NCBI GenBank assembly: GCA_964586775.1
Contig: CAZPJD010000184.1
Span: 1,668-65,667, forward strand
Origin: an uncultured bacterium
GTDB taxonomy: Bacteria; Lernaellota; Lernaellaia; JACKCT01
Direction of reading: 5' to 3'
Length of the DNA stretch: 64,000 nt
The notes beneath the pieces are model-generated. The model had not been told where the DNA came from, ran no database searches, and worked only from the letters and a program-made list of their open reading frames with translations. The translations under genes were made by a program, and so were the position numbers. Of this stretch, positions 1-64,000 are shown piece after piece. Every line of letters starts with the position of its first letter. Position 1 is the first letter of the stretch.

Positions 1-2618
1 CCGGGGATCTCCCCTGGCCCGTCGTCGTGAAACCGCGCCGCTCCCGCGTGATGAACGGCGGCGCGCTCGTTGCGCTCGGCGTGTCGTACGCGACGAATGA
101 GCGCGAGCTGCGCGCGCGGCTCGAGGCGCTGCCCCAGGGCGCGTTCCCCGTGCTCGTGCAGGAGCGCGTGACGGGAGACGGCGTCGGCTACTTCGCTCTG
201 GCGCGCGAAGGCGACGTGCTCGCCGAGTTCTTCCACCGCCGTCTGCGCGAGTTGCCGCCCTCCGGCGGCGTCAGCGTGCTGCGCGAGGCGATGGTGCCCG
301 ACGCGCACGTTCGCCGCCATGCGGTGGCGCTCGTCAAGCGGCTCGCGTGGACGGGACCGATCATGGTGGAGTTCAAGCGCGACGCCGCCGGGCGGCCGAA
401 TCTGATGGAGATCAACGGGCGATTTTGGGGCTCGCTGCAACTCGCCATCGACGCGGGGGTCGATTTTCCCGCGCTGCTCGCGCGGATGAAACTCGGCGAG
501 GCGTTTGCGATGCCCGGCTATCGACCGCGCCTGCGCACGCGGCACTTGCTGGGCGACGTGGAGTCGCTCGTCGTTGCGCTGGCCAAGGGACGCGCGGCCC
601 TCCCGCCCGGTCGGTCACGCTGGTCTTATCTTCGCGACTGGATTTCGCGGCGCGGAGGACTCGAAGTCGAATCGATCGACGATCCCCGTCCGGCGTTGCA
701 CGAATATCGAAATTTCGCGCGCAAGTGGTGGCGTCTCGTCTCGCGACGCCTTTTCCCGCGCACGATCCGCGGCATCATCCACTCGCACACGACGTTCTCG
801 CACGACGGCGCGCTCTCGGTCGATCGCTTCGCCGATCATCTCGAAGGCAAGGGGCTTTCGTTCGTCGCGATCACCGAACACGAGAACTCGGTGGACGCCG
901 AGAGCTACCGCCAGTTGCAGGCGGAGTGCGCGAAACTCTCGCGACCGGGTTTCGTGTTGATCCCCGGCATCGAGTTCGCCACGCCGCGGCGCACGCACAT
1001 TCTCGGCATGAACGTGAGCGAGTTCTTCGACGAGCACGACGCGACGAAGATCGTGCGCGGCATCCACGAACGCGGCGGTATCGCGGTGCTCGCCCATCCG
1101 GACGAAACGGACTTCGAGCGCGATCCCGAATTCCTCTCCGCTCTGGACGGTGCCGAGGCGTGGAACGCCGTCCACGACAGCCCTTTCGTGCCGTCGTATC
1201 GAAACATCACGGCGATCGACGAGATCCGGCGGCTGAACCCGAATCTCAAGGTGTATGGCGGCGTCGACTTCCATCGACCGGGACACTACCGGGGAATGCG
1301 CATCGAGATGCGGTGCGAACCGAACGCCGCCGCCATCCTCGACGCGTTCCGTCGTGGCGAATTTCGCGTGCGCGGACCCATTTACGGATTCGGAGCAAAC
1401 GCGCGTTTCGGGATTCTGGATCGACTCTACATCCGCCTGATCCGCCGGTTGCGCGAACGGGCGAAGCCCGTCGTGCGTCCGCTGCGTCGCGCGCTACGCG
1501 GACCGGCGGCGAATCCCGCCGCGGCCCAGACGCACCTCGTTGCCCACGCGATTGAGACGGGCAATCCCGGCGGGGCGGAGCGCGTCATGCTTCACCTCGT
1601 CGATCGGTTGCCCGCGAATCGCTTCACATCGCGCGCGGTGCTCGCGAAATCGGGGTGGCTCGACGAGCAGCTTTCCTCGCGCGGCGTGCCGCACGAAATC
1701 CATCCCGTCGGCCATCTGTGGAATTTTGGCGGCATCGCGTCGCTGGCCCGAATGCTGCGCGCGTGGAGCGCGTCGGCCTTCGTCACGCACGAACTCTATC
1801 TCAATGTGCAGGGCGCGATTGCCGCGCGCATGGCGCGCGTGCGCCACGTGGCGGTCGTGCACGGCAACCTCGAATACGCGTCCCCGTGGTTTCGTCGCGC
1901 GGGGTATCAACTCGCGCTCCTGCTGGGCAGCCGCATCATCGCCGTCAGTTTTGCGATTCGCGACGATCTGGCGAAGATCCTTCGCGTGCCCCGCCACCGC
2001 ATCGGCGTCATCCACAACGGCGTGACGATCCCGCCGCCCGCGACGCCCGAGGATCGCGCCGAGGCCCGCGTGCGGCTGGGCGTGACCGACGAGCCGACGA
2101 TCGCCCTCGTTGGCAGCCTCTACCCCGTGAAGGGCCACGCGGTGCTGCTGGCCGCCATGCCCGCGATTCTCGCCGAGCACCCCCGCGCGACGGTCTTCCT
2201 GATCGGGCGCGGTCGCCCGGAGACCGAGCAAGAGCTTCGTCGCGGCGCCGAGCCCTACGGCGAGCGGGTGCGTTTTCTGGGATTCCGAGAGGATGTGGAC
2301 CGGCTGCTGTCGGGCATCGACGTGCTCGCCGTGCCGTCCCTGTACGAAGGTCTGTCGCTCGCGGTATGCGAGGCGATGGCCGCGGGGGTGCCGGTGGTCG
2401 CGTCGCGCGTCGGCGGAAACCCCGAGATCATCACCGACGGCGAGGACGGCATGCTGGTCGGCGTGGGCGACCACGCCGCGCTCGCCCGCGCGATCGGTGC
2501 GCTGCTGGGCGATGCGGACCGCCGCGCCGCGATGGCCGCGCGGGCACGCGAAACGGCGACAATGCTGTTCTCGATGGATCGGATGATCGCCGCCTACGTC
2601 CAAGAGATCGGCGGCTGA
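1..2618 (+). CDS. Tri-domain fusion protein: ATP-grasp (N-terminus outside window) + PHP-family phosphoesterase + GT4/GT1 glycosyltransferase
   Basis: One uninterrupted frame (track ORF 27..2618; the frame stays open back to base 3, so the true start is upstream of the window). ATP-grasp C-half motifs: VLVQERVTGDG, IMVEFKRD, LMEINGRFWGS. PHP motifs: IIHSHTTFSHDG, ITEHEN, LAHPD. GT-B motifs: VGSLYPVKG, PSLYEGLSLAVCEAMAAGVPVVAS, GNPEII. Confidence 0.75.
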   Translation, partial: GDLPWPVVVKPRRSRVMNGGALVALGVSYATNERELRARLEALPQGAFPVLVQERVTGDGVGYFALAREGDVLAEFFHRRLRELPPSGGVSVLREAMVPDAHVRRHAVALVKRLAWTGPIMVEFKRDAAGRPNLMEINGRFWGSLQLAIDAGVDFPALLARMKLGEAFAMPGYRPRLRTRHLLGDVESLVVALAKGRAALPPGRSRWSYLRDWISRRGGLEVESIDDPRPALHEYRNFARKWWRLVSRRLFPRTIRGIIHSHTTFSHDGALSVDRFADHLEGKGLSFVAITEHENSVDAESYRQLQAECAKLSRPGFVLIPGIEFATPRRTHILGMNVSEFFDEHDATKIVRGIHERGGIAVLAHPDETDFERDPEFLSALDGAEAWNAVHDSPFVPSYRNITAIDEIRRLNPNLKVYGGVDFHRPGHYRGMRIEMRCEPNAAAILDAFRRGEFRVRGPIYGFGANARFGILDRLYIRLIRRLRERAKPVVRPLRRALRGPAANPAAAQTHLVAHAIETGNPGGAERVMLHLVDRLPANRFTSRAVLAKSGWLDEQLSSRGVPHEIHPVGHLWNFGGIASLARMLRAWSASAFVTHELYLNVQGAIAARMARVRHVAVVHGNLEYASPWFRRAGYQLALLLGSRIIAVSFAIRDDLAKILRVPRHRIGVIHNGVTIPPPATPEDRAEARVRLGVTDEPTIALVGSLYPVKGHAVLLAAMPAILAEHPRATVFLIGRGRPETEQELRRGAEPYGERVRFLGFREDVDRLLSGIDVLAVPSLYEGLSLAVCEAMAAGVPVVASRVGGNPEIITDGEDGMLVGVGDHAALARAIGALLGDADRRAAMAARARETATMLFSMDRMIAAYVQEIGG

Positions 2619-2643
2619 CGCCCGAGTCTTTGCGTACCTTGCC

Positions 2644-3429
2644 TCAGCGACCCTTGAAATTCGCCTTGCGTCGCTCGATGAAGCTCAGCACGCCCTCGCC
2701 CGCGTCCTCGGTCTCCATTACGGGACGCAGGTCGGGCGTCAAACGCGACGCCCCCTCGTCGAACCCGCGCAGGACCGCCAAATGCGCGAGGCGCTTGGTG
2801 GCGCGAACCGCCAGCGGCGCGCGATCGGCGATGACGCGGGCGATCTCGACCGCGCGTTCGAGATGCTGGCCCGTTTCGACGACCTCTTGAACGAACCCGA
2901 TCCGCAGCGCCTCGGCCGCCGAGAACTCGTCGCCCGTCAGCAGCCAGCGCATCGCGTTGCCCCAGCCGGCCTCCTGCACGAACCGGATCGTAGCGCCGCC
3001 CGCCGCAAAAAATCCGCGCTGCACCTCGATCTGCGCGAATCGCGCATCCTCGGACGCGATGCGCACGTCCGTCGCGAGCATCAGTTCGATTCCCGCCGTG
3101 AGGCACAGCCCTTGAATCGCCGTCACGACCGGCTTGGTCAAATACGGCTCCGACAGGCGAAACGGATCGATGCCGCCCTCGGCGTCGAGCAGCCGGCCCT
3201 CGGCGAAACGCTCGGCGAAGAGCGTGAGGTCGAGCCCCGCCGTGAAGTTGGCGCCGTGCGCGAAGAGCACCCCGCAACGAAGGTCGTCGTCGGCTTCCAA
3301 CTCCGCGTACGCGCGCCCGAGGGCGTTGAGCATCTCGGGCGTGAACGAGTTCTTCTTCGTCGGCCGGTTGATGCCGATCATCAGCAGATGCCCGTCGCGT
3401 TCGATCGTGATGTCGTCATTCGAGGTCAT
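2644..3429 (-). CDS. Enoyl-CoA hydratase/isomerase (crotonase) family protein
   Basis: Crotonase motifs (ITIERDGHLLMIGINRPTKKNSF, FAHGANFTAGLDL, QGLCLTAGIEL). Start moved to ATG 3429, which has an SD (GGAAGGA) a few nt upstream; the longer track ORF (to 3570) adds a non-homologous leader. Confidence 0.9.
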   Translation of the reverse strand: MTSNDDITIERDGHLLMIGINRPTKKNSFTPEMLNALGRAYAELEADDDLRCGVLFAHGANFTAGLDLTLFAERFAEGRLLDAEGGIDPFRLSEPYLTKPVVTAIQGLCLTAGIELMLATDVRIASEDARFAQIEVQRGFFAAGGATIRFVQEAGWGNAMRWLLTGDEFSAAEALRIGFVQEVVETGQHLERAVEIARVIADRAPLAVRATKRLAHLAVLRGFDEGASRLTPDLRPVMETEDAGEGVLSFIERRKANFKGR

Positions 3430-3518
3430 TCGTGATCCTTCCGGGATCGATACGTTGAGCATACCCCATTTTTCGCGCCCTCCGAAACCGCGCTCGTCGT
3501 TGACCCGCCCTTGACCGC

Positions 3519-5507
3519 GTGCTAGGCGAGTCGAACCCGACGAGGCTCCGATTGACCACTCCAACGACACACTCTCGCACGCGAAGCGCGATTCTTGTCG
3601 CGCTCGTTACCCTCGCGTTCGTGGTCGTTTCGGTCGGTTTGGCGTTCGCCGAGGACGGGGACGAAACGGACCCGGACGACCGAAACCTCGACGAAATCAA
3701 AGTCACGGCGAAACGCGTGAACGAATCGACCGACGATCCGCCGGTCTTCGTCGAGACGATCGACATGCGCGAATACGAGGGCCGCTTCGTGACGACGCCG
3801 GAGGTGCTCGCGCGGGCCGTGGGCGTGAACGTGCGCGACTTCGGCGGGCTGGGACGGCTTTCCACCGTGTCGATTCGCGGTGCGAGCGCCGAGCAGGTCG
3901 TCATTCTGGTCGACGGCGTGCACGTGAATCCGGCGTCGGGCGGCGGCGTGGATCTGTCGTCCATCCCCCCGGCGCACATCGACCGCATCGAGGTGATTCG
4001 CGGCGGCGACTCGGCATTCTTCGGCGACGCGGCGATCGGGGGTGTGGTCAACATCGTCACCAAGCGCGCCAAGGACCAGGCGACGAATACCGGCTCGATC
4101 TCGTACGGATCGTTCAACACGCTTCAAACATCCGCCGCGCGCTCGCAGGGTTTCGAGCGCGCGTCATACATGGCCTCGGTGACGTACTTTCACAGCGACG
4201 GCGACTTCGGCTTTCGCAACAACAACGGCACCGAATTCAACGGCGAGGACGACTTCGACGACATCCGCAAGAACAACGAGGCGGACAATCGCGGCGCGCT
4301 CGTCAAGGCCAATTTTTCACCGGGAAGTCATGTCGAGATCGGCGCGCAAAACGAATTCTATTCGTCGGAGCGTGGCGTGCCCGGCCTCGTGACGTTCCCT
4401 TCGCCGAACGTGCACGAGGCAGAGTTGCGCAACACGGCAACGCTGACGCTGGCGATCGCCGATCTGCCCGCGAGCCGGATGAGTTGGCGGACGCGCGTGT
4501 CGTATCCCTACCGCGAGGACACCTACAAGGACCCGCGCGGCGAACAGACCGGCGTGCCGCGGCGAACCGAACAGGCGACGCACTCGCCCGACGTCGAGCA
4601 GACGATCCAATACGTCTGGGGCGAGCACCAAATCTGGACCGCGTCGGGTCAGTATCGGCGAGACGATCTGCGCGACGACGATTTCGACAACCCGACGCGC
4701 GACACGGTTTCGGGCGCGATCCGCGATCAGATCTCGCTCGCGAAGGACATCGTCACGCTGGTTCCCGCCGTTCGATACGACGACATCTCGGATACGGGCG
4801 ACGCATGGAGCCCGAAATTCGGCGCGGCGGTCAAACCGCTCGATTGGATGACGCTCAAGGCCAACGCGGGGCGGTCGTTTCGCGCGCCGAGTTTCGCGGA
4901 GCTGTACTACAACCACGGCTTCGTCGAGGGAAACGTCGACCTCGAGCCCGAGCGGGCGACCAGCTACGACGCGGGAGCGCAGCTACACACGTCATGGCTT
5001 TTCGTCGAGGGCGCGGCGTTTCGCAGCGACATCGAGGATCTCATCGAGTACGTGCTCGTGTCGGGTTTCCGCTACAAGCCCTACAACATCGGCCGCGCGC
5101 GGCTCGACGGGGTCGAGCTCGCACTCACGCTCGAACCCGTCCGCTTCGCCTCGCTGTCGGGCTCGTACACGCTGCTGCGTGCGCGCGATCTGGAGCGGGA
5201 TGGCGAAGCGAACGCGCAGATCCCCGGCCGCCCCCGGCACACGGGGTTTGCGCGCGCGGAGGGTCACTGGGACGTCTTCACGCCCTTCGTCGAATTCCAC
5301 TACATCGGCGGCAACTTCGTCACCGCCGCGAACACCAAGCTGCTACCCGAGCGCAAGATCTGGAACGTGGGGCTGACGACGCGAGCGGGCGATTACGTGA
5401 CGCTCGGCATGGAAGCGAAGAACGTCGGGAACGACGAAGCGGTGGACGTGCGTGGGTTCCCCCTGCCCGGTCGATCGGTCTTCATGACGGTGTCGGTCGA
5501 TTTCTGA
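3519..5507 (+). CDS. TonB-dependent outer-membrane receptor
   Basis: Hydrophobic signal region. Plug-domain motifs: STVSIRGASAEQVVILVDGVHVN, IDRIEVIRGGDSAFFGDAAIGGVVNIVTK. Long beta-barrel with alternating pattern ending in terminal Phe (MTVSVDF). Exact start codon uncertain. Confidence 0.9.
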   Translation: MLGESNPTRLRLTTPTTHSRTRSAILVALVTLAFVVVSVGLAFAEDGDETDPDDRNLDEIKVTAKRVNESTDDPPVFVETIDMREYEGRFVTTPEVLARAVGVNVRDFGGLGRLSTVSIRGASAEQVVILVDGVHVNPASGGGVDLSSIPPAHIDRIEVIRGGDSAFFGDAAIGGVVNIVTKRAKDQATNTGSISYGSFNTLQTSAARSQGFERASYMASVTYFHSDGDFGFRNNNGTEFNGEDDFDDIRKNNEADNRGALVKANFSPGSHVEIGAQNEFYSSERGVPGLVTFPSPNVHEAELRNTATLTLAIADLPASRMSWRTRVSYPYREDTYKDPRGEQTGVPRRTEQATHSPDVEQTIQYVWGEHQIWTASGQYRRDDLRDDDFDNPTRDTVSGAIRDQISLAKDIVTLVPAVRYDDISDTGDAWSPKFGAAVKPLDWMTLKANAGRSFRAPSFAELYYNHGFVEGNVDLEPERATSYDAGAQLHTSWLFVEGAAFRSDIEDLIEYVLVSGFRYKPYNIGRARLDGVELALTLEPVRFASLSGSYTLLRARDLERDGEANAQIPGRPRHTGFARAEGHWDVFTPFVEFHYIGGNFVTAANTKLLPERKIWNVGLTTRAGDYVTLGMEAKNVGNDEAVDVRGFPLPGRSVFMTVSVDF

Positions 5508-5611
5508 CGCGCCTTGACGGCTCGTGCGCCGCGGCGTAACCGTGCCGTGTCGCGTTCCGCCGCGTTTTTGTCACATCGATGTATTCAAATGTGCCATACG
5601 AGGGAGACGCT

Positions 5612-8131
5612 ATGCATCGGCTATTCATGTTGGCCGCGATCCTGCCCATCTTGCTCGCGCTCGCCGCATGCGCGACGGATGACGACGACGATTCGGAAAC
5701 CGACGCAGACGACACCGTGGACGACGATTCCGCGGACGACGACGCGATGGATGACGATGCGGAAGACGGATACGATTACGGCGTCCCGGTGAAGCAGACC
5801 TCCCCTTGGCCGATGTATCGACGCACCGAACGACACGCGGGACGAAGCCCTGTCCTGCCCACGCCGAACGACCGCGAGCCCTGGGCGTTTCGCATGGAAA
5901 AAGGGATGTTCCACGAGCCCGTCATCGACGACGACGGGACGATCTACATGGGCTCGGCGGACACACGCATTTACGCGATCGGGCCCGACGGCATCGAGAA
6001 GTGGCGCTTCCAGACCGGCGAAATCAACGACTCGACGGCGATCATCGCGGCGGACGGGACGATCTTTGTGCCCTCGGGCGACGGGTTCATCTATGCGCTG
6101 AATCCGGACGGCACCGAGCGCTGGCGGCTCGCGGCCCAAGGCGTCGAGGGCTACATCACGTGGTGGGAAGGCCACATCACGATGGGGCCGACGGGTATCC
6201 TCTTCGCGGGCAACGACGACCGCAACCTTTACGCCTTCACGCAGCTCGGCGAGATCTGGTGGACGTATCCGGTGATCGATCAAATCTGGTCGTGCCCCGC
6301 AGTGGGACCGGACGGCGAACTGTTCTTCGGCTCGAACGATCTGGTCATGCGCTCCGTCACGCAGTCGGGGGACCTGCGTTGGTGGAGGCCGACGCTCGGC
6401 CCCGTGGCGGGCTCACCGGCCATCAGCGCTGACGGCGCGACGGTTTACGTCGGATCCTTCGACGGACACGTGCATGCGTACGACACGGCCACGGGCTCGA
6501 AGCGATGGGCGTTCGCCGCGCGCGATCACTTCTACGCGTCGCCCGCGCTCGCCGACGACGGAACGATTGTGATCGGGTCCGCGGACGGAACCATGTATGC
6601 CCTGAACCCGGACGGCTCGCTCCGATGGGCGTTCGACACGCTCGAACCCATCCGCTCATCCGCCTCGATCGACGGCGCGGGCAACATCTATTTCGGCAAT
6701 TCGGACGGCAAGCTCTACGCGCTCTCCGCGGGTGGCGAGAAACTCTGGACCTTCGACTCGACCGAAAGCGATCGCAACGATTTGAACGGCTCGCCGGCCA
6801 TCGCGAAAGACGGCGTCGTCATCGACGGCGAGGCCGGCGTGCTGCACTTCGTGCCCTTCGGCTGGTGTGAAGCCTCGAACGACGAACGCTGCGACACGAC
6901 GCCGGGCGAGGGCTTGCCGGACGATGGTGCGCTGCTCTTCCACTATACCAACGGCGGATCTTCGCGCCCGGCGATCGAGAACGACGTGAACCCTTCCGAG
7001 GTCATGACCTTTCGGCTCGTCGTGCGTGAAGGCGGCGAGACGATTCGCGCGCGCATCGATGCGGACGTGCTCGATGTGACCTTAGATCCGCTCGCGCCCC
7101 ACCGCGTCGAGGTCTCGGCGGACGGCAATTTCGTTTCCATCATTCCCGAGGCGCCGATGGCGTTTGGGCAGACTTACACCGCGGCGCTGGGCGGCTCCTA
7201 TCGTGTCGGCGGGGTGCGCGTGGGCAATCGCGTGATCGGCGGAGAATTCGGCGGAAATTTCGAGGGGCAGTTCACCTTCGATGTCGCGGCCTCCAGCGGC
7301 GAGGGTTTTCCGATCGAAATCGGCGACGAATCGGTCCCCGTGCTGCTGATGCGGCGCATCGCGGTCCCCCAGCCGCCGATGATGACCACGTTCAACCAGA
7401 TCGGATTCGACAGCTACAACTTCCTGATGGCACCCGTCGCGATCGACGAGGTGTCGGGCCGCGTTATCTTTCTGATGGCCGAGGGTACGCCCGGTCTCGA
7501 ACCCGCGCTGCTTCTCCCGACGCGCACCTTGATCGCGTTCAACGGCGATTTCGTGGACCGGTATTTTTCGCTGCACTCCGACGAATTCGCGGTGGATGTC
7601 GCGAGCGTGCACATCGTCCTCGACCTGTTCCGCGTGAGCGGGCGCCTCGACGACGATCTGACCTCGCCGGGGCTTTCCGCCTATACCGAGGTGCTTTGCG
7701 ACAACGTCGAGTTTTTCGGTTTCGCATTGGATCTGCTCGGTATGTGTCATCCCGAATCGGGGAAAATGATCGCGAACGGCTCGGCGATGTTGGAGCCGCA
7801 CGCGGGCGGGCTCGGCGTTGCACCCGAGAATTTGTCTGTGGAGTCGGTGGAATGGCATCCGACCGGAGGTCAATTCGGATTCGGATACGTCGAAGCGCGA
7901 TTCGCCGCGAACGATTTCGTCGCCGGAGAACATCAGACCGCCCTTGTCCTCGTCGATCCGGACGAAACCCGGGCCGTGGAGCTGGAATACGGCACTTACA
8001 CGCAAGTGATTCCCGATGTCGACGGAGCTCTCGACCGTGTGCGGCTCAGTCTGAAAGACGATCTGGATCTTTCGAATATGGACGTGTACGTTATCTTCGA
8101 TCTGTTCCCTCTTTCCCATTGGGGAATTTGA
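5612..8131 (+). CDS. Lipoprotein with poly-Asp linker, PQQ-like (BamB-type) beta-propeller repeats and an uncharacterised C-terminal half
   Basis: ATG 5612 preceded by GGGAGA. Signal plus lipobox (LLALAAC). Asp-rich linker. Repeated propeller blades (IYAIGPDGIEKWRF, IYALNPDGTERWRL, MYALNPDGSLRWAF, LYALSAGGEKLWTF). Confidence 0.8.
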   Translation: MHRLFMLAAILPILLALAACATDDDDDSETDADDTVDDDSADDDAMDDDAEDGYDYGVPVKQTSPWPMYRRTERHAGRSPVLPTPNDREPWAFRMEKGMFHEPVIDDDGTIYMGSADTRIYAIGPDGIEKWRFQTGEINDSTAIIAADGTIFVPSGDGFIYALNPDGTERWRLAAQGVEGYITWWEGHITMGPTGILFAGNDDRNLYAFTQLGEIWWTYPVIDQIWSCPAVGPDGELFFGSNDLVMRSVTQSGDLRWWRPTLGPVAGSPAISADGATVYVGSFDGHVHAYDTATGSKRWAFAARDHFYASPALADDGTIVIGSADGTMYALNPDGSLRWAFDTLEPIRSSASIDGAGNIYFGNSDGKLYALSAGGEKLWTFDSTESDRNDLNGSPAIAKDGVVIDGEAGVLHFVPFGWCEASNDERCDTTPGEGLPDDGALLFHYTNGGSSRPAIENDVNPSEVMTFRLVVREGGETIRARIDADVLDVTLDPLAPHRVEVSADGNFVSIIPEAPMAFGQTYTAALGGSYRVGGVRVGNRVIGGEFGGNFEGQFTFDVAASSGEGFPIEIGDESVPVLLMRRIAVPQPPMMTTFNQIGFDSYNFLMAPVAIDEVSGRVIFLMAEGTPGLEPALLLPTRTLIAFNGDFVDRYFSLHSDEFAVDVASVHIVLDLFRVSGRLDDDLTSPGLSAYTEVLCDNVEFFGFALDLLGMCHPESGKMIANGSAMLEPHAGGLGVAPENLSVESVEWHPTGGQFGFGYVEARFAANDFVAGEHQTALVLVDPDETRAVELEYGTYTQVIPDVDGALDRVRLSLKDDLDLSNMDVYVIFDLFPLSHWGI
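5678..5770 (+). repeat. GAC/GAT-rich low-complexity tract encoding the poly-Asp linker
   Basis: Runs of gac/gat codons directly after the lipobox Cys codon. Confidence 0.8.
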
Positions 8132-8211
8132 AGGCCCTGGGGATCTTGGGGCCATCGTCATCATTCCCGATGTGATATCGCCCGCGCGATTCGTGTCGGA
8201 TGGGAGAATGG

Positions 8212-10764
8212 ATGAAAAAACTCGCATTCCCGGCGATGTTCGCACTCGTTTTCCTCACGGCGTCGCCATCGTTCGGCGCGGACTTCACGATCACCATCGG
8301 AACGATCGACGCGGGGGTGCAGCTCTTTCGCGTCGTGGACGACGCCCCGACGCAACTCACCGCCGGCGCGCAGTTCACGGTCGCGGAGGGAACCGCCGTC
8401 CTGCTCCGTTCGACGTACAATCAGGCGCCGCCGGATACCGGACCGTTCGACGATTTGATCGAGGTGCATCGGAACATGGACATCTCCGTCCATGCCCGGC
8501 GGTACAACTCGCTCCCCGGCGCTCCGGTCTACCTCGACGCCGACATGGCCTACACGCCGGACGACATCTTCATCATCGCGGCCACCTTTACGCCGGGGAC
8601 CATCCAGATCGACTTTCAGAATCCGCCGGACGATGCGCCGGTCGAGATCGTCGGCCTGCACGCGATGGTGGTCTCCGCGATTCTGAATCCGCTCGGCGAT
8701 CCCGATCACACCGGTTCGCCCGAGGGCGTGGCCGAGGTGTTTTACGGGACGGTCGAGAGCGGAGGCTTGTTGTCGATTCGTTCCACTTGCGATGACGAGG
8801 TCAGCACCGTCTTCAATCGCTTGGCGGGCAACTCCTTCTCGTTCGAGGGCGACTGCGCCGGGATGCAGGACGTCATGGCGCAGGAGATCGACGCGTGGTT
8901 CGTCTCGATCACCTCTGCGGACGTGACGTGGTGGAACATGCGCCTTTCGGGCCAACTCTTCAGCTCCGGCTACGTCGGTCACGGCCTCAACGACGAGTTG
9001 CCCGAGGTCATCACGCTCTCCGGCGATCCGATGATCTGGTTCAAGGCGCGTGATCCCGAAACGTGGAATCTGCCGCCCGCGACGGTCATCCGGGAAGGCG
9101 GCACGCCGATCGTCTTTGAGAACGAAGGCATGGGCGATTACGTTTTCTGGGAAACGCGCCTGGATGGACCGATGTTTTGGCTGAACTCCACGGACGGTCC
9201 CGAGTTTTTCCACCTGCTCGGTCCGGTGACCGAGGCGGACTTCCTCTGGTGGCGCTACCACAACACGGGTTCAGACGAGCTCACCGTCAATTTCTACGCC
9301 GCGGACTCGGGCAATGCGTTCGCAACGACGCGGTTCGACGGCGATTTCGGGACGGGTGGACAGGACTTCTGGCAACCGCTTCTGACGACGGCGATTCCGG
9401 GTGGATACGGATACGACGACGGCTCGACGTACGCCCCACTCAGCGTGCTGCGTCTCGATTCCGGGATCCTGTACGTCGAGTCGGACTCGGAGGTCGGCGA
9501 TGCAACGCTCTCCCTCGCCGACGGGCAGGATCTGCTGATCGTCTCGGGCGCATCGTCGCTGTGGTTCAGGGGTCCGGAGGAGTCGGGCCTGCATTTCGAC
9601 ACGGGGGCGGGCTCCCACTGGGTGTTTGAGGAAGGTCTGACGTACGTCGGCGAGATTCCGTCGATGCCCATTCAGATGAACCTCGTCGAATTCGATATCA
9701 CCCCCGGCAACACGCAGGCCAGCATCACGGCGAACACGAACTACAAGGGCGGCGGCGACGATTTCAACACGATGTACGTCGCGTATCGGCGATCCGAGGA
9801 TTTCGGCAGACACTTCGTCCGGCAGGACATGATTTACGATTCGGGCACGAACAACTGGACAGCCGACGTGGTGCTCGACGAGGTCGGCGAGTACCTGTTC
9901 TACTCGGTGGTGGTGCAAAACGACGGCCAATGGGGGCGCCTGAACGATCACGCGGTTTGGGTGCTCGACACCGACGCGGATTCAATCCTCGACGATTACG
10001 ATAACTGCATCGAGGTCGCGAACCTCGATCAGACGGAAACGGACGGCGACGGCGTCGGCGACGCCTGCGACAACTGCGTGGACGACGAAAATCCCGACCA
10101 GGAAAACCAGGACGGCGACGCGGCCGGCGACGCGTGCGACCTGTGCCCGTCGAATCCCGAAAAGTTGGAGCCAATGGTGTGTGGTTGCGACGCGCCGGAC
10201 GCCGACAACGATCACGACGGCACGCTCAACTGCGAGGACGGTTGCCCGAACGACGGCGCCAAGACCGAGGCCGGGCAGTGCGGCTGCGGACTCCCCGACA
10301 CCGACAGCGACGGCGACACGGTCGCGAACTGCGTGGACGGGTGCCCGAACGACGGCGATAAGACGGAGCCCGGCGTGTGCGGTTGCGGCGAGTCCGATGC
10401 GGACTCCGATTCCGACGGGACGGTTGACTGCAACGATGGTTGCCCAAACGATCCCGATAAAACGGGCCCCGGCGCGTGCGGATGCGGCGTGTCAGATGTG
10501 GACCTCGACGAAAACGGAATTCCGGATTGCTTCGACGTGACCGACGACGACACCGACGATGACGTGGACGACGATCCCGATGACGACGCCGACGACGACA
10601 CCGATGACGACGCCGATGACGACGCCGACGACGACACGGACGACGACTCGGGCGACGACGACAACAACTTTGGCGTTGATGACGACGACGACGTTCCGGA
10701 CGTCGACGGGCGCGACGGCGACGGTCTGGATGCCACCGACGACAACGGGGTGTGCGGATGCTGA
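8212..10764 (+). CDS. Secreted large protein, paralog A: novel ~620-aa N-terminal region + thrombospondin-type-3-like and CPND..CGCG repeats + poly-Asp tail ending GVCGC
   Basis: ATG 8212 with GGGAGA SD. Signal peptide MKKLAFPAMFALVFLTASPSFGA. TSP3-like DxDxDGxGDxCDxC motifs. Four CPNDxxKTxPGxCGCGxxDxDSDxDG repeats. Acidic tail. Strong similarity to the next gene. Confidence 0.8.
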   Translation: MKKLAFPAMFALVFLTASPSFGADFTITIGTIDAGVQLFRVVDDAPTQLTAGAQFTVAEGTAVLLRSTYNQAPPDTGPFDDLIEVHRNMDISVHARRYNSLPGAPVYLDADMAYTPDDIFIIAATFTPGTIQIDFQNPPDDAPVEIVGLHAMVVSAILNPLGDPDHTGSPEGVAEVFYGTVESGGLLSIRSTCDDEVSTVFNRLAGNSFSFEGDCAGMQDVMAQEIDAWFVSITSADVTWWNMRLSGQLFSSGYVGHGLNDELPEVITLSGDPMIWFKARDPETWNLPPATVIREGGTPIVFENEGMGDYVFWETRLDGPMFWLNSTDGPEFFHLLGPVTEADFLWWRYHNTGSDELTVNFYAADSGNAFATTRFDGDFGTGGQDFWQPLLTTAIPGGYGYDDGSTYAPLSVLRLDSGILYVESDSEVGDATLSLADGQDLLIVSGASSLWFRGPEESGLHFDTGAGSHWVFEEGLTYVGEIPSMPIQMNLVEFDITPGNTQASITANTNYKGGGDDFNTMYVAYRRSEDFGRHFVRQDMIYDSGTNNWTADVVLDEVGEYLFYSVVVQNDGQWGRLNDHAVWVLDTDADSILDDYDNCIEVANLDQTETDGDGVGDACDNCVDDENPDQENQDGDAAGDACDLCPSNPEKLEPMVCGCDAPDADNDHDGTLNCEDGCPNDGAKTEAGQCGCGLPDTDSDGDTVANCVDGCPNDGDKTEPGVCGCGESDADSDSDGTVDCNDGCPNDPDKTGPGACGCGVSDVDLDENGIPDCFDVTDDDTDDDVDDDPDDDADDDTDDDADDDADDDTDDDSGDDDNNFGVDDDDDVPDVDGRDGDGLDATDDNGVCGC
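10537..10695 (+). repeat. GAC/GAT-rich low-complexity tract (poly-Asp tail of paralog A)
   Basis: Near-continuous gac/gat codons interrupted by single acc/gcc/gtg codons (DDDTDDDVDDDPDDDADDD...). Confidence 0.8.
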
Positions 10765-13334
10765 AGTCAACATCGAAACCGTTGATCGCGTTCACGGCGC
10801 TCGTGCTCTGTTTGTGCGCCACGACCGCTCACGCCGCTACGGTCACCATCACAGTGGGGACCCTCGACGAGGACACCGAACTGTTCATTAACGGCAGCGA
10901 AGTGACCGCGGGAGCCGAGGTCGTCGTCACCAAAGGCAGCACCGTCGAATTCAAGTCCTATCTCAACATCGGTATCTTCGCGAGCATCGAGGCGATCGAT
11001 ACGATCGACATTCAACGCGACATGGACGTATCGCTCCACGCGCTGATGTTGCCGAACGACCAGCCTGGCGGCGAGATCGAACTCGACAACGACATGGACT
11101 ACACGCCGGACGACATTTTCATCATCCACACCGAGTCCATGGGCGGCGACTTTGCGATCATGATGGATGATCCACCGGCCGACGAGCCCGTGCGCATCCT
11201 CGGACTGCACGCCGCGGTACCCAGTGTCATTTTGGCCCCTCTTGGGAATCCGAGCCACTCCGGCGAGCCGACCGGATTCTCCGACATCTTTTACGGAAGC
11301 GTCAGTACGAACGGCGTCATCCGCATCCAGTCGACCTGCGACGATGACGTGAGCACGGTATTCAATCGTCTGGAAGGTGGTGCGTTCGAGTTTGACAGCG
11401 GCTGCGTAGGCACGCAGGACATCATGGTTCAGGAACTCCTGGCCAGCTTCATCTCGATTCAGGACACCGAACTGACATGGTGGAGCGCGTCGATCGCCGA
11501 TCGCATCGTCGGCGGAGGCGGCTTCGGAAACGCTTTGAACGACGATCTGCCGGAAGTCGACGACATGACGGCGGACCCAATGATATGGTTCAAGGCGAAA
11601 AATCCGTCCAAGTGGGGGCTTTTTCCGAAGACCATCATCCAGATGGACAACAACGTCCCGTGGTTCCTCATTCGGCAGGGACACGGCGACCACGTGTTTT
11701 GGGAGACGCGGCTTCCGGGCCCGATGTTCTGGCTGAACCAGACCGACGGCCCTGAATTCGTCCACTTGCTCGGCCCCGTGACGGAGATGGACTACTTCTG
11801 GTGGCGCTACCACAACACGGGATCCGACGAACTCACGGTCAACTTCTATGCGCCCGACACGGGAAACGTTTTCGGAACGAACCGATTCGACGGTGACTTT
11901 GGCAGCGGAGGGCAGGACTTCTGGAAGTCTCTCCTAACGGCGAATGTTCCGAGCGGTTACGGTTATGAAAGCGGCTCAGTCCTGTCGAGCATTCACCTGC
12001 TGCGTCTCGCCGAGGGCGGGTTCTACATCGAGTCCGACACGGGAACGGGCGCGGCGACGCTGGCAATCGCCGACGATCAGGATCTGCTCATAGCATCGGG
12101 CACGACCTCGCTGTGGTTTCGCGGCCCCGAGCCGGCCAGTATCCAGTATGAAACGGGGACCGGTGCCCATTGGGTGGTCGAGGAGGGATTGACCAACGTG
12201 GGTGAAACACCTCCCGTCGATTTTCACATGGCCATCAGCGAGTACGATCAGAGCGACGGCGGGGCGATCCACCACATCGAGGTTTCGTCCGACTATAAGG
12301 GCGGCGGCAACACGTTCAACACGGTCTATCTGGCCTACCGGTCGGCGAACGACTTCGGCGAACCATTCCAGCGAAAGTTCTTCACATACAACGCGGGGAC
12401 GGGTTTCTGGACCGTGGATCTGACGCTCGACAAAGAGGGTGAGTGGTTCTTCTACTCGGTCGTTACTCAAAACGACGGCCCTTGGGGTCGTTTGACGGAA
12501 CACTCGGTCATCGTGACCGACGAAGATTCGGACGGAATCTTCGACGACTTCGACAACTGCATCGAGACGCCAAATTCGTCGCAGACCGATTCCGACAACG
12601 ACGACGTGGGCAATCTTTGCGACAACTGCATCAACGCGTCGAATCCGAGCCAAACGGACACGGACGGCGATGGCCCGGGGGACGCGTGCGACGGTTGCCC
12701 CAACGACCCCAACAAGACCGAGCCTCTGATCTGCGGATGCGGTCAGGAGGAACGTGACATCGATGGCGACAGCACGCTCGACTGTGTGGATGACTGCCCG
12801 ACGGATCCGAACAAGTCGAGCGAAGGCCAATGCGGTTGCTTCATCCCCGATACCGATAACGACGGCGATGGAACCGCGAACTGCCTCGACGGTTGCCCGG
12901 ACAACAACGAGAAGACCGAGCCCGGCGTCTGCGGTTGCGACAGGCCCGATGTCGATTCCGACTCTGACGGCACGCCGAACTGCGTCGACGAGTGCCCCGA
13001 CGATCCCGATAAGACGGATCCCGGCGCTTGCGGATGCTTCGTCTCCGACGAAGACCTGAACGACAACGGCATTCCCGATTGCTTTGAGTCCGGCGACGAC
13101 GACAGTGACGACGACGCGGACGACGATGCCGATGACGACACGGATGACGATGCCGACGACGATTCCGATGACGACGACGCGGATGACGATTCCGATGACG
13201 ACGACACCGCGGACGACGACGGCGGCGGTCCTGGCCCCTCCGATGATGACGAGGACGACGACATCCCGGATGTCGACGGTCGCGGCGGCGATTCTCTCGA
13301 GGCATCGGACGACGGCGGGGCTTGCGGTTGCTGA
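10758..13334 (+). CDS. Secreted large protein, paralog B of the preceding gene (same architecture, ends GACGC)
   Basis: ATG 10758 overlaps the stop of paralog A (ATGCTGA). Signal peptide LIAFTALVLCLCATTAHA. Long collinear identical blocks with paralog A (e.g. VFWETRL.GPMFWLN.TDGPEF.HLLGPVTE, WWRYHNTGSDELTVNFYA, RFDGDFG.GGQDFW). Confidence 0.8.
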   Translation: MLKSTSKPLIAFTALVLCLCATTAHAATVTITVGTLDEDTELFINGSEVTAGAEVVVTKGSTVEFKSYLNIGIFASIEAIDTIDIQRDMDVSLHALMLPNDQPGGEIELDNDMDYTPDDIFIIHTESMGGDFAIMMDDPPADEPVRILGLHAAVPSVILAPLGNPSHSGEPTGFSDIFYGSVSTNGVIRIQSTCDDDVSTVFNRLEGGAFEFDSGCVGTQDIMVQELLASFISIQDTELTWWSASIADRIVGGGGFGNALNDDLPEVDDMTADPMIWFKAKNPSKWGLFPKTIIQMDNNVPWFLIRQGHGDHVFWETRLPGPMFWLNQTDGPEFVHLLGPVTEMDYFWWRYHNTGSDELTVNFYAPDTGNVFGTNRFDGDFGSGGQDFWKSLLTANVPSGYGYESGSVLSSIHLLRLAEGGFYIESDTGTGAATLAIADDQDLLIASGTTSLWFRGPEPASIQYETGTGAHWVVEEGLTNVGETPPVDFHMAISEYDQSDGGAIHHIEVSSDYKGGGNTFNTVYLAYRSANDFGEPFQRKFFTYNAGTGFWTVDLTLDKEGEWFFYSVVTQNDGPWGRLTEHSVIVTDEDSDGIFDDFDNCIETPNSSQTDSDNDDVGNLCDNCINASNPSQTDTDGDGPGDACDGCPNDPNKTEPLICGCGQEERDIDGDSTLDCVDDCPTDPNKSSEGQCGCFIPDTDNDGDGTANCLDGCPDNNEKTEPGVCGCDRPDVDSDSDGTPNCVDECPDDPDKTDPGACGCFVSDEDLNDNGIPDCFESGDDDSDDDADDDADDDTDDDADDDSDDDDADDDSDDDDTADDDGGGPGPSDDDEDDDIPDVDGRGGDSLEASDDGGACGC
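13091..13262 (+). repeat. GAC/GAT-rich low-complexity tract (poly-Asp tail of paralog B)
   Basis: Same codon-repeat composition as 10537..10695. Confidence 0.8.
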
Positions 13335-13374
13335 CCGCGGCCCGCGCCGAACATCGACGACTTATGGAGTACGC

Positions 13375-15207
13375 ATGACGAACGCGCGACCGTGGTGGTT
13401 GGCTCTCCTTCTCGCGCTCGCCTTGTCCGCGTGCGGCGGCGATGACGATGATTCGTCGTCCGACTCCGGCGTCACGGGTGACGACGAAGCCGATGATGAC
13501 GACGCCGATGACGACGCGGCGGATGATGATACGGGCGACGACGACACCTGGCCGCCGCTGCCCGATGACGATGCGGACGATGATACCGAGCCCCCGACCG
13601 ACAGCGGCGCGCTGATCCCCGGTCCCGACGAGGACGCGTTCGACGCGGCGCTGGCGGACAAGGCGCTGCGTTACGCGCATGTGTTCGACGACATGTTCGC
13701 CGAGCCCTTCGGCATGTCGCTCGAAACCTACATCTCCGATCCCGACGACCGCGACGTGGTCGACGATTGGATGACGAACTCCGACCTCGGCGAGGACTTC
13801 GAGGATTACACCGGCACGCCGCTCTATGACGTGATCGACACTTACGACGAGTTCGGCGATCTGGGCATGTTCGGCGGCATGGCCGCCATGGGCGACATCT
13901 ATCGCTACGTGCTTGCGCGCGACGGCGAGTCGGGCGATTTCGCGAGCCTCGACGACCTGCGCCAGAACGTCGTCGAGCTGATGGACGCCCTGCACATCGC
14001 CGTCGCGATCACAGGCGAGCCGGGCGTGCTGGTGCGTGGGTTGCATCCCAAAGGCTTGCCCGGAGGCGATCCCGCAACGCTGCCGCTCTTCGACGGCGGC
14101 GGCGATCCGCAACCGGATCCGAAGACCAACACCTACCGCGAGGACAACTCGGGCGACTACCCCGACTGGCTGTGGATCGACAACACGAGCAAGGACCAGG
14201 TCGACGGCTGGATCCTCGCCATGGGCGCGGTGTGGGACGCCGTGGCCGACGACCCCGACATCGATGACGCACTGAAGACCCGCTTGCAGGACGACGCGCG
14301 GGCGATTGCGGACCTGCTGCGCGAGGTCGCGCCGGAGACGGGACTCGATCTGTCTCTGCGCGACGCTGACGGTCGCCTGACGAGCTTTCACGACCTGAAC
14401 GCGCTCGAACTCGAGGGCGTGGTGTTTCCCGAATTTCTGGGGCTCGGCAACGGCTTCAACGCCGTTATGTCGCTCGGTTTCATCAAGACGCTCGCGTTCA
14501 TCACCGGGGACGCCGATCTGATGGACTACTGGGACGAGCTGTATTTCGACCGCGACTATCCCCGTTACGTGGATCAGACGTTCAAGATCACCATGACGGG
14601 TCCGTTCACGAACTGGTCGAACGCGAACATGGCGTTTTGCGCGATCTATCCGCTGCTGCGTTACGAGGCCGACCCCACCATCCGCGCCTATTGGCAGGAG
14701 GTCCTTCGGCGCGATCTGTGGGTGACGTGGTTCGACGGTTGGGGCGCGGCGGACACCGACCTCGCGTGGTTCAACGTGATCTACGCGGCGTTTTCGCCGG
14801 GCAGCAGCGACACGGCCGCGGCCGACGCCGCCGCCGAGGACCTGGCGGGATTCCCGGAGCCGCCCTACTGGAACGACGCGGTCATCAATTGCGATCCGTC
14901 TGAACTCGCGGCCGGCGAGTGCCTCGCCGTGGACGGCGTCACGACGATCACCCTTGCCGGCGCGCACATCGGCGGCACGTTCTATCCGTACCTCGGTCAC
15001 AACGACGCCTACAACTCGGTTGATCCGATCCCGCGGGCCATCCGGCCGCCGTCGAACTTCAACTGGCGCTCAAATCCGTTCGAGCCCAACGGCGGCGGTG
15101 GATCGCGGCTCAACCCCGGTGGCGATTTCCACGGGGCGTACTGGCTGGGCCGCTACCTGCGCCGCGCGTCGGTTTCGTCGCTGAACATCGCCGATCACGC
15201 CTGGTAG
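13375..15207 (+). CDS. Lipoprotein with poly-Asp linker, uncharacterised C-terminal domain
   Basis: In-frame ATG 13375 gives signal plus lipobox (WWLALLLALALSAC) followed by an Asp-rich linker. The longer track ORF (from 13084) is read-through of the upstream acidic tail in another frame context. No family recognised for the remaining ~530 aa. Confidence 0.7.
   Translation: MTNARPWWLALLLALALSACGGDDDDSSSDSGVTGDDEADDDDADDDAADDDTGDDDTWPPLPDDDADDDTEPPTDSGALIPGPDEDAFDAALADKALRYAHVFDDMFAEPFGMSLETYISDPDDRDVVDDWMTNSDLGEDFEDYTGTPLYDVIDTYDEFGDLGMFGGMAAMGDIYRYVLARDGESGDFASLDDLRQNVVELMDALHIAVAITGEPGVLVRGLHPKGLPGGDPATLPLFDGGGDPQPDPKTNTYREDNSGDYPDWLWIDNTSKDQVDGWILAMGAVWDAVADDPDIDDALKTRLQDDARAIADLLREVAPETGLDLSLRDADGRLTSFHDLNALELEGVVFPEFLGLGNGFNAVMSLGFIKTLAFITGDADLMDYWDELYFDRDYPRYVDQTFKITMTGPFTNWSNANMAFCAIYPLLRYEADPTIRAYWQEVLRRDLWVTWFDGWGAADTDLAWFNVIYAAFSPGSSDTAAADAAAEDLAGFPEPPYWNDAVINCDPSELAAGECLAVDGVTTITLAGAHIGGTFYPYLGHNDAYNSVDPIPRAIRPPSNFNWRSNPFEPNGGGGSRLNPGGDFHGAYWLGRYLRRASVSSLNIADHAW
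13441..13587 (+). repeat. GAC/GAT-rich low-complexity tract (poly-Asp linker)
   Basis: gat/gac codon runs directly after the lipobox. Confidence 0.8.
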
Positions 15208-15296
15208 CGCACGAAGCGTCGATCACGATTTTTCTTGCGACGCCCAAGTCCCGGCACTAAGATGATGTCCGCCTCTATTTTCCCTGGGGTCGGGCG

Positions 15297-16673
15297 ATGA
15301 AGAACTTTTTCCGCTTCGAGGAACTGGGGACTTCGTACAAGACCGAGACGCTTGCCGGCGTCACCACCTTCATGACGATGGCCTACATCATCGTCGTGAA
15401 CCCCGCGATCCTGTCGCATTCGTTCGGCGCGAAGATGAGCTTCGAGGCCGTGATGGCGGCGACCTGCATCGCGTCGGCGGTCGCCACGGTCGTCATGGCG
15501 CTGTGGGCGAAGTACCCCATCGCCCTCGCGCCGGGCATGGGGCTCAACGCGTTTTTCAGTTTCGAGATCTGCAACATGGTGGCCGCGCTTCAAGCGCAGC
15601 ACCAGGTCGCCGAGGGCGTCGAACCTTGGAAGATCGCGCTCGGCATGGTCTTCATGTCCGGGTGCCTCTTCCTGCTGCTCACGTTCCTGAAAATTCGCGA
15701 GATGATCGTCAACTCGGTGCCGACGGCGCTCAAGCACGGCATCGCGTGTGGCATCGGATTGTTCATCGCGTTCATCGGGCTAGAAGAAGCCGGAGTCATC
15801 ACCTCGCACCCGGTCACGTTCGTGCAACTCGGCAAGCTCGCCGAGCCCGCGACAATCCTCGCGATCATCGGCCTCGCGATCACCCTCGGGCTCATGGCCA
15901 TGCGGGTGCGCGGCGCGATCTTGATCGGCCTCGTCGCGACGGGTCTGCTCGGCATTCCCTTCGGCATCGTGCGTTTCGAGGGCGTGCTCAGCGCTCCGCC
16001 GCAGCCGACCGCGCTCTTTCAGATGGACCTCGGTCACGCATTTTCGCTCTACTTCATCACGCCGATTCTGATGCTGCTCTTTTTCGACATGTTCGACACC
16101 ATCGGCACGCTCATCGGCGTCGGCCAAAAGGGCGGCATGTTGGTCGACGGCAAGCTCCCCCGCGCCACGCAGGCCCTCGCGGCGGACGCCGTCGGCACCA
16201 TCGTCGGCGCGGCGACGGGCACCAGCACGGTGACGAGCTACATCGAATCCGCCGCAGGCGTCGCCGAGGGCGGGCGCACGGGATTCGCGAGTCTCGTGAC
16301 CGCGGCGCTTTTTCTGGTCGCCATGTTTTTTTCGCCGCTCGTCAAGATGTTCGGCGCGTCGGTTCCGTCTTCGCTGAACCCCGAGATTTTTCTTCGCCCC
16401 GTGACGGCCCCGGCGCTCATCACCGTGGGCTTTTTGATGATGTCGTCGATACGGCACATCGATTGGGACGACATCACCGAGGGCGGCCCCGCGTTTCTGA
16501 CCGTGCTGACGATGCCGCTGACGTTTTCCATCAGCCACGGTTTCGCCATTGGCTTTATCAGCTATCCGCTGCTCAAGGCCGCGGCGGGCAAGGCCAAGGA
16601 GGTCCCGGAGCTCGTATGGGGACTCATGGCGATCTTCCTCGCGCGCTACCTGTTCCTTCCGATTCACCTCTAG
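15297..16673 (+). CDS. NCS2-family purine (adenine/guanine/hypoxanthine) permease, AzgA/PurP type
   Basis: 458 aa, polytopic. N-terminus MKNFFRFEELGTSYKTETLAGVTTFMTMAYIIVVNP and later motifs (GTSTVTSYIESAAGVAEGGRTG) are typical of this family. Confidence 0.9.
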   Translation: MKNFFRFEELGTSYKTETLAGVTTFMTMAYIIVVNPAILSHSFGAKMSFEAVMAATCIASAVATVVMALWAKYPIALAPGMGLNAFFSFEICNMVAALQAQHQVAEGVEPWKIALGMVFMSGCLFLLLTFLKIREMIVNSVPTALKHGIACGIGLFIAFIGLEEAGVITSHPVTFVQLGKLAEPATILAIIGLAITLGLMAMRVRGAILIGLVATGLLGIPFGIVRFEGVLSAPPQPTALFQMDLGHAFSLYFITPILMLLFFDMFDTIGTLIGVGQKGGMLVDGKLPRATQALAADAVGTIVGAATGTSTVTSYIESAAGVAEGGRTGFASLVTAALFLVAMFFSPLVKMFGASVPSSLNPEIFLRPVTAPALITVGFLMMSSIRHIDWDDITEGGPAFLTVLTMPLTFSISHGFAIGFISYPLLKAAAGKAKEVPELVWGLMAIFLARYLFLPIHL

Positions 16674-16722
16674 GTGTCGGGCGGGCTTTTCACCGCCGGT
16701 TGTGGATGGTAAGACCGACTCC

Positions 16723-16950
16723 ATGAACAAGCCGTTACGCCTGCTCGCGGCGATCGCCGGCCTCGTCGCACTCGCGTGCGTCGCGGGGTGCGCCGTCGTC
16801 GCGCCTTACGAACGCGCGGCGCTCGCCGATCCCATTCTCACGCTCGACGAATCGGATCTCGCGGGGCTCTACGAAATGAAGATGCTGGAAACCCGCGAGG
16901 CGGGCCTCGCCGCGATTGGCGGCGCGGCAGCGGGTTGCGGCTGCAAGTGA
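16723..16950 (+). CDS. Small lipoprotein, DUF4266-like (C-terminus GCGCK)
   Basis: In-frame ATG 16723 gives a 75-aa product with signal plus lipobox (LVALACVAGC), PYERAALADP and a Gly/Cys C-terminus. Immediately followed (stop TGA then ATG) by a DUF3570-like gene, the usual partner as I recall it. Confidence 0.65.
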   Translation: MNKPLRLLAAIAGLVALACVAGCAVVAPYERAALADPILTLDESDLAGLYEMKMLETREAGLAAIGGAAAGCGCK

Positions 16951-18111
16951 ATGCGCCGTTTCGGCCGCGCGATCGTCGCCGTCCTCGTCGTTCTTCCGAT
17001 CGTGTTCTCGCGGTCTGGCCTCGCGGATGAATTCGCGAGCCGCCTCGCCATCTTTGCCGACAGCGAAAACAACTACGTCCTGACCGGCGCGACGCAATAC
17101 CGCACGCCGCTGGCCGAGCGCTTCAATCTCGGCACTCGGTTGCTGGTGGATGGCGTTTCGGGCGCGTCGACGAAGGCGGGCGACGACGTCGAGGACGCGT
17201 ATCTCGGTGGGTACTCCAACCGCAAGCGCGGGAAGTACGAATTCTCGCAGCCCAACTGGCTTCGCCAGCGATACGAGCTGTCGGGCTTCGGCGACGCGCG
17301 GCACGGCGAGTGGGAGGAATCGGGCGGGTACATCTATTCGTACGAAAGCGTGTACGAAAGCCACACCGCGTGGGCTTCCGTGCGTCGTCACCTGTGGCAA
17401 CGCAATTCCGCCGTGTCGGCGACCTACTTTCGCAACTTCGACACGTTGAACGCCGAAGACGAAGCGCGCGCACGCGAACTCGATCTGCCGGGACGCAAGG
17501 ACGTCGACGGCGGCGCGCTCACTTGGCAGCAGGTGCTGGGGCGTCGCTCGATCGGTCTCGTTTCCGCGGCGGGACGCGTGGAGCGCGGCGTGCTGGAAAG
17601 CCCCGAGCGCGATGTGCTGGTGTGGAGCGACCCCGGCGTGCTCGAGATCGCGCCCGAGCGCCTGCCCGACGCGCGCCGGCGAGGTGCGGTGGCCGCTCGT
17701 GTGGCGCGGCTGGTGGGGACCGATGCGAGCGTTCACGCGGGCGTGCAGTACGACTTCGACGACTGGGGGCTCGTCGCGCCGTCGGCGCGCGTCATGGCGT
17801 TTCGCCGGTTCGGGTCGGGCACGATTCTTCGCGCGCGGCTGCGTGCCTACACGCAGAACGAATCGCGGTGGTATAGCCCCATCGCCCACGCCGACCGCGA
17901 CCACTCCTACACGGCGAATGCGCAGATGCAGGGCTTCACGTCGTGGCTCGGGGGTCTGCGCTGGACGTGGAACTCGGGCGACCTGCCCGGCGCGATCACG
18001 GCCGTCAGCGGCGGGCTCGACGTGGATCTATACTACCAGACGCCGCGCAACGAGATGGAACAGGGTTACTTCGCGCCTATCGTCGGCGCGAACGTCCTAT
18101 TCCTGTGGTGA
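16951..18111 (+). CDS. DUF3570-like predicted outer-membrane beta-barrel protein
   Basis: 386 aa, N-terminal signal-like segment, alternating beta-strand pattern, ends in aromatic residues (VLFLW). Abuts the DUF4266-like gene. Confidence 0.55.
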   Translation: MRRFGRAIVAVLVVLPIVFSRSGLADEFASRLAIFADSENNYVLTGATQYRTPLAERFNLGTRLLVDGVSGASTKAGDDVEDAYLGGYSNRKRGKYEFSQPNWLRQRYELSGFGDARHGEWEESGGYIYSYESVYESHTAWASVRRHLWQRNSAVSATYFRNFDTLNAEDEARARELDLPGRKDVDGGALTWQQVLGRRSIGLVSAAGRVERGVLESPERDVLVWSDPGVLEIAPERLPDARRRGAVAARVARLVGTDASVHAGVQYDFDDWGLVAPSARVMAFRRFGSGTILRARLRAYTQNESRWYSPIAHADRDHSYTANAQMQGFTSWLGGLRWTWNSGDLPGAITAVSGGLDVDLYYQTPRNEMEQGYFAPIVGANVLFLW

Positions 18112-19047
18112 GCCCGTCTCGCGGCGATACTCCACCGCGTCCACGAACACGCGCTTCGTCTTCCACGCGCCCTTGTCGAAACGCGGCGTCGCCACGGCGA
18201 TCATTTGGCCGCGCTCGTCGACGCACCGCCAGAGATCACCCTCGCCCCCGGGCGGCAGACGATCGAGCGGCAGCAACCGACCGTTGATGAGATCCCACGT
18301 GTCGGTCGGGTCCAGTGTCAGAATCGGCAGGTGCGGCAGCGCGTCGTCGAACGCGATGCCGAGCTCGGTGGCGACCCTTGCCGCGTCGCCCGACGCGATT
18401 GCGCGCGCCTCGAAGTCGTCAAGCGAAATTGCGCGGTCGAGCGCAAACGGCCCCGACGACAGACGACGAAGCGACGTGAGATGCCCGAGCCCACCGAGCG
18501 CAATCGCCATGTCGTGCGCAAGAGTTCGCACATACGTACCCTTGGAGCACCGCACGAAAAAGGACCAACCGTCATCGTGATTGTCCGCAAGGCGCAGTTC
18601 GTGCACGACGACCGGCACGGGAGCGCGTTCGATCTCGGTGCCCTTGCGCGCGAGTTTGTGCAGCGGACGGCCGTCGACTTTCTTCGCCGAAAACATCGGC
18701 GGAACCTGATCGATGGAGCCGGTGAAACGCGCCATCGCCGCCGCGATCGCGGCCTCATCCGGAACCGGAGCCGTGCTCGTTTCGATCATCCGGCCTTCAC
18801 CGTCCTGCGTGTCGGTCGCCGCTCCCCAACGAAGTCGCGCCGTGTAGGATTTCTCGTCGAGAACCAGGAACTGCGAGAGCAACGTGGCATGACCGACCAA
18901 AACCACCAGCACGCCGGAGGCGAAGGGGTCCAGCGTTCCCGCGTGGCCCACGCGCTTGTCGTTCAGCACGCGGCGAATCCGACGCACCACGTCGTGGCTG
19001 CCGGGGCCGGGCGCTTTGTCGATGACGATGAGACCGGAAAAACTCAC
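18097..19047 (-). CDS. truB: tRNA pseudouridine(55) synthase
   Basis: GTG 19047 (GTGA overlap with nrnA stop). Motifs GLIVIDKAPGPGSHDVV, VGHAGTLDPFASGVLVV. The upstream part of the 523-aa track ORF is artefactual. Confidence 0.9.
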   Translation of the reverse strand: MSFSGLIVIDKAPGPGSHDVVRRIRRVLNDKRVGHAGTLDPFASGVLVVLVGHATLLSQFLVLDEKSYTARLRWGAATDTQDGEGRMIETSTAPVPDEAAIAAAMARFTGSIDQVPPMFSAKKVDGRPLHKLARKGTEIERAPVPVVVHELRLADNHDDGWSFFVRCSKGTYVRTLAHDMAIALGGLGHLTSLRRLSSGPFALDRAISLDDFEARAIASGDAARVATELGIAFDDALPHLPILTLDPTDTWDLINGRLLPLDRLPPGGEGDLWRCVDERGQMIAVATPRFDKGAWKTKRVFVDAVEYRRETGSPQE

Positions 19048-20024
19048 GCGGATTCGAGCTGCTCGCGCAGCGCCGCGACGAGCCGGTCGCGGATTACGCC
19101 GAGCTCGCCGTCGGTGGTGAATCCCGCGGCGCGCCGGTGTCCGCCGCCGCCGAATTGGGACGTGACCACGGTGGCGTCGATGCGCTCGGTGGTGCGGATC
19201 GAGCCCTTGATCCGCGTCTTCCCGTCGGCACCCGCGACCTCGCGCACCACGTACGCGCCCTCGACGCCGATGATCGAGCGCGGGATATCGACGAGCCCCT
19301 CGAAGGCGTCCTGCGCCGCGCCCGCGCGTTTTGTCATCTCGCTCGTGACGGTCACGCCCGCGATAAGGCCGTCGTTTTCGATCGCGAGCGACGTGAGCGC
19401 CTCGGCCATCAGGCGGATCGCCTCGGGCCGCTGCTCGATGTACAGGTGCCGCGCGACGAGGGCGGGGTCCGCGCCCGCGGCGACCATTTCGCCGCAGATG
19501 CGATAGGCGTCGGGCGAGGAGTTGGCGTTGTGAAAAGCCCGTGTATCCGAAAACACGCCGGTGTATAGGCAGATCGCCGTATCGGCGTCGAAGACGAAAT
19601 CCGCCGCGCGCAGAATGCGGTACACCATCTCCGAGGTGGAGCTCGCCGACTCGTCCACGAAGTTCCACTGTCCGAACAACGGATTGCTCGCGTGATGGTC
19701 GATGTTCACGACGCGCGGTGCGTTCTGGATCGTCTCGAGAATCTTTCCGACTCGATGAAAATCGCCGCAGTCGAGCACGAGGATCGCATCGGCGTCTTCA
19801 TGCCCCGGCCATTCGCGGCGTAGGTCGCCGACGCCGGGCAGGTAACGGAGGAAGTGCGGCGCCGTATCGTGTCCGTACGCGACGCACTCCTTGCCCAGGC
19901 GTCGCAGCGCGTGCGCGAGGCCGAGCACCGCGCCGATGGCGTCGCCGTCGGGGTTCGCATGCGAAAGCGCGATGAAGCGGCAACCGCGAAGCAGCAGGTC
20001 CGCGATGTCGGAGGCGCTATTCAT
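19044..20024 (-). CDS. nrnA: DHH/DHHA1 phosphoesterase (oligoribonuclease / pAp phosphatase NrnA type)
   Basis: Start ATG 20024 (MNSASDIADLL). DHH motifs HANPDGDAIG, LDCGD, NIDHHASN. DHHA1 GGGGHRRAAG. Confidence 0.85.
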   Translation of the reverse strand: MNSASDIADLLLRGCRFIALSHANPDGDAIGAVLGLAHALRRLGKECVAYGHDTAPHFLRYLPGVGDLRREWPGHEDADAILVLDCGDFHRVGKILETIQNAPRVVNIDHHASNPLFGQWNFVDESASSTSEMVYRILRAADFVFDADTAICLYTGVFSDTRAFHNANSSPDAYRICGEMVAAGADPALVARHLYIEQRPEAIRLMAEALTSLAIENDGLIAGVTVTSEMTKRAGAAQDAFEGLVDIPRSIIGVEGAYVVREVAGADGKTRIKGSIRTTERIDATVVTSQFGGGGHRRAAGFTTDGELGVIRDRLVAALREQLESA

Positions 20025-20454
20025 CTTCGCTTCCCTCGTCTTCGGCCACGGGGTCGTCATCGATATCCGGCGGGTTGAGCTCCCGTTCGGTGCGGATGCG
20101 CCGAAAGATCTCTTCCATCTTCTGCGCGTTGTCGAGCGACGTGTCGTGCGTGAAACGCAGTTCCGGCGTGAACTGGAGCCGCACGGCCTCGCCGACGTCA
20201 TGGCGCAACCGGCCCATGGCGGCGTGAAAGCCTTTCATGGCGTCGGCCACTTTTTCGTCACTGCCCATCAGGCTGAACCACACCTTCGCGACGCGATTGT
20301 CGGGCGACATCTCGACCTGCGTGATCGTCACGTCCTGAAGGCGGGGGTCGGACAGGTCGGTGCGCAGCGATTGCGCGACCGTGCGCATGACCGCCTCGGA
20401 GACGCGGTCGCGCCGAGCGAAGCCGCTGTATTTTCGGACTTGTCGGCGCGCCAT
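20017..20454 (-). CDS. rbfA: Ribosome-binding factor A
   Basis: RbfA pattern (RVSEAVMRTVAQSL..DPRL..VTITQVEMSPD...AKVWFS) with an acidic C-tail; operon position after infB. Confidence 0.9.
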   Translation of the reverse strand: MARRQVRKYSGFARRDRVSEAVMRTVAQSLRTDLSDPRLQDVTITQVEMSPDNRVAKVWFSLMGSDEKVADAMKGFHAAMGRLRHDVGEAVRLQFTPELRFTHDTSLDNAQKMEEIFRRIRTERELNPPDIDDDPVAEDEGSEDE

Positions 20455-20455
20455 C

Positions 20456-20755
20456 TCACTCGTCCCCGTCGGCGGTGAAGACGTCGATCGACGAATCGGC
20501 GACCTCGGCGAGCTGCAGGCCCTCGACGTAATCGAACACCTTGTCCATCACCGAATTCATCACACGTCCGTCGTTGCCCACCGCCACGAAGGCGAGCTTC
20601 GCCCGGCCGATCGCGTCATGATCGGCGACCTCGGCCACGGCGATGTGAAAGGTCTCGCGGGTGCGCTCCAGAATCCGCTTGACGACGCCGCGTTTGTCCT
20701 TCAGCGACTGCGTGTGATGCAGACGAAAAACGACGGTGAGCGCCCCGATGACCAT
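20456..20755 (-). CDS. DUF503 (YlxP-like) protein
   Basis: 99 aa, MVIGALTVVFRLHHTQSLKDKRGVVKRI; conserved position between infB and rbfA. Confidence 0.8.
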   Translation of the reverse strand: MVIGALTVVFRLHHTQSLKDKRGVVKRILERTRETFHIAVAEVADHDAIGRAKLAFVAVGNDGRVMNSVMDKVFDYVEGLQLAEVADSSIDVFTADGDE

Positions 20756-20771
20756 GGCCGGGCGCGGCGGC

Positions 20772-23351
20772 TCACGAACTCGCGGCGGACGCGGGCATGA
20801 GCTTCGCGGCGACCTCTTCGATGACGAAGCACTCGAGGATGTCGCCGAGCTTCACATCGTTGAAGTTCTCGACCTGAATGCCGCATTCGAAGCCGGACGC
20901 GACCTCGCGGGCGTCGTCCTTGAATCGTTTGAGCGACGACATCTTGCCGCTGTACACCTCGACGCTGTCGCGCAGGACGCGGATTTTCGCCGAGCGCTGG
21001 ATCTTCCCGTCCACCACGTAGCAACCCGCGATCGTGCCGATCTTGGAGATGCTGAAGGTCTGGCGCACCTCGGCGCGGCCCAGGTAGACCTCGTTCTTGA
21101 TCGGCGAGAGGAGCCCTTCGAGCCCCGCCGTCACCTCGTCGAGCAGTTCGTAGATGATGTTGAAGATCTTGATCTGCACGCCCTCGCGCTCGGCGAGGTC
21201 CCGGACCTCGGGGGTCGGGCGGACGTTGAAGCCGATGACGACCGCCTGCGAAGCGACGGCGAAGTTGACGTCGGTCTCGGTGATGCCGCCGACGCCGGAA
21301 TGCACGACGGTGACCTTGACCTGCGGCGTCGACAGTTTGCGGAGCGCTTCGGTGACGGCCTCGACCGAGCCCTGCACGTCGGCCTTGAGGATGATCTTGA
21401 GTTCCTTGATCGCCTCGCCACCCGTCTGTTCGAGCAGGCTTTCGAGACTGACGCGCGCCATGCGCCGCGTCTGAAGCTCGCGCTGCTTGGTCGCCATCAT
21501 CTCGGCGACCTGCTTGGCTTTTTTCTCGCTCTCGGCGACGAAGAAGCGATCACCCGCCGCCGGCACGCCGCCCAGACCCACGACCTCGACCGGGTCCGCC
21601 GGACCGGCCACGTCGATGCGGCGGCCCTTGTCGTCGTGCATGAAACGCACGCGACCGTAAACGTTGCCCGCGACGACCGGATCGCCGACCTTCAGCGTGC
21701 CTTCCTGCACGAGGATGGTGGAGACCGCGCCGCGGCCCTTTTCGAGACGTGCCTCGAGGACAAACCCGCGCGCGGTTTTGTCGGCGTTGGCCTTGAGGTC
21801 CATGATGTCGGCCTGCAGCAGAATCTTTTCGAGCAGGTCGTCGAGGTTCTCCCGGTGCTTGGCAGAGATGAGCGCGAACTGCGTCTCGCCGCCCCACGAC
21901 TCCTGCACGAGCCCGTGCTCGGCGAGGTCGCTGTAGAGGCGTTCGAGGTTTTTGTCGGGCTTGTCGATCTTGTTGACCGCCACGACGATGGGCGCCTTGG
22001 CGTCCTTGGCGTGGTTGATCGCCTCGACGGTCTGCGGCTTCACACCGTCGTCGGCCGCCACCACGAGCACCACGATGTCGGTGACGTGGGCGCCGCGCGC
22101 GCGCATCGACGTAAACGACTCGTGGCCCGGCGTGTCGAGGAAGGTGATGTCGCGGTCTCGCAGCCGCACCTTGTAAGCGCCGATGGCCTGCGTGATACCG
22201 CCCGCTTCGCCGCCCGCGACGTCGGTTTCGCGCAGCGCGTCGAGCAGCGTGGTCTTGCCGTGGTCGACGTGTCCCATGACCGTAACGACCGGGTGGCGAA
22301 ACGCGAGCACCTCTTCGGTTTCCTGCTCGGTCGCCCCGAAGAAGTCCTCGACCTCGACCGCCGTGTTCTCGATCTCGTAACCGTATTCGGATGCGATGAT
22401 CGTTGCCGAATCGACGTCCAAGAGCTGATTGATGGTGCACATCTGGCCCATCTCGAACAGCTTGCGAATCAGCTCGCCGCCCTTGAGGCCCATGCGCTGC
22501 GCGAGTTCGCCGACCAGAATCGCGCCTTCGATGCGGATCTTGCGTTTGATCGCCTTGGGCGTCGTGATCTCGGTCGCTTTGAAGTCGCGCTTCTTCTTGC
22601 GATGCCGCTCGGCCCGCATTTCCTGCTGGACCTGCTCCTTGGAGCGACGGCGGTCGTTGTAGTCGCGCTGATTGATCTCGACGACACGGCGTCCGGTCTT
22701 CTTGGCGGCTTCGCCCTCGGCGGCGGTCTCGCCGGGTTTCTTGGCCTTGGCGTCGGGTGCGGCGGCGACCGGCGGCGGCGCCACGGGACGCGAAATGACG
22801 CGGGCGGGCGCGGGGGTCACGCCGCGAAGCGAAACGCGGCGGTTCGGACGTTGGACCCGAGCGTTGTCCTCATCGACCGCATCGTCGGGCGCGACGTCGG
22901 ACTCGTGTTCCTGGGCGCTCGCATGTTCGGGAGGCGTCGGCTGCCCGACGGCTTCGGCCTGAACCGGTTGCGCGTCGTCTTCGAGTACGACCTCCAAAAC
23001 CGCTGCATCGGCCACGTGGAGCTCGGGCTCGGCCGGTGTCACCACCGGGGCGTCGGCGCGCGCGACCTCGAAGCCGGTCGTCTCGTCGGAGTCTTTCGCC
23101 GGCTCTTCCGCCGCGCCCCGGGACGGCGAACGACGACGGATCACCGTGGTGCCGACGCGGCGCTCTTCATAGTTCTGGCCGCGATCACGATCCTCGATCT
23201 TGAGCAGATCGCGCACGCGGGGGATGTACTTCAGGTCGATCGTCGCCTGAACGTCGTCCGCGTAGATCCCCAGTTCCCGCAGCTTGGGCAGCAGAAAATA
23301 CGGATCCAGATTCAGTTTTTTCGCGGCCTCGGCGACCGAAATCTTACTCAT
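20772..23351 (-). CDS. infB: Translation initiation factor IF-2
   Basis: G-domain motifs ([23 protein letters not shown]) and C-terminal IF-2 domains. Start set to ATG 23351 ([13 protein letters not shown]). Confidence 0.95.
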
Positions 23352-23661
23352 GCAACGCTTCTCCACACCCCGGGGCGCGCTCAGCGAGCACCCGCTCCAG
23401 TCGCGGCCTCAAATCATCGACGTTTGGGGCGATCGACCGGGCGCGTAGTGTCCTCGCAAACGAACCCTTTTTCAAGGCCCTCTCGAAGCACGGCATCGAG
23501 GGGCAGACGTATGCGCCGCGGCCGGCGGCGCGCTGCGTTTCGTCGATTTCCAACCGGTCTTCCGACGATCGGAAGAACCGGATCAGGTCCCGTTTCGGCG
23601 CGCGCTTGCGGCACGCGCAACAACTGCGGATCGGCACGTGAACCACGGCGCGCGCGCCCAT
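23344..23661 (-). CDS. ylxR: YlxR/RnpM-family (DUF448) RNA-binding protein
   Basis: RSCCACRKRAPKRDLIRF ... GRGAYVC motif; lies between nusA and infB. Confidence 0.85.
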   Translation of the reverse strand: MGARAVVHVPIRSCCACRKRAPKRDLIRFFRSSEDRLEIDETQRAAGRGAYVCPSMPCFERALKKGSFARTLRARSIAPNVDDLRPRLERVLAERAPGCGEALHE

Positions 23662-23677
23662 CCGCGTGATCTCCCGC

Positions 23678-25240
<1,563 letters not shown>

Positions 25241-25268
25241 GGCCTTTCTCCTTCGGGACCTTGTCGTT

Positions 25269-25739
25269 CTATCGATCGAACTCGTAGATCATGTTCGCCC
25301 GATCCACGTCCCGCGCATCGATCTCCCAGTCCCGGTCTTCCATGTGGATGACCCACGTCTCTCCCCGAACATCCGTCAAACGTCCGGTGAAACCCTTGCG
25401 TCCCTCGACCGCCGCCCGCGTTTTCACCCGCACGAGCTTGCCGATCATCTTCTTCGCATCTTCCGAGTGCCGGATCGGCCGATCGATCCCCGGGCTCGAC
25501 ACCTCGAGGCGGTAGCGTCCCCGGATCGGGTCCTCGACATCCAGCAGCGCCGCCAGCTCACGACTCACGCCCGCGCAGTCCTCGACGTTGATGCCGACCT
25601 CGTCGTCGATGAAAACGCGCAGGATCGACGTACCCCGTCCCGGAACATACTCGACGTCGAACAGCTCGATCCCGCGATCGCGGCACACCGCTTCGGCAAG
25701 CTGCCGGATTTTCCCCACAATTCCCGTGTCGCTGGTCAT
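25269..25739 (-). CDS. rimP: Ribosome maturation factor RimP
   Basis: RimP pattern (ELFDVEYVPGRGTSILRVFID, YRLEVSSPGIDRPI); first gene of the nusA-infB operon. Confidence 0.9.
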   Translation of the reverse strand: MTSDTGIVGKIRQLAEAVCRDRGIELFDVEYVPGRGTSILRVFIDDEVGINVEDCAGVSRELAALLDVEDPIRGRYRLEVSSPGIDRPIRHSEDAKKMIGKLVRVKTRAAVEGRKGFTGRLTDVRGETWVIHMEDRDWEIDARDVDRANMIYEFDR

Positions 25740-25757
25740 CTGCCGCCGCCTTCGCCA

Positions 25758-25789
25758 ACAAAAAAGCGGGATCCCCGAAGGGGGCCCGC
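25758..25789 (-). terminator. Intrinsic terminator/attenuator hairpin in the rimP-nusA leader
   Basis: Minus strand reads GCGGGCCCCC-TTC-GGGGATCCCGC followed by TTTTTTGTT. It ends about 20 nt before the rimP SD/ATG. Confidence 0.6.
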
Positions 25790-25954
25790 CTTGGAAGCGA
25801 ACCGGATTTGCGGCGTATTCCTACCACAGCGTCCGGGCGAAAGCAACCGCGAATTTCGACCGATTTCGGGGCTTGGGGACGGGCAAACCGCCTTGCATTT
25901 CGGGCGGGTTCGCGCGCCTTTCTCGCCAACCGAACCCGCGCTAGAGTGGTACGC

Positions 25955-26053
25955 GGAAGTGGATCGGCCGCTGGTGCGCCGCCCGGCCTTCAAAGCCGCG
26001 TGGGGGGCGTTGAACGCGTCCCCGGTGGGTTCGATTCCCACCCACTTCCGCCA
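25955..26053 (+). tRNA. selC: tRNA-Sec (anticodon UCA)
   Basis: GGAAGTGG...CCACTTCC 8-bp acceptor stem plus G plus encoded CCA. Anticodon loop CTTCAAA (TCA at 25990-25992). Long G/C-rich variable arm. T-arm GGTGGGTTCGATTCCCACC. Close overall resemblance to E. coli selC (GGAAGATC...CTTCAAA...GGTTCGACTCC...GATCTTCCGCCA). Confidence 0.9.
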
Positions 26054-26079
26054 ATCTTTTCCGCGACGGAGTTGCGTGC

Positions 26080-26865
26080 GTGGCCGGCTCGACGTCAAGG
26101 TTTCCTGTGGGATTTGTCGCGCACGGCGCGCCGCTGCTCGCGCTCGATCCGGTGAAGGGCGCGCCGCTTCGTGCGTGGGGAGAGCGAATGCCGCGACCGC
26201 GCGCGATCCTGGCGATTTCGGCGCACTGGGAGGACGCGCCGGTCACGATTGGCGCCGCGGACCCCGCACCCCTCGTTTACGACTTCTACGGATTCCCCGA
26301 GAAGCTCTATCACGTCGAGTACCCCGCGCCCGCCGCGCCGGAGCTGGCCCGGCGCGTGAGTTCGATCCTGGGCGACCAACACGTCCGGCACGATTCCCGC
26401 GGGCTCGATCACGGTGTGTGGACGCCGCTCCTTCACCTGATTCCCGATGCGTCCGTGCCCGTCGTGCAGGTCTCGATGCCGCGCACGATGTCCGGCGCGG
26501 ACCTGTTCGATCTCGGGCAGCGCATTGCGCCGCTTCGCGACGAGGGCGTGTGGATCCTCGCGAGCGGCAATCTGGTGCACAATCTCGGCCGTCTCGACTG
26601 GAGCGAGACGCAGCCCCCACCTACTTGGGCCGCCCAGTTCGACGCGTGGGTCGCCGAGACGCTCATGAAGCACGACTGGGACGCTCTGATGAATTACAAG
26701 CAGGCGTCGCCCGCGCTCGCCCTCGCCCACCCGACCGCCGAACACCTGCGCCCGATCCTCGTCGCCGCGGGCGCGGCATCGGACGAGCCCGTCACGTTTC
26801 CGCTCGAAGGATGGGAGTACGGCTCGCTGTCACGCCGGTGCGTGCATTTCGGCTCGTTCGTTTAG
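26080..26865 (+). CDS. Class III extradiol ring-cleavage dioxygenase (4,5-DOPA dioxygenase / YgiD-LigB family)
   Basis: Motifs FVAHGAP, ILAISAHWE, YDFYGFP, LDHGVWTPL, ILASGNLVHN. Start uncertain (GTG 26080 or GTG 26107). Confidence 0.85.
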   Translation: MAGSTSRFPVGFVAHGAPLLALDPVKGAPLRAWGERMPRPRAILAISAHWEDAPVTIGAADPAPLVYDFYGFPEKLYHVEYPAPAAPELARRVSSILGDQHVRHDSRGLDHGVWTPLLHLIPDASVPVVQVSMPRTMSGADLFDLGQRIAPLRDEGVWILASGNLVHNLGRLDWSETQPPPTWAAQFDAWVAETLMKHDWDALMNYKQASPALALAHPTAEHLRPILVAAGAASDEPVTFPLEGWEYGSLSRRCVHFGSFV

Positions 26866-26978
26866 AGGTTCGATGAAATCAAGACACGCGCGGACGCGTG
26901 TCGCTTGGTCGGGACGGCCTCCTCCCGGCCGGACGTCCACCAACAAGACCGCGCCCATGCTGGACGCACCAAAGCGGG

Positions 26979-27002
26979 CCCCGAAGGTTCGCACCTTCGG
27001 GG
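26979..27002. terminator. Perfect 10-bp hairpin between convergent genes (possible bidirectional terminator)
   Basis: CCCCGAAGGT-TCGC-ACCTTCGGGG. Lies between the dioxygenase stop (26865) and the stop of the minus-strand gene (27077). U-tracts are weak on both strands. Confidence 0.4.
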
Positions 27003-27076
27003 TGGTGGGGCGGCTTCTGGCAGGGAGCGTTGGTGGCAACGCCCTTTATGGGTTGGGCATTAACCCATTGGAGGCA

Positions 27077-27493
27077 TCAGGGTCGCGCGTGGTCGGCGAG
27101 CATCTTGAAGATGTCGTTGGCCGATCGCGCGTAGCCGAGGGAAGCCTTGAACTCTTCGTTCATGAAGCACTCCCACGCCTTGTCGAGGATGTTGTTCGCG
27201 TTCTGGAACCACTCGAAGGAGGTCAGAACCGCGCCGTTGTAGCGGATGCGCTCGTCGCCGTAGTAAGCGGCCGGCGACCAGGTTCCGTTGACGTAGGTTT
27301 CGGAGAACATCGTCGCCGTGCGCTTTTGCACCACGCTAACGCGGTCGAGCACCGCTTCGGCGAGGTTCATGAGCTGCGTGACGCTCACGCTCGGGACGGT
27401 CACGTCGTTCACGCGCGGCGGATCGGCGCTCGCGAAGGCGGGGATCAACATGGCGACGGTCAGGGCCACGACCAGCAGCGCTTTCTTCAACAT
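27077..27493 (-). CDS. Secreted hypothetical protein
   Basis: Strong SD (GGGAGGA) and signal peptide MLKKALLVVALTVAMLIPAFASA. No family recognised. The overlapping plus-strand track ORF (26873..27628) is rejected. Confidence 0.7.
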   Translation of the reverse strand: MLKKALLVVALTVAMLIPAFASADPPRVNDVTVPSVSVTQLMNLAEAVLDRVSVVQKRTATMFSETYVNGTWSPAAYYGDERIRYNGAVLTSFEWFQNANNILDKAWECFMNEEFKASLGYARSANDIFKMLADHARP

Positions 27494-28054
27494 TGGCGGT
27501 TCCTCCCTGGATCCAATTTCAGCTTCGCTACAGCACCGGTTCGCTCAGACAACCGGAGACCTTCGCAACCGTCGTGCCAAGTTGTCCCCCTTGAAAGAAA
27601 AGAATTTTTCGTAAATAAATTCATATAGATACGATGCGTCGCGTGACGTGGCTCGAATGGACTGCGCACGCGGGATTCAGGGTCGACACGAGAATTCGTA
27701 ATGCAGGATTACCGCTCGCCATCCGACATTAACGTCGAGAAAGGTCGCCTCGCGGCGCACTTTGGCCTCGTATCGCGGATTTTGTCCCCCGGTGGTCGTG
27801 GCGTTGTCGTCACGCACCGCGTCATGCTATAAATCGCCGCTTAACGGGTGGCGTGACACGCGCGATTGGCGCACGGAGCATCTTCGGGCCGCCACTCGAA
27901 CCGAATCATCTTTGTCCGAACCGCGCTCGGCGTCCCGACGACGACGTTGCGACGCCGTATTGCACGGTCGGCGCCGTTCCCGCGTTTTTCGGCGTGGGAA
28001 TGGGAAACGGGTGCGAATTTGAACGAGAAACGTCAAACGAGTGAATTTCGGGAG

Positions 28055-31000
28055 ATGATCGACCGCTGGATCTTCCCCACCGGCCGCGACCACGACGCCT
28101 GCGGCGTGGGGGCGGTGTCGGTCGGGCGCACGCCGCAGGGACGCAAGGCGATCGACATGGCCCAGAAGGCTGTGTGCAACTTCGAGCATCGCGGCGCGTG
28201 CATGCCCGACGGCACGGGCGACGGCACGGGTTTTCTGACCGACATCCCCAAGCCGTTCTTCGCGCGGGCGCTGGCCGAGGCGACGCCGGGCGCGGAGACA
28301 TCGTTTCTGGACGGTACGGGCTGGGGCGTCGCCACGCTGTTCATCACGCCATCGCTGTCCGACGAGGCGGCCCGCGCCCTATGCGAAAAGGCCCTCGCGT
28401 CGATGGGCATCGCCGTCGCGCTTTGGCGGCACGTCCCCCTCGACCCCACGGGCCTCGGCAAGCTGGCGGCGAGCGCCACGCCGAACATGCGTCACGTGCT
28501 CATGCGCTGGACGCCGTGCGCGAGCGACGAATTGACGCTGCGCCTGCTTTTCAAGGTCCAGCGGCGACTGGAAGACAGCATCCGTGCGGCGGAGATGCCG
28601 ATCTACATCGTGTCGTTCTCCGACCGCGTGCTCGTCTACAAGGCCATGGCGGCGGGGGCGCAATTCACGCGGCTCTTCCCCGATCTCACGGCGCGCGATT
28701 TCGAGGTCGGCACGGTCGTATTTCACCGGCGATTCGCGACCAACACCTCGCCGAACTGGAACATGTGCCAGCCGTTTCGCCTGCTGTGCCACAACGGCGA
28801 AATCAACACGATCCAGGGCAATCGTCAGGCCGTGCGCACGTGGGAACGGTACGTCGCCGCGAGCGGCCGTTTTGAGGACGACTGGCCGGCGAACTCGCTG
28901 ATCCCCAATCAGAGCGACAGCGCGGACCTCGATGGCGCGGTGCAGGCGTACCACGCCGAAGGGCGCAGCCTCGCCTACGTGCTCGCGATCCTGATGCCCA
29001 AATCGTGGGAAAACTCGTCGCGCAACCTCGCGCCCGAGATGCGCGCGTTCTTCGAGTTCCACAAGCGCGCCATGGGTTCGATGGGTGCTTGGGAAGGCCC
29101 CGCGGCGATTCTCGCCTACGACGGACGCCAGCTCATCGCGTCGCTCGACCGCATGGGCCTTCGCCCGTTGCGCGTGAGCCAGAGCATCGACGGCACCTTC
29201 ATGGCGGCGTCGGAGCACGGCATCTTCGAGCACAACCCCGAGCAGATCGTCTTCCGCCAGCAGCTTACGCCCGGCGACCTCGTGCGTTTCGACCTCGAGA
29301 CGCAGCGCATCGTCCACTCGGCCGACGTGTACTATGAGATCCTGCGCGAAACCGCGCCGATGCTCAAAACCACGTTTCGCGACATCAACTCGCGTCAGAT
29401 CCACGCGCCGACCAGTTACGGCATCGACGACACGATCTCGCATCCCGATCTTTTCCATTTTCGGGGCCGCCTCGGCGCCTATCTGCGCGCCTGGGGATGG
29501 GACTCGAAGATGCGTCAGGAGAGCACCGATCATCTGATCGACTTGGGCAAGGAAGAGATTTACTCGATGGGCTACGACCGGGCGATGCCCGCCCTGTCGA
29601 TCGACGGCCCGACGCTCTACCAGTTCTTCCAGCAGCGGTTCGCGCTCGTCACCAACCCGCCGATCGACCCCTATCGCGAGGGTCGCGACATGGCGCTGGT
29701 GACCTATCTGGGGCGCATGCCCGACGTGCCCCCGCGCACCAGCCCGGATGCGGTGAACCTGCGCCTCAAGTCGCCGATCCTCACGATGCGCACCATCGGC
29801 GAGATCACGGCGTCGGAGCATATGCCCGCGCGCGTCGTGCGCACGATCTTCCCGGCGGGCGGCTCGGGCACCGACATGCGCGCCGCCCTCGACGGCGTGA
29901 TCGAGAAGTCGCTTCAGGCCGCGCGCGAGGGCGTCGAGGTGGTGATCCTCTCGGATCGCGGCTGCTTCGCCGAAAACGCGTGGCCGATCCCCGCGCCGCT
30001 GGCCGTGTGCTCGGTCAACGATGCGCTCATCGAGCATGGGCTCCGGCCGCTCACGAGCATCGTGGTGCAGTCGGGCGAGATCGCCGAAGCGCACGACGTG
30101 GCGGTGCTGCTCTCGCTGGGCGCGACGGCGGTGCATCCGCACGCGCTGTTCCGCTACGCGATGGAGCGCAGCCGCATCAAGGGCCGCCAGATCGGCACCG
30201 GCATGAAGAACGCCACCGAGGGACTCGAAGAGGGCCTTCGCAAGATCATGTCGAAGATGGGCATTTGCACGATTCAGGGCTATCGCGGCTCGATGCTCTT
30301 CGAGGCCGTCGGCCTCGGCCCCGACGTGAAGAAGTACCTGCCGGGCATTCCGTCGCGCGTGGGCGGCGTCGATTTCGACGTGCTGGCGGGCGACATCGCG
30401 CACCGCGTGCGTCACGCGGCGGCGATCGACGAGCTGCCGGAGTTCGATTTCGACGAACGCAGCTACAACGACCCGATGCGCATCGCGCTGTGGGAGGTCG
30501 CGCGCACCGGAGGCGAACGCGAATGGAAGCGTTACTCGCTGCTGACCGAAAGCCGCCGCCCCTGCACGATCCGCGACCTCGTACGGGTCGAGCCGCCCGA
30601 GGACGTCGAGCCCAAGGAGCCGCTGCCCGCGCAGGCGATCATGCGCGATTGCGCCTTCGGCGGCGGCATGTCGCACGGGGCGCTGACCGCGGGTGCGCAC
30701 GGGGCCATTGCTCAGGCCGCGAACGAAATCGGCATGCTGACCAACAGCGGCGAGGGCGGCGAAGACCGACGGCGCAACCGTACGGGCGATCTCGCGCACA
30801 TGCGCAGCCGTATCCGCCAGGTCGCCACGGGCCGTTTCGGGGTCGACGCCGAATACCTCGTCAATGCCGATGAGATCCAGGTAAAGATGGCGCAGGGCGC
30901 CAAGCCCGGCGAGGGCGGCCAGCTCATGTCGGCGAAGGTGACCGACGAAATCGCGCGGCTTCGTTATTGCCGCCCCGGCATCGACCTCATCAGCCCGCCG

Positions 31001-32596
31001 CCGCACCACGACATCTATTCGATCGAGGACCTCAAGCAGCTCATCTACGATCTGCGCGCGGTGAATCCGCAGGCGAAGATCTCGGTGAAGCTGTGCGCCG
31101 TCACCGGCATCGGCACCATCGCCGCGGGCGTGGTGAAGGCCGGCGCGGACATCATCGAGATCGACGGCGTCGAGGGCAGTACCGGCGCGTCGCCGCGCTC
31201 GTCGCTGCAGCACACGGGTCTGCCCACCGAGCTCGGCCTTCGTGAGGTGCATCTGGCGCTCACCGAACTCGGCCTGCGCGACGGCGTGAAGCTGCGCGCC
31301 GGGGGCGGGGTCAAGACCGAATATGACGCCGTCAAATACATGCTCATGGGCGCGGACCAGTTCGTCCTCGCGACGACGCTGATGATCGCGCAGGGCTGCA
31401 TCCACTGTAACTGCTGCCACCTCGGCACCTGCCCCACCTACATCGCGGGAATGAAGAACCCGCGCGCCGTCTGGCCGGGTTCGCACGCGCACGTCAAGAA
31501 CTTCCTGCTCGCCTTCGGTCAGGGCGTGGCGGAGCTCGTCGCGAGACTCGGCTTCTCGCACCCCGAGGAACTCGTGGGGCGCGTCGACCTGCTGCGCCGC
31601 CGCGAGCTGTCCGAGATTTCGCGAAACCTGAAGGACGCCTACGGCTTCGAGCCCGAGCGCTTCCTGCAGCGCGCCGCGCAGATGGACCTTTCGCTCGTTC
31701 TGTCCGACGTGAAGGTCCACGCCGCCGATACCTGCGCCGCGAGCCGCACGTCGATCGACAACCTCGATCACTCGGTCCGCCTGCTGATGGAAGCCGACGA
31801 CGAGCTGCGTAAGGCGATCGACGACGGCCGCCCACTTCAGCGCCGCTACAAGGTGCACAGCAGCAGCTCGGTCGATTTCGGCGTCGGCGTGGCGGGGCGC
31901 ATCGCGCGCAAGTGGGGCCGCGACGGCTGGCCCGCGGCCGGCACGATCCACCTGCACACCACCGGTACTGGCGGCCAAAGCTACGGCGCGTTCTGCGTGA
32001 AGGGCATGGACCTGCGCCACACGGGCTCATGCAACGACCACGTGGGCAAGGGCATGAGCGGCGGGCGCATCGTCATCGCGCAGCCCGACAACTTTTCGGG
32101 CAAGACGTGGCAGACGACGCTCGTGGGCAACACCGTGGCGTTCGGCGCGACGGGCGGCAAGCTCTTCATCCAGGGCCGTGGCGGCCAGCGCCTCGGCGTG
32201 CGCAACTCGGGCGCGACGATCGTTTGCGAGGGCGCGGGTCAATACGCGTGCGAGTACATGACCGCGGGCACCGTGGTGCTGCTCGGGCCCGTGGGCGACC
32301 ACATCGGCGCGGGCATGACCGACGGCGTTGCCTACCTCTACGACCCCGACGGCACGCAGGACGTGCGTTTCATGATCGACGAACGCAGCGTCGCGATCTC
32401 GACGCCGAGCGAGGACGAACTCTACGAGGTGCTCGCCGCGCTGCTCGACGAATACCACGAGGCGACGGGCTCGGCCCGCGCGATCGAGGCGCGCCAAAAC
32501 CTGTATCAGTTCACGAAGATCACGCCGCTTGCGGCGGTGTACGAAGAGATGAAGAAGAAGTTCGCCGTCGATCTCGGCAAGACGATCGCGGGATAA
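28055..32596 (+). CDS. gltB: Glutamate synthase large subunit
   Basis: Ntn amidotransferase Cys (DACGVGAV). FMN-domain motifs (SGEGGE, QVATGRFGV, KMAQGAKPGEGGQL, ISPPPHHDIYSIEDL). C-terminal GXGXG domain (GTGGQSYGAF). Start set to ATG 28055. Confidence 0.95.
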   Translation: MIDRWIFPTGRDHDACGVGAVSVGRTPQGRKAIDMAQKAVCNFEHRGACMPDGTGDGTGFLTDIPKPFFARALAEATPGAETSFLDGTGWGVATLFITPSLSDEAARALCEKALASMGIAVALWRHVPLDPTGLGKLAASATPNMRHVLMRWTPCASDELTLRLLFKVQRRLEDSIRAAEMPIYIVSFSDRVLVYKAMAAGAQFTRLFPDLTARDFEVGTVVFHRRFATNTSPNWNMCQPFRLLCHNGEINTIQGNRQAVRTWERYVAASGRFEDDWPANSLIPNQSDSADLDGAVQAYHAEGRSLAYVLAILMPKSWENSSRNLAPEMRAFFEFHKRAMGSMGAWEGPAAILAYDGRQLIASLDRMGLRPLRVSQSIDGTFMAASEHGIFEHNPEQIVFRQQLTPGDLVRFDLETQRIVHSADVYYEILRETAPMLKTTFRDINSRQIHAPTSYGIDDTISHPDLFHFRGRLGAYLRAWGWDSKMRQESTDHLIDLGKEEIYSMGYDRAMPALSIDGPTLYQFFQQRFALVTNPPIDPYREGRDMALVTYLGRMPDVPPRTSPDAVNLRLKSPILTMRTIGEITASEHMPARVVRTIFPAGGSGTDMRAALDGVIEKSLQAAREGVEVVILSDRGCFAENAWPIPAPLAVCSVNDALIEHGLRPLTSIVVQSGEIAEAHDVAVLLSLGATAVHPHALFRYAMERSRIKGRQIGTGMKNATEGLEEGLRKIMSKMGICTIQGYRGSMLFEAVGLGPDVKKYLPGIPSRVGGVDFDVLAGDIAHRVRHAAAIDELPEFDFDERSYNDPMRIALWEVARTGGEREWKRYSLLTESRRPCTIRDLVRVEPPEDVEPKEPLPAQAIMRDCAFGGGMSHGALTAGAHGAIAQAANEIGMLTNSGEGGEDRRRNRTGDLAHMRSRIRQVATGRFGVDAEYLVNADEIQVKMAQGAKPGEGGQLMSAKVTDEIARLRYCRPGIDLISPPPHHDIYSIEDLKQLIYDLRAVNPQAKISVKLCAVTGIGTIAAGVVKAGADIIEIDGVEGSTGASPRSSLQHTGLPTELGLREVHLALTELGLRDGVKLRAGGGVKTEYDAVKYMLMGADQFVLATTLMIAQGCIHCNCCHLGTCPTYIAGMKNPRAVWPGSHAHVKNFLLAFGQGVAELVARLGFSHPEELVGRVDLLRRRELSEISRNLKDAYGFEPERFLQRAAQMDLSLVLSDVKVHAADTCAASRTSIDNLDHSVRLLMEADDELRKAIDDGRPLQRRYKVHSSSSVDFGVGVAGRIARKWGRDGWPAAGTIHLHTTGTGGQSYGAFCVKGMDLRHTGSCNDHVGKGMSGGRIVIAQPDNFSGKTWQTTLVGNTVAFGATGGKLFIQGRGGQRLGVRNSGATIVCEGAGQYACEYMTAGTVVLLGPVGDHIGAGMTDGVAYLYDPDGTQDVRFMIDERSVAISTPSEDELYEVLAALLDEYHEATGSARAIEARQNLYQFTKITPLAAVYEEMKKKFAVDLGKTIAG

Positions 32597-32608
32597 GGCC
32601 GGAATACG

Positions 32609-33958
32609 ATGACCAAAGCGATGAAACGCGATGACGCCGCGACCGATTGGACGCCGCGGATCGCCCCCGACCAGATTCGGCGCAACTTCGCCGAGATCAA
32701 GCCGCCGCTGGCGGATCTGGAGGCGCTCGTCGAGGCGCAGCGCTGCCTGTATTGCGAATACGACGTGCCGTGTATGCGCGGGTGCCCGACCAAGATCGAC
32801 ATTCCGGGCTTCATTCGGCAGATCGGGGAGAACGACCCCGAGGCCGCCGCGCGCACGATCCTCGCGTCCAACGTCTTCGGCGCCGTGTGCGCGCGCGTGT
32901 GCCCCGTCGAAAAGCTGTGCGAGAGCCTGTGCATCTGCAACACGCTTCACGACAAACCGATCCCCATCGGCAAGCTCCAGCGGTTCGCGACCGACAAGCT
33001 GATGGCGTCGGGCCAGTTGCCGTTTCGGCGCGGCGAACCCACCGGGCGGCGCATCGCCATCGTCGGCGCGGGACCCGCGGGCGTGGCGGCGGCGTTCGAG
33101 CTGTCGCGATTTGGCCACGATGTGGTGATCTTCGAGAAGGAGCGCGAGCCCGGCGGCCTCGATCGCTACGGCATCGCCGAATACAAGATCGACGCGAACT
33201 TCGTCCGGCGCGAGATGGACTATCTGCTCAAGCTCGGCGGCTTCGAGATCAAGACGGGTCGCGCGCCGGTCGATCCGGGCAAGCTCAAAAAGCTGCTCGC
33301 CGACTATGACGCGGTGTTGATCGCCGTGGGACTCGGGCCGACGAAGAGCCTCGGCGTGCCGGGAGAGGACCTGCACGGCGTCGTGGACGCGCTTTCGTTC
33401 ATCCGCCGGATCAAGACGCAGTCCCTCGACTCCGTTCCCGTCGGGCGGCGCGTCGTCGTCATCGGCGCGGGCAACACGGCCATCGACGCGGCGACGCAGG
33501 CCAAACGACTGGGCGCGGAGTCGGTGACGGTCGTGTATCGGCGCGGACGCGAGCACGCCAAATGCACCGACCACGAATATGAAATCTCGCTCGCCGATGG
33601 CTGCGAATGGATCTTCGACGCCGCGCCGGTCGATGTCCTCGGCGACTCGAACGGTCATGTCACGAGCGCGCGCTTCAAGAAAGACGGCGAGGTCTTCGAA
33701 CTGCCTTGCGATCACTTCATCAAGGCGATCGGGCAGGAGCCGTTCCCCTGGTTGCAAGAGGTGCCCGGCCTGGAACTCGAGCCCAATCGCACGATCAAGG
33801 TCGATCCCATCACGTGGATGACGAACGTGCCGGGGCTGTTCGCGGCGGGCGACTGCGTGAAACAGGCGAAAGAGGTCGTCAACGCCGTGTACGAGGGCAA
33901 GCGCGCCGCGCAGGCCATTGACGGGTGGATGGCCTTCGACGCCCCGAAATTCGATTAA
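32609..33958 (+). CDS. gltD: Glutamate synthase small subunit / NAD(P)H-dependent oxidoreductase
   Basis: Fe-S Cys clusters (CLYCEYDVPCMRGCP; CARVCPVEKLCESLC), dinucleotide folds (IAIVGAGPAGVAAA; VVVIGAGNTAIDAA). Immediately follows gltB. Confidence 0.9.
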   Translation: MTKAMKRDDAATDWTPRIAPDQIRRNFAEIKPPLADLEALVEAQRCLYCEYDVPCMRGCPTKIDIPGFIRQIGENDPEAAARTILASNVFGAVCARVCPVEKLCESLCICNTLHDKPIPIGKLQRFATDKLMASGQLPFRRGEPTGRRIAIVGAGPAGVAAAFELSRFGHDVVIFEKEREPGGLDRYGIAEYKIDANFVRREMDYLLKLGGFEIKTGRAPVDPGKLKKLLADYDAVLIAVGLGPTKSLGVPGEDLHGVVDALSFIRRIKTQSLDSVPVGRRVVVIGAGNTAIDAATQAKRLGAESVTVVYRRGREHAKCTDHEYEISLADGCEWIFDAAPVDVLGDSNGHVTSARFKKDGEVFELPCDHFIKAIGQEPFPWLQEVPGLELEPNRTIKVDPITWMTNVPGLFAAGDCVKQAKEVVNAVYEGKRAAQAIDGWMAFDAPKFD

Positions 33959-33968
33959 GGACCGCCGC

Positions 33969-35003
33969 GTGGAATTCGACGCCTATCACCCGGCAAGCGG
34001 CGACGGCTGGCGGCTCTACGTCCGCCGCGCCACCAATCCCGCGCGATTCAATCCCGACCTGCGTCCGCTCGCCATCGTGCCCGGCTACGGGATGAATTCG
34101 TACATCTTCGGTTGGCATCCGCGCGGCGAGTCGATGATCGACTACCTCACCGACGCCGGCTTCGAAGTCTGGACGATGAACTTCCGCTGCCAGGACCAGA
34201 CGGTGAACGAGGGCGGGCGGCGGCGATATGGATTCGCCGACATCGTGCTGCGCGACCTGCCCGCGGCGATCGGCTGCATCATGGAGCACACGCGCTCGCG
34301 CCGCGACCGGCTCGACATCATCGGCTGCTCGCTCGGCGGCACGTATCTCTACGCCTATCTCGTCATGCGGCCGGACAATCCGCTCGGAAACGTCGTGGCG
34401 ATGGGCGCGCCCCTGCGTTGGGATCACGTGCATCCGATCTTTCGCGTGCTCTTCGCCAAACCGAAGCTGCTCGGTCTCCTCGCCCTGCGGGGCACGCGCA
34501 CACTCGCGCGCTGCGCGCTGCCGATCGCGGCGAAGATCCCCGGATTTTTGCACATCTACCTGCACCCCAAGAGCGTCGATCTGTCGAAGCCCGACATGCT
34601 CGTGAAGACGGTCGAGGACCCCAATCCGCAACTGAACGAAGAGATCGCGCGCTGGATGCTCGCCGCCGATCTCATCATCGACGGCGTGAATGTCAGCGAG
34701 GGCATGGCGGCGGTGACGAACCCGCTTTACCTGATGCTCGCGTGCGCCGACGGCATCGTGCCCGAGGCGACGGCGCTCTCGGCGGCGCGGCTCGCGGCTT
34801 CGACGGTGAAGGACGTCATCACGGTCGGCGACGCGGACTACCCGATGGCGCACGCCGACATGTTCATCTCCGACGAGGCGCACCAACGCGTCTTTGTTCC
34901 GCTCGCGGATTGGCTGGTCGCGCATCAGGACGGCGCGCGCGCCGATCAGACCGTCTCGGCCCCCGCCGAGCCCGCGTCGTCGCGGCGCAAGCGACGCGGC
35001 TGA
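33969..35003 (+). CDS. Alpha/beta-fold hydrolase
   Basis: Nucleophile elbow GCSLGG. GTG 33969 preceded by AAGGA. The track start at 33918 overlaps gltD and is less likely. Confidence 0.7.
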   Translation: MEFDAYHPASGDGWRLYVRRATNPARFNPDLRPLAIVPGYGMNSYIFGWHPRGESMIDYLTDAGFEVWTMNFRCQDQTVNEGGRRRYGFADIVLRDLPAAIGCIMEHTRSRRDRLDIIGCSLGGTYLYAYLVMRPDNPLGNVVAMGAPLRWDHVHPIFRVLFAKPKLLGLLALRGTRTLARCALPIAAKIPGFLHIYLHPKSVDLSKPDMLVKTVEDPNPQLNEEIARWMLAADLIIDGVNVSEGMAAVTNPLYLMLACADGIVPEATALSAARLAASTVKDVITVGDADYPMAHADMFISDEAHQRVFVPLADWLVAHQDGARADQTVSAPAEPASSRRKRRG

Positions 35004-36727
35004 GCCTTCGCGGCGGCAGCCTCGACCGGCCACGCAAGGCGGAATCCCTCACCGGTGACGATCTCGCGCGCGACGACGGGCACATCGCCCTTCGGCGGTA
35101 GCACCACCTTCATCGGGCAGCCGCGCACGATGTCGCGATCGATGTCGATGCCGGGCATCACCTCGACCAACATCATGCCGCGCTTCGTCAACCGGAAGAC
35201 ACCGACGTTCGTGACGTAGTGAACCGTCTTGCCCCGGCGCAGCGCCTCGGACCCGTTGAACGTGATCTGCGAGACGGCGTCCTTGAATTTTGGCTCACCG
35301 CGCTTCGCGATACGCACCGATCCGTTCTCGACGCGCACGTCGCCGTGCGCCATCCACGAGCCGACGAACAGGATGTTGCGCGCGGCGGCCACGAGATCCG
35401 GCAACCCGCCGGGCCCGACGTAGTTGATCATCTTCGGCCCGCGCTTCGAGACGTTGATGTTGCCGTGCGAGTCGGCCTCGAGTACGCCGAGCATGGTGAC
35501 GTCGAGGTGGTCGTAGGCCATGTGGAAGATCCGCGCCGAGGTGATGATTTTTTGAGGACGCACCGCGGAGCCGAAGAAAATCCCCGGCGCGGGCAGGCCG
35601 CCGAGCACGCCGGTTTCGGTGAAGAACGTCACCTCGTCCTGCAACCCGCCCTCGTAGATGAGTCGGCAGACCTCTTCGGGCAGGCCGGTGCCGATGTTGA
35701 TGAGCGCGCCGCGACGCGCGAGACGCATGAAGACCGACGCCGCGAGCCGGGCCGTGGCGAGCTCGATGGGCGTGCGCACCGGCGCGATCTTGAGGATGTC
35801 GTTGGCGAACTTCAGCTTCTCGACGACATGGTGGACGTCGGTCTCTTCGCGGTGCTCGACGGTGAACCCGGGCCAATAGCGGCGCTGGGGGATCGAGCCC
35901 GTCTGCTCGCTGCGCGAGTTGACGACGATGTGATCGACCTTGTCCGCCGGGATGAAAATCTCGGCCTCGTTCTTTTCAATGATGTCTGAAACGCTGGCGA
36001 TCACGAGTCCGCCATCGGCTTTGGTGGCGAGCGCGCTCTCGTAAGCCTCGGTCATCGTCGAGGCGTGGCGTTTGTAAATGTTGCCCTCGGCGTCGGCGTA
36101 AGGCGCGACAAAGAGCGCCACGTCGAACCGCGGGAACGTGAAACGAAGTTTGTCGCCGGCGCGCTCGATGAGCGACATCGTTTGCGTCGCGCCGCCGACG
36201 TACGATCCGCCGCCCACGGTGGGATCGAGAAAGGTGCCGAGGGCGGTGTCGTGTTCGATCCACCGCTCGCCGCGCGCCTTGGCTTCGAGCAAAAAGGTCT
36301 GCATCCCCTGCGCCATCGTGTGCAGCTCGATCCGTCCCTCGTCCGCTGCGGTCAAAAGCGCCCGGGCGGTTTCGAGGTGCCCCGCCACGAAACGCGAGAT
36401 GAGCCCCGGCGCGTTCAGCTCCTCGATGGTGCCCGGCACGCGCCCGCGCCCGCCCTGCGCTCCCACGACGATCCACGTCAGATTCTTCGGATGCGCCGAC
36501 TGCGCGAAGCGCTCCTTGATCGCCCAGAAAAAGATCGAGCAGCGCGCGTTCGCCGCCATGCCCGACGAAAAAATCGTCGCGCCGTCGGGGATCATCTCGA
36601 CGGCCCGGCGGGCGGTGATGAACTTGGGGTGCGCGATCGGGGGTTTTTCGTCGATGTCGCGAAGGTTCCAGGTGGCGCGCCAGCGCGCGATGTGCAGCAG
36701 CAATTCGGCTTTTTCCAGTGTATTCAT
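34946..36727 (-). CDS. Fused alpha/beta family-I acyl-CoA:acetate/3-ketoacid CoA-transferase (YdiF-like)
   Basis: About 590 aa with both CoA-transferase halves (IPDGATIFSSGMA...; GIGLPEEV-type INIGTGLPEEV). ATG 36727 chosen over TTG 36739. The 3' end overlaps the convergent hydrolase gene by 58 nt. Confidence 0.85.
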   Translation of the reverse strand: MNTLEKAELLLHIARWRATWNLRDIDEKPPIAHPKFITARRAVEMIPDGATIFSSGMAANARCSIFFWAIKERFAQSAHPKNLTWIVVGAQGGRGRVPGTIEELNAPGLISRFVAGHLETARALLTAADEGRIELHTMAQGMQTFLLEAKARGERWIEHDTALGTFLDPTVGGGSYVGGATQTMSLIERAGDKLRFTFPRFDVALFVAPYADAEGNIYKRHASTMTEAYESALATKADGGLVIASVSDIIEKNEAEIFIPADKVDHIVVNSRSEQTGSIPQRRYWPGFTVEHREETDVHHVVEKLKFANDILKIAPVRTPIELATARLAASVFMRLARRGALINIGTGLPEEVCRLIYEGGLQDEVTFFTETGVLGGLPAPGIFFGSAVRPQKIITSARIFHMAYDHLDVTMLGVLEADSHGNINVSKRGPKMINYVGPGGLPDLVAAARNILFVGSWMAHGDVRVENGSVRIAKRGEPKFKDAVSQITFNGSEALRRGKTVHYVTNVGVFRLTKRGMMLVEVMPGIDIDRDIVRGCPMKVVLPPKGDVPVVAREIVTGEGFRLAWPVEAAAAKAQPRRLRRDDAGSAGAETV

Positions 36728-36909
36728 GGCGTAGCCCAAGGGATGAGGATGAGAAGTTGGCGGGCGGGAACGTCCGTCGGCGCGCCCGAGCGACGCGCCG
36801 TCACGGATTTAGCGCCCTTCGCGCCGATTTTCAAGAAAAATCGATATGAACGTCGAATCGCACACGATGCGCGGACGGGCCGAGCGCTGACCCGTCCGCG
36901 GACTTTCGA

Positions 36910-38172
36910 CTAATCGCGCTTGAACTTGGAGTAGTTGGGCGCGCGATATCCGACGAGGTCGTCGTGGCCCGAGTGCTCGATCATGCTGCGGATCTTGATC
37001 GGCAGGCCGAAGAGTTCGATGAACCCTTCCGCATCGCGCTGATCGTAAACATCGGCGTGGCCGAAGGTCGCAAAGTCCTCGCGATACAGCGAATAGGGGC
37101 TTTTGCGACCGCGCACGAGCACGTTGCCTTTGTAGAGCGTGAGTCGCACCGAGCCCGTGATGTTGTGCTGCGTGGACGCGACGAAGGCGTCGAGCGCCTC
37201 GCGTAGCGGCGTGAAGTAGAGGCCGTTGTAGACGAGTTCGGCGTACTTGGGCGCGAGCGAGTTCTTGAAGTGCATCGTCGCCGCGTCGAGCACGAGCGAT
37301 TCGAGTTCGTGATGCGCGGCGTAGAGGATCGTGCCGCCGGGCGTCTCGTACACGCCGCGGCTCTTCATGCCGACGAGCCGGTTTTCGACGATGTCCACAC
37401 GGCCAATGCCGTGCTTGCCACCCAGTTCGTTCAACCGCTCGACGAGCGTGACGGGGTTCAGCTCTTCGCCGTTCATGCCCACCGGCGCGCCCGAGCGGAA
37501 CTCGATCGTCATCGTCTCGCCCTCGGCGGGGGCGTCGAAGGGGCTCTTCGTGAGCTGATAGATTTTCTCCGGCGCTTCGTTCCATGGATCCTCGAGCTCG
37601 CCGCCCTCGCTCGACATGTGCCAGATGTTGCGGTCGTGGCTGTAGATCTTTTCGGCGCTCGCCGTGACGGGGATCTTGCGTTCGGCGGCGTAGCGCAACG
37701 CGTCCTCGCGGCTGCGGATATCCCACTCGCGCCATGGCGCGATGATGCGCACGTAGGGGTTGAACGCGCGGAAGGTCAACTCGAAACGCACCTGGTCGTT
37801 GCCTTTGCCGGTGCAGCCGTGCGAGACGGCGTCCGCGCCTTCCTCCTCGACGAGGTCCATCATGCGCTTGGCGATCAGCGGCCGCGCGATCGACGTGCCG
37901 AGCAGGTAGCGCCGCTCGTACACCGCGCCCGCCTGCATCATGGGAAAGACGTAGTCGCGCAGAAATTCCTCGCGCAGGTCGCGGATGACGATGCGATCCG
38001 CGCCGGTCGCGAGCGCCTTTTCCTCCAGCCCGTCGAGTTCGAGCCCTTGGCCGATATCCGCGGCGAAGGCCACCACGCGACAGCCGTAGTTTTCCTTCAG
38101 CCACGGGATGATGATGCTCGTGTCCAGACCCCCGGAATACGCCAGAACACACGTCTTCACCGAATCACTCAT
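36910..38172 (-). CDS. argG: Argininosuccinate synthase
   Basis: [41 protein letters not shown]. Confidence 0.95.
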
Positions 38173-38614
38173 CGCTCGCCTTGTCCTTTCGTGAATTCAT
38201 GCCGGCAAAAAGCCGCGCCAGCACCAGATTTCGAGCCTGTCGGTCGCGGCAGGCGACGATCAGCGTGTCGTCCCCCGCGACGGTTCCCACCACCTCGTCC
38301 CAGCCCGCGCTGTCGATGCGAACGCCGAGCAGTGACGCTTGTCCCGGCGGCAGCTTCACGACCGCAATCGCGTCGGCCGGCTCCGCGGAGAGGATCTCGA
38401 TCGGAAGTTCCGACAAGAAGCCGCGCTCAGAGGGAATCGCGTATCTTCCGCCGATCTTGACGAGGCCCAGGTGCGCGATGTCGCGCGAGACCGAGCTTTG
38501 CGTCGCCTCGATCCCCGCGCGCTGGAGCAGGTCGACCAGCTCCTGCTGCGTCGAAACGGCGCGTTGCGCAATGATGCGGCGGATCGCGTGTCGGCGGCGC
38601 TGGGTGGAGTTCAT
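38165..38614 (-). CDS. argR: Arginine repressor
   Basis: ATG 38614 (ATGA overlap with the upstream gene). Winged-helix [24 protein letters not shown] and C-terminal GTVAGDDT arginine-binding motif. Confidence 0.9.
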
Positions 38615-39675
38615 GACGACGCCCGCGTCGCGAAGTACGCTCTTGCGAGTTTCACGTAGATCTTCGCGGCCTTGCGCACCTGCGCGAGCGCGACGTGTTC
38701 GTCGGCCCGATGCGAGATGCGCGTGTCGCCCGCGCCGATCTTGACCGCGGGAATGTCGCCCAAAAACGCCCAGTCGCTCGCTCCCGCGCCCACGCTCGTC
38801 TCGCCGCCCGTCGCACGCAGCGCGAGGTCGAGCAGGCGGTGACCGGCGGGCGTGCGCACCGGCGGCCAATCGGTGCCGATCTGGCTGACGCGGCAGTGTT
38901 CGCACGCGGCCTGGATGCGCCGTTTGATCTCATCGTGCGTGTAGGTGGGCACCGTGCGCACGTCGAGCATCGCGGTCGCTGTCGGCGGCACCACGTTGTC
39001 GGCCACACCCGCCGCGAGGCGCGTCGGCGTGATCCGCACCGCGCCGAGGTCGGGATCGGTCTTCGGAAATTCCAGCTCGCACACGCGCGCCAGATCGCGC
39101 GCGACCAGCAGCGCCGACGAGGGCTCGCGCCCGTGCGCGGCGTGGACCTGCTCGGACATCGCGCGAAGTTCGAGCACCAGCAGGCCGCGCTGCGCGACGC
39201 CGACGTTGCACATCGTCGGTTCGCCGACCACCGCCGCGCCGATCGCGCCGAGGCGCGGAATTGCCGCGATCGCCGAGGGCACATCGCCCTCTTCGTTCGA
39301 CGACAGATACAGCAGCGCGTGTCCGCGGAACTTCGGATCGACGGCGAGCTCGGCAAAGGCCGCGCACATCGCCGCCGCCGATCCCTTGGCGTCGGTCGCG
39401 CCCCGGCCGTACAGCTTACCGCCGCGCACGAGCACTCCGTAGGGATCGACCGTCCACCCCTCGCCGGGCGGCACCGTGTCGAGGTGCGAGAGGAACAGCA
39501 GCGACGGACCATCGCGGCCGATGCGCGCGGTCACGCCGTCCGTGCCGTTCTGCGCGCGAACGCCGAAGCCGCGCAGCCAGCCCGTCGCCACGCGCTGCAC
39601 TTGCCGCGTGTCGCCGGTGACGCTCGGGCGACGCACCAGTTCAGCGAGGAGTTCGGCGGGATCGGGCGCGGCCAT
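38611..39675 (-). CDS. M20-family metallopeptidase (acetylornithine deacetylase ArgE / DapE-like)
   Basis: Motifs LSHLDTVPPG, GRGATDAKG, SNEEGD. ATG 39675. Position inside the arg operon suggests an N-acyl-ornithine deacylase. Confidence 0.8.
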   Translation of the reverse strand: MAAPDPAELLAELVRRPSVTGDTRQVQRVATGWLRGFGVRAQNGTDGVTARIGRDGPSLLFLSHLDTVPPGEGWTVDPYGVLVRGGKLYGRGATDAKGSAAAMCAAFAELAVDPKFRGHALLYLSSNEEGDVPSAIAAIPRLGAIGAAVVGEPTMCNVGVAQRGLLVLELRAMSEQVHAAHGREPSSALLVARDLARVCELEFPKTDPDLGAVRITPTRLAAGVADNVVPPTATAMLDVRTVPTYTHDEIKRRIQAACEHCRVSQIGTDWPPVRTPAGHRLLDLALRATGGETSVGAGASDWAFLGDIPAVKIGAGDTRISHRADEHVALAQVRKAAKIYVKLARAYFATRASS

Positions 39676-39677
39676 CG

Positions 39678-40604
39678 TCACACTTCCTGCTCGTATTGGT
39701 CGCGCTCGGGCCGTCCCACGATCATCGTTCCGCACCCTTCGGGCGTGAACAGCTCAGTGAGCAGGCTATCCTCGGCGAGGCCGTGGATGATGTGCGTACG
39801 CTTCACGCCGCCGGTCGCGGCGCGCACGCACCCGCGCACCTTCGGACCCATGCCGCCGTCGATCGCGCCCTGCTTGGTGAGCGCGTCGATGTCGTCGGGG
39901 GTCGCAAAGGGCACCAGCGTCTTCGGGTCGGCCTTGTCGCGCAGCAGGCCGATCGTGTCGGTCAGATAGACGAGCTTTTTCGCCTCCAGCGCAACGGCGA
40001 TCTCCGACGCCATCGTATCGGCGTTGACGTTGAGCACGTTGCCGTCGGCATCGGCGGCGAGACTCGCCACGACGGGGATGATCTCGGCGTCGCACAACAC
40101 GCGAAGCGCCTTGGGATCGATCTGCTCGGCGCGTACGTCGCCCACGTGGCCGTAGTCGATCACGTCGGTCGAGCCGTCGTCGAGACACACCTCCATCGGC
40201 GCGCGACGCGTGGTGACGACGAGATTTGCATCGAGGCCCGAAAGTCCGACAGCCGAGACGCCGTTGGCCCGCAGGGCGGAAAGCACATTGAGGTTGAGCA
40301 ATCCACCGTACACCATCTTGACGACCTCGAGCGTGGCCTCGTCGGTGATGCGTCGCCCCGCGATCATTTGCGGCTCCATGCCGAGCCGACGCTGAAAGTC
40401 GCTCGCCTGAGGCCCGCCGCCGTGAACCACGATCACGCGGATCGAAAGCTGCTGCAAAAACGCGATCTGGTGCGCGAACGACGAGAGCGCTGCGGCGTCG
40501 CCCAGAATGCGCCCGCCGATCTTCACGACGAAGGTCTCGCCGCGATACTTGCGGATATAGGGCATGGCGGTTTTCAGCGACTCGATGAGCGTGTGCTCGA
40601 CCAT
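39678..40604 (-). CDS. argB: Acetylglutamate kinase
   Basis: FVVKIGGRILGD, VVHGGGPQ, NVNADT. Confidence 0.95.
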   Translation of the reverse strand: MVEHTLIESLKTAMPYIRKYRGETFVVKIGGRILGDAAALSSFAHQIAFLQQLSIRVIVVHGGGPQASDFQRRLGMEPQMIAGRRITDEATLEVVKMVYGGLLNLNVLSALRANGVSAVGLSGLDANLVVTTRRAPMEVCLDDGSTDVIDYGHVGDVRAEQIDPKALRVLCDAEIIPVVASLAADADGNVLNVNADTMASEIAVALEAKKLVYLTDTIGLLRDKADPKTLVPFATPDDIDALTKQGAIDGGMGPKVRGCVRAATGGVKRTHIIHGLAEDSLLTELFTPEGCGTMIVGRPERDQYEQEV

Positions 40605-40625
40605 TTTCGTTGGATCTCCTTGTCG

Positions 40626-41654
40626 TCAGTACGGAAACACGCCTGGCGCCGAGAGCCCGGTGGACTCCGGCAGGCCGAGCGCGATATTCATGTTGTGCAG
40701 CGCCTGACCCGCCGCGCCTTTCATCAGGTTGTCGATGACGCACGTGACGAGCGCCTCGTCGCCGCGCTGCTCGATCGAGATATACGCGAAGTTGGTTCCC
40801 GCAACGGCGGCGATGTGCGGCGGCTCGGCGAGTACGCGCACGAAGGGCTCGCCCGCGTAGCGCTCGCGATAGAGCGCGCCGACATCGCGGCCGGCCAGCG
40901 CGGGCGACGCCACATGCACCGCCGCGTGGATGCCGCGAACGAACGGGCCCGAGTGCGCGATCATCCGCACAGCGAGCGCTCGCCCGGCGACTTCGCCGAC
41001 GAGTCGGTTGATTTCGGCCTCGTGCTGGTGCGCCAGCGGTTTGTAAACGAACACGTTCGACGCGCGGAACGGGTGGTGCGTCGTCGGTTTGGGCGTTTGC
41101 CCCGCGCCGCTCGATCCCGTGATGGCGAAGACCGCCGTGCGGTCGGGCAACAACCCCGCTTCGGCGAGGGGCAGGATCGCGAGCTGCGTCGCGGTCGCCA
41201 TGCAGCCGGGATTCGCAATGCGCGTAGCCGATCGCAAAGCATCGCGCCGCGCCTCGGGCAGGCCGTACACAAAGCTCGCGCACAGGTCGAAACACGGATG
41301 CTCGCCGTAATGCGCGCGATAGACCGCCTCGTCCGCGAGGCGAAAATCCGCGCCCAGATCGATCACGAGTCGCGGTGCGCACGCGAGGATCGCGGGCATA
41401 ACGCGCGAGCTTTCGCCGTGGCCCATCGCGAGAAAAACGACATCTGCGTTTTTCGCGGCAACCTCGGGTGCGTCATCGGTGAAGACCCGCTCGCGATCGA
41501 AGGCGAACGCGGGATGTACCTCGCCCCACGGCTTGCCGGGGTGCGTGCGCGAGACGGCGCGGATATCGCCGACCTCGGGGTGCGTGACGAGCAGGCGCAG
41601 GAGCTCGCCGCCGACGTAGCCGGCCGCGCCGATGACGGCGACGCGCGTCGTCAC
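40626..41654 (-). CDS. argC: N-acetyl-gamma-glutamyl-phosphate reductase
   Basis: GTG 41654 (GTGA overlap with the upstream stop). VAVIGAAGYVGGELLRLL, catalytic Cys context IANPGCMATA. Confidence 0.9.
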   Translation of the reverse strand: MTTRVAVIGAAGYVGGELLRLLVTHPEVGDIRAVSRTHPGKPWGEVHPAFAFDRERVFTDDAPEVAAKNADVVFLAMGHGESSRVMPAILACAPRLVIDLGADFRLADEAVYRAHYGEHPCFDLCASFVYGLPEARRDALRSATRIANPGCMATATQLAILPLAEAGLLPDRTAVFAITGSSGAGQTPKPTTHHPFRASNVFVYKPLAHQHEAEINRLVGEVAGRALAVRMIAHSGPFVRGIHAAVHVASPALAGRDVGALYRERYAGEPFVRVLAEPPHIAAVAGTNFAYISIEQRGDEALVTCVIDNLMKGAAGQALHNMNIALGLPESTGLSAPGVFPY

Positions 41655-42715
41655 GCCGCGCCCCGCTTTTCGACGATACGCTGGTACACGACCTCGACGA
41701 GCCCCTCGGCGTCGTGACGCGCGTTGTGCGCGGGGATGCCGAGTTGCGCGGCGATGAAGTCGCGACCCACGCCGCTGTCGGTGACGGGGCCCGCCATCAC
41801 GGTGATCGGCAGGTGAAATCGTTCCTTGAACAGCTGCCACGCGCCCCACGCGGCCACCTGATCGGGCGCGCAAACGACGAACGCGGTCCCGGCCGCGGCC
41901 AGTTCCGGATCGCCGAGGATGTCGGCCACGCCGTATTCGCCGAGGATGCCGTCGCCCAGTTCCGCGACGATCACGTCGGCCCCCTGCGGCGCGAGGTGGT
42001 TGAACAGGCCCTTCGCCACGTCGGTCGCCACGGCGTCGTGCGTGGTCGCCACGCCCGCGTCGTTGAATGTGACCGCCGTGAACGCGCCCGCGTCGATCAT
42101 GCCAAGCGTGTCGCGACGAAGCGACACGCCCGTCAGCTTCGTCGCGGCGACGCGCAGCCCGCGCCGTGCGAGACGGCGGACGATCTCGATCGCGGCCACG
42201 GTCTTGCCCGCGTTCATGCTGGTGCCCGCGACATAGACGACGGGTGGGATCGGCCCGAGGCGCGACGCGCCCGGGATCGCGCCGGAGCGGATGTGCGCGG
42301 GTTCGCCGACGCGGTCGCCCGCATGGGGGATGTTCTGCACCGCGCCGATGACTTCGACATCAAAGGGCGGGCCGAGCTCGGGCACCGACGCGGTGCACCG
42401 CCCGATGATGCCGCCCATGTTGAGCAGTTGCAGGGTGTCGCCCGCGCGGATCTCGGCCGGCACGTCGCCCGCATAACCTTTCAGCGCGCGGCGTCGGCCA
42501 AGAACCCCCGCGACCACGTCGCCCAAACGCACGTCGATGAGGCGCCCGGACACGTCCTCGATCTGGTTGTAAGTGACCTTGTCGGTCAGCACGCGCACCG
42601 CGAGCACGTAGCCCTCTTCGGCCACGATCCGCGGGCCGACGAGCACCTCGCGCGCGAGTTTCGCGTTGCGCGTCGAACTCGCGATGCGGTCGAGTTTCAG
42701 GCGGATGATGGTCAT
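41651..42715 (-). CDS. Uncharacterised P-loop protein (SIMIBI/BioD- or DUF1611-like C-terminal half), first gene of the arg operon
   Basis: Walker-A-like VAGTSMNAGKT, later AELGDGILG. The N-terminal ~150 aa are beta-rich and unassigned. SD GGGAGGGGA. GTGA-coupled to argC. Confidence 0.6.
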   Translation of the reverse strand: MTIIRLKLDRIASSTRNAKLAREVLVGPRIVAEEGYVLAVRVLTDKVTYNQIEDVSGRLIDVRLGDVVAGVLGRRRALKGYAGDVPAEIRAGDTLQLLNMGGIIGRCTASVPELGPPFDVEVIGAVQNIPHAGDRVGEPAHIRSGAIPGASRLGPIPPVVYVAGTSMNAGKTVAAIEIVRRLARRGLRVAATKLTGVSLRRDTLGMIDAGAFTAVTFNDAGVATTHDAVATDVAKGLFNHLAPQGADVIVAELGDGILGEYGVADILGDPELAAAGTAFVVCAPDQVAAWGAWQLFKERFHLPITVMAGPVTDSGVGRDFIAAQLGIPAHNARHDAEGLVEVVYQRIVEKRGAA

Positions 42716-42754
42716 GTGCCCGCGTCCCCTCCCAAACCGTCTCGAAAACCGGAC

Positions 42755-42772
42755 CGTGAATAAATATGCAAT
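42755..42772. promoter_or_regulatory. ARG box (ArgR operator) upstream of the arg operon
   Basis: cgTGAATAAATATGCAat versus consensus wnTGAATwwwwATTCAnw (one mismatch in the 14-bp core). Lies 42-57 nt upstream of ATG 42715 in a locally AT-rich stretch. Confidence 0.6.
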
Positions 42773-43039
42773 CTATGCACAGTCAAGGATCGCGGATCAT
42801 AAGGACATATTTCGTGACGTCAAGAGGCGTTTCGAGCGGGGTCGATCCCTCGCCGGAACGTCGGCGTCCGGTCGTTTCCGTCCGGCACGCCGCGCGATCG
42901 AATCTTGCGCCGACGTGTGATCGTTCTCACGTGTCACACACCGGCCAACCTTGACTTTTCGCGCCCCGGTGTGAACCATCGAGGCACACAAACAGCGTAC
43001 CCCCACGGCGCCGAATTTTCTGCCGGCACGAGGTGATCC

Positions 43040-44134
43040 ATGCCGCTCAAAGAGATCGAGCGCTTCGCCATCTCTTATTTGCAGGTGCTCGACGAGCACG
43101 GAAAACTCGACACGAAGCTCGACCCGAAGATCCCGAAGGACACCCTCGTCCGACTGTATCACGCGATGGTGATGTCGCGCGAAACCGATCAGCGGATGCT
43201 CAAGCTCCAGCGGCAGGGGCGCATCGGCACCTTCCCACCCTCGACAGGTCAGGAAGCCCCGACCAGCGCGGCGGCGGCGGCGATGGGACCGAAAGATTGG
43301 TTCGTGGGTTGCTTCCGAGATCTGGGTGCCAGATGGCTGTTTGGCGAGTCGATCGCGCGTTTCCTGCTCTATCACGCGGGCTGGGAGGAGGGGAACATCA
43401 CGCCGGGTGTGGAGCGCTGCCTGCCGATGTCCGTGCCGATCGCCTCGCAGATCCCGCACGCCGTCGGCGTCGCATACGCACTGCAATATCGCGGCGAAAA
43501 GGCCGCGGTCGTGACGCACTTCGGCGACGGTGCGACATCGGAAGGTGACTTTCACGAGGCGCTGAACTTCGCGGCGGTCTGGAAGTCGCCCGTCGTCTTC
43601 ATCTGCCAGAACAACCAGTGGGCGATCTCGATTCCCCGCTCGGCGCAGACCGCGTCGGCCACTATCGCGCAAAAGGCCATCGCCTATCAGATGCCCGGCA
43701 TTCAGGTGGACGGCAACGACGCGCTCGCCCTGTTCCGCGCCGTGCGCGAGGCTCTGGAGCGCGCATACGCCGGCGAGGGCCCCACGCTGATCGAAGCCGT
43801 CACCTACCGCCTCATGATGCACACCACCGCCGACGACCCGAAGAAATATCGGTCCGAGGAAGAGGTCGCGCGCTGGTGGAAGCGCGATCCCATCCCGCGT
43901 CTACGCAAATACATGGAGTCGCGCAAGGTGTGGAGTGAGAAGCAGGAGGACGCGCTGCTTGCCTCGGTGCGGGCCGACATCGATGCGGCCGTGAAGGAGT
44001 TCGAGGCCATGTCGGGCTTCAAGCCCGATCTGCCCTTCGACCATGTCTTCGGCGCACCGCACGCCGCGATCGAAAAACAGCGGGCCGAGTTCCTCTCCAT
44101 CCTCCCGATGCAGGAGGACCAAGCCCATGGCTAA
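43040..44134 (+). CDS. 2-oxoacid dehydrogenase E1 component alpha subunit (PDH/BCKDH/acetoin type, ThDP-dependent)
   Basis: ThDP motif (GDGATSEGDFHEALNFAAVWKSPVVFICQNNQWAIS). SD GAGGTGA before ATG 43040. Confidence 0.9.
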   Translation: MPLKEIERFAISYLQVLDEHGKLDTKLDPKIPKDTLVRLYHAMVMSRETDQRMLKLQRQGRIGTFPPSTGQEAPTSAAAAAMGPKDWFVGCFRDLGARWLFGESIARFLLYHAGWEEGNITPGVERCLPMSVPIASQIPHAVGVAYALQYRGEKAAVVTHFGDGATSEGDFHEALNFAAVWKSPVVFICQNNQWAISIPRSAQTASATIAQKAIAYQMPGIQVDGNDALALFRAVREALERAYAGEGPTLIEAVTYRLMMHTTADDPKKYRSEEEVARWWKRDPIPRLRKYMESRKVWSEKQEDALLASVRADIDAAVKEFEAMSGFKPDLPFDHVFGAPHAAIEKQRAEFLSILPMQEDQAHG

Positions 44135-45107
44135 GCTGACGATGGTGCAGGGCATCAACCTTGCGCTGCATCAGGAGATGGAACGCGACGCGGACGTGCT
44201 GGTCATGGGCGAGGATGTCGGCATGGACGAGGGCGTATTCCGCGTGACGGCGGGGCTGCTCGCGAAATACGGCACGAAGCGCGTCATCGACACGCCGCTG
44301 GCCGAGGGCGCGATCATCGGTACGGCGATTGGCATGGCGCTGGCGGGGCTGCGTCCCGTGTGCGAGATGCAGTTCTCGGGATTCTCGTACCTCATGGTCG
44401 CGCAGCTCGAAGGCCACGCCTCGCGCTACCGCCAACGGACGATGGGCCGCTGGACGTGCCCGCTCGTCGTGCGCATGCCTTACGGCGCGGGGGTGCGCGC
44501 GCTGGAACACCACTCCGAGAGCCGCGAACACCTCTACTCCACGATTCCGGGGGTGAAGGTGATCCTGCCGTCGGGGCCGCGCAACGCGCGCGCGCTGCTC
44601 GCCGCAGCGATCCGCGACCCCGACCCCGTCGTCTTCATGGAGCCCAAGCGCTCGTACCGCGCGTTTCGCGAAGAGGTGCCCGACGAGCCCGAGACGATGG
44701 AGATCGGCAAGGCGCAGCTCGTGGAAGAAGGCGACGACGTCACGGTGGTGACCTGGGGCGCGATGATGCGCCCGACGCTGGAAGGCATCGAGTTTCTTCG
44801 CAAGTCGCGCGGTCTGAAGGTCGATCTGATCGATCTGCTGACGATGAGCCCGATGGACAGCGACACCATCGTCGCGTCGGTGAAAAAGACGGGGCGCTGC
44901 GTGGTGGTGCAGGAAGCGCCGAAGTCGGTGAGCATCTCGTCCGAGGTCGTCGCGCGCATCAACGACGAAGCCCTGATGTATCTCGAAGCGCCGGTGAAGC
45001 GCGTGACGACGTGGGACACGTGCACGCCGTATTTCGGGCGCGAGATGAACTATCTGCCGAGCCCGCGGCGTATCGCGGCGGCGATCGAAGACACGCTGGC
45101 ATTCTGA
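44127..45107 (+). CDS. 2-oxoacid dehydrogenase E1 component beta subunit
   Basis: ATG 44127 after CAGGAGGA, overlaps the E1alpha stop. MVQGINLALHQEM, DTPLAEGAIIGTAIGMA. Confidence 0.9.
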   Translation: MAKLTMVQGINLALHQEMERDADVLVMGEDVGMDEGVFRVTAGLLAKYGTKRVIDTPLAEGAIIGTAIGMALAGLRPVCEMQFSGFSYLMVAQLEGHASRYRQRTMGRWTCPLVVRMPYGAGVRALEHHSESREHLYSTIPGVKVILPSGPRNARALLAAAIRDPDPVVFMEPKRSYRAFREEVPDEPETMEIGKAQLVEEGDDVTVVTWGAMMRPTLEGIEFLRKSRGLKVDLIDLLTMSPMDSDTIVASVKKTGRCVVVQEAPKSVSISSEVVARINDEALMYLEAPVKRVTTWDTCTPYFGREMNYLPSPRRIAAAIEDTLAF

Positions 45108-45118
45108 CGGAGACGAAC

Positions 45119-46438
45119 GTGTTCGAGTTCAAACTGCCGGATCTGGGCGAGGGCGTGCACGAGGGCGAAGTGCTTCAGTGGTTCGTGAAGCCCGGCGACA
45201 CGATTGCCGAGGATGCCCCGCTCATCGAGGTCGAGACCGACAAGGCGGCGGTGACGATCCCGTCGCCGCGCGGCGGACGCGTCGTGTCCATCCACGGCGA
45301 AGTCGGACAGGTCATTCACACGGGCGACGTGATCTGCGTGATCGACACCGCCGGCGCGAAACCGTCCGCGAAAAAGTCCTCTGAGCCCGCGAAAGCCGCC
45401 GAGCCCACGAAACCGGTGGAAGCACCAACAGTCGCCGCCGCCGCGCCGGCTGCGGCCAAATCCGCCGCCATGCCCGCTTCCGAGCCCGGTCGCCCCGTGC
45501 CCGCCGCCCCCGCCACGCGCAAGCTCGCCCGCGAGCTGGGCGTCGATCTGCGTCTCGTGCCGTCTAGCGGCCCGGGGGGACGTGTGACGCCCGAAGACGT
45601 GCGCGCCTTTGCCTCGGGCGCTCCCGCCGCGCGACCCGTCGCCGCGAGCGACGAGCCCGTGCCCGCGTTCGTCGAGGGCGCGGCGGCGGTGCCCTTTGTC
45701 GTCGTCGAACCGCTGCCCGATTTTTCGGTTTTTGGACCCGTCGAGAAAGAACAACTGCGTTCCGTCAGGCGCAAGATCGCCGTGCGCATGGCGACCTCGA
45801 TGACCATCGTCCCCCACGTGGCGCACATCGACGACGCCGACGTAACCGACCTCGAAGCAGCACGCCTGCGTCTGCGCGAGGCGGCGAAAGACAAACCCGA
45901 GGGACGCATCACCCTGCTGTCGTTCGTGGCGAAGGCGGTGGTGTCGGCCCTGCGCGCGTTCCCCGGCTTCAACGCGAGCCTCGACCCCGTGCGTCAGGAG
46001 ATCGTCTACAAGCGCTACTACAACCTCGGCATCGCGTGCGATTCGCCCAAGGGCCTCGTGGTGCCGGTCGTGCGCGGCGCGGACGGCCTGAGCATCGCCC
46101 AAATCGCCGCGCAGATCGCCGATGTCGCCGCGCGCGCCCGAGCTGAAAAGCTGGCGGCGCAGGATTTTCAGGGCGGCACGTTCACGATCACCAACATCGG
46201 CCCCATCGGCGGCCGGCTCGCCACCCCCGTCATCAACTACCCTGAGGTCGCGATCCTCGCGATGTTCCGCGTCGAGGAGCGGCCCGTGGTGCGCGATGGC
46301 CAGATCGTGATCCGCAAGATGCTGCCGCTCGTGCTCGGCTTCGACCACCGCGTGGTGGACGGCGCCGACGCCGCGCGCTTCGTCAACCACGTTATTGCGC
46401 GCGTGCAGGACCCGATCCGCCTGCTCGTCGAGGCGTGA
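45119..46438 (+). CDS. Dihydrolipoamide acyltransferase E2 component
   Basis: GTG 45119 after GGAG. Lipoyl motif VETDKAAVTIPSP, E3-binding segment PATRKLARELGVDL, catalytic DHRVVDGA. Confidence 0.9.
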   Translation: MFEFKLPDLGEGVHEGEVLQWFVKPGDTIAEDAPLIEVETDKAAVTIPSPRGGRVVSIHGEVGQVIHTGDVICVIDTAGAKPSAKKSSEPAKAAEPTKPVEAPTVAAAAPAAAKSAAMPASEPGRPVPAAPATRKLARELGVDLRLVPSSGPGGRVTPEDVRAFASGAPAARPVAASDEPVPAFVEGAAAVPFVVVEPLPDFSVFGPVEKEQLRSVRRKIAVRMATSMTIVPHVAHIDDADVTDLEAARLRLREAAKDKPEGRITLLSFVAKAVVSALRAFPGFNASLDPVRQEIVYKRYYNLGIACDSPKGLVVPVVRGADGLSIAQIAAQIADVAARARAEKLAAQDFQGGTFTITNIGPIGGRLATPVINYPEVAILAMFRVEERPVVRDGQIVIRKMLPLVLGFDHRVVDGADAARFVNHVIARVQDPIRLLVEA

Positions 46439-46517
46439 GCCGAGACGTGGCCGGAGGCGTGAGTCTGTCGGCGCACGAACGACGCTCCATTTTGCGGAAA
46501 CCGAAAAAGCGCGCTGC

Positions 46518-46574
46518 TGTCATATGCCCGCGCGTCGTGTCATACGCCTGCGGGGCATGTCATGCGCCCGCGCG
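46518..46574 (+). promoter_or_regulatory. Three direct TGTCAT(A/G)nGCCnGCG repeats phased at 20 bp
   Basis: Copies start at 46518, 46538 and 46558. An inverted GTCATAT copy lies at 46601-46610. All are upstream of the BatD-like/MoxR genes. Confidence 0.4.
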
Positions 46575-46640
46575 TCCTTGACCGCCGCGGAAGGCGGATG
46601 ATATGACGCGACACCCGTGGAATCCGAACGGAAAAAGCGC

Positions 46641-47723
46641 ATGAAGATCTGCTCGCGCGAAGCCTTCGCCGTGGCGCTCGTCGTCGCGACGATATTCGTC
46701 GTCGCCGCCCCGTCGGCGTTCGCGCAGGCGACGCCCGAGCCCGCTCCCGCCCCGTCCGATTCCCCCACACCCGCGCCCACGGTGTCGCCATCCAAGGCCG
46801 CCACGCAGGACGCCGCCAAGTCCACCGGCGCGGCCGCCCCGGCCCCCGCCGAGCCCGGCGGCGCGCCCCCCGCGCCCGGCCCCAAGCTCGACCCGCTCCC
46901 CGTCGTGGCCAACGGCAAGATCGATCGCCCGTCGTGCTCCGTCGGCCAGCGCGTCACCTACGAAATCGCCCTGTCGTGGATCTCCGCGCCGGGCCGCGTG
47001 GTGCAGGTCGCGCCCTTCGACGCGCCGCTGACCGCCGGGCTCGACGTCATCCAACAGCATCAACGCACCGCCAAGTCCGTCGTGGGCGACGAGATCCACG
47101 CCTCCATCACCACCTTCGTCGATTATCGCTGCGCCACCCCCGGCGACTTCAAGATCGGCCCCGTCAGCGTCGCGTACGACGACGGCAGCGGCCAGAACCT
47201 CTCCACCGTCGCCCCCGCGGTCGATGTGTCGATCCGCCCCACGCTCCTGGGCTTCGTGCGCTCCAGCCCCTACACCAAATACGGATTCTTCGCGGCGGGG
47301 CTTGCCGCGTTTTGGATCGTCGTGACGATCGTGCGCCGCGCGCGCCGACGTCGCCGCGCCGCGCCCGAACCCGCCTTGCCCCAAACCGAGTTCGACGCGT
47401 CGTGGGATTCGCTCGAAGACGAGGCCCGCGAGCCGAGCGTCGAGTTCTACGAGCGGCTCGAAGGGCGCCTGTGGGCCGATCTCTTCGCGCCCGCCGATGT
47501 GCCCACCGGCAGCGCGGCGGTGCGTCTGGCGGAGCTTTCCGGCGCGGGCGCGCCCGCATCCGTACTCGATCTCGCGCGCGAGGCCCTCGCGTACTGCCAG
47601 CGCGGCCGTCAGCCCGAATCCGCCCTCGGCCAGGGCGATGCGATCGAGGCGCTTCGTCTGACGCGAGAGGCCGTGGAAGCCATGCGCGACGCGCGGGGAC
47701 CCGTGAACGAGTCGAAACCATAG
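46641..47723 (+). CDS. BatD/DUF4381-like membrane protein (signal peptide, Pro/Ala-rich linker, beta-sandwich region, one TM helix, cytoplasmic tail)
   Basis: Signal peptide MKICSREAFAVALVVATIFVVAAPSAFA. TM helix YGFFAAGLAAFWIVVTIV followed by RRARRRRR. Sits directly before moxR-DUF58, as in Bat/aerotolerance-type operons. Confidence 0.45.
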   Translation: MKICSREAFAVALVVATIFVVAAPSAFAQATPEPAPAPSDSPTPAPTVSPSKAATQDAAKSTGAAAPAPAEPGGAPPAPGPKLDPLPVVANGKIDRPSCSVGQRVTYEIALSWISAPGRVVQVAPFDAPLTAGLDVIQQHQRTAKSVVGDEIHASITTFVDYRCATPGDFKIGPVSVAYDDGSGQNLSTVAPAVDVSIRPTLLGFVRSSPYTKYGFFAAGLAAFWIVVTIVRRARRRRRAAPEPALPQTEFDASWDSLEDEAREPSVEFYERLEGRLWADLFAPADVPTGSAAVRLAELSGAGAPASVLDLAREALAYCQRGRQPESALGQGDAIEALRLTREAVEAMRDARGPVNESKP

Positions 47724-47748
47724 ACCCAATATCTTTCGAGGATTTGCG

Positions 47749-48744
47749 ATGCAACTGCCCGCGGACATTCAGGCTCTCACCGAGGACGTGAAACAGGCGT
47801 CCGCCGCCGTCGACCGCCTCACCGCCGAGGTCTCCAAGGTCATCGTCGGCCAGCGCTACATGGTCGAGCGCGTGCTGATCGGCATCCTGTGCGGCGAGCA
47901 CATCCTGCTCGAAGGCGTGCCCGGCCTCGCCAAGACACTCGCGGTCAATACCTTCGCCCGCGCCATCAGCGGCTCGTTCGCGCGCGTGCAGTTCACGCCC
48001 GATCTGCTGCCCGCGGACCTCGTCGGCACGATGATCTACGATCAGAAATCCGGCGACTTCAAAGCGAAAAAGGGCCCGCTCTTCGCCAACCTCGTCCTCG
48101 CCGACGAAATCAACCGCGCCCCCGCCAAGGTGCAGTCCGCGCTGCTCGAGGCCATGCAGGAGCATCAGGTCACCCTGGGCGACACCACCTACAAACTGCC
48201 CGAGCCCTTCCTCGTCTTCGCGACGCAAAACCCCATCGAGCAGCAGGGCACCTATCCGCTGCCCGAGGCGCAGGTCGACCGCTTCATGCTCAAGCTCAAA
48301 GTCGGCTATCCGACGCGCAACGAGGAACGCGAGATCATCGCGCGCCACAGCGCCGGCCACGCCCCCGAGCCGACGCAGGTGACTTCGCCCGACGACATCC
48401 TGAAACTGCGCGAGCTGGTGCGTCGCATCTATGTGGACGAGCGCATCACGAGCTACATCCTCGACCTGATCTTCGCAACGCGCGACCCCAAGTCGATGGG
48501 CCTCGACAACCTGGAGCCGCTGATCCAGCTCGGCGCGAGCCCGCGCGCGAGCCTGTATCTGACCATCGCGGCGCGCGCCTTCGCGTTCCTCAATCATCGC
48601 GCCTTCGTCATCGCCGATGACGTGCACACCATCGCGCCCGACGTGCTGCGTCACCGCATCATCGGCACGTACGAGGCCGAGGCCGAGGGTCTGTCGAGTG
48701 ACGACATCGTGGCGCGTGTGCTCGAAAAGGTGAAAAAGCCGTGA
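47749..48744 (+). CDS. MoxR-family AAA+ ATPase
   Basis: Walker A GVPGLAKT, Walker B LADEINRA, characteristic TQNPIEQQGTYPLPEAQVDRF. Confidence 0.95.
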   Translation: MQLPADIQALTEDVKQASAAVDRLTAEVSKVIVGQRYMVERVLIGILCGEHILLEGVPGLAKTLAVNTFARAISGSFARVQFTPDLLPADLVGTMIYDQKSGDFKAKKGPLFANLVLADEINRAPAKVQSALLEAMQEHQVTLGDTTYKLPEPFLVFATQNPIEQQGTYPLPEAQVDRFMLKLKVGYPTRNEEREIIARHSAGHAPEPTQVTSPDDILKLRELVRRIYVDERITSYILDLIFATRDPKSMGLDNLEPLIQLGASPRASLYLTIAARAFAFLNHRAFVIADDVHTIAPDVLRHRIIGTYEAEAEGLSSDDIVARVLEKVKKP

Positions 48745-48783
48745 TGAGCAGGCGTAACCGGATGCAATTGTCCTCTCCGCATG

Positions 48784-49046
48784 CTGTCATCCTGATTTCC
48801 CAATCTGTCATCCTGAGCGTAGCGAAGGATCTGGTCGGAACACGCAACAAGACCCTTCGCTTCGCTCAGGGTGACACTTCCCAATTTGTCATTCCGAGCG
48901 AGGCCGTGGTTCTTTCTGTCATTCCGAGCGAGGCCGTGATTCTTTCTGTCATTCCGAGCGAGGCCGTCAGGCCGAGTCGAGGAATCCCTTTCCCGCTCGA
49001 CAACGTAAGGGATTCCTCCGCTCCGCTTCGCTCCGGTCGGAATGAC
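48784..49046. repeat. Block of nested palindromic (REP-like) elements, including 2.7 tandem copies of a 30-bp unit
   Basis: Hairpin 48807-48828 / 48854-48875 (GTCATCCTGAGCGTAGCGAAGG versus its near-complement, 20/22). Tandem TGTCATTCCGAGCGAGGCCGTGnTTCTTTC copies starting at 48887, 48917 and 48947. Perfect 12-bp inverted repeat GAGGAATCCCTT/AAGGGATTCCTC (48979-48990 / 49007-49018). Closing arm CGGTCGGAATGAC near 49035-49046. Confidence 0.85.
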
Positions 49047-49100
49047 GGCGCAAGAAGGCGCGACACTCGATTCGACAGTCTACCCTAAGGGTCAAGCCCA

Positions 49101-49985
49101 ATGCTGCCGCGCGAGCTGCTCAAAAAAATCCGGCGCATCGAGATCCTCACGCGCCGCCGCGTCGACGAGACCTTCGCGGGCCAATACCACTCGGTGTTCA
49201 AGGGCCGCGGCATGGAGTTCGCCGAGGTGCGCGAATACGCGATCGGCGACGACATCCGCGCCATCGACTGGAACGTCACCGCGCGCATGGGCCGGCCGTT
49301 TCTGAAGCTGTTCGAGGAAGAGCGCGAGCTGACCGTCATGATCGTCGCCGATATCTCCGCATCGATGGACACGGGCAGCGGCGCGGAGACGAAACGCGAA
49401 ACGGCGGCGACCCTCGCGGCGATTCTCGCTATGTCCGCGGTACGCAATCAGGACAAGGTGGGCGCGCTGCTCTTCGGCGGCGACGCGCATTCCTACGTGC
49501 CGCCGGGCAAGGGCCAGCGCCACGCGATCCGCATCGTGCGCGACATCTTGTACGAACAGCCGAAAAAAACGGGGACCGATCTCGAGGCGGCGATGGCGCA
49601 GCTCGGCCGCCTGCAAAAAAAACGCGCGGTGGTTTTCGTCATCTCCGATCTGCTGGGAATCAGCGAGCCGGGCCGCGCGTTCCAGATCGCCGCTCGCCGC
49701 CACGATCTGGTGGTGCTGCACGTCGAGGACCCGCGCGAACGCACCCTCGCGGGTTCGGGCCTGATTCCGCTCACCGATCCCGAAACGGGAGCGATGACGT
49801 GGATCGATCTGCGCGACGCGCCCACGCGCGCGCGCTGGACCGAAACCGCCGCCGCCCGCGAAACCGCCCGCAGAAAGTCCCTCTTGCGCATCGGCGTGGA
49901 TCGGGTTAAAATCGACGCTGGCTCCGATGTTTCAAAACCTTTGCTGCGCTTTTTCCGGGAAAGGGCGCTGAGGTTGGGAGCGTGA
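49101..49985 (+). CDS. DUF58 (vWA-like) protein, MoxR partner
   Basis: GQYHSVFKGRGMEFAEVREYAIGDDIRAIDWNVTAR motif. Downstream of moxR. Confidence 0.9.
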   Translation: MLPRELLKKIRRIEILTRRRVDETFAGQYHSVFKGRGMEFAEVREYAIGDDIRAIDWNVTARMGRPFLKLFEEERELTVMIVADISASMDTGSGAETKRETAATLAAILAMSAVRNQDKVGALLFGGDAHSYVPPGKGQRHAIRIVRDILYEQPKKTGTDLEAAMAQLGRLQKKRAVVFVISDLLGISEPGRAFQIAARRHDLVVLHVEDPRERTLAGSGLIPLTDPETGAMTWIDLRDAPTRARWTETAAARETARRKSLLRIGVDRVKIDAGSDVSKPLLRFFRERALRLGA

Positions 49986-50312
49986 GGGGAAAGAAAGAAC
50001 TGCGGATGGAGTGGACGAGTTCTGAGATCTCGCGACAGGCAAATTTCAAGTGGTGCCGTCGAACAACCCTATCAGGCAGCCCACTTGACCGTCTGATTGG
50101 ATTGGGTAGGCGCTACTGTGGCGAGATCAATGAGGCGTAGCGCTGGCACAGCCTGCGCGAGTGGGGCTATTACCGGGTCATGAATTAGGTGGGAGAATTT
50201 TGAGGTTATTTTGAGGACGCAATTTTTACCCCCAGCTAAAGCGCTAGGCGAGTTGCGTCTATCGTGGCGTGGAGCAGATGGGTATTTTTGACATCGATAG
50301 GCCGGAGGAAGC

Positions 50313-51338
50313 ATGTCGCGGAAGATAAAGACGGCTAGGGATTGGGATAACGCTTCGATTGACGATTTCGTCAATGACACTGGAATTGTCTGGAAAAAAC
50401 AGGATGCGAGCCGGTCAATGATCGACATTTGGCTTCGCGTTGTTCAACACGCAGCCGGATTTGGCGAACAAGTTCGTCGTCAAAGGTTAGACGAAGCGAC
50501 GAAGCAGTTAGCAAGACTTGCAATATGGATGTTAACATTTGCATCAAAAGGACTGGAGAAAAATCGAAGCGGGGTAGATGGTTTAATAAAATTGACGAAA
50601 CCAGTTTCAAGGTTACTGTGGATGAAATTCCCAAATTGCTGCCCTGCTTGTTTTACGCGAATGCATAGATCAAACCTTGTCGACGGTTTGAATGCAAAAA
50701 AACCTCGTTCTTGTCGATGTATATTAACATTAGAAGAAACGGAGAAACGAAACGAAGTATGGACGTCTAAACAAAAAGCTGAAACAAAAAAAATACGCAG
50801 ACAGTGGGCTGAGGCACATTTCATAAATTGTGATTACGGAAAAATAAGCATGATTGAGCTTGAATCGCGATTCGGGAACATTTTTCAGAGAAACATATTT
50901 TCTCAAAGTTTGGAATCTATGGCATTTCACCTGCTTGAAGAAGTGGGAGAAATGGCGGAATCGATAGTATCGCTCTATACTTACCAAGCTCAGAGGCCCA
51001 GTCAAACTAGCTGGCTCGAAAGAGTCTCGGAGTTGGAAGAGGAATTGGCCGATTGTTTTTCGTGGCTATTTGCAGTATCGCGAAAATTCCAAAATGTTTT
51101 TGAAGTGTTTGACAACTATTTGGAAAATAAAACAACTGTTTCCAAAAATATGTTTATTGCAAATCATATCAGAGACCGACACAGGCATAACGCTAGTAAG
51201 CAGTTGTGTTGTTTCGACTGTCAAGCTGCTGAATGTACATGTAAGATTAACATTATTCAGGATGATCTAGCGGCAAATCGCATTATGGCTGCGCCTAGAC
51301 CGGCAGAAAAGGCAAAAAAAATCGCAAGATCCACTTAA
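50313..51338 (+). CDS. MazG-like all-alpha NTP-pyrophosphohydrolase domain protein with two Cys-rich (zinc-ribbon-like) clusters, in an AT-rich islet
   Basis: SD GGAGGA before ATG 50313. HLLEEVGEMAES ... ELEEELADCFSWLFAVS (EExxE / ExxD pair). Degenerate N-terminal copy (VVQHAAGFGEQV ... QLARLAIWMLTFAS). CCPAC-x20-CRC and CCFDC-x4-CTC. Confidence 0.6.
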   Translation: MSRKIKTARDWDNASIDDFVNDTGIVWKKQDASRSMIDIWLRVVQHAAGFGEQVRRQRLDEATKQLARLAIWMLTFASKGLEKNRSGVDGLIKLTKPVSRLLWMKFPNCCPACFTRMHRSNLVDGLNAKKPRSCRCILTLEETEKRNEVWTSKQKAETKKIRRQWAEAHFINCDYGKISMIELESRFGNIFQRNIFSQSLESMAFHLLEEVGEMAESIVSLYTYQAQRPSQTSWLERVSELEEELADCFSWLFAVSRKFQNVFEVFDNYLENKTTVSKNMFIANHIRDRHRHNASKQLCCFDCQAAECTCKINIIQDDLAANRIMAAPRPAEKAKKIARST

Positions 51339-51458
51339 GGGCAATTCGAAAATATCGGTACGCCAAGTAACAATGATATGTACTTGAATGGGGCGATGAA
51401 GTTTAATCGCTTAGGCGGCATTTGATGTGTAAACGCGGATTCGAAATAACATTGTTTC

Positions 51459-51531
51459 GCGGGTGTAGCTCAGTCGGTAGAGCACGAGCTTCCCAAGCTC
51501 GGGGTCGCGGGTTCGAGGCCCGTCGCCCGCT
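51459..51531 (+). tRNA. tRNA-Gly (anticodon CCC)
   Basis: GCGGGTG/CGCCCGC acceptor stem, D-arm TAGCTCAGTCGGTAGAGCA, anticodon loop TTCCCAA (CCC at 51492-51494), T-loop GGTTCGAGG. CCA not encoded. Confidence 0.9.
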
Positions 51532-51604
51532 TTGAAGAGGGGACCCGCGTTGCGGGGCAAGGCAGGGTCTTTGGTTCCCTCACCTCGTCTCGCTTTGCTC
51601 GCCA

Positions 51605-51631
51605 CCCCTCTCCCATCTGATGGGAGAGGGG
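51605..51631. repeat. Perfect 11-bp hairpin (CCCCTCTCCCA-TCTGA-TGGGAGAGGGG) nested in an outer CCCTCACC/GGTGAGGG inverted repeat (51577-51584 / 51675-51682)
   Basis: Direct reading of the sequence downstream of tRNA-Gly. Confidence 0.8.
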
Positions 51632-51692
51632 CAGGGCCCGCCGCACCGAAGCGGCAATGGCCGCGAAGGCGGGGGGTGAGGGCCGCACAGCC

Positions 51693-51944
51693 ATGTCCCC
51701 GGTCGAGAGCACGAAGATGCTGCGTTGCCCCATCTGCGATAGGCCCACCCGTTTCGAAGACGAGCCGCTCGGCCCGTTCTGCTCCGAACGCTGCCGGTTG
51801 ATCGACCTCGGCGAATGGGCGTCGGAGTCCTACCGCGTCGAGACGAATCCCGAGTGGAGCGAGGACGAGGTGATTGCCGAAGTCCGCGCCCGGCGCGACG
51901 AAAAATCGGCAGGTCCTCTTGCCGACGAGCCGAAAAAAACCTGA
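51693..51944 (+). CDS. yacG: DNA gyrase inhibitor YacG (zinc-finger)
   Basis: CPICDRPT...PFCSERCRLIDLGEWASESYRV. Start ATG 51693 or 51717; the track start 51657 lies inside the repeat element. Confidence 0.8.
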   Translation: MSPVESTKMLRCPICDRPTRFEDEPLGPFCSERCRLIDLGEWASESYRVETNPEWSEDEVIAEVRARRDEKSAGPLADEPKKT

Positions 51945-52126
51945 CCGCCATCAGCGTTGTCCCCGTTGCATTTTGGCGGGTCCGCCGCTAAAAATTGCTC
52001 ATCGGTCGCGCTGGGGATTTAACCGTTATTTCACGCGAATCCGTGAATCGGGCGCCGCTCGCGACGCGCGAAATCGCGCGTGCGCCGGAGCCGGACGAAC
52101 GGGCGTGTCGCCAAGGGGGAAGACGC

Positions 52127-53884
52127 ATGTCCAAGGATCTGTACGAAATCGGAGAAGCGCCGCCCGTCGGTACCGTGCCGGCGAAGATGCACGCGTGGCT
52201 GATTCGGCCCGAGCGATTCGGCGAGCCGACAAAGGGCTTCGCGAAGGAAGTGGTGGACGTTCCGCCGATCGCCGACGACGAGGTGCTCGTCTACGTGATG
52301 GCTGCCGGTGTGAACTACAACAACGTGTGGGCGGCTCTGGGCGTGCCGGTCAACGTCATCGGCGCGCGCAACAAAGCGGGCGAACCCGAGCCCTTCCACA
52401 TCGGCGGCTCCGACGCGTCGGGCATCGTCTACAAGGCCGGCAAGGACGTGAAGAACGTCAAAGTGGGTGACGAGGTCGTCATCCACTGCGGCACGTGGGA
52501 TCGCAACTGCGCGTGGGTCAAGGCGGGCAACGACCCGATGTACAGCCCCACGTTCAAGATCTGGGGTTACGAGACGAACTGGGGCTCGTTCGCGCAGTTC
52601 ACCAAGGTGCAGGCGCACCAGTGCGCGCCCAAGCCCCGCCATCTGTCGTGGGAGCAGGCCGGCGCGTATATGCTCGTCGCCGCCACCGCCTACCGTATGC
52701 TCCACAACTGGGGCGACAACGCGGTGAAAAAAGACGATGTCGCGCTCATCTGGGGCGGCGCGGGCGGCCTCGGCTCGATGGCGATCCAGATCGCCCGCGC
52801 GGCCGGCGCGATCCCCATCGCGGTGGTCTCCGCGGTCGACAAGGTGGAGTTCTGCAAAAAGCTCGGCGCGAAGGGCGTCATCAACCGCAACGACTTCGAC
52901 CACTGGGGCATGCTGCCGCACTGGAAGGACAACGCGGGCTACGCGACCTGGCTTTCCGGCGTTCGCAAGTTCGGCAAGGCCATCTGGGACATCCTCGGCG
53001 ACAAGCGCGGCGTCAACATCGTCTTCGAGCACCCCGGCGAGACGACCGTGCCCACCTCGATCTTCGTCGCCGAGACCGGCGGCATGGTCGTCATCTGCGC
53101 GGGCACCACGGGGTACAACGCCACGGTCGATCTGCGTTACCTGTGGATGCGCCAGAAGCGCCTGCAGGGCAGCCACTTCGCCAACGACGATCAGGCGTAC
53201 GCCGTCAACGATCTCGTGATCCAGGGCAAGGTCGATCCCTGCCTGTCGCGCACGTTCACGTGGGATCAACTGGCCGAGTGCCACCAGTTGATGTACGAAA
53301 ACAAGCACCCGCACGGGAACATGGCGATCCTCGTGGGGGCGAGCGAGTTGGGCAAGGGCGCCACGTCGGAGGTTCCGGTGGGCGATCATCATCACACCGC
53401 GCGCAAAGCGCCGACGCCGGTCATCGACCTGTACAACGTCGACGACCTGGCCGGCTTCGCGATTCCCGATGACCCGACCCCCGTGGCCGCGGTCTACCAT
53501 TCGCACCTGCCGACCGTGCCCGTCGACGGCACGCTGGCCGACGTGGCGCGCAAGATGGTGGACGAGACCGTGCACGCGGTCGTCATCACCGAGGCCGACG
53601 GCACCATCGCGGGCGTCGTCAGTCAGACGGACCTCGTGCTCGCACGTCAGCAGGGCAAGCCCGAGGAGGTGGCGCTTCTGGGCGTTCGCGACTTCATGAC
53701 GCCCAATCCTCTGACGATCACCAAGACGGACACGGTGCAGCACGCGATCACCATGATGACCACGCGGCGCATCCACCGCCTGATCGTCGTCGAAGAAACG
53801 GACGGCAAGGCGATCCCCGTCGGCGTGTGCGCGATGACCGACATCATCCGCCACATGTTCAAGCTGGGAAAACGCCCGCTCTGA
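52127..53884 (+). CDS. ccr: Crotonyl-CoA carboxylase/reductase fused to a C-terminal CBS-domain pair
   Basis: ATG 52127 after AAGGGGGA. Ccr-specific N-terminus ([54 protein letters not shown]). The last ~125 aa form two CBS motifs ([22 protein letters not shown]; [25 protein letters not shown]). Confidence 0.85.
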
Positions 53885-53910
53885 TCGAATCGAACAAATC
53901 GAACACGCGT

Positions 53911-53940
53911 CGGCGGGCCTTCGGGTCCGCCGATCGTTTT
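53911..53940 (+). terminator. Intrinsic terminator after ccr
   Basis: CGGCGGGCC-TTCG-GGTCCGCCG (9-bp stem with one G-T pair, UUCG loop) followed by ATCGTTTT. Starts 27 nt after the stop. Confidence 0.7.
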
Positions 53941-54133
53941 ACGCACCGAGGCGTGCGCGCCGCCCGGCGCTGGTGTAAATTCCTCCGGTGCACTGCCGAA
54001 AATGCCGCATCAAGATGAAGGAAGAGCGCCGGGTGTTTCACGGGAAACGCAAGTGGATCTGCCCAAAATGTGGTCGCGCGCGGATGCAGAGCGTCGAGAA
54101 GCCCGATCGGAAAAAACCCACGCGGGATGATCG

Positions 54134-54781
54134 ATGACACGCCCGCGCCCACAAAGTTCGTCACGAGCCATATGGAAGGACGAGGGCGACTTCGCGCGCC
54201 TGTGGGACGACCTGGCGAGCGTCGCGCCGTTTCCCGTGCCGCCGAATCTGGGGGCGCCATTCGCGACATACCGCGACGAATTGCTCCGGTTCAACGAGCG
54301 CATCAACCTGATTCGCGTGGCGAGCGATCGGGAGTTCGCGTCGCGCCACCTGCTCGACGCCCTCGCGGGTTTGCCGCTGCTGCCCGATCGAGGCCGCGTG
54401 GTCGACATCGGCTCCGGCGCGGGGATTCCCGGCCTCGTTCTCGCGATCGCGCGGCCCGATCTCGCGTTCACTCTCATTGAGTCGATCGGCAAAAAGGCCG
54501 CGTTTCTCGCACATGCGCGTCGCGCACTCAACCTTGCCAATGTGACCGTGTTCGCGGGCCGGTTCGAGGACGCGACGCCGGGCGACGTCTCGCTCTTCAC
54601 GGCCCGGGCGGTCGCGGATCCCTCGGCGCTGGTGCGTCTCGTCCGCGCACGGTCGTCCGCCTCGATTGCGATCTGGACCAGGCCGGGAGCGCTCGAGGTC
54701 GATGTCGAAAAGCTGGTTTCTTACCGCCTGCCCGACGATCCATCGGAACGAGTTGTCGTGCGGATTCCGGCGGCGATGTGA
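54134..54781 (+). CDS. rsmG: 16S rRNA (guanine527-N7)-methyltransferase
   Basis: RFNERINLI, RHLLDAL, SAM motif VVDIGSGAGIPGLVLAI, LIESIGKKAAFL. Confidence 0.9.
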   Translation: MTRPRPQSSSRAIWKDEGDFARLWDDLASVAPFPVPPNLGAPFATYRDELLRFNERINLIRVASDREFASRHLLDALAGLPLLPDRGRVVDIGSGAGIPGLVLAIARPDLAFTLIESIGKKAAFLAHARRALNLANVTVFAGRFEDATPGDVSLFTARAVADPSALVRLVRARSSASIAIWTRPGALEVDVEKLVSYRLPDDPSERVVVRIPAAM

Positions 54782-54808
54782 TCGCTTTCGGCGACGGTTC
54801 GTCGCGGC

Positions 54809-57241
54809 TTGACTTGGGCGTGCGCGCGGCGATCATACCGCCACTTTTCGAGGACTGACCGCGTCGTGCCACGCGCCGAATCATCCGGCAGATTTTACAT
54901 CGCCCTCGCCGTCGCCACCGGCGCGACGCTTGCGCTGGAGATCGTCCAGACGCGCCTGCTCTCCGTCGTCTCGTGGTACCACTTGGCGTTTTTCGTCATC
55001 AGTCTCGCGATGTTCGGCATGACGCTCGGCGCGCTTTACGTATTCCTGCGCCCCGAACGCTTCGACGCCGCCCGCCTCGACGAGCATCTGTCGCGAAGCG
55101 CCTATTTCGCGGCGATCGCCGCGGCCGTGGCATGGCTCGATCAGCTCTGCCTCGCGCCCGAGATGGTGCTCTCGGCGAGCGCCGTTGTCGTCTTCGCCCG
55201 GCTCGCGATCACCGTGTCGGTGCCGTTCTTTTTTTCGGGCATCGTCGTCACGCTCGCGCTCACGCGCTCGCCCTTTCCCATTGGACGCACCTACGGCGCG
55301 GACCTTGCCGGCGCGGCGCTCGGATGCGTGGCGGTGATTCCGCTACTCGGCGTGCTCGACGGCCCGAGCACGATCTTTGTCGCCGCGTCGCTCTTCGCCG
55401 TGTCGTCGGCGCTTTTCGCGCCCGCGGGAAAAAGGCGGCGCGGCGTGGTGCTCGCCCTCTTCCTCGTCGCCCTCGCGGTGGTGAACTCGCAGACGCGATT
55501 CGGCCTCGACCCCATCATGGTCAAGGGCCAAGCCGAAAAACGCCACTGGGTCGCCTACGAGCGGTGGAACAGCTTCTCGCGCATCATCGCTTACAAGCCG
55601 TGGAACGAATCGCCCAAGATGGTGATGTGGGCCGCGTCGGACAAGACGCCGACGACGCCGGTCGAGTTCGTGATGATGAATATCGACGGGCTCGCGGGCA
55701 CGGCGATCTTCAAGATGGCCGGCGATCCCGCGAACGTCGATTTTCTTCGTTACGACGTCACGACGCTCGCGCACCACGTACGCCAAGGACGCGCCGCGAT
55801 CATCGGCGTGGGTGGCGGGCGCGACGTGATGGCCGCGCTGGCGCTCGGGCACCGCGAGGTGCTGGGCGTCGAACTCAACCCCGCGTTCACCGAGGCGCTC
55901 ACCGGGCCCTACCGCGAGTTCGCCGGGCTCGCCGACCACGCGGGGGTGCGTCTCGTGACCGACGAGGCGCGCAGCTACTTCACGCGCGACGACGGCCTAT
56001 ACGACGTGCTTCAGGCGAGCCTGATCGACACGTGGGCCGCGACCGGCGCGGGGGCCTACAGCCTGTCGGAGAACTCGATCTACACGGTCGAGGCATGGCG
56101 CGTCTTTCTGGATCGCCTCACGCCCGGCGGCATCTTCACCGTGTCGAGGTGGTATGCGCCGGACCGGCTCGACGAAACCGCGCGGCTGTTGTCGCTCGCA
56201 GCGGGGACGCTGCTCGCGCGCGGCGTCGCCGAACCGTCGAAGCACATTCTTCTTGCCGCGCACGGACAGGTGGCGACGATCCTCGTCTCGAATGATCCCT
56301 TTGCGCCGCGCGACATCGCCCGCTTCACCGCCGCCTGCGCCGAGATGGGATTCGAGGTCGTGCTCGCGCCGGGGCAAGAGACCACGAGCGAAGCGCTCGC
56401 GGCCATTTTGTCGAAGACGAATTACGACGACCTCGTCACCTATGGCCGGAGCACGCCACTCGACCTGACGCCGCCCACCGACGCGCGCCCGTTTTTCTTC
56501 AACCTGCTGCGCCTGTCGCGTCCGTGGGAGATCGCGTCGTACCTCGGTCGTCCGTCGGGCGTGGTCGCGGGCAATTTGATCGCCACGCTCACGCTCATTG
56601 TCATCTTTTTTGTCACGGCAGCGCTGGCGGCGGCGACGATGATCCTTCCCGCGCGTTTCGCCCCGGCGGGCTCGCCGCGCCCGGGCGCGCGGGCGCTCGC
56701 GTACTTCGCGCTGATCGGGCTCGCATTTATGCTCTCCGAAATCGCCTTCCTTCAGCAGCTCTCGGTGTATCTCGGTCACCCGGTCTATTCGCTCGCGGTG
56801 GTGCTGTTCTCGATCATCCTGTTCACGGGGCTCGGCAGCTTCGCGAGCGATCGGTTCGCGCTGGACACGCCGACGCGCATTCGCACCTTTGCGCTCTTGG
56901 TGTCGGGCTATCTGATCGCCATGGCCTGCGCTCTGCCGCGCCTGACCGCTCACTTCGGCGCGCTGGAGCTCGCGGGCCGGATCGGGCTATGCGTCGCCGT
57001 GCTGGCCCCCGCGGGGCTGTTGATGGGTCAGGCGTTTCCCGCGGGGATGCGGTGGGCACGTCGCGGGCTCGCGGCCGGCAACGACCCGACGCCCTGGCTG
57101 TGGGCTGTCAACGGCGCGGCGGGCGTGGTGGCGAGCGCCGCCGCGGTGATGATCTCCATCGCGTTCGGAATCACGACGACGATGATCGCGGGCGCGGCGT
57201 GTTACGCGTCGATCGCGTTCGTGGTGAGATCGGATCCCTGA
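54809..57241 (+). CDS. Polytopic membrane protein with embedded spermidine-synthase-like methyltransferase-fold domain
   Basis: About 7 N-terminal and about 6 C-terminal hydrophobic helices flank a soluble domain with IIGVGGGRDV and GVELNP motifs. Start uncertain (ATG 54809 or GTG 54866). Confidence 0.75.
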   Translation: MTWACARRSYRHFSRTDRVVPRAESSGRFYIALAVATGATLALEIVQTRLLSVVSWYHLAFFVISLAMFGMTLGALYVFLRPERFDAARLDEHLSRSAYFAAIAAAVAWLDQLCLAPEMVLSASAVVVFARLAITVSVPFFFSGIVVTLALTRSPFPIGRTYGADLAGAALGCVAVIPLLGVLDGPSTIFVAASLFAVSSALFAPAGKRRRGVVLALFLVALAVVNSQTRFGLDPIMVKGQAEKRHWVAYERWNSFSRIIAYKPWNESPKMVMWAASDKTPTTPVEFVMMNIDGLAGTAIFKMAGDPANVDFLRYDVTTLAHHVRQGRAAIIGVGGGRDVMAALALGHREVLGVELNPAFTEALTGPYREFAGLADHAGVRLVTDEARSYFTRDDGLYDVLQASLIDTWAATGAGAYSLSENSIYTVEAWRVFLDRLTPGGIFTVSRWYAPDRLDETARLLSLAAGTLLARGVAEPSKHILLAAHGQVATILVSNDPFAPRDIARFTAACAEMGFEVVLAPGQETTSEALAAILSKTNYDDLVTYGRSTPLDLTPPTDARPFFFNLLRLSRPWEIASYLGRPSGVVAGNLIATLTLIVIFFVTAALAAATMILPARFAPAGSPRPGARALAYFALIGLAFMLSEIAFLQQLSVYLGHPVYSLAVVLFSIILFTGLGSFASDRFALDTPTRIRTFALLVSGYLIAMACALPRLTAHFGALELAGRIGLCVAVLAPAGLLMGQAFPAGMRWARRGLAAGNDPTPWLWAVNGAAGVVASAAAVMISIAFGITTTMIAGAACYASIAFVVRSDP

Positions 57242-57255
57242 CCGCTGGTGGCCGC

Positions 57256-57283
57256 TTTTCATTTCGAAGTTGGCCCCTATAAT
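57256..57283 (+). promoter_or_regulatory. Sigma70-like promoter for the ATPase/DUF4276-like pair
   Basis: TTTTCA, 16-nt spacer, TATAAT. The perfect -10 hexamer is conspicuous in this G+C-rich background and lies 42 nt upstream of ATG 57325. Confidence 0.4.
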
Positions 57284-57324
57284 GGCCAAACGGCTCCGTG
57301 ACCGGAAGGGATAAAGGTGCCGCG

Positions 57325-58758
57325 ATGCTGCTTCGACTTCGGATCAAAGGGTTCAAGAATCTCGCTGACGCGGAGATCCGTTTCGGACCGCTCACTTGCT
57401 TCGTCGGCCCGAACGGTGCAGGGAAATCCAACATATTTGACGCGATCCGGCTACTCAAGCACCTCGCGGACTACGAGATCATGGCAGCGGTCGAATCGAT
57501 TCGGAACGCGTCGCGGCCGTCGTTTCGACTGCGCGACCTACTCTGGAATCCCGGAGTCAACTCCAAGATCTTGTTTGAGGCGGACATGATCGCTCCTCTA
57601 TCCGTCGAAGACGACTTTGGAGTTGAGTGTAAGCCGAAGGCGAATTTCCTACGCTATGTTCTGGAATTGAGGTACGATCAGAACCCGGAGAAACTCACCG
57701 TTGAGCGGGAACAATTGTCGCCGCTCCAAATCAGCGAAGCCGCGAAACTCCTGGGTTTCGAACACTCGGGGGCGTTTAGAAAAAGCGCTCTCACGACTCC
57801 CCGTCGGCGCGGACCATTTATTTCGACGGATGAAACGACGAAGGACCGGCCGGGGATTCAGCTTCACCAAGATGGCGGCAGTCGCGGGCGTGCCATCCCG
57901 GTGGGTCGCTCGCCTCGAACGGTCGTTGGCGGGACAAATGCGGCGGAATTTCCCACTGTTCTCGCGGCGCGTCGGGAAATGGCGTCGTGGCGGATTTTCC
58001 AACTGGAGCCATCGGTCATGCGTTCGCCGGATCCGATCGGCGGCGAAGATCGCATCGACGAACGAGGCGCGCATCTTGCCGCCGCCATCGAACGTCTACG
58101 GGCCGCTGAGACAGGCGATGGGCGCATCCTTCAAACGATATCCAATCGGCTGGGTCAACTGCTACCGGAGGTTCGATCGATACGGATCGAGCGGGACGAG
58201 CGAGTGCAAAGGTTGTCGCTAATGATGAAAATCAAGGGATGCGAACACGAACTTGGCCCCATGTCACTATCCGATGGTACGTTACGTTTCTTGGTGCTCG
58301 CGACCTTGGCGGAAGACCCAGAGGCGTCCGGAGTGGTGTGCATGGAGGAGCCCGAGAACGGAGTTCACCCGAGCCGAGTGCCCGTCATGTGCGAACTGCT
58401 GAGGGATTTGTGCGTCGATCCGAAAGAGGAGGTCAACGAGGACAACCCCTTGCGGCAGGTTATCGTTAATACTCATTCCCCTGATGTCGTGAGTGAGTTC
58501 GACTACTCCGAGATCCTGTTCGTGCGATCAGTGGACAGTTTTCAGGGAATCATCGCAAAGGTGTTTCCGGTCGACGATGGCAAAGAACGATCATCTTGGC
58601 GACTGAAATATCGACGTGAACTGCGCGGCGTGCCCTTGCGCGAAGTGATTGACTATATCGGAGGCACGCAGAGACGCCGCGCTCGTCTGGCCGACGAAAA
58701 GACGGGTGACCTAAAACATCGAAAAATGAAAACCACGCTGGATCTACCGCTGGGATGA
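57325..58758 (+). CDS. ABC/SMC-type (AAA_15/AAA_21-like) ATPase
   Basis: ATG 57325 after AAAGG. N-terminus MLLRLRIKGFKNL, Walker A GPNGAGKSN, signature-like LSDGTLRFL, Walker B VVCMEEPENGVHP, H-loop VNTHSP. Long insert between Walker A and the signature. Confidence 0.8.
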   Translation: MLLRLRIKGFKNLADAEIRFGPLTCFVGPNGAGKSNIFDAIRLLKHLADYEIMAAVESIRNASRPSFRLRDLLWNPGVNSKILFEADMIAPLSVEDDFGVECKPKANFLRYVLELRYDQNPEKLTVEREQLSPLQISEAAKLLGFEHSGAFRKSALTTPRRRGPFISTDETTKDRPGIQLHQDGGSRGRAIPVGRSPRTVVGGTNAAEFPTVLAARREMASWRIFQLEPSVMRSPDPIGGEDRIDERGAHLAAAIERLRAAETGDGRILQTISNRLGQLLPEVRSIRIERDERVQRLSLMMKIKGCEHELGPMSLSDGTLRFLVLATLAEDPEASGVVCMEEPENGVHPSRVPVMCELLRDLCVDPKEEVNEDNPLRQVIVNTHSPDVVSEFDYSEILFVRSVDSFQGIIAKVFPVDDGKERSSWRLKYRRELRGVPLREVIDYIGGTQRRRARLADEKTGDLKHRKMKTTLDLPLG

Positions 58759-59372
58759 GTGACTTTCGACCACTTCGTTATGTGTTGATCGCTGATGGAT
58801 CATCGGATCGTCTGCTCGCGCCGATCATCGATTGGACATTGCGCATGGCAGATTCGAAAGCTCGACTCGAGATTGAGCCAGGGTATGTTTTTGAGCGAAA
58901 ACATCGCTCAATTTCTGAAGTAATTTCTGAGGTTAGAGAACATTATTTCCCAGATGTCATTTTTGTGCATCGCGATGCTGAAAACTTGCGGTGGGACGAA
59001 CGCGCGCGGGAAATCCCCGTTGCTGACGATTTGATCCCTGTTATTCCGGTGCGCATGATCGAAACGTGGCTATTGTGCGACGAAAAAGCCATTCGAGGCG
59101 CTGCGGACAATCCGAACGGAACGGCCCCGCTCGATCTTCCCAGATTGAATGATTTGGAGTCCGTCCAAAATTCAAAGCAGGTACTTGAGGATAAGCTTCG
59201 CTTGGCGACGGAGTTGAACGCACGCAGACGCGCGAAATTCAAGGTGAACCGCGCCATACACCGGTTGGTCGAACTGATCGAAGATTTCAGTCCTTTGTCC
59301 GCCTTGCCCGCCTTTTCCCGATTTCAGGTTGACGTCCGACGGTTTCTGGAGAATCTGAAGAGCTTGGAGTAA
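58755..59372 (+). CDS. Small acidic-motif protein, DUF4276/Toprim-like (family assignment tentative)
   Basis: ATGA overlap with the ATPase stop. Ordered motifs YVLIADGSSD, VIFVHRDAEN, PVRMIETWLLCDE. Markedly AT-richer codon usage than the surrounding genome. Confidence 0.55.
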   Translation: MSDFRPLRYVLIADGSSDRLLAPIIDWTLRMADSKARLEIEPGYVFERKHRSISEVISEVREHYFPDVIFVHRDAENLRWDERAREIPVADDLIPVIPVRMIETWLLCDEKAIRGAADNPNGTAPLDLPRLNDLESVQNSKQVLEDKLRLATELNARRRAKFKVNRAIHRLVELIEDFSPLSALPAFSRFQVDVRRFLENLKSLE

Positions 59373-59399
59373 CCATCCGAAACCGAACCGGGACAAGGC

Positions 59400-60062
59400 T
59401 CAGTTCGTCGCCGCGACCTCGGACGCTTTTTTCGCCTCGTGATCGGCCACCGCCGCGTTCACATCGGCCTGGATCTTCGACGACAGGATCTTCGTCGCGG
59501 CGCTCATCGCGGTGACGACCGATTCGGGCGTGTGCGTTTCGACGGGGTGCGTCTCGCGGTAATTGCGCTGGAAGAGCACGGTCTTCTTGCCGCCCTGATG
59601 CGCCATGAGGATCACGCGCATCTGCAGCACGGAAAACCACGTGTCGTTGTCGTCCTTCTCATAGATCTCGTCGATGATGCCCTCGATCTCGTAGTCGGGA
59701 TTGATCGAGCTGCGCACGTCCACCACCGCGCGATACTGCTTGCCGTCGATCATGTCGCGCACGAGCAGGTCGGCGATCATGTCGCCCGGGTTCACGATCC
59801 ACAGGTGGTATTCGTAGGGTTTGCGTTTGCGCTTGCTCGTCGAATACAGGATCTTTTGCGACTGGTACGACGGCGCGACCTGGAACGACCCCACGCGCAC
59901 GACGACATCGTCCAGAGTCGGACCCGACACGGCGGGCGGGTTGTATTCGAGCTGGTAGTAGAACTTTTCCTGATAGTCGCGCGTCACGTTGAAGCAGCCC
60001 GCTGAGAACGCGGCGAGCGCGAGGGCGGCGGCGAGCGAAACGGTCGCGGGGAAATTTCTCAT
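59400..60062 (-). CDS. ABC-type transport auxiliary lipoprotein (PqiC/YmbA, DUF330-like)
   Basis: Signal plus lipobox (LAAFSAGC). ATGA-coupled to the upstream MCE gene. About 220 aa, typical for the family. Confidence 0.75.
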   Translation of the reverse strand: MRNFPATVSLAAALALAAFSAGCFNVTRDYQEKFYYQLEYNPPAVSGPTLDDVVVRVGSFQVAPSYQSQKILYSTSKRKRKPYEYHLWIVNPGDMIADLLVRDMIDGKQYRAVVDVRSSINPDYEIEGIIDEIYEKDDNDTWFSVLQMRVILMAHQGGKKTVLFQRNYRETHPVETHTPESVVTAMSAATKILSSKIQADVNAAVADHEAKKASEVAATN

Positions 60063-60991
60063 TTGGGCTTCTCCTCGTCGGCAAGGCCGCGCGGCGACAC
60101 CACGCGCTCCGGCGGCGGCTCGGAGAGCAGCGTCTGCGCCGGGTCCTCGCTGATTTTTTCGGTGATGCGCGCGAGGTTGTCGGTGGTGCGTCGCAGGTTG
60201 ATGAGCACCGCGGCCATCTCATTGTCCATGCGGTCGATGATGTCGTTGAGGTTCGAAACCGCCAGATCGACGCCTTGGAATGTCTGCGCGAGATTCACGG
60301 ACTCGATCTGCTTCGTCAGGCTCTGCACGAGAATGCGAAGCTGCGCGAGCGCCTGCTCCATCTCCACGATGGAGTTCTCCGTTTCCTTCTTCTCGGCCAG
60401 ATAACGCACCCGCTCCGCCGTGCCCGCGAGCGCCTCGAGCAGCCGGTCGATCTTGGGATCGTTCATGCGCCCCGAGATGGCCACGAAGCTGCCCTTGACC
60501 TCGTCGCTGATGCCTTCGAAATCGACGCCCATCACTTTTTCGTAAACGTTTTGCACGGCGGCGAAGAGTTCCGCCGTGGACGACGCGCGACCGGGCAGGT
60601 ATTCGTGCGAAGGCTTGAACGCGATCTCGATCGGCGCGGATTCGGGCGCGCGCGTGATTTCGACGAACTTCATACCCGTGATGCCGGCCATGGCGAGCTG
60701 CGCGCGCATGTCGGGCTCGGCCTGCATGGTCTTGTCGGTCTCCATGACGACCTCGATCATGCGGCCGTCCGGCGCGACCTTGATGTCCTTGACCGCCCCG
60801 ACCACGACGCCCATGAACTTCACGGGCGAGCCGACCTCGAGCCCCTGCACCGTCTCGTCGAAGTACGTGACGTAAAGGCGCGTCTCCGACAGGAACTTCG
60901 ACGCCCCTAGCCAGATCAGCGCGCCGACGAGGATCAGCGTTCCGCCGATGACGAAAAGTCCCACTTTGAATTTGTGCGCTTCGGTCGACAT
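60059..60991 (-). CDS. mlaD: MCE-domain protein (MlaD-type substrate-binding subunit)
   Basis: ATG 60991 after GGGAGA. N-terminal TM helix (VGLFVIGGTLILVGALIWL) and MCE motif (FDETVQGLEVGSPVKFMGVVVGAVKDI). The upstream part of the 419-aa track ORF is artefactual. Confidence 0.85.
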   Translation of the reverse strand: MSTEAHKFKVGLFVIGGTLILVGALIWLGASKFLSETRLYVTYFDETVQGLEVGSPVKFMGVVVGAVKDIKVAPDGRMIEVVMETDKTMQAEPDMRAQLAMAGITGMKFVEITRAPESAPIEIAFKPSHEYLPGRASSTAELFAAVQNVYEKVMGVDFEGISDEVKGSFVAISGRMNDPKIDRLLEALAGTAERVRYLAEKKETENSIVEMEQALAQLRILVQSLTKQIESVNLAQTFQGVDLAVSNLNDIIDRMDNEMAAVLINLRRTTDNLARITEKISEDPAQTLLSEPPPERVVSPRGLADEEKPK

Positions 60992-61013
60992 GCGCTCTCC
61001 CGATCCCCCGGTT

Positions 61014-61850
61014 CTATTTGCCCTTGGTGTGCAGCGACTGCCGGTTGAAGAAGTCGCGCACGAAGGGGTGCGTGTGGTGATCGCGCAGGCCCTCGGGCGT
61101 GCCCGTGGCGATGATGTTGCGGACCGATTTGTCGAGCATGATGACGCGCTGGGCGATCGTAAAAATCGAGGCGAGTTCGTGCGTGACGACCACGATCGTG
61201 ATGCCCAGGGATTTGCTGAGCTGCATGAGCATGTTGTCGAGCTCGACCGACGAGATCGGATCGAGCCCCGCTGACGGTTCGTCGCAAAACAGCAGCCGGG
61301 GGTCGAGCGCCATCGCACGGGCCAGCCCCGCGCGCTTTTTCATGCCGCCGGAGATTTCGTTGGGCAGGTGGTTCTCGAATCCGTGCAGGTTGACCATGTC
61401 GAGCTTCATGCGCACGAGGATGTCGATGACGTCGGGCGACAGATCGGTGTATTCGCGAAGCGGCAGGGCGATGTTTTGGGCGAGCGTCATCGATCCGAAC
61501 AACGCGCCCGACTGAAACAGGATGCCGACCTTGCGCAGAATTCGCTCGCGGTCTTCGCCATCGGCCTTGGCGATATCCTCGCCGTCGATCAGGATCTGCC
61601 CCGAATACGGTCGTTCGAGCCCGATGATCTGCCGCAGCAGCGTGGATTTTCCGCAGCCCGAACCGCCGAGGATGACGAAGATCTCGCCTTCGTACACGTC
61701 GAACGTCACGCCATTGAGAATCGTCGCGGAACCGTAACGCACGACGAGATCGCGGACCTGGATAACCGCCTTCCCCGGCGGCGGGTCGAGCACGCCCGTG
61801 ACGATCCCGCTGTCCTTCGTGGATTCGACCGCCGCGCTCATCGTCGTCAT
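61014..61850 (-). CDS. mlaF: ABC transporter ATP-binding protein (MlaF type)
   Basis: Walker A GGSGCGKST, signature ISGGMKKRAGLARA, Walker B LLFCDEPSAGLD. ATG 61850 overlaps the permease stop (ATGA). Confidence 0.9.
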   Translation of the reverse strand: MTTMSAAVESTKDSGIVTGVLDPPPGKAVIQVRDLVVRYGSATILNGVTFDVYEGEIFVILGGSGCGKSTLLRQIIGLERPYSGQILIDGEDIAKADGEDRERILRKVGILFQSGALFGSMTLAQNIALPLREYTDLSPDVIDILVRMKLDMVNLHGFENHLPNEISGGMKKRAGLARAMALDPRLLFCDEPSAGLDPISSVELDNMLMQLSKSLGITIVVVTHELASIFTIAQRVIMLDKSVRNIIATGTPEGLRDHHTHPFVRDFFNRQSLHTKGK

Positions 61851-63007
61851 CCGAAATACGTGAACAACACGGTAAAGACCGCGTCGGCCACGATGATGAG
61901 GAATATTCCCGTTACGACCGCGCTGGTGGTGTACTGCCCCACGCTGGCCGCGCCGCCGCGCACCTGAAATCCGCGCATGCATCCCACGAGGGCGATGATC
62001 ATCGCGAACACGGTGCACTTGATCAATCCCTGCGAGATGTCCCACAGCCCAATCGCCTCGTAACTTTGCGCGATATACGCGCTGAGCGTGACGCCACCCT
62101 GCGTGGTGCCGACGATCATGCCGCCGACCAGACCGAGAAAATCCGCATAGAGCGTCAGCAGCGGAACCATCAGCACGAGCGCGATGACCTTGGGCACGAC
62201 CAGAAAACGCACCGGGTCGAAGCCCATCGTGGCGAGCGCGTCCACCTCCTCGCTCACCTTCATCGTGCCGATCTCCGCGGCGAAGGCCGATCCCGATCGC
62301 CCCGCGACGAGGATGCACGTCATGAGCGGTCCGAGTTCGCGCAGCACCGACAGGCCGACCAGGTCGGCGCAAAAAATGTTCGCGCCGAATTGCGAGAGCT
62401 GTAAGACCGCCTGAAAGCCGAGGATCATGCCCATCAGCAGCGAGATGAGGCCCACGATGGGCAGGGCGTCGGCCCCCGCGCGCTCCATGTAGTAAAGCGT
62501 GTCGCGCCAGCGAACGCTGCCCGGGTGCAGCGCGGCATGCGTGAGCGCCAAGGTGGCATCGCCGACAAAGACGAACATCTTGCGCACGTCGGCGAGCATA
62601 TCGAGGGTCTTCTCGCCGATCTCGACCGGCACGCTGATGGGCTTGGGCGCGACGATTTTCTTCAGTTCGGAGAGCTTCTTGCGATCGACGAGCGAGAGCA
62701 GCCCTTCGACGTCGCCGCGCAAACCGATGAGGTCGAACTCGATCCCGCCTTGGCGGCACGAACGCTCGGTCTCGACCAGAATCGCCGCCCCCGCGCCGTC
62801 GATGTACGCGAGCCCGGTCAAGTCGATGACGAGGCGGCGATGGGGCGAGCGGGCCAGCGCGTGGCCGAGGTCCTCGTGCACCCGATGCGCGTTGGTGATC
62901 GACAGCCGCCCGCCGATACGCACGCGCTTCTCCGAGCCCGTCGCGTCGTCAACGGCAAACTCGTAGGTGGCGGACTCGTCGGGAATGATGGACTTGCGCT
63001 TAGCCAT
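61847..63007 (-). CDS. mlaE: MlaE-type ABC permease with N-terminal STAS (MlaB-like) domain
   Basis: The first ~115 aa look STAS-like (RIGGRLSITNAHRVHEDL...LVIDLTGLAYIDGAGAAILVE). The remainder is a 5-6 TM MlaE permease (GANIFCADLVGLSVLRELGPLMT). Confidence 0.85.
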   Translation of the reverse strand: MAKRKSIIPDESATYEFAVDDATGSEKRVRIGGRLSITNAHRVHEDLGHALARSPHRRLVIDLTGLAYIDGAGAAILVETERSCRQGGIEFDLIGLRGDVEGLLSLVDRKKLSELKKIVAPKPISVPVEIGEKTLDMLADVRKMFVFVGDATLALTHAALHPGSVRWRDTLYYMERAGADALPIVGLISLLMGMILGFQAVLQLSQFGANIFCADLVGLSVLRELGPLMTCILVAGRSGSAFAAEIGTMKVSEEVDALATMGFDPVRFLVVPKVIALVLMVPLLTLYADFLGLVGGMIVGTTQGGVTLSAYIAQSYEAIGLWDISQGLIKCTVFAMIIALVGCMRGFQVRGGAASVGQYTTSAVVTGIFLIIVADAVFTVLFTYFG

Positions 63008-63315
63008 CGCCGGTCGGGCAACCTCAATCTTCAGGGGATCTCGATGGAAGGCCGCATCTTAGGGAAAAAGCGGCAATCCGTAAATTGAACCGACGACTTT
63101 GGGAACGCGGGGGGGCGCCAGGACTGTGACCGGCTTCACGAACCATTGGCGTGAACGAGCCGTTCGCCAAATTTTCGCCGCGCCGCATCAAGTCGACCGG
63201 CGAAAACGCCGATTTCATGGCGTATTCTCACGCAGGTTCTATCGGGTCGCCGGGCCGCGTGGTAGATTGCGCCTGTCCCGACCAGTGCGGAGAGAAACGG
63301 CGAAGGGAGCCGAAG

Positions 63316-64000
63316 ATGTGCGGAATCGTGGGATACGTCGGCCATCGCAACTCGGTGGACGTGCTGTTGGAAGGGCTGCGTAAGCTCGAATACCGGGGCT
63401 ACGACTCCGCCGGCGTGGCGCTCCTCGGCAATGGCGAGATTCTGCTGCGCCGCAGCGTCGGCAAGCTCGTGAATCTCGAAATGAGCCTGCGCGACGACCC
63501 GCTGTCGAGCCCCGTCGGCGTCGGCCACACGCGCTGGGCCACGCACGGCGCGCCCACCGAGCACAACGCGCATCCCCACGTCGTCAACGGCGTGGCCATC
63601 GTTCACAACGGCATCATCGAGAACCACACCGAGCTGCGCGAGGAGTTCGTCGCGGCGGGGCGCGACATCAAGAGCGAGACCGACACCGAGCTCGTCGCGC
63701 ACCTCATCGACATCGCCCGCTCGCGCGGCCTCGGACTGCTCGACGCCGTGCGCGAGGCGCTTTCGCGCGTCGAAGGCGTTTACGCGTTGCTCGTCGTCAG
63801 CCCGACCGAGCCCGATCAGATCATCGCCGCGCGCAAGTCGAGCCCGCTGATCCTGGGCATCGGCGACGGCGAGAATTTCATCGCGTCGGACGTGCCCGCG
63901 CTGCTGCGTTACACGAACCGCGTGATCTATCTGGAAGACGACGACATCGCACTCGTGCGCCGCGAAGGCGTGCAGGTGTGGAAGCTCGACGGCACACCTC
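63316..64000 (+). CDS. glmS: Glutamine--fructose-6-phosphate aminotransferase (5' part; continues beyond the window)
   Basis: Not in the ORF track because no stop lies inside the window. SD GAAGGGAG then ATG 63316. MCGIVGYVG (Ntn Cys), LEYRGYDSAGVA, GHTRWATHG. Confidence 0.9.
   Translation, partial: MCGIVGYVGHRNSVDVLLEGLRKLEYRGYDSAGVALLGNGEILLRRSVGKLVNLEMSLRDDPLSSPVGVGHTRWATHGAPTEHNAHPHVVNGVAIVHNGIIENHTELREEFVAAGRDIKSETDTELVAHLIDIARSRGLGLLDAVREALSRVEGVYALLVVSPTEPDQIIAARKSSPLILGIGDGENFIASDVPALLRYTNRVIYLEDDDIALVRREGVQVWKLDGTP

Follow-up and report, generated by a model that had tools for sequence, protein, structure and literature searches.

A short AT-rich islet between a DUF58 gene and a tRNA-Gly gene carries one intact gene, and its product is a tandem MazG-like protein in which each of the two domains is followed by a Cys4 knuckle. 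The islet is recently acquired foreign DNA, given its atypical composition and the abrupt end of similarity to a close relative at its left edge. As for the product, we lean toward a solo dCTP/dUTP-type pyrophosphohydrolase, a pseudo-dimer that has become detached from a deaminase cassette; the substrate, the zinc, the composite active site and the role are what we infer in this reading. The protein belongs to a family that is uncharacterized, with no member studied, and the architecture itself, a predicted dead domain joined to a predicted live one with a knuckle each, is undescribed: the literature search found no description of the tandem MazG/double-knuckle arrangement or of its operons. 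The features are collected in Table 1, with positions counted in the window, by which we mean the whole 64-kb stretch of DNA that was analyzed.

Table 1. Features of the islet, its gene and its borders, in window coordinates.
Feature	Position	Strand	Basis or remark
DUF58/VWA gene, left border, host gene	49101..49985	+	Pfam DUF58, E 4.5e-71; GC3 0.83
AT-rich strain-specific islet	49991..51458	.	Between DUF58 stop and tRNA-Gly; G+C profile and end of similarity to L158/L159
Tandem 9-mer ATTTTGAGG-tt-ATTTTGAGG	50197..50216	+	97 nt upstream of start codon
Shine-Dalgarno-like GGAGGA	50304..50309	+	3 nt before ATG; read directly from sequence
Gene of tandem MazG-like/double Cys4-knuckle protein, 341 aa	50313..51338	+	ORF list, Pfam MazG, homologues, AF2, conserved residues
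Degenerate MazG-like helical domain of the N-terminal half, about aa 1-100	50313..50612	+	Metal ligands lost; H46, E52, R55, W72 conserved
First Cys4 cluster, C110-x2-C113 ... C134-x-C136	50640..50720	+	Kept in 176, 170, 178 and 178 of 178 aligned members
C-terminal catalytic (predicted) MazG-like domain, about aa 180-290	50850..51182	+	Pfam PF03819 and domain-level Foldseek
Metal-binding motif (predicted), E209-E210-x-x-E213	50937..50951	+	E in 171, 169 and 164 of 178 members
Second metal-binding motif (predicted), E244-x-x-D247	51042..51053	+	E244 in 169/178, D247 in 173/178
Second Cys4 cluster, C300-x2-C303-x4-C308-x-C310 (CCFDC-x4-CTC)	51210..51242	+	Kept in 167, 164, 168 and 129 of 178 members
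tRNA-Gly(CCC), right border, host gene	51459..51531	+	ARAGORN; Rfam 64.7 bits

The initial annotation had noticed by eye that the G+C content drops between the DUF58 stop and the tRNA, to the lowest level in the window, and the windowed profile agrees. The islet, about 1.5 kb in length, has about 41% G+C compared with 65% for the 64-kb window, and 500-nt windows at 50501-51500 fall to 0.39-0.42 against about 0.65 elsewhere. The gene itself has a G+C of 0.411 and a GC3 of 0.38, against the far higher GC3 of the adjoining DUF58 gene. When compared with all other 1026-nt windows of the 64 kb its G+C lies at z = -7.8, and the runner-up, at about 58.35 kb, reaches only as low as 0.522. On the right the G+C changes abruptly at the tRNA; on the left the transition is gradual, with a G+C of 0.535 over 49986-50312.

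The second line of evidence comes from a relative (L158/L159, GCA_023382855.1) that is 91-94% identical to the window in DNA. Its similarity ends at position 49990, 5 nt past the DUF58 stop, and the islet is therefore strain-specific; the comparison of the site covers the 95 nt that remain before the contigs of the relative stop, and these are unrelated to the window. The DUF58 protein has a 96% identical counterpart in this related MAG. The earlier suggestion of horizontal acquisition is thus upheld by both the composition and the break in homology. The companion idea that the tRNA gene had served as the integration hotspot is not supported, since the islet precedes the 5' end of the tRNA and has neither an integrase gene nor a tRNA-derived direct repeat. 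With a single gene as its content, an integrase-mediated, tRNA-associated island was rejected. No flanking direct or inverted repeats that might represent the footprint of a mobile element were found around the islet, and the tRNA is its sole Rfam match, with none inside the islet. Two other candidates for an empty-site comparison were set aside: a scan of genome contigs with DUF58, whose best relative has only 73% identity and lacks both the tRNA and synteny, and an 81% relative (L160), also without synteny.

The islet holds the single confident reading frame that had been proposed, with its Shine-Dalgarno-like sequence in place; the remaining ORFs are short and overlap the gene. The tandem repeat upstream of it is likewise present, and its two units are the only copies of ATTTTGAGG in the 64 kb, where 0.25 would be expected; at least two copies were seen in 4 of 100 shuffles. 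The tandem is a possible operator. Searches for a sigma-70-type promoter and an intrinsic terminator gave no matches for the islet gene or near the tandem.

A unit made of a MazG-like helical bundle and a Cys4 knuckle occurs twice in the protein, through internal duplication. In hhalign the halves match each other at a probability of 99.3% (E 2e-20), and their Cys motifs line up, the first cluster (CCPAC-x20-CRC) falling on the second. Pfam MazG (PF03819) matches aa 198-258 at 28.4 bits, above its cut-off of 22. The N-terminal domain alone has no Pfam match, and the corresponding half of the family profile matches the solved MazG 1vmg_A over profile positions 4-79 with E 1.7e-7; the C-terminal half of the profile matches 5ie9, 2q73 and 2gta. 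The peptide motifs quoted in the initial annotation, both Cys clusters included, are all found in the translation, and its reading of the protein as two copies of a MazG-like domain plus zinc knuckle, one of them degenerate, stands. The degeneration is explicit at the level of single residues: Q45, H46, G49, Q65 and R68 of the N-terminal half occupy the positions of E209, E210, E213, E244 and D247 in the C-terminal half. These five acidic ligands are each at least 92% conserved in 178 members, and together with H206 and both Cys clusters they are near-invariant across the alignment and are all retained in the window protein. The EExxE...ExxD ligands for Mg2+ are left in the C-terminal domain alone, and a single active site is therefore expected. 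The Cys4 clusters, judging from their conservation, probably bind zinc.

The structural searches gave different results for the whole protein and for the C-terminal domain. The full-length AF2 model is confident (pLDDT 95.1, pTM 0.92), and Foldseek against the PDB and BFVD returned nothing significant for it, only generic helical bundles. With the model of the C-terminal domain (pLDDT 91.5) the top 15 matches are all MazG-like, with probabilities of 0.92-1.0 and TM-scores to the target of 0.52-0.75, at E-values that are marginal (0.03-0.5). The top match is the mouse dCTPase DCTPP1 with dCMP or 5-Me-dCMP (6sqw, E 0.033, probability 1.0), and 1vmg and AF1178 are also in the top 15. A dimeric dUTPase (dUTPase_2) had no Pfam or NCBIfam match up to E 10 and none among 110 family members; the protein has no match in NCBIfam and only a spurious one, to a homing endonuclease (E 0.016), in PADLOC.

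The family comprises about 300 clusters at 50% identity, annotated only as "hypothetical" or "NTP pyrophosphatase", and Pfam MazG matches 63 of 110 members. No relatives were found in the viral contigs of IMG/VR, the INPHARED phages or the PLSDB plasmids, and a phage or plasmid origin is thus unsupported. Decayed copies of the gene occur at two loci (L006, L010). One clade has the protein joined to TIR_2 domains with matches to ThsB models; the catalytic glutamates of these fusions are eroded and the Cys clusters are kept. A TIR-FGE-sulfatase gene and a STAND-WD40 gene are found close to one of the fusion loci.

The survey of homologue neighborhoods called for at the outset turned up several recurrent partners. 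A dCMP_cyt_deam_1 gene stands immediately upstream in all five of the closest relatives (P0002, P0003, P0004, P0008, P0010), and in L001 the two genes overlap by 11 nt. Long flanks are available for two of these relatives, and both sit in DISARM and restriction-type islands: in L001 the family gene comes directly after a DISARM-like set (DrmE_C, NERD/UvrD, DEAD helicase, MZB, C5 methylase), and in the other directly after a set of HTH, C5-methylase, UvrD-PDDEXK and Vsr genes. Among the 37 other eligible non-redundant loci, 16 have the order NUDIX-ThyX-X, with ThyX (TIGR02170, 150.6 bits against a cut-off of 87.9) directly upstream at a tight or overlapping spacing and the NUDIX gene before it. 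Some of these loci look like core genome, flanked by DnaA, Obg and NadD. One locus (L044) has deaminase, NUDIX, ThyX and the family gene in succession; in another (L047) a kinase-deaminase is encoded two ORFs upstream of the family gene, and it matches PADLOC dCTPase with E 5e-90 and the NCBIfam "anti-phage dCTP deaminase" with 230 bits. The small partner deaminases score equally on housekeeping ComEB and on the anti-phage model, below the curated cut-offs of both. Many members have surroundings unrelated to nucleotide metabolism, such as a PheS/lipoprotein or a SAM-methyltransferase gene.

These contexts, with deaminase and ThyX as partners, point to pyrimidine deoxynucleotides as the likely substrates, with the reservation that gene neighborhood alone cannot fix substrate specificity. 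In the reading that we favor, the single chain would form a pseudo-dimer of two MazG-type (all-alpha NTP pyrophosphohydrolase) domains, each followed by its Cys4 cluster, and E52, R55 and W72 of the N-terminal domain would probably help to complete the active site of the C-terminal one. The enzyme would cut a pyrimidine dNTP between the alpha and beta phosphates to give the monophosphate and pyrophosphate, the candidate substrates being dCTP, 5-modified dCTP and/or dUTP. In the closest relatives, where the family gene is second in a two-gene cassette after the dCMP-type deaminase, the two products may jointly convert dCTP to dCMP and on to dUMP; in the distant relatives that follow NUDIX and ThyX, the dUMP may be passed on to dTMP. 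There is a precedent for such a route in human DCTPP1, an all-alpha MazG-like dCTPase described as a supplier of dCMP for dCMP deaminase and thymidylate synthase (PMC7162842). The window copy is a different matter. Searches of the islet and the 64-kb window, including tblastn with all partner deaminases, found no deaminase, ThyX or NUDIX partner or remnant, nor any other gene of L001 or L004, and the logic of the cassette may therefore not carry over to it. Its deaminase partner would have been lost or never present, and the protein, acting alone, may either trim or sanitize the dCTP/dUTP pool or represent the detached effector half of a nucleotide-depleting defense cassette.

The second of these roles leads to a rival explanation, which we consider rather unlikely, that the family serves anti-phage immunity: upon infection deaminase and tandem MazG would drain dCTP via dCMP to dUMP, with the knuckles or the dead N-terminal domain sensing a phage cue, and the window would carry a stand-alone or orphaned effector of this system. 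The DISARM-like and C5-methylase/Vsr sets directly before the two long-flank relatives, the kinase-deaminase two ORFs before the family gene in L047 and the ThsB-like TIR fusions all speak for it, as do the patchy and mobile distribution of the gene, with its decayed copies and its strain-specific occurrence here, and a HEC-01 candidate defense pair 6 kb away in the window. MazG domains have also been predicted as defensive, though never validated (PMC13092281). Yet the long-flank contexts for the clade of the window protein number only two, a large share of the family occupies core NUDIX-ThyX operons that neighbor dnaA, obg and nadD, the small deaminases do not favor the anti-phage model over ComEB, and the window copy has neither a relevant PADLOC match nor a partner gene. 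An AvcD-like depletion system in the window itself was rejected, since no cytidine/dCMP-type deaminase is encoded in the islet or the 64 kb. For the original, hedged proposal of nucleotide depletion or cleansing in a setting of conflict, the deaminase partners, the defense islands and the TIR fusions are circumstantial support; the many core-looking thymidylate operons tell against a purely conflict-related view. Pushed further, the tandem protein would be an unrecognized building block of immunity, which with a small dCMP-type deaminase forms a two-gene system that destroys dCTP and in its TIR-fused form is a nucleotide sensor switching on the TIR NADase, the window gene being a free-standing member; this further reading we also consider rather unlikely.

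The NUDIX-ThyX operons argue for a housekeeping enzyme, a dUTPase or dCTPase that provides dUMP or dCMP toward ThyX for thymidylate supply or helps to avoid dUTP, and that reached this genome by chance transfer as a metabolic extra. ThyX is directly upstream in 16 of the 37 loci, the catalytic residues are invariant in the ThyX-linked clade, and DCTPP1 supplies a precedent (PMC7162842). We find this decidedly unlikely for the gene at hand, however, as the window protein is in a different clade at about 30% identity to the ThyX-linked members, no thyX lies beside it, and it is not obvious why a genome of 65% G+C, which has a core metabolism of its own, would need an unameliorated copy of 41% G+C. 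Still less probable is the sanitation of modified cytosine, in which the enzyme would hydrolyze 5-methyl-dCTP or other 5-modified dCTP set free when C5-methylated DNA is turned over, and 5-methyl-dCMP would become dTMP through the deaminase, so that 5mC is not incorporated at random. A C5 DNA methylase (PF00145) is present in both long-flank contexts and Vsr in one, the top structural neighbor is the mouse dCTPase with 5-Me-dCMP, and the affinity of DCTPP1 for 5'-modified dCTP is high (PMC7162842). But these are two observations, the methylase is intrinsic to the DISARM-like set of L001 in any case, no homologue of the C5 methylases of L001 and L004 is encoded in the window, and a Foldseek ranking is no evidence of specificity.

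E. coli MazG is reported to degrade (p)ppGpp. The hydrolysis of an alarmone or an immune second messenger, as a regulator or a counter-defense factor, is nevertheless very improbable here: Atd1, a phage MazG-like enzyme that depletes (p)ppGpp, lessens the toxicity of TIR-STING (bioRxiv 10.1101/2022.06.09.495361), and TIR fusions do occur in the tandem family, but the family was not found in the IMG/VR, INPHARED and PLSDB collections, its recurrent partners are dCMP deaminase and ThyX rather than RelA/SpoT or cyclases, and the role is not a general one, as a cyanophage MazG is described as a pyrophosphohydrolase unable to hydrolyze magic spot nucleotides (PMC6850273).

Returning to the pyrimidine dNTP pyrophosphohydrolase, the partners (dCMP deaminase, ThyX, NUDIX and TIR) yield predictions that can be tested, and the family may be the bacterial counterpart of the route from DCTPP1 through dCMP deaminase to thymidylate. 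It may also contain a new nucleotide-depletion defense cassette beside DISARM and restriction systems, and the TIR fusions may represent an enzyme turned sensor. The window copy is a small, clean example of the acquisition of a single gene at a strain-variable site.

MazG-like enzymes have been described as single-domain proteins for house-cleaning and as auxiliary genes of phages. The protein described here shares with the MazG superfamily (PF03819; Sulfolobus SSO3215, 1vmg; B. subtilis YpjD, 2gta; integron iMazG, 2q73) the helical bundle and the EExxE...ExxD motif, with profile matches that span both halves. The known small MazG proteins are single domains of about 100 aa without Cys4 knuckles, whereas here two domains are fused, one predicted to be catalytically dead, with a knuckle each. 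E. coli MazG has catalytic motifs in both domains and is not known to have zinc knuckles. A tandem MazG of that type, with two catalytic domains, was rejected as a description of the window protein, whose N-terminal ligands are replaced and whose N-terminal domain has no Pfam match of its own; 3crc is a weak Foldseek match (E 0.9), and the N-terminal domain is uniformly degenerate in the present family. The E. coli type and the "linked-dimer" NTP-PPases (DUF2166, PMC2954211) nonetheless also have two all-alpha NTP-PPase domains per chain, and are a precedent for a pseudo-dimer made by duplication.

The best structural neighbor of the catalytic half is DCTPP1/RS21-C6 (mouse 6sqw and 2oig; human 7mu5), whose dCMP route (PMC7162842) fits the deaminase and ThyX partners; it is a single domain without Cys clusters, and its sequence similarity to the family is marginal (profile E 0.3-0.9). 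With the anti-phage dCTP deaminases and AvcD-type nucleotide depletion (PADLOC dCTPase PDLC02373, NCBIfam NF041025) the family has the dC-nucleotide pool in common, with such a kinase-deaminase in L047 and small deaminases before all of the closest relatives. The differences are that the window has no deaminase, that the MazG-like protein matches no PADLOC model and that the small deaminases score under the curated cut-offs. The T4 gp56 dCTPase acts with Cd and gp42, and cyanophage S-2L MazZ with PurZ. These pairs are encoded by phage genes, and the viral, phage and plasmid collections searched gave no member of the present family; MazZ (7ody) is among the fold matches, and the logic would be common to both, namely that an enzyme of the MazG superfamily removes the dNTP and in doing so provides the following enzyme with a dNMP.

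The AT-rich islet (49991-51458) between the DUF58 and tRNA-Gly genes has the features collected in the table below, and each item of sequence that the initial annotation had described there, namely the drop in G+C, the ORF, the GGAGGA, the tRNA and the repeat, was found to be present. In 500-nt windows the G+C content falls from about 0.65 to 0.39-0.42 at 50501-51500, which confirms by calculation what had been read by eye; a profile in 100-nt steps shows a sharp right edge at the tRNA and a left edge that declines gradually from about 49900. The gene itself has a G+C of 0.411 and a GC3 of 0.38, against a GC3 of 0.83 in the adjoining DUF58 gene, and stands at z = -7.8 relative to all other 1026-nt windows, the next lowest of which (0.522) is near 58.35 kb. 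Ordinary host genes surround it (MoxR, DUF58, tRNA-Gly, YacG, an enoyl-reductase-CBS protein and RsmG), and searches of the islet for a promoter, a terminator or a non-coding RNA were negative.

Features of the islet and its right border
Feature	Coordinates	Strand	Remarks
Window gene, sole substantial ORF in the islet	50313..51338	+	341 aa
Shine-Dalgarno-like GGAGGA	50304-50309	+	ahead of the window gene
tRNA-Gly(CCC)	51459-51531	+	ARAGORN, Rfam
Tandem ATTTTGAGG-tt-ATTTTGAGG	50197-50216		two copies, no others in the window

Three further observations concern the surroundings. A perfect 13-nt inverted repeat (CCCCTCTCCCATC / GATGGGAGAGGGG, 1-nt loop, no T-run) at 51605-51631, 74 nt 3' of the tRNA-Gly, may be a hairpin that serves in processing or termination. 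About 6 kb 3' of the islet, a candidate two-gene defence system at 57298-59369 (+), where the local G+C is 0.50-0.58, consists of a 486-aa AAA_15/AAA_21 ATPase (PADLOC HEC-01A, E 1.3e-87) and an overlapping 205-aa gene (HEC-01B, E 1.6e-17). At 25955-26053 (+) there is a tRNA-Sec gene with the anticodon TCA (ARAGORN; Rfam RF01852, 75 bits), so the organism probably uses selenocysteine.

The islet had been proposed to be acquired. When the DUF58 protein was used as a query, a protein with 96% identity turned up in two assemblies, one of them a MAG labelled Deltaproteobacteria (GCA_023382855.1), and the contigs of this relative have 91-94% DNA identity to the window across the MoxR and DUF58 genes. 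The similarity ends at 49990, 5 nt past the DUF58 stop; the following 95 nt of the relative (44% G+C) resemble nothing in the window, and both contigs end there, the comparison thus showing divergence and no empty site. Because of this break, the site directly after DUF58 is regarded as strain-variable and the islet as absent from a very close relative, which, together with the atypical G+C, speaks for acquisition. More distant relatives (73-81% identity) showed no synteny at the DUF58 site. The idea of the tRNA as a hotspot for entry was not supported: neither an integrase nor a flanking repeat, tRNA-derived or otherwise, was found, and the islet sits 5' of tRNA-Gly; the adjacency may be incidental. 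One of the relative's contigs, L158, 91-94% identical, also lacks a 342-nt insertion (48741-49082) between the MoxR and DUF58 genes, which looks like a repetitive intergenic element and contains a 30-nt tandem repeat in 2.7 copies (TGTCATTCCGAGCGAGGCCGTGATTCTTTC, 48887-48967).

The protein had been described as two MazG-like domains, each with a Cys cluster and one of them degenerate, and this architecture was borne out by profile comparisons. Pfam MazG matches aa 198-258 at 28.4 bits (gathering score 22). In the profile of the family formed by its relatives, positions 4-79 match Sulfolobus 1vmg (E 1.7e-7), and the C-terminal half matches 5ie9, iMazG 2q73, YpjD 2gta and, weakly, DCTPP1. The sub-alignments of the two halves match each other in hhalign over 113 columns (probability 99.3%, E 2e-20), with the CPxC...CxC motifs in register. 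In a 110-sequence alignment (counts were made on 178 sequences), the near-invariant residues are R55, W72, P107, C110, C113, C134 and C136 in the N part, and H206, E209, E210, G212, E213, E244, A246, D247, C300, C303 and C308 in the C part; the window protein keeps all of them, and is therefore not a decaying copy. By hhalign, the C-domain ligands E209, E210, E213, E244 and D247 correspond to Q45, H46, G49, Q65 and R68 of the N-domain, which has conserved residues of its own (H46, E52, R55, W72) and is predicted to be catalytically dead across the family.

An AlphaFold2 model made with the family alignment is compact and all-helical (pLDDT 95.1, pTM 0.92); as a whole it had no significant Foldseek match. 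With the C-terminal half modelled alone (pLDDT 91.5), the top 15 PDB matches were all MazG-like enzymes, led by mouse dCTPase/DCTPP1 with dCMP or 5-Me-dCMP (probability 1.0, a marginal E of 0.033) and followed by 1vmg (TM-score to target 0.75) and AF1178, also at marginal E-values; HisE (rank 18), E. coli MazG (20) and cyanophage S-2L MazZ (23) came lower, amid unrelated helical proteins. Since these E-values are marginal, the MazG-like fold is counted as supported mainly by the profiles. By profile and by motif the protein is a member of the MazG / all-alpha NTP-PPase superfamily, with supportive though marginal results from the fold comparison. It is a single-chain pseudo-dimer of MazG-like domains, for which sequence conservation indicates one acidic metal site and two Cys4 clusters. 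A dimeric dUTPase was rejected for lack of a profile match, and an E. coli-type tandem MazG on account of the dead N-domain.

No more than six relatives came from an initial word-indexed search; exhaustive searching with HMMER extended the family to 304 clusters (50% identity) at E <= 1e-3, of which 159 pass E <= 1e-10, mostly of 290-400 aa, and another 66 loci were listed by a scan of metagenomes. Searches of IMG/VR viral contigs, INPHARED phages and PLSDB plasmids yielded no member. Its members are named solely 'hypothetical protein' or 'NTP pyrophosphatase (non-canonical NTP hydrolase)', and no description of the architecture or operons was found in Pfam, NCBIfam, PADLOC or the literature searched. 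Among the variants, two loci (L020 121-2720, L025 5508-7810) have two tandem paralogous family genes side by side, from different tree sub-branches. The 700-aa P0022 is fused at its C-terminus to a region that matches DHH (E 0.011) and DHHA1 (E 0.063) in the correct order, both below threshold; P0039 and P0045 have a common C-terminal extension of about 160 aa, and P0060 a further one, with no assigned family. A stand-alone 147-aa protein directly upstream of the family gene in L036 (1852-2292) matches Pfam MazG below threshold (E 4.7e-4, 20.8 bits, cut-off 22).

For the neighbourhoods, ORFs were called in all fetched loci and clustered, and recurrent neighbours were annotated. Of the 37 non-redundant loci whose upstream sequence was long enough, 16 have a bona fide ThyX (TIGR02170, 150.6 bits, cut-off 87.9) directly before the family gene and, before that ThyX, a NUDIX hydrolase, on the same strand and tightly spaced. 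Several of these operons are flanked by what we take, from reading the sequences, to be DnaA upstream and Obg and NadD downstream, and L044 has the order dCMP deaminase, NUDIX, ThyX, family gene. The NUDIX proteins (L009 288-1085 and homologues, cluster c2) continue at the C-terminus for about 120 aa that no Pfam model matches, and their NUDIX part is nearest, under cut-offs, to MutT and pyrimidine (d)NTP diphosphatase models. Another clade, from Desulfobaccales MAGs, has a PheS/lipoprotein/MurJ context (PheS, MurJ and Nth presumed from reading the sequences), and in a further clade the gene adjoins a Pfam-confirmed SAM methyltransferase. The ThyX clade leans towards housekeeping, and some other clades are apparently in core contexts.

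In the tree, the window's clade includes P0002, P0003 and P0004 (48-51% identity) and P0008 and P0010 (36-38%). In all five members with an examinable neighbourhood, the family gene comes straight after the gene for a small dCMP_cyt_deam_1 deaminase, the two overlapping by 11 nt in L001. Only two loci of this clade have long flanks: L001 has DrmE_C, NERD/UvrD, DEAD helicase, MZB/DUF1998 and C5 methylase, a DISARM-like set, and L004 has HTH, C5 methylase, UvrD-PDDEXK (GajB-like in PADLOC) and Vsr, each followed by the deaminase and the family gene; both are conflict islands. In L047, a kinase-deaminase fusion two ORFs upstream matches PADLOC 'dCTPase' (E 5e-90) and, at 230 bits, stays under the 400-bit cut-off of NCBIfam 'anti-phage dCTP deaminase'. 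Two decayed copies, which were placed with this clade because they share 40-44% identity with the window protein, lack the N-domain, one being 5'-truncated (L006 91-813) and the other frameshifted in the catalytic domain (L010 9944-10759, the same as L037), which fits a dispensable, frequently lost gene. This clade leans towards conflict contexts; the conflict setting suggested initially is thus seen in the DISARM-like and restriction-type flanks of two clade loci, but does not extend to the ThyX clade and others in core-looking loci. When the islet and the window were searched by tblastn with every deaminase, ThyX and NUDIX protein and all other L001 and L004 proteins, nothing else was found, and the window copy stands alone, without a partner gene. 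A recognisable anti-phage dCTP-deaminase system was rejected, there being no deaminase in the window.

A C-terminal TIR_2 domain is found in a separate clade (P0020, P0031, P0054, P0057, P0059 and L018 369-1955); L157 10001-11587 is TIR_2-fused too, and P0057 has a weak N-terminal receiver-like domain as well. Tests of two of them, P0031 and P0020, gave matches to ThsB-like models. In the six proteins from P0020 to L018, E209 is replaced in three and E244 in three, and all eight cysteines are retained, a pattern that fits the change of an enzyme into a sensor. Genes for a TIR-FGE-sulfatase and for a STAND-WD40 protein lie close to one of these loci, and an IS66 element close to another.

The family is recurrently linked to genes for enzymes making or using dUMP. 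We suggest that its enzyme hydrolyses a pyrimidine dNTP (dCTP, 5-modified dCTP or dUTP) to the monophosphate; a deaminase partner would complete the route from dCTP through dCMP to dUMP, and a ThyX partner would take dUMP onward to dTMP. The reaction could keep the nucleotide pool clean, supply thymidylate or deplete dCTP when a phage infects. The least supported alternative is that it acts on alarmones or in counter-defence, which has been reported for the phage enzyme Atd1 (bioRxiv 10.1101/2022.06.09.495361). MazG domains have been predicted to be defensive, never validated (PMC13092281). Within this interesting and unstudied family, the member that tells us least is the solo gene of the window. 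The logic of the proposed pathway is like that of the phage pairs T4 gp56/Cd and S-2L MazZ/PurZ. The proposed route is also the one demonstrated for DCTPP1, the human MazG-like dCTPase, which provides dCMP for thymidylate synthesis (PMC7162842).
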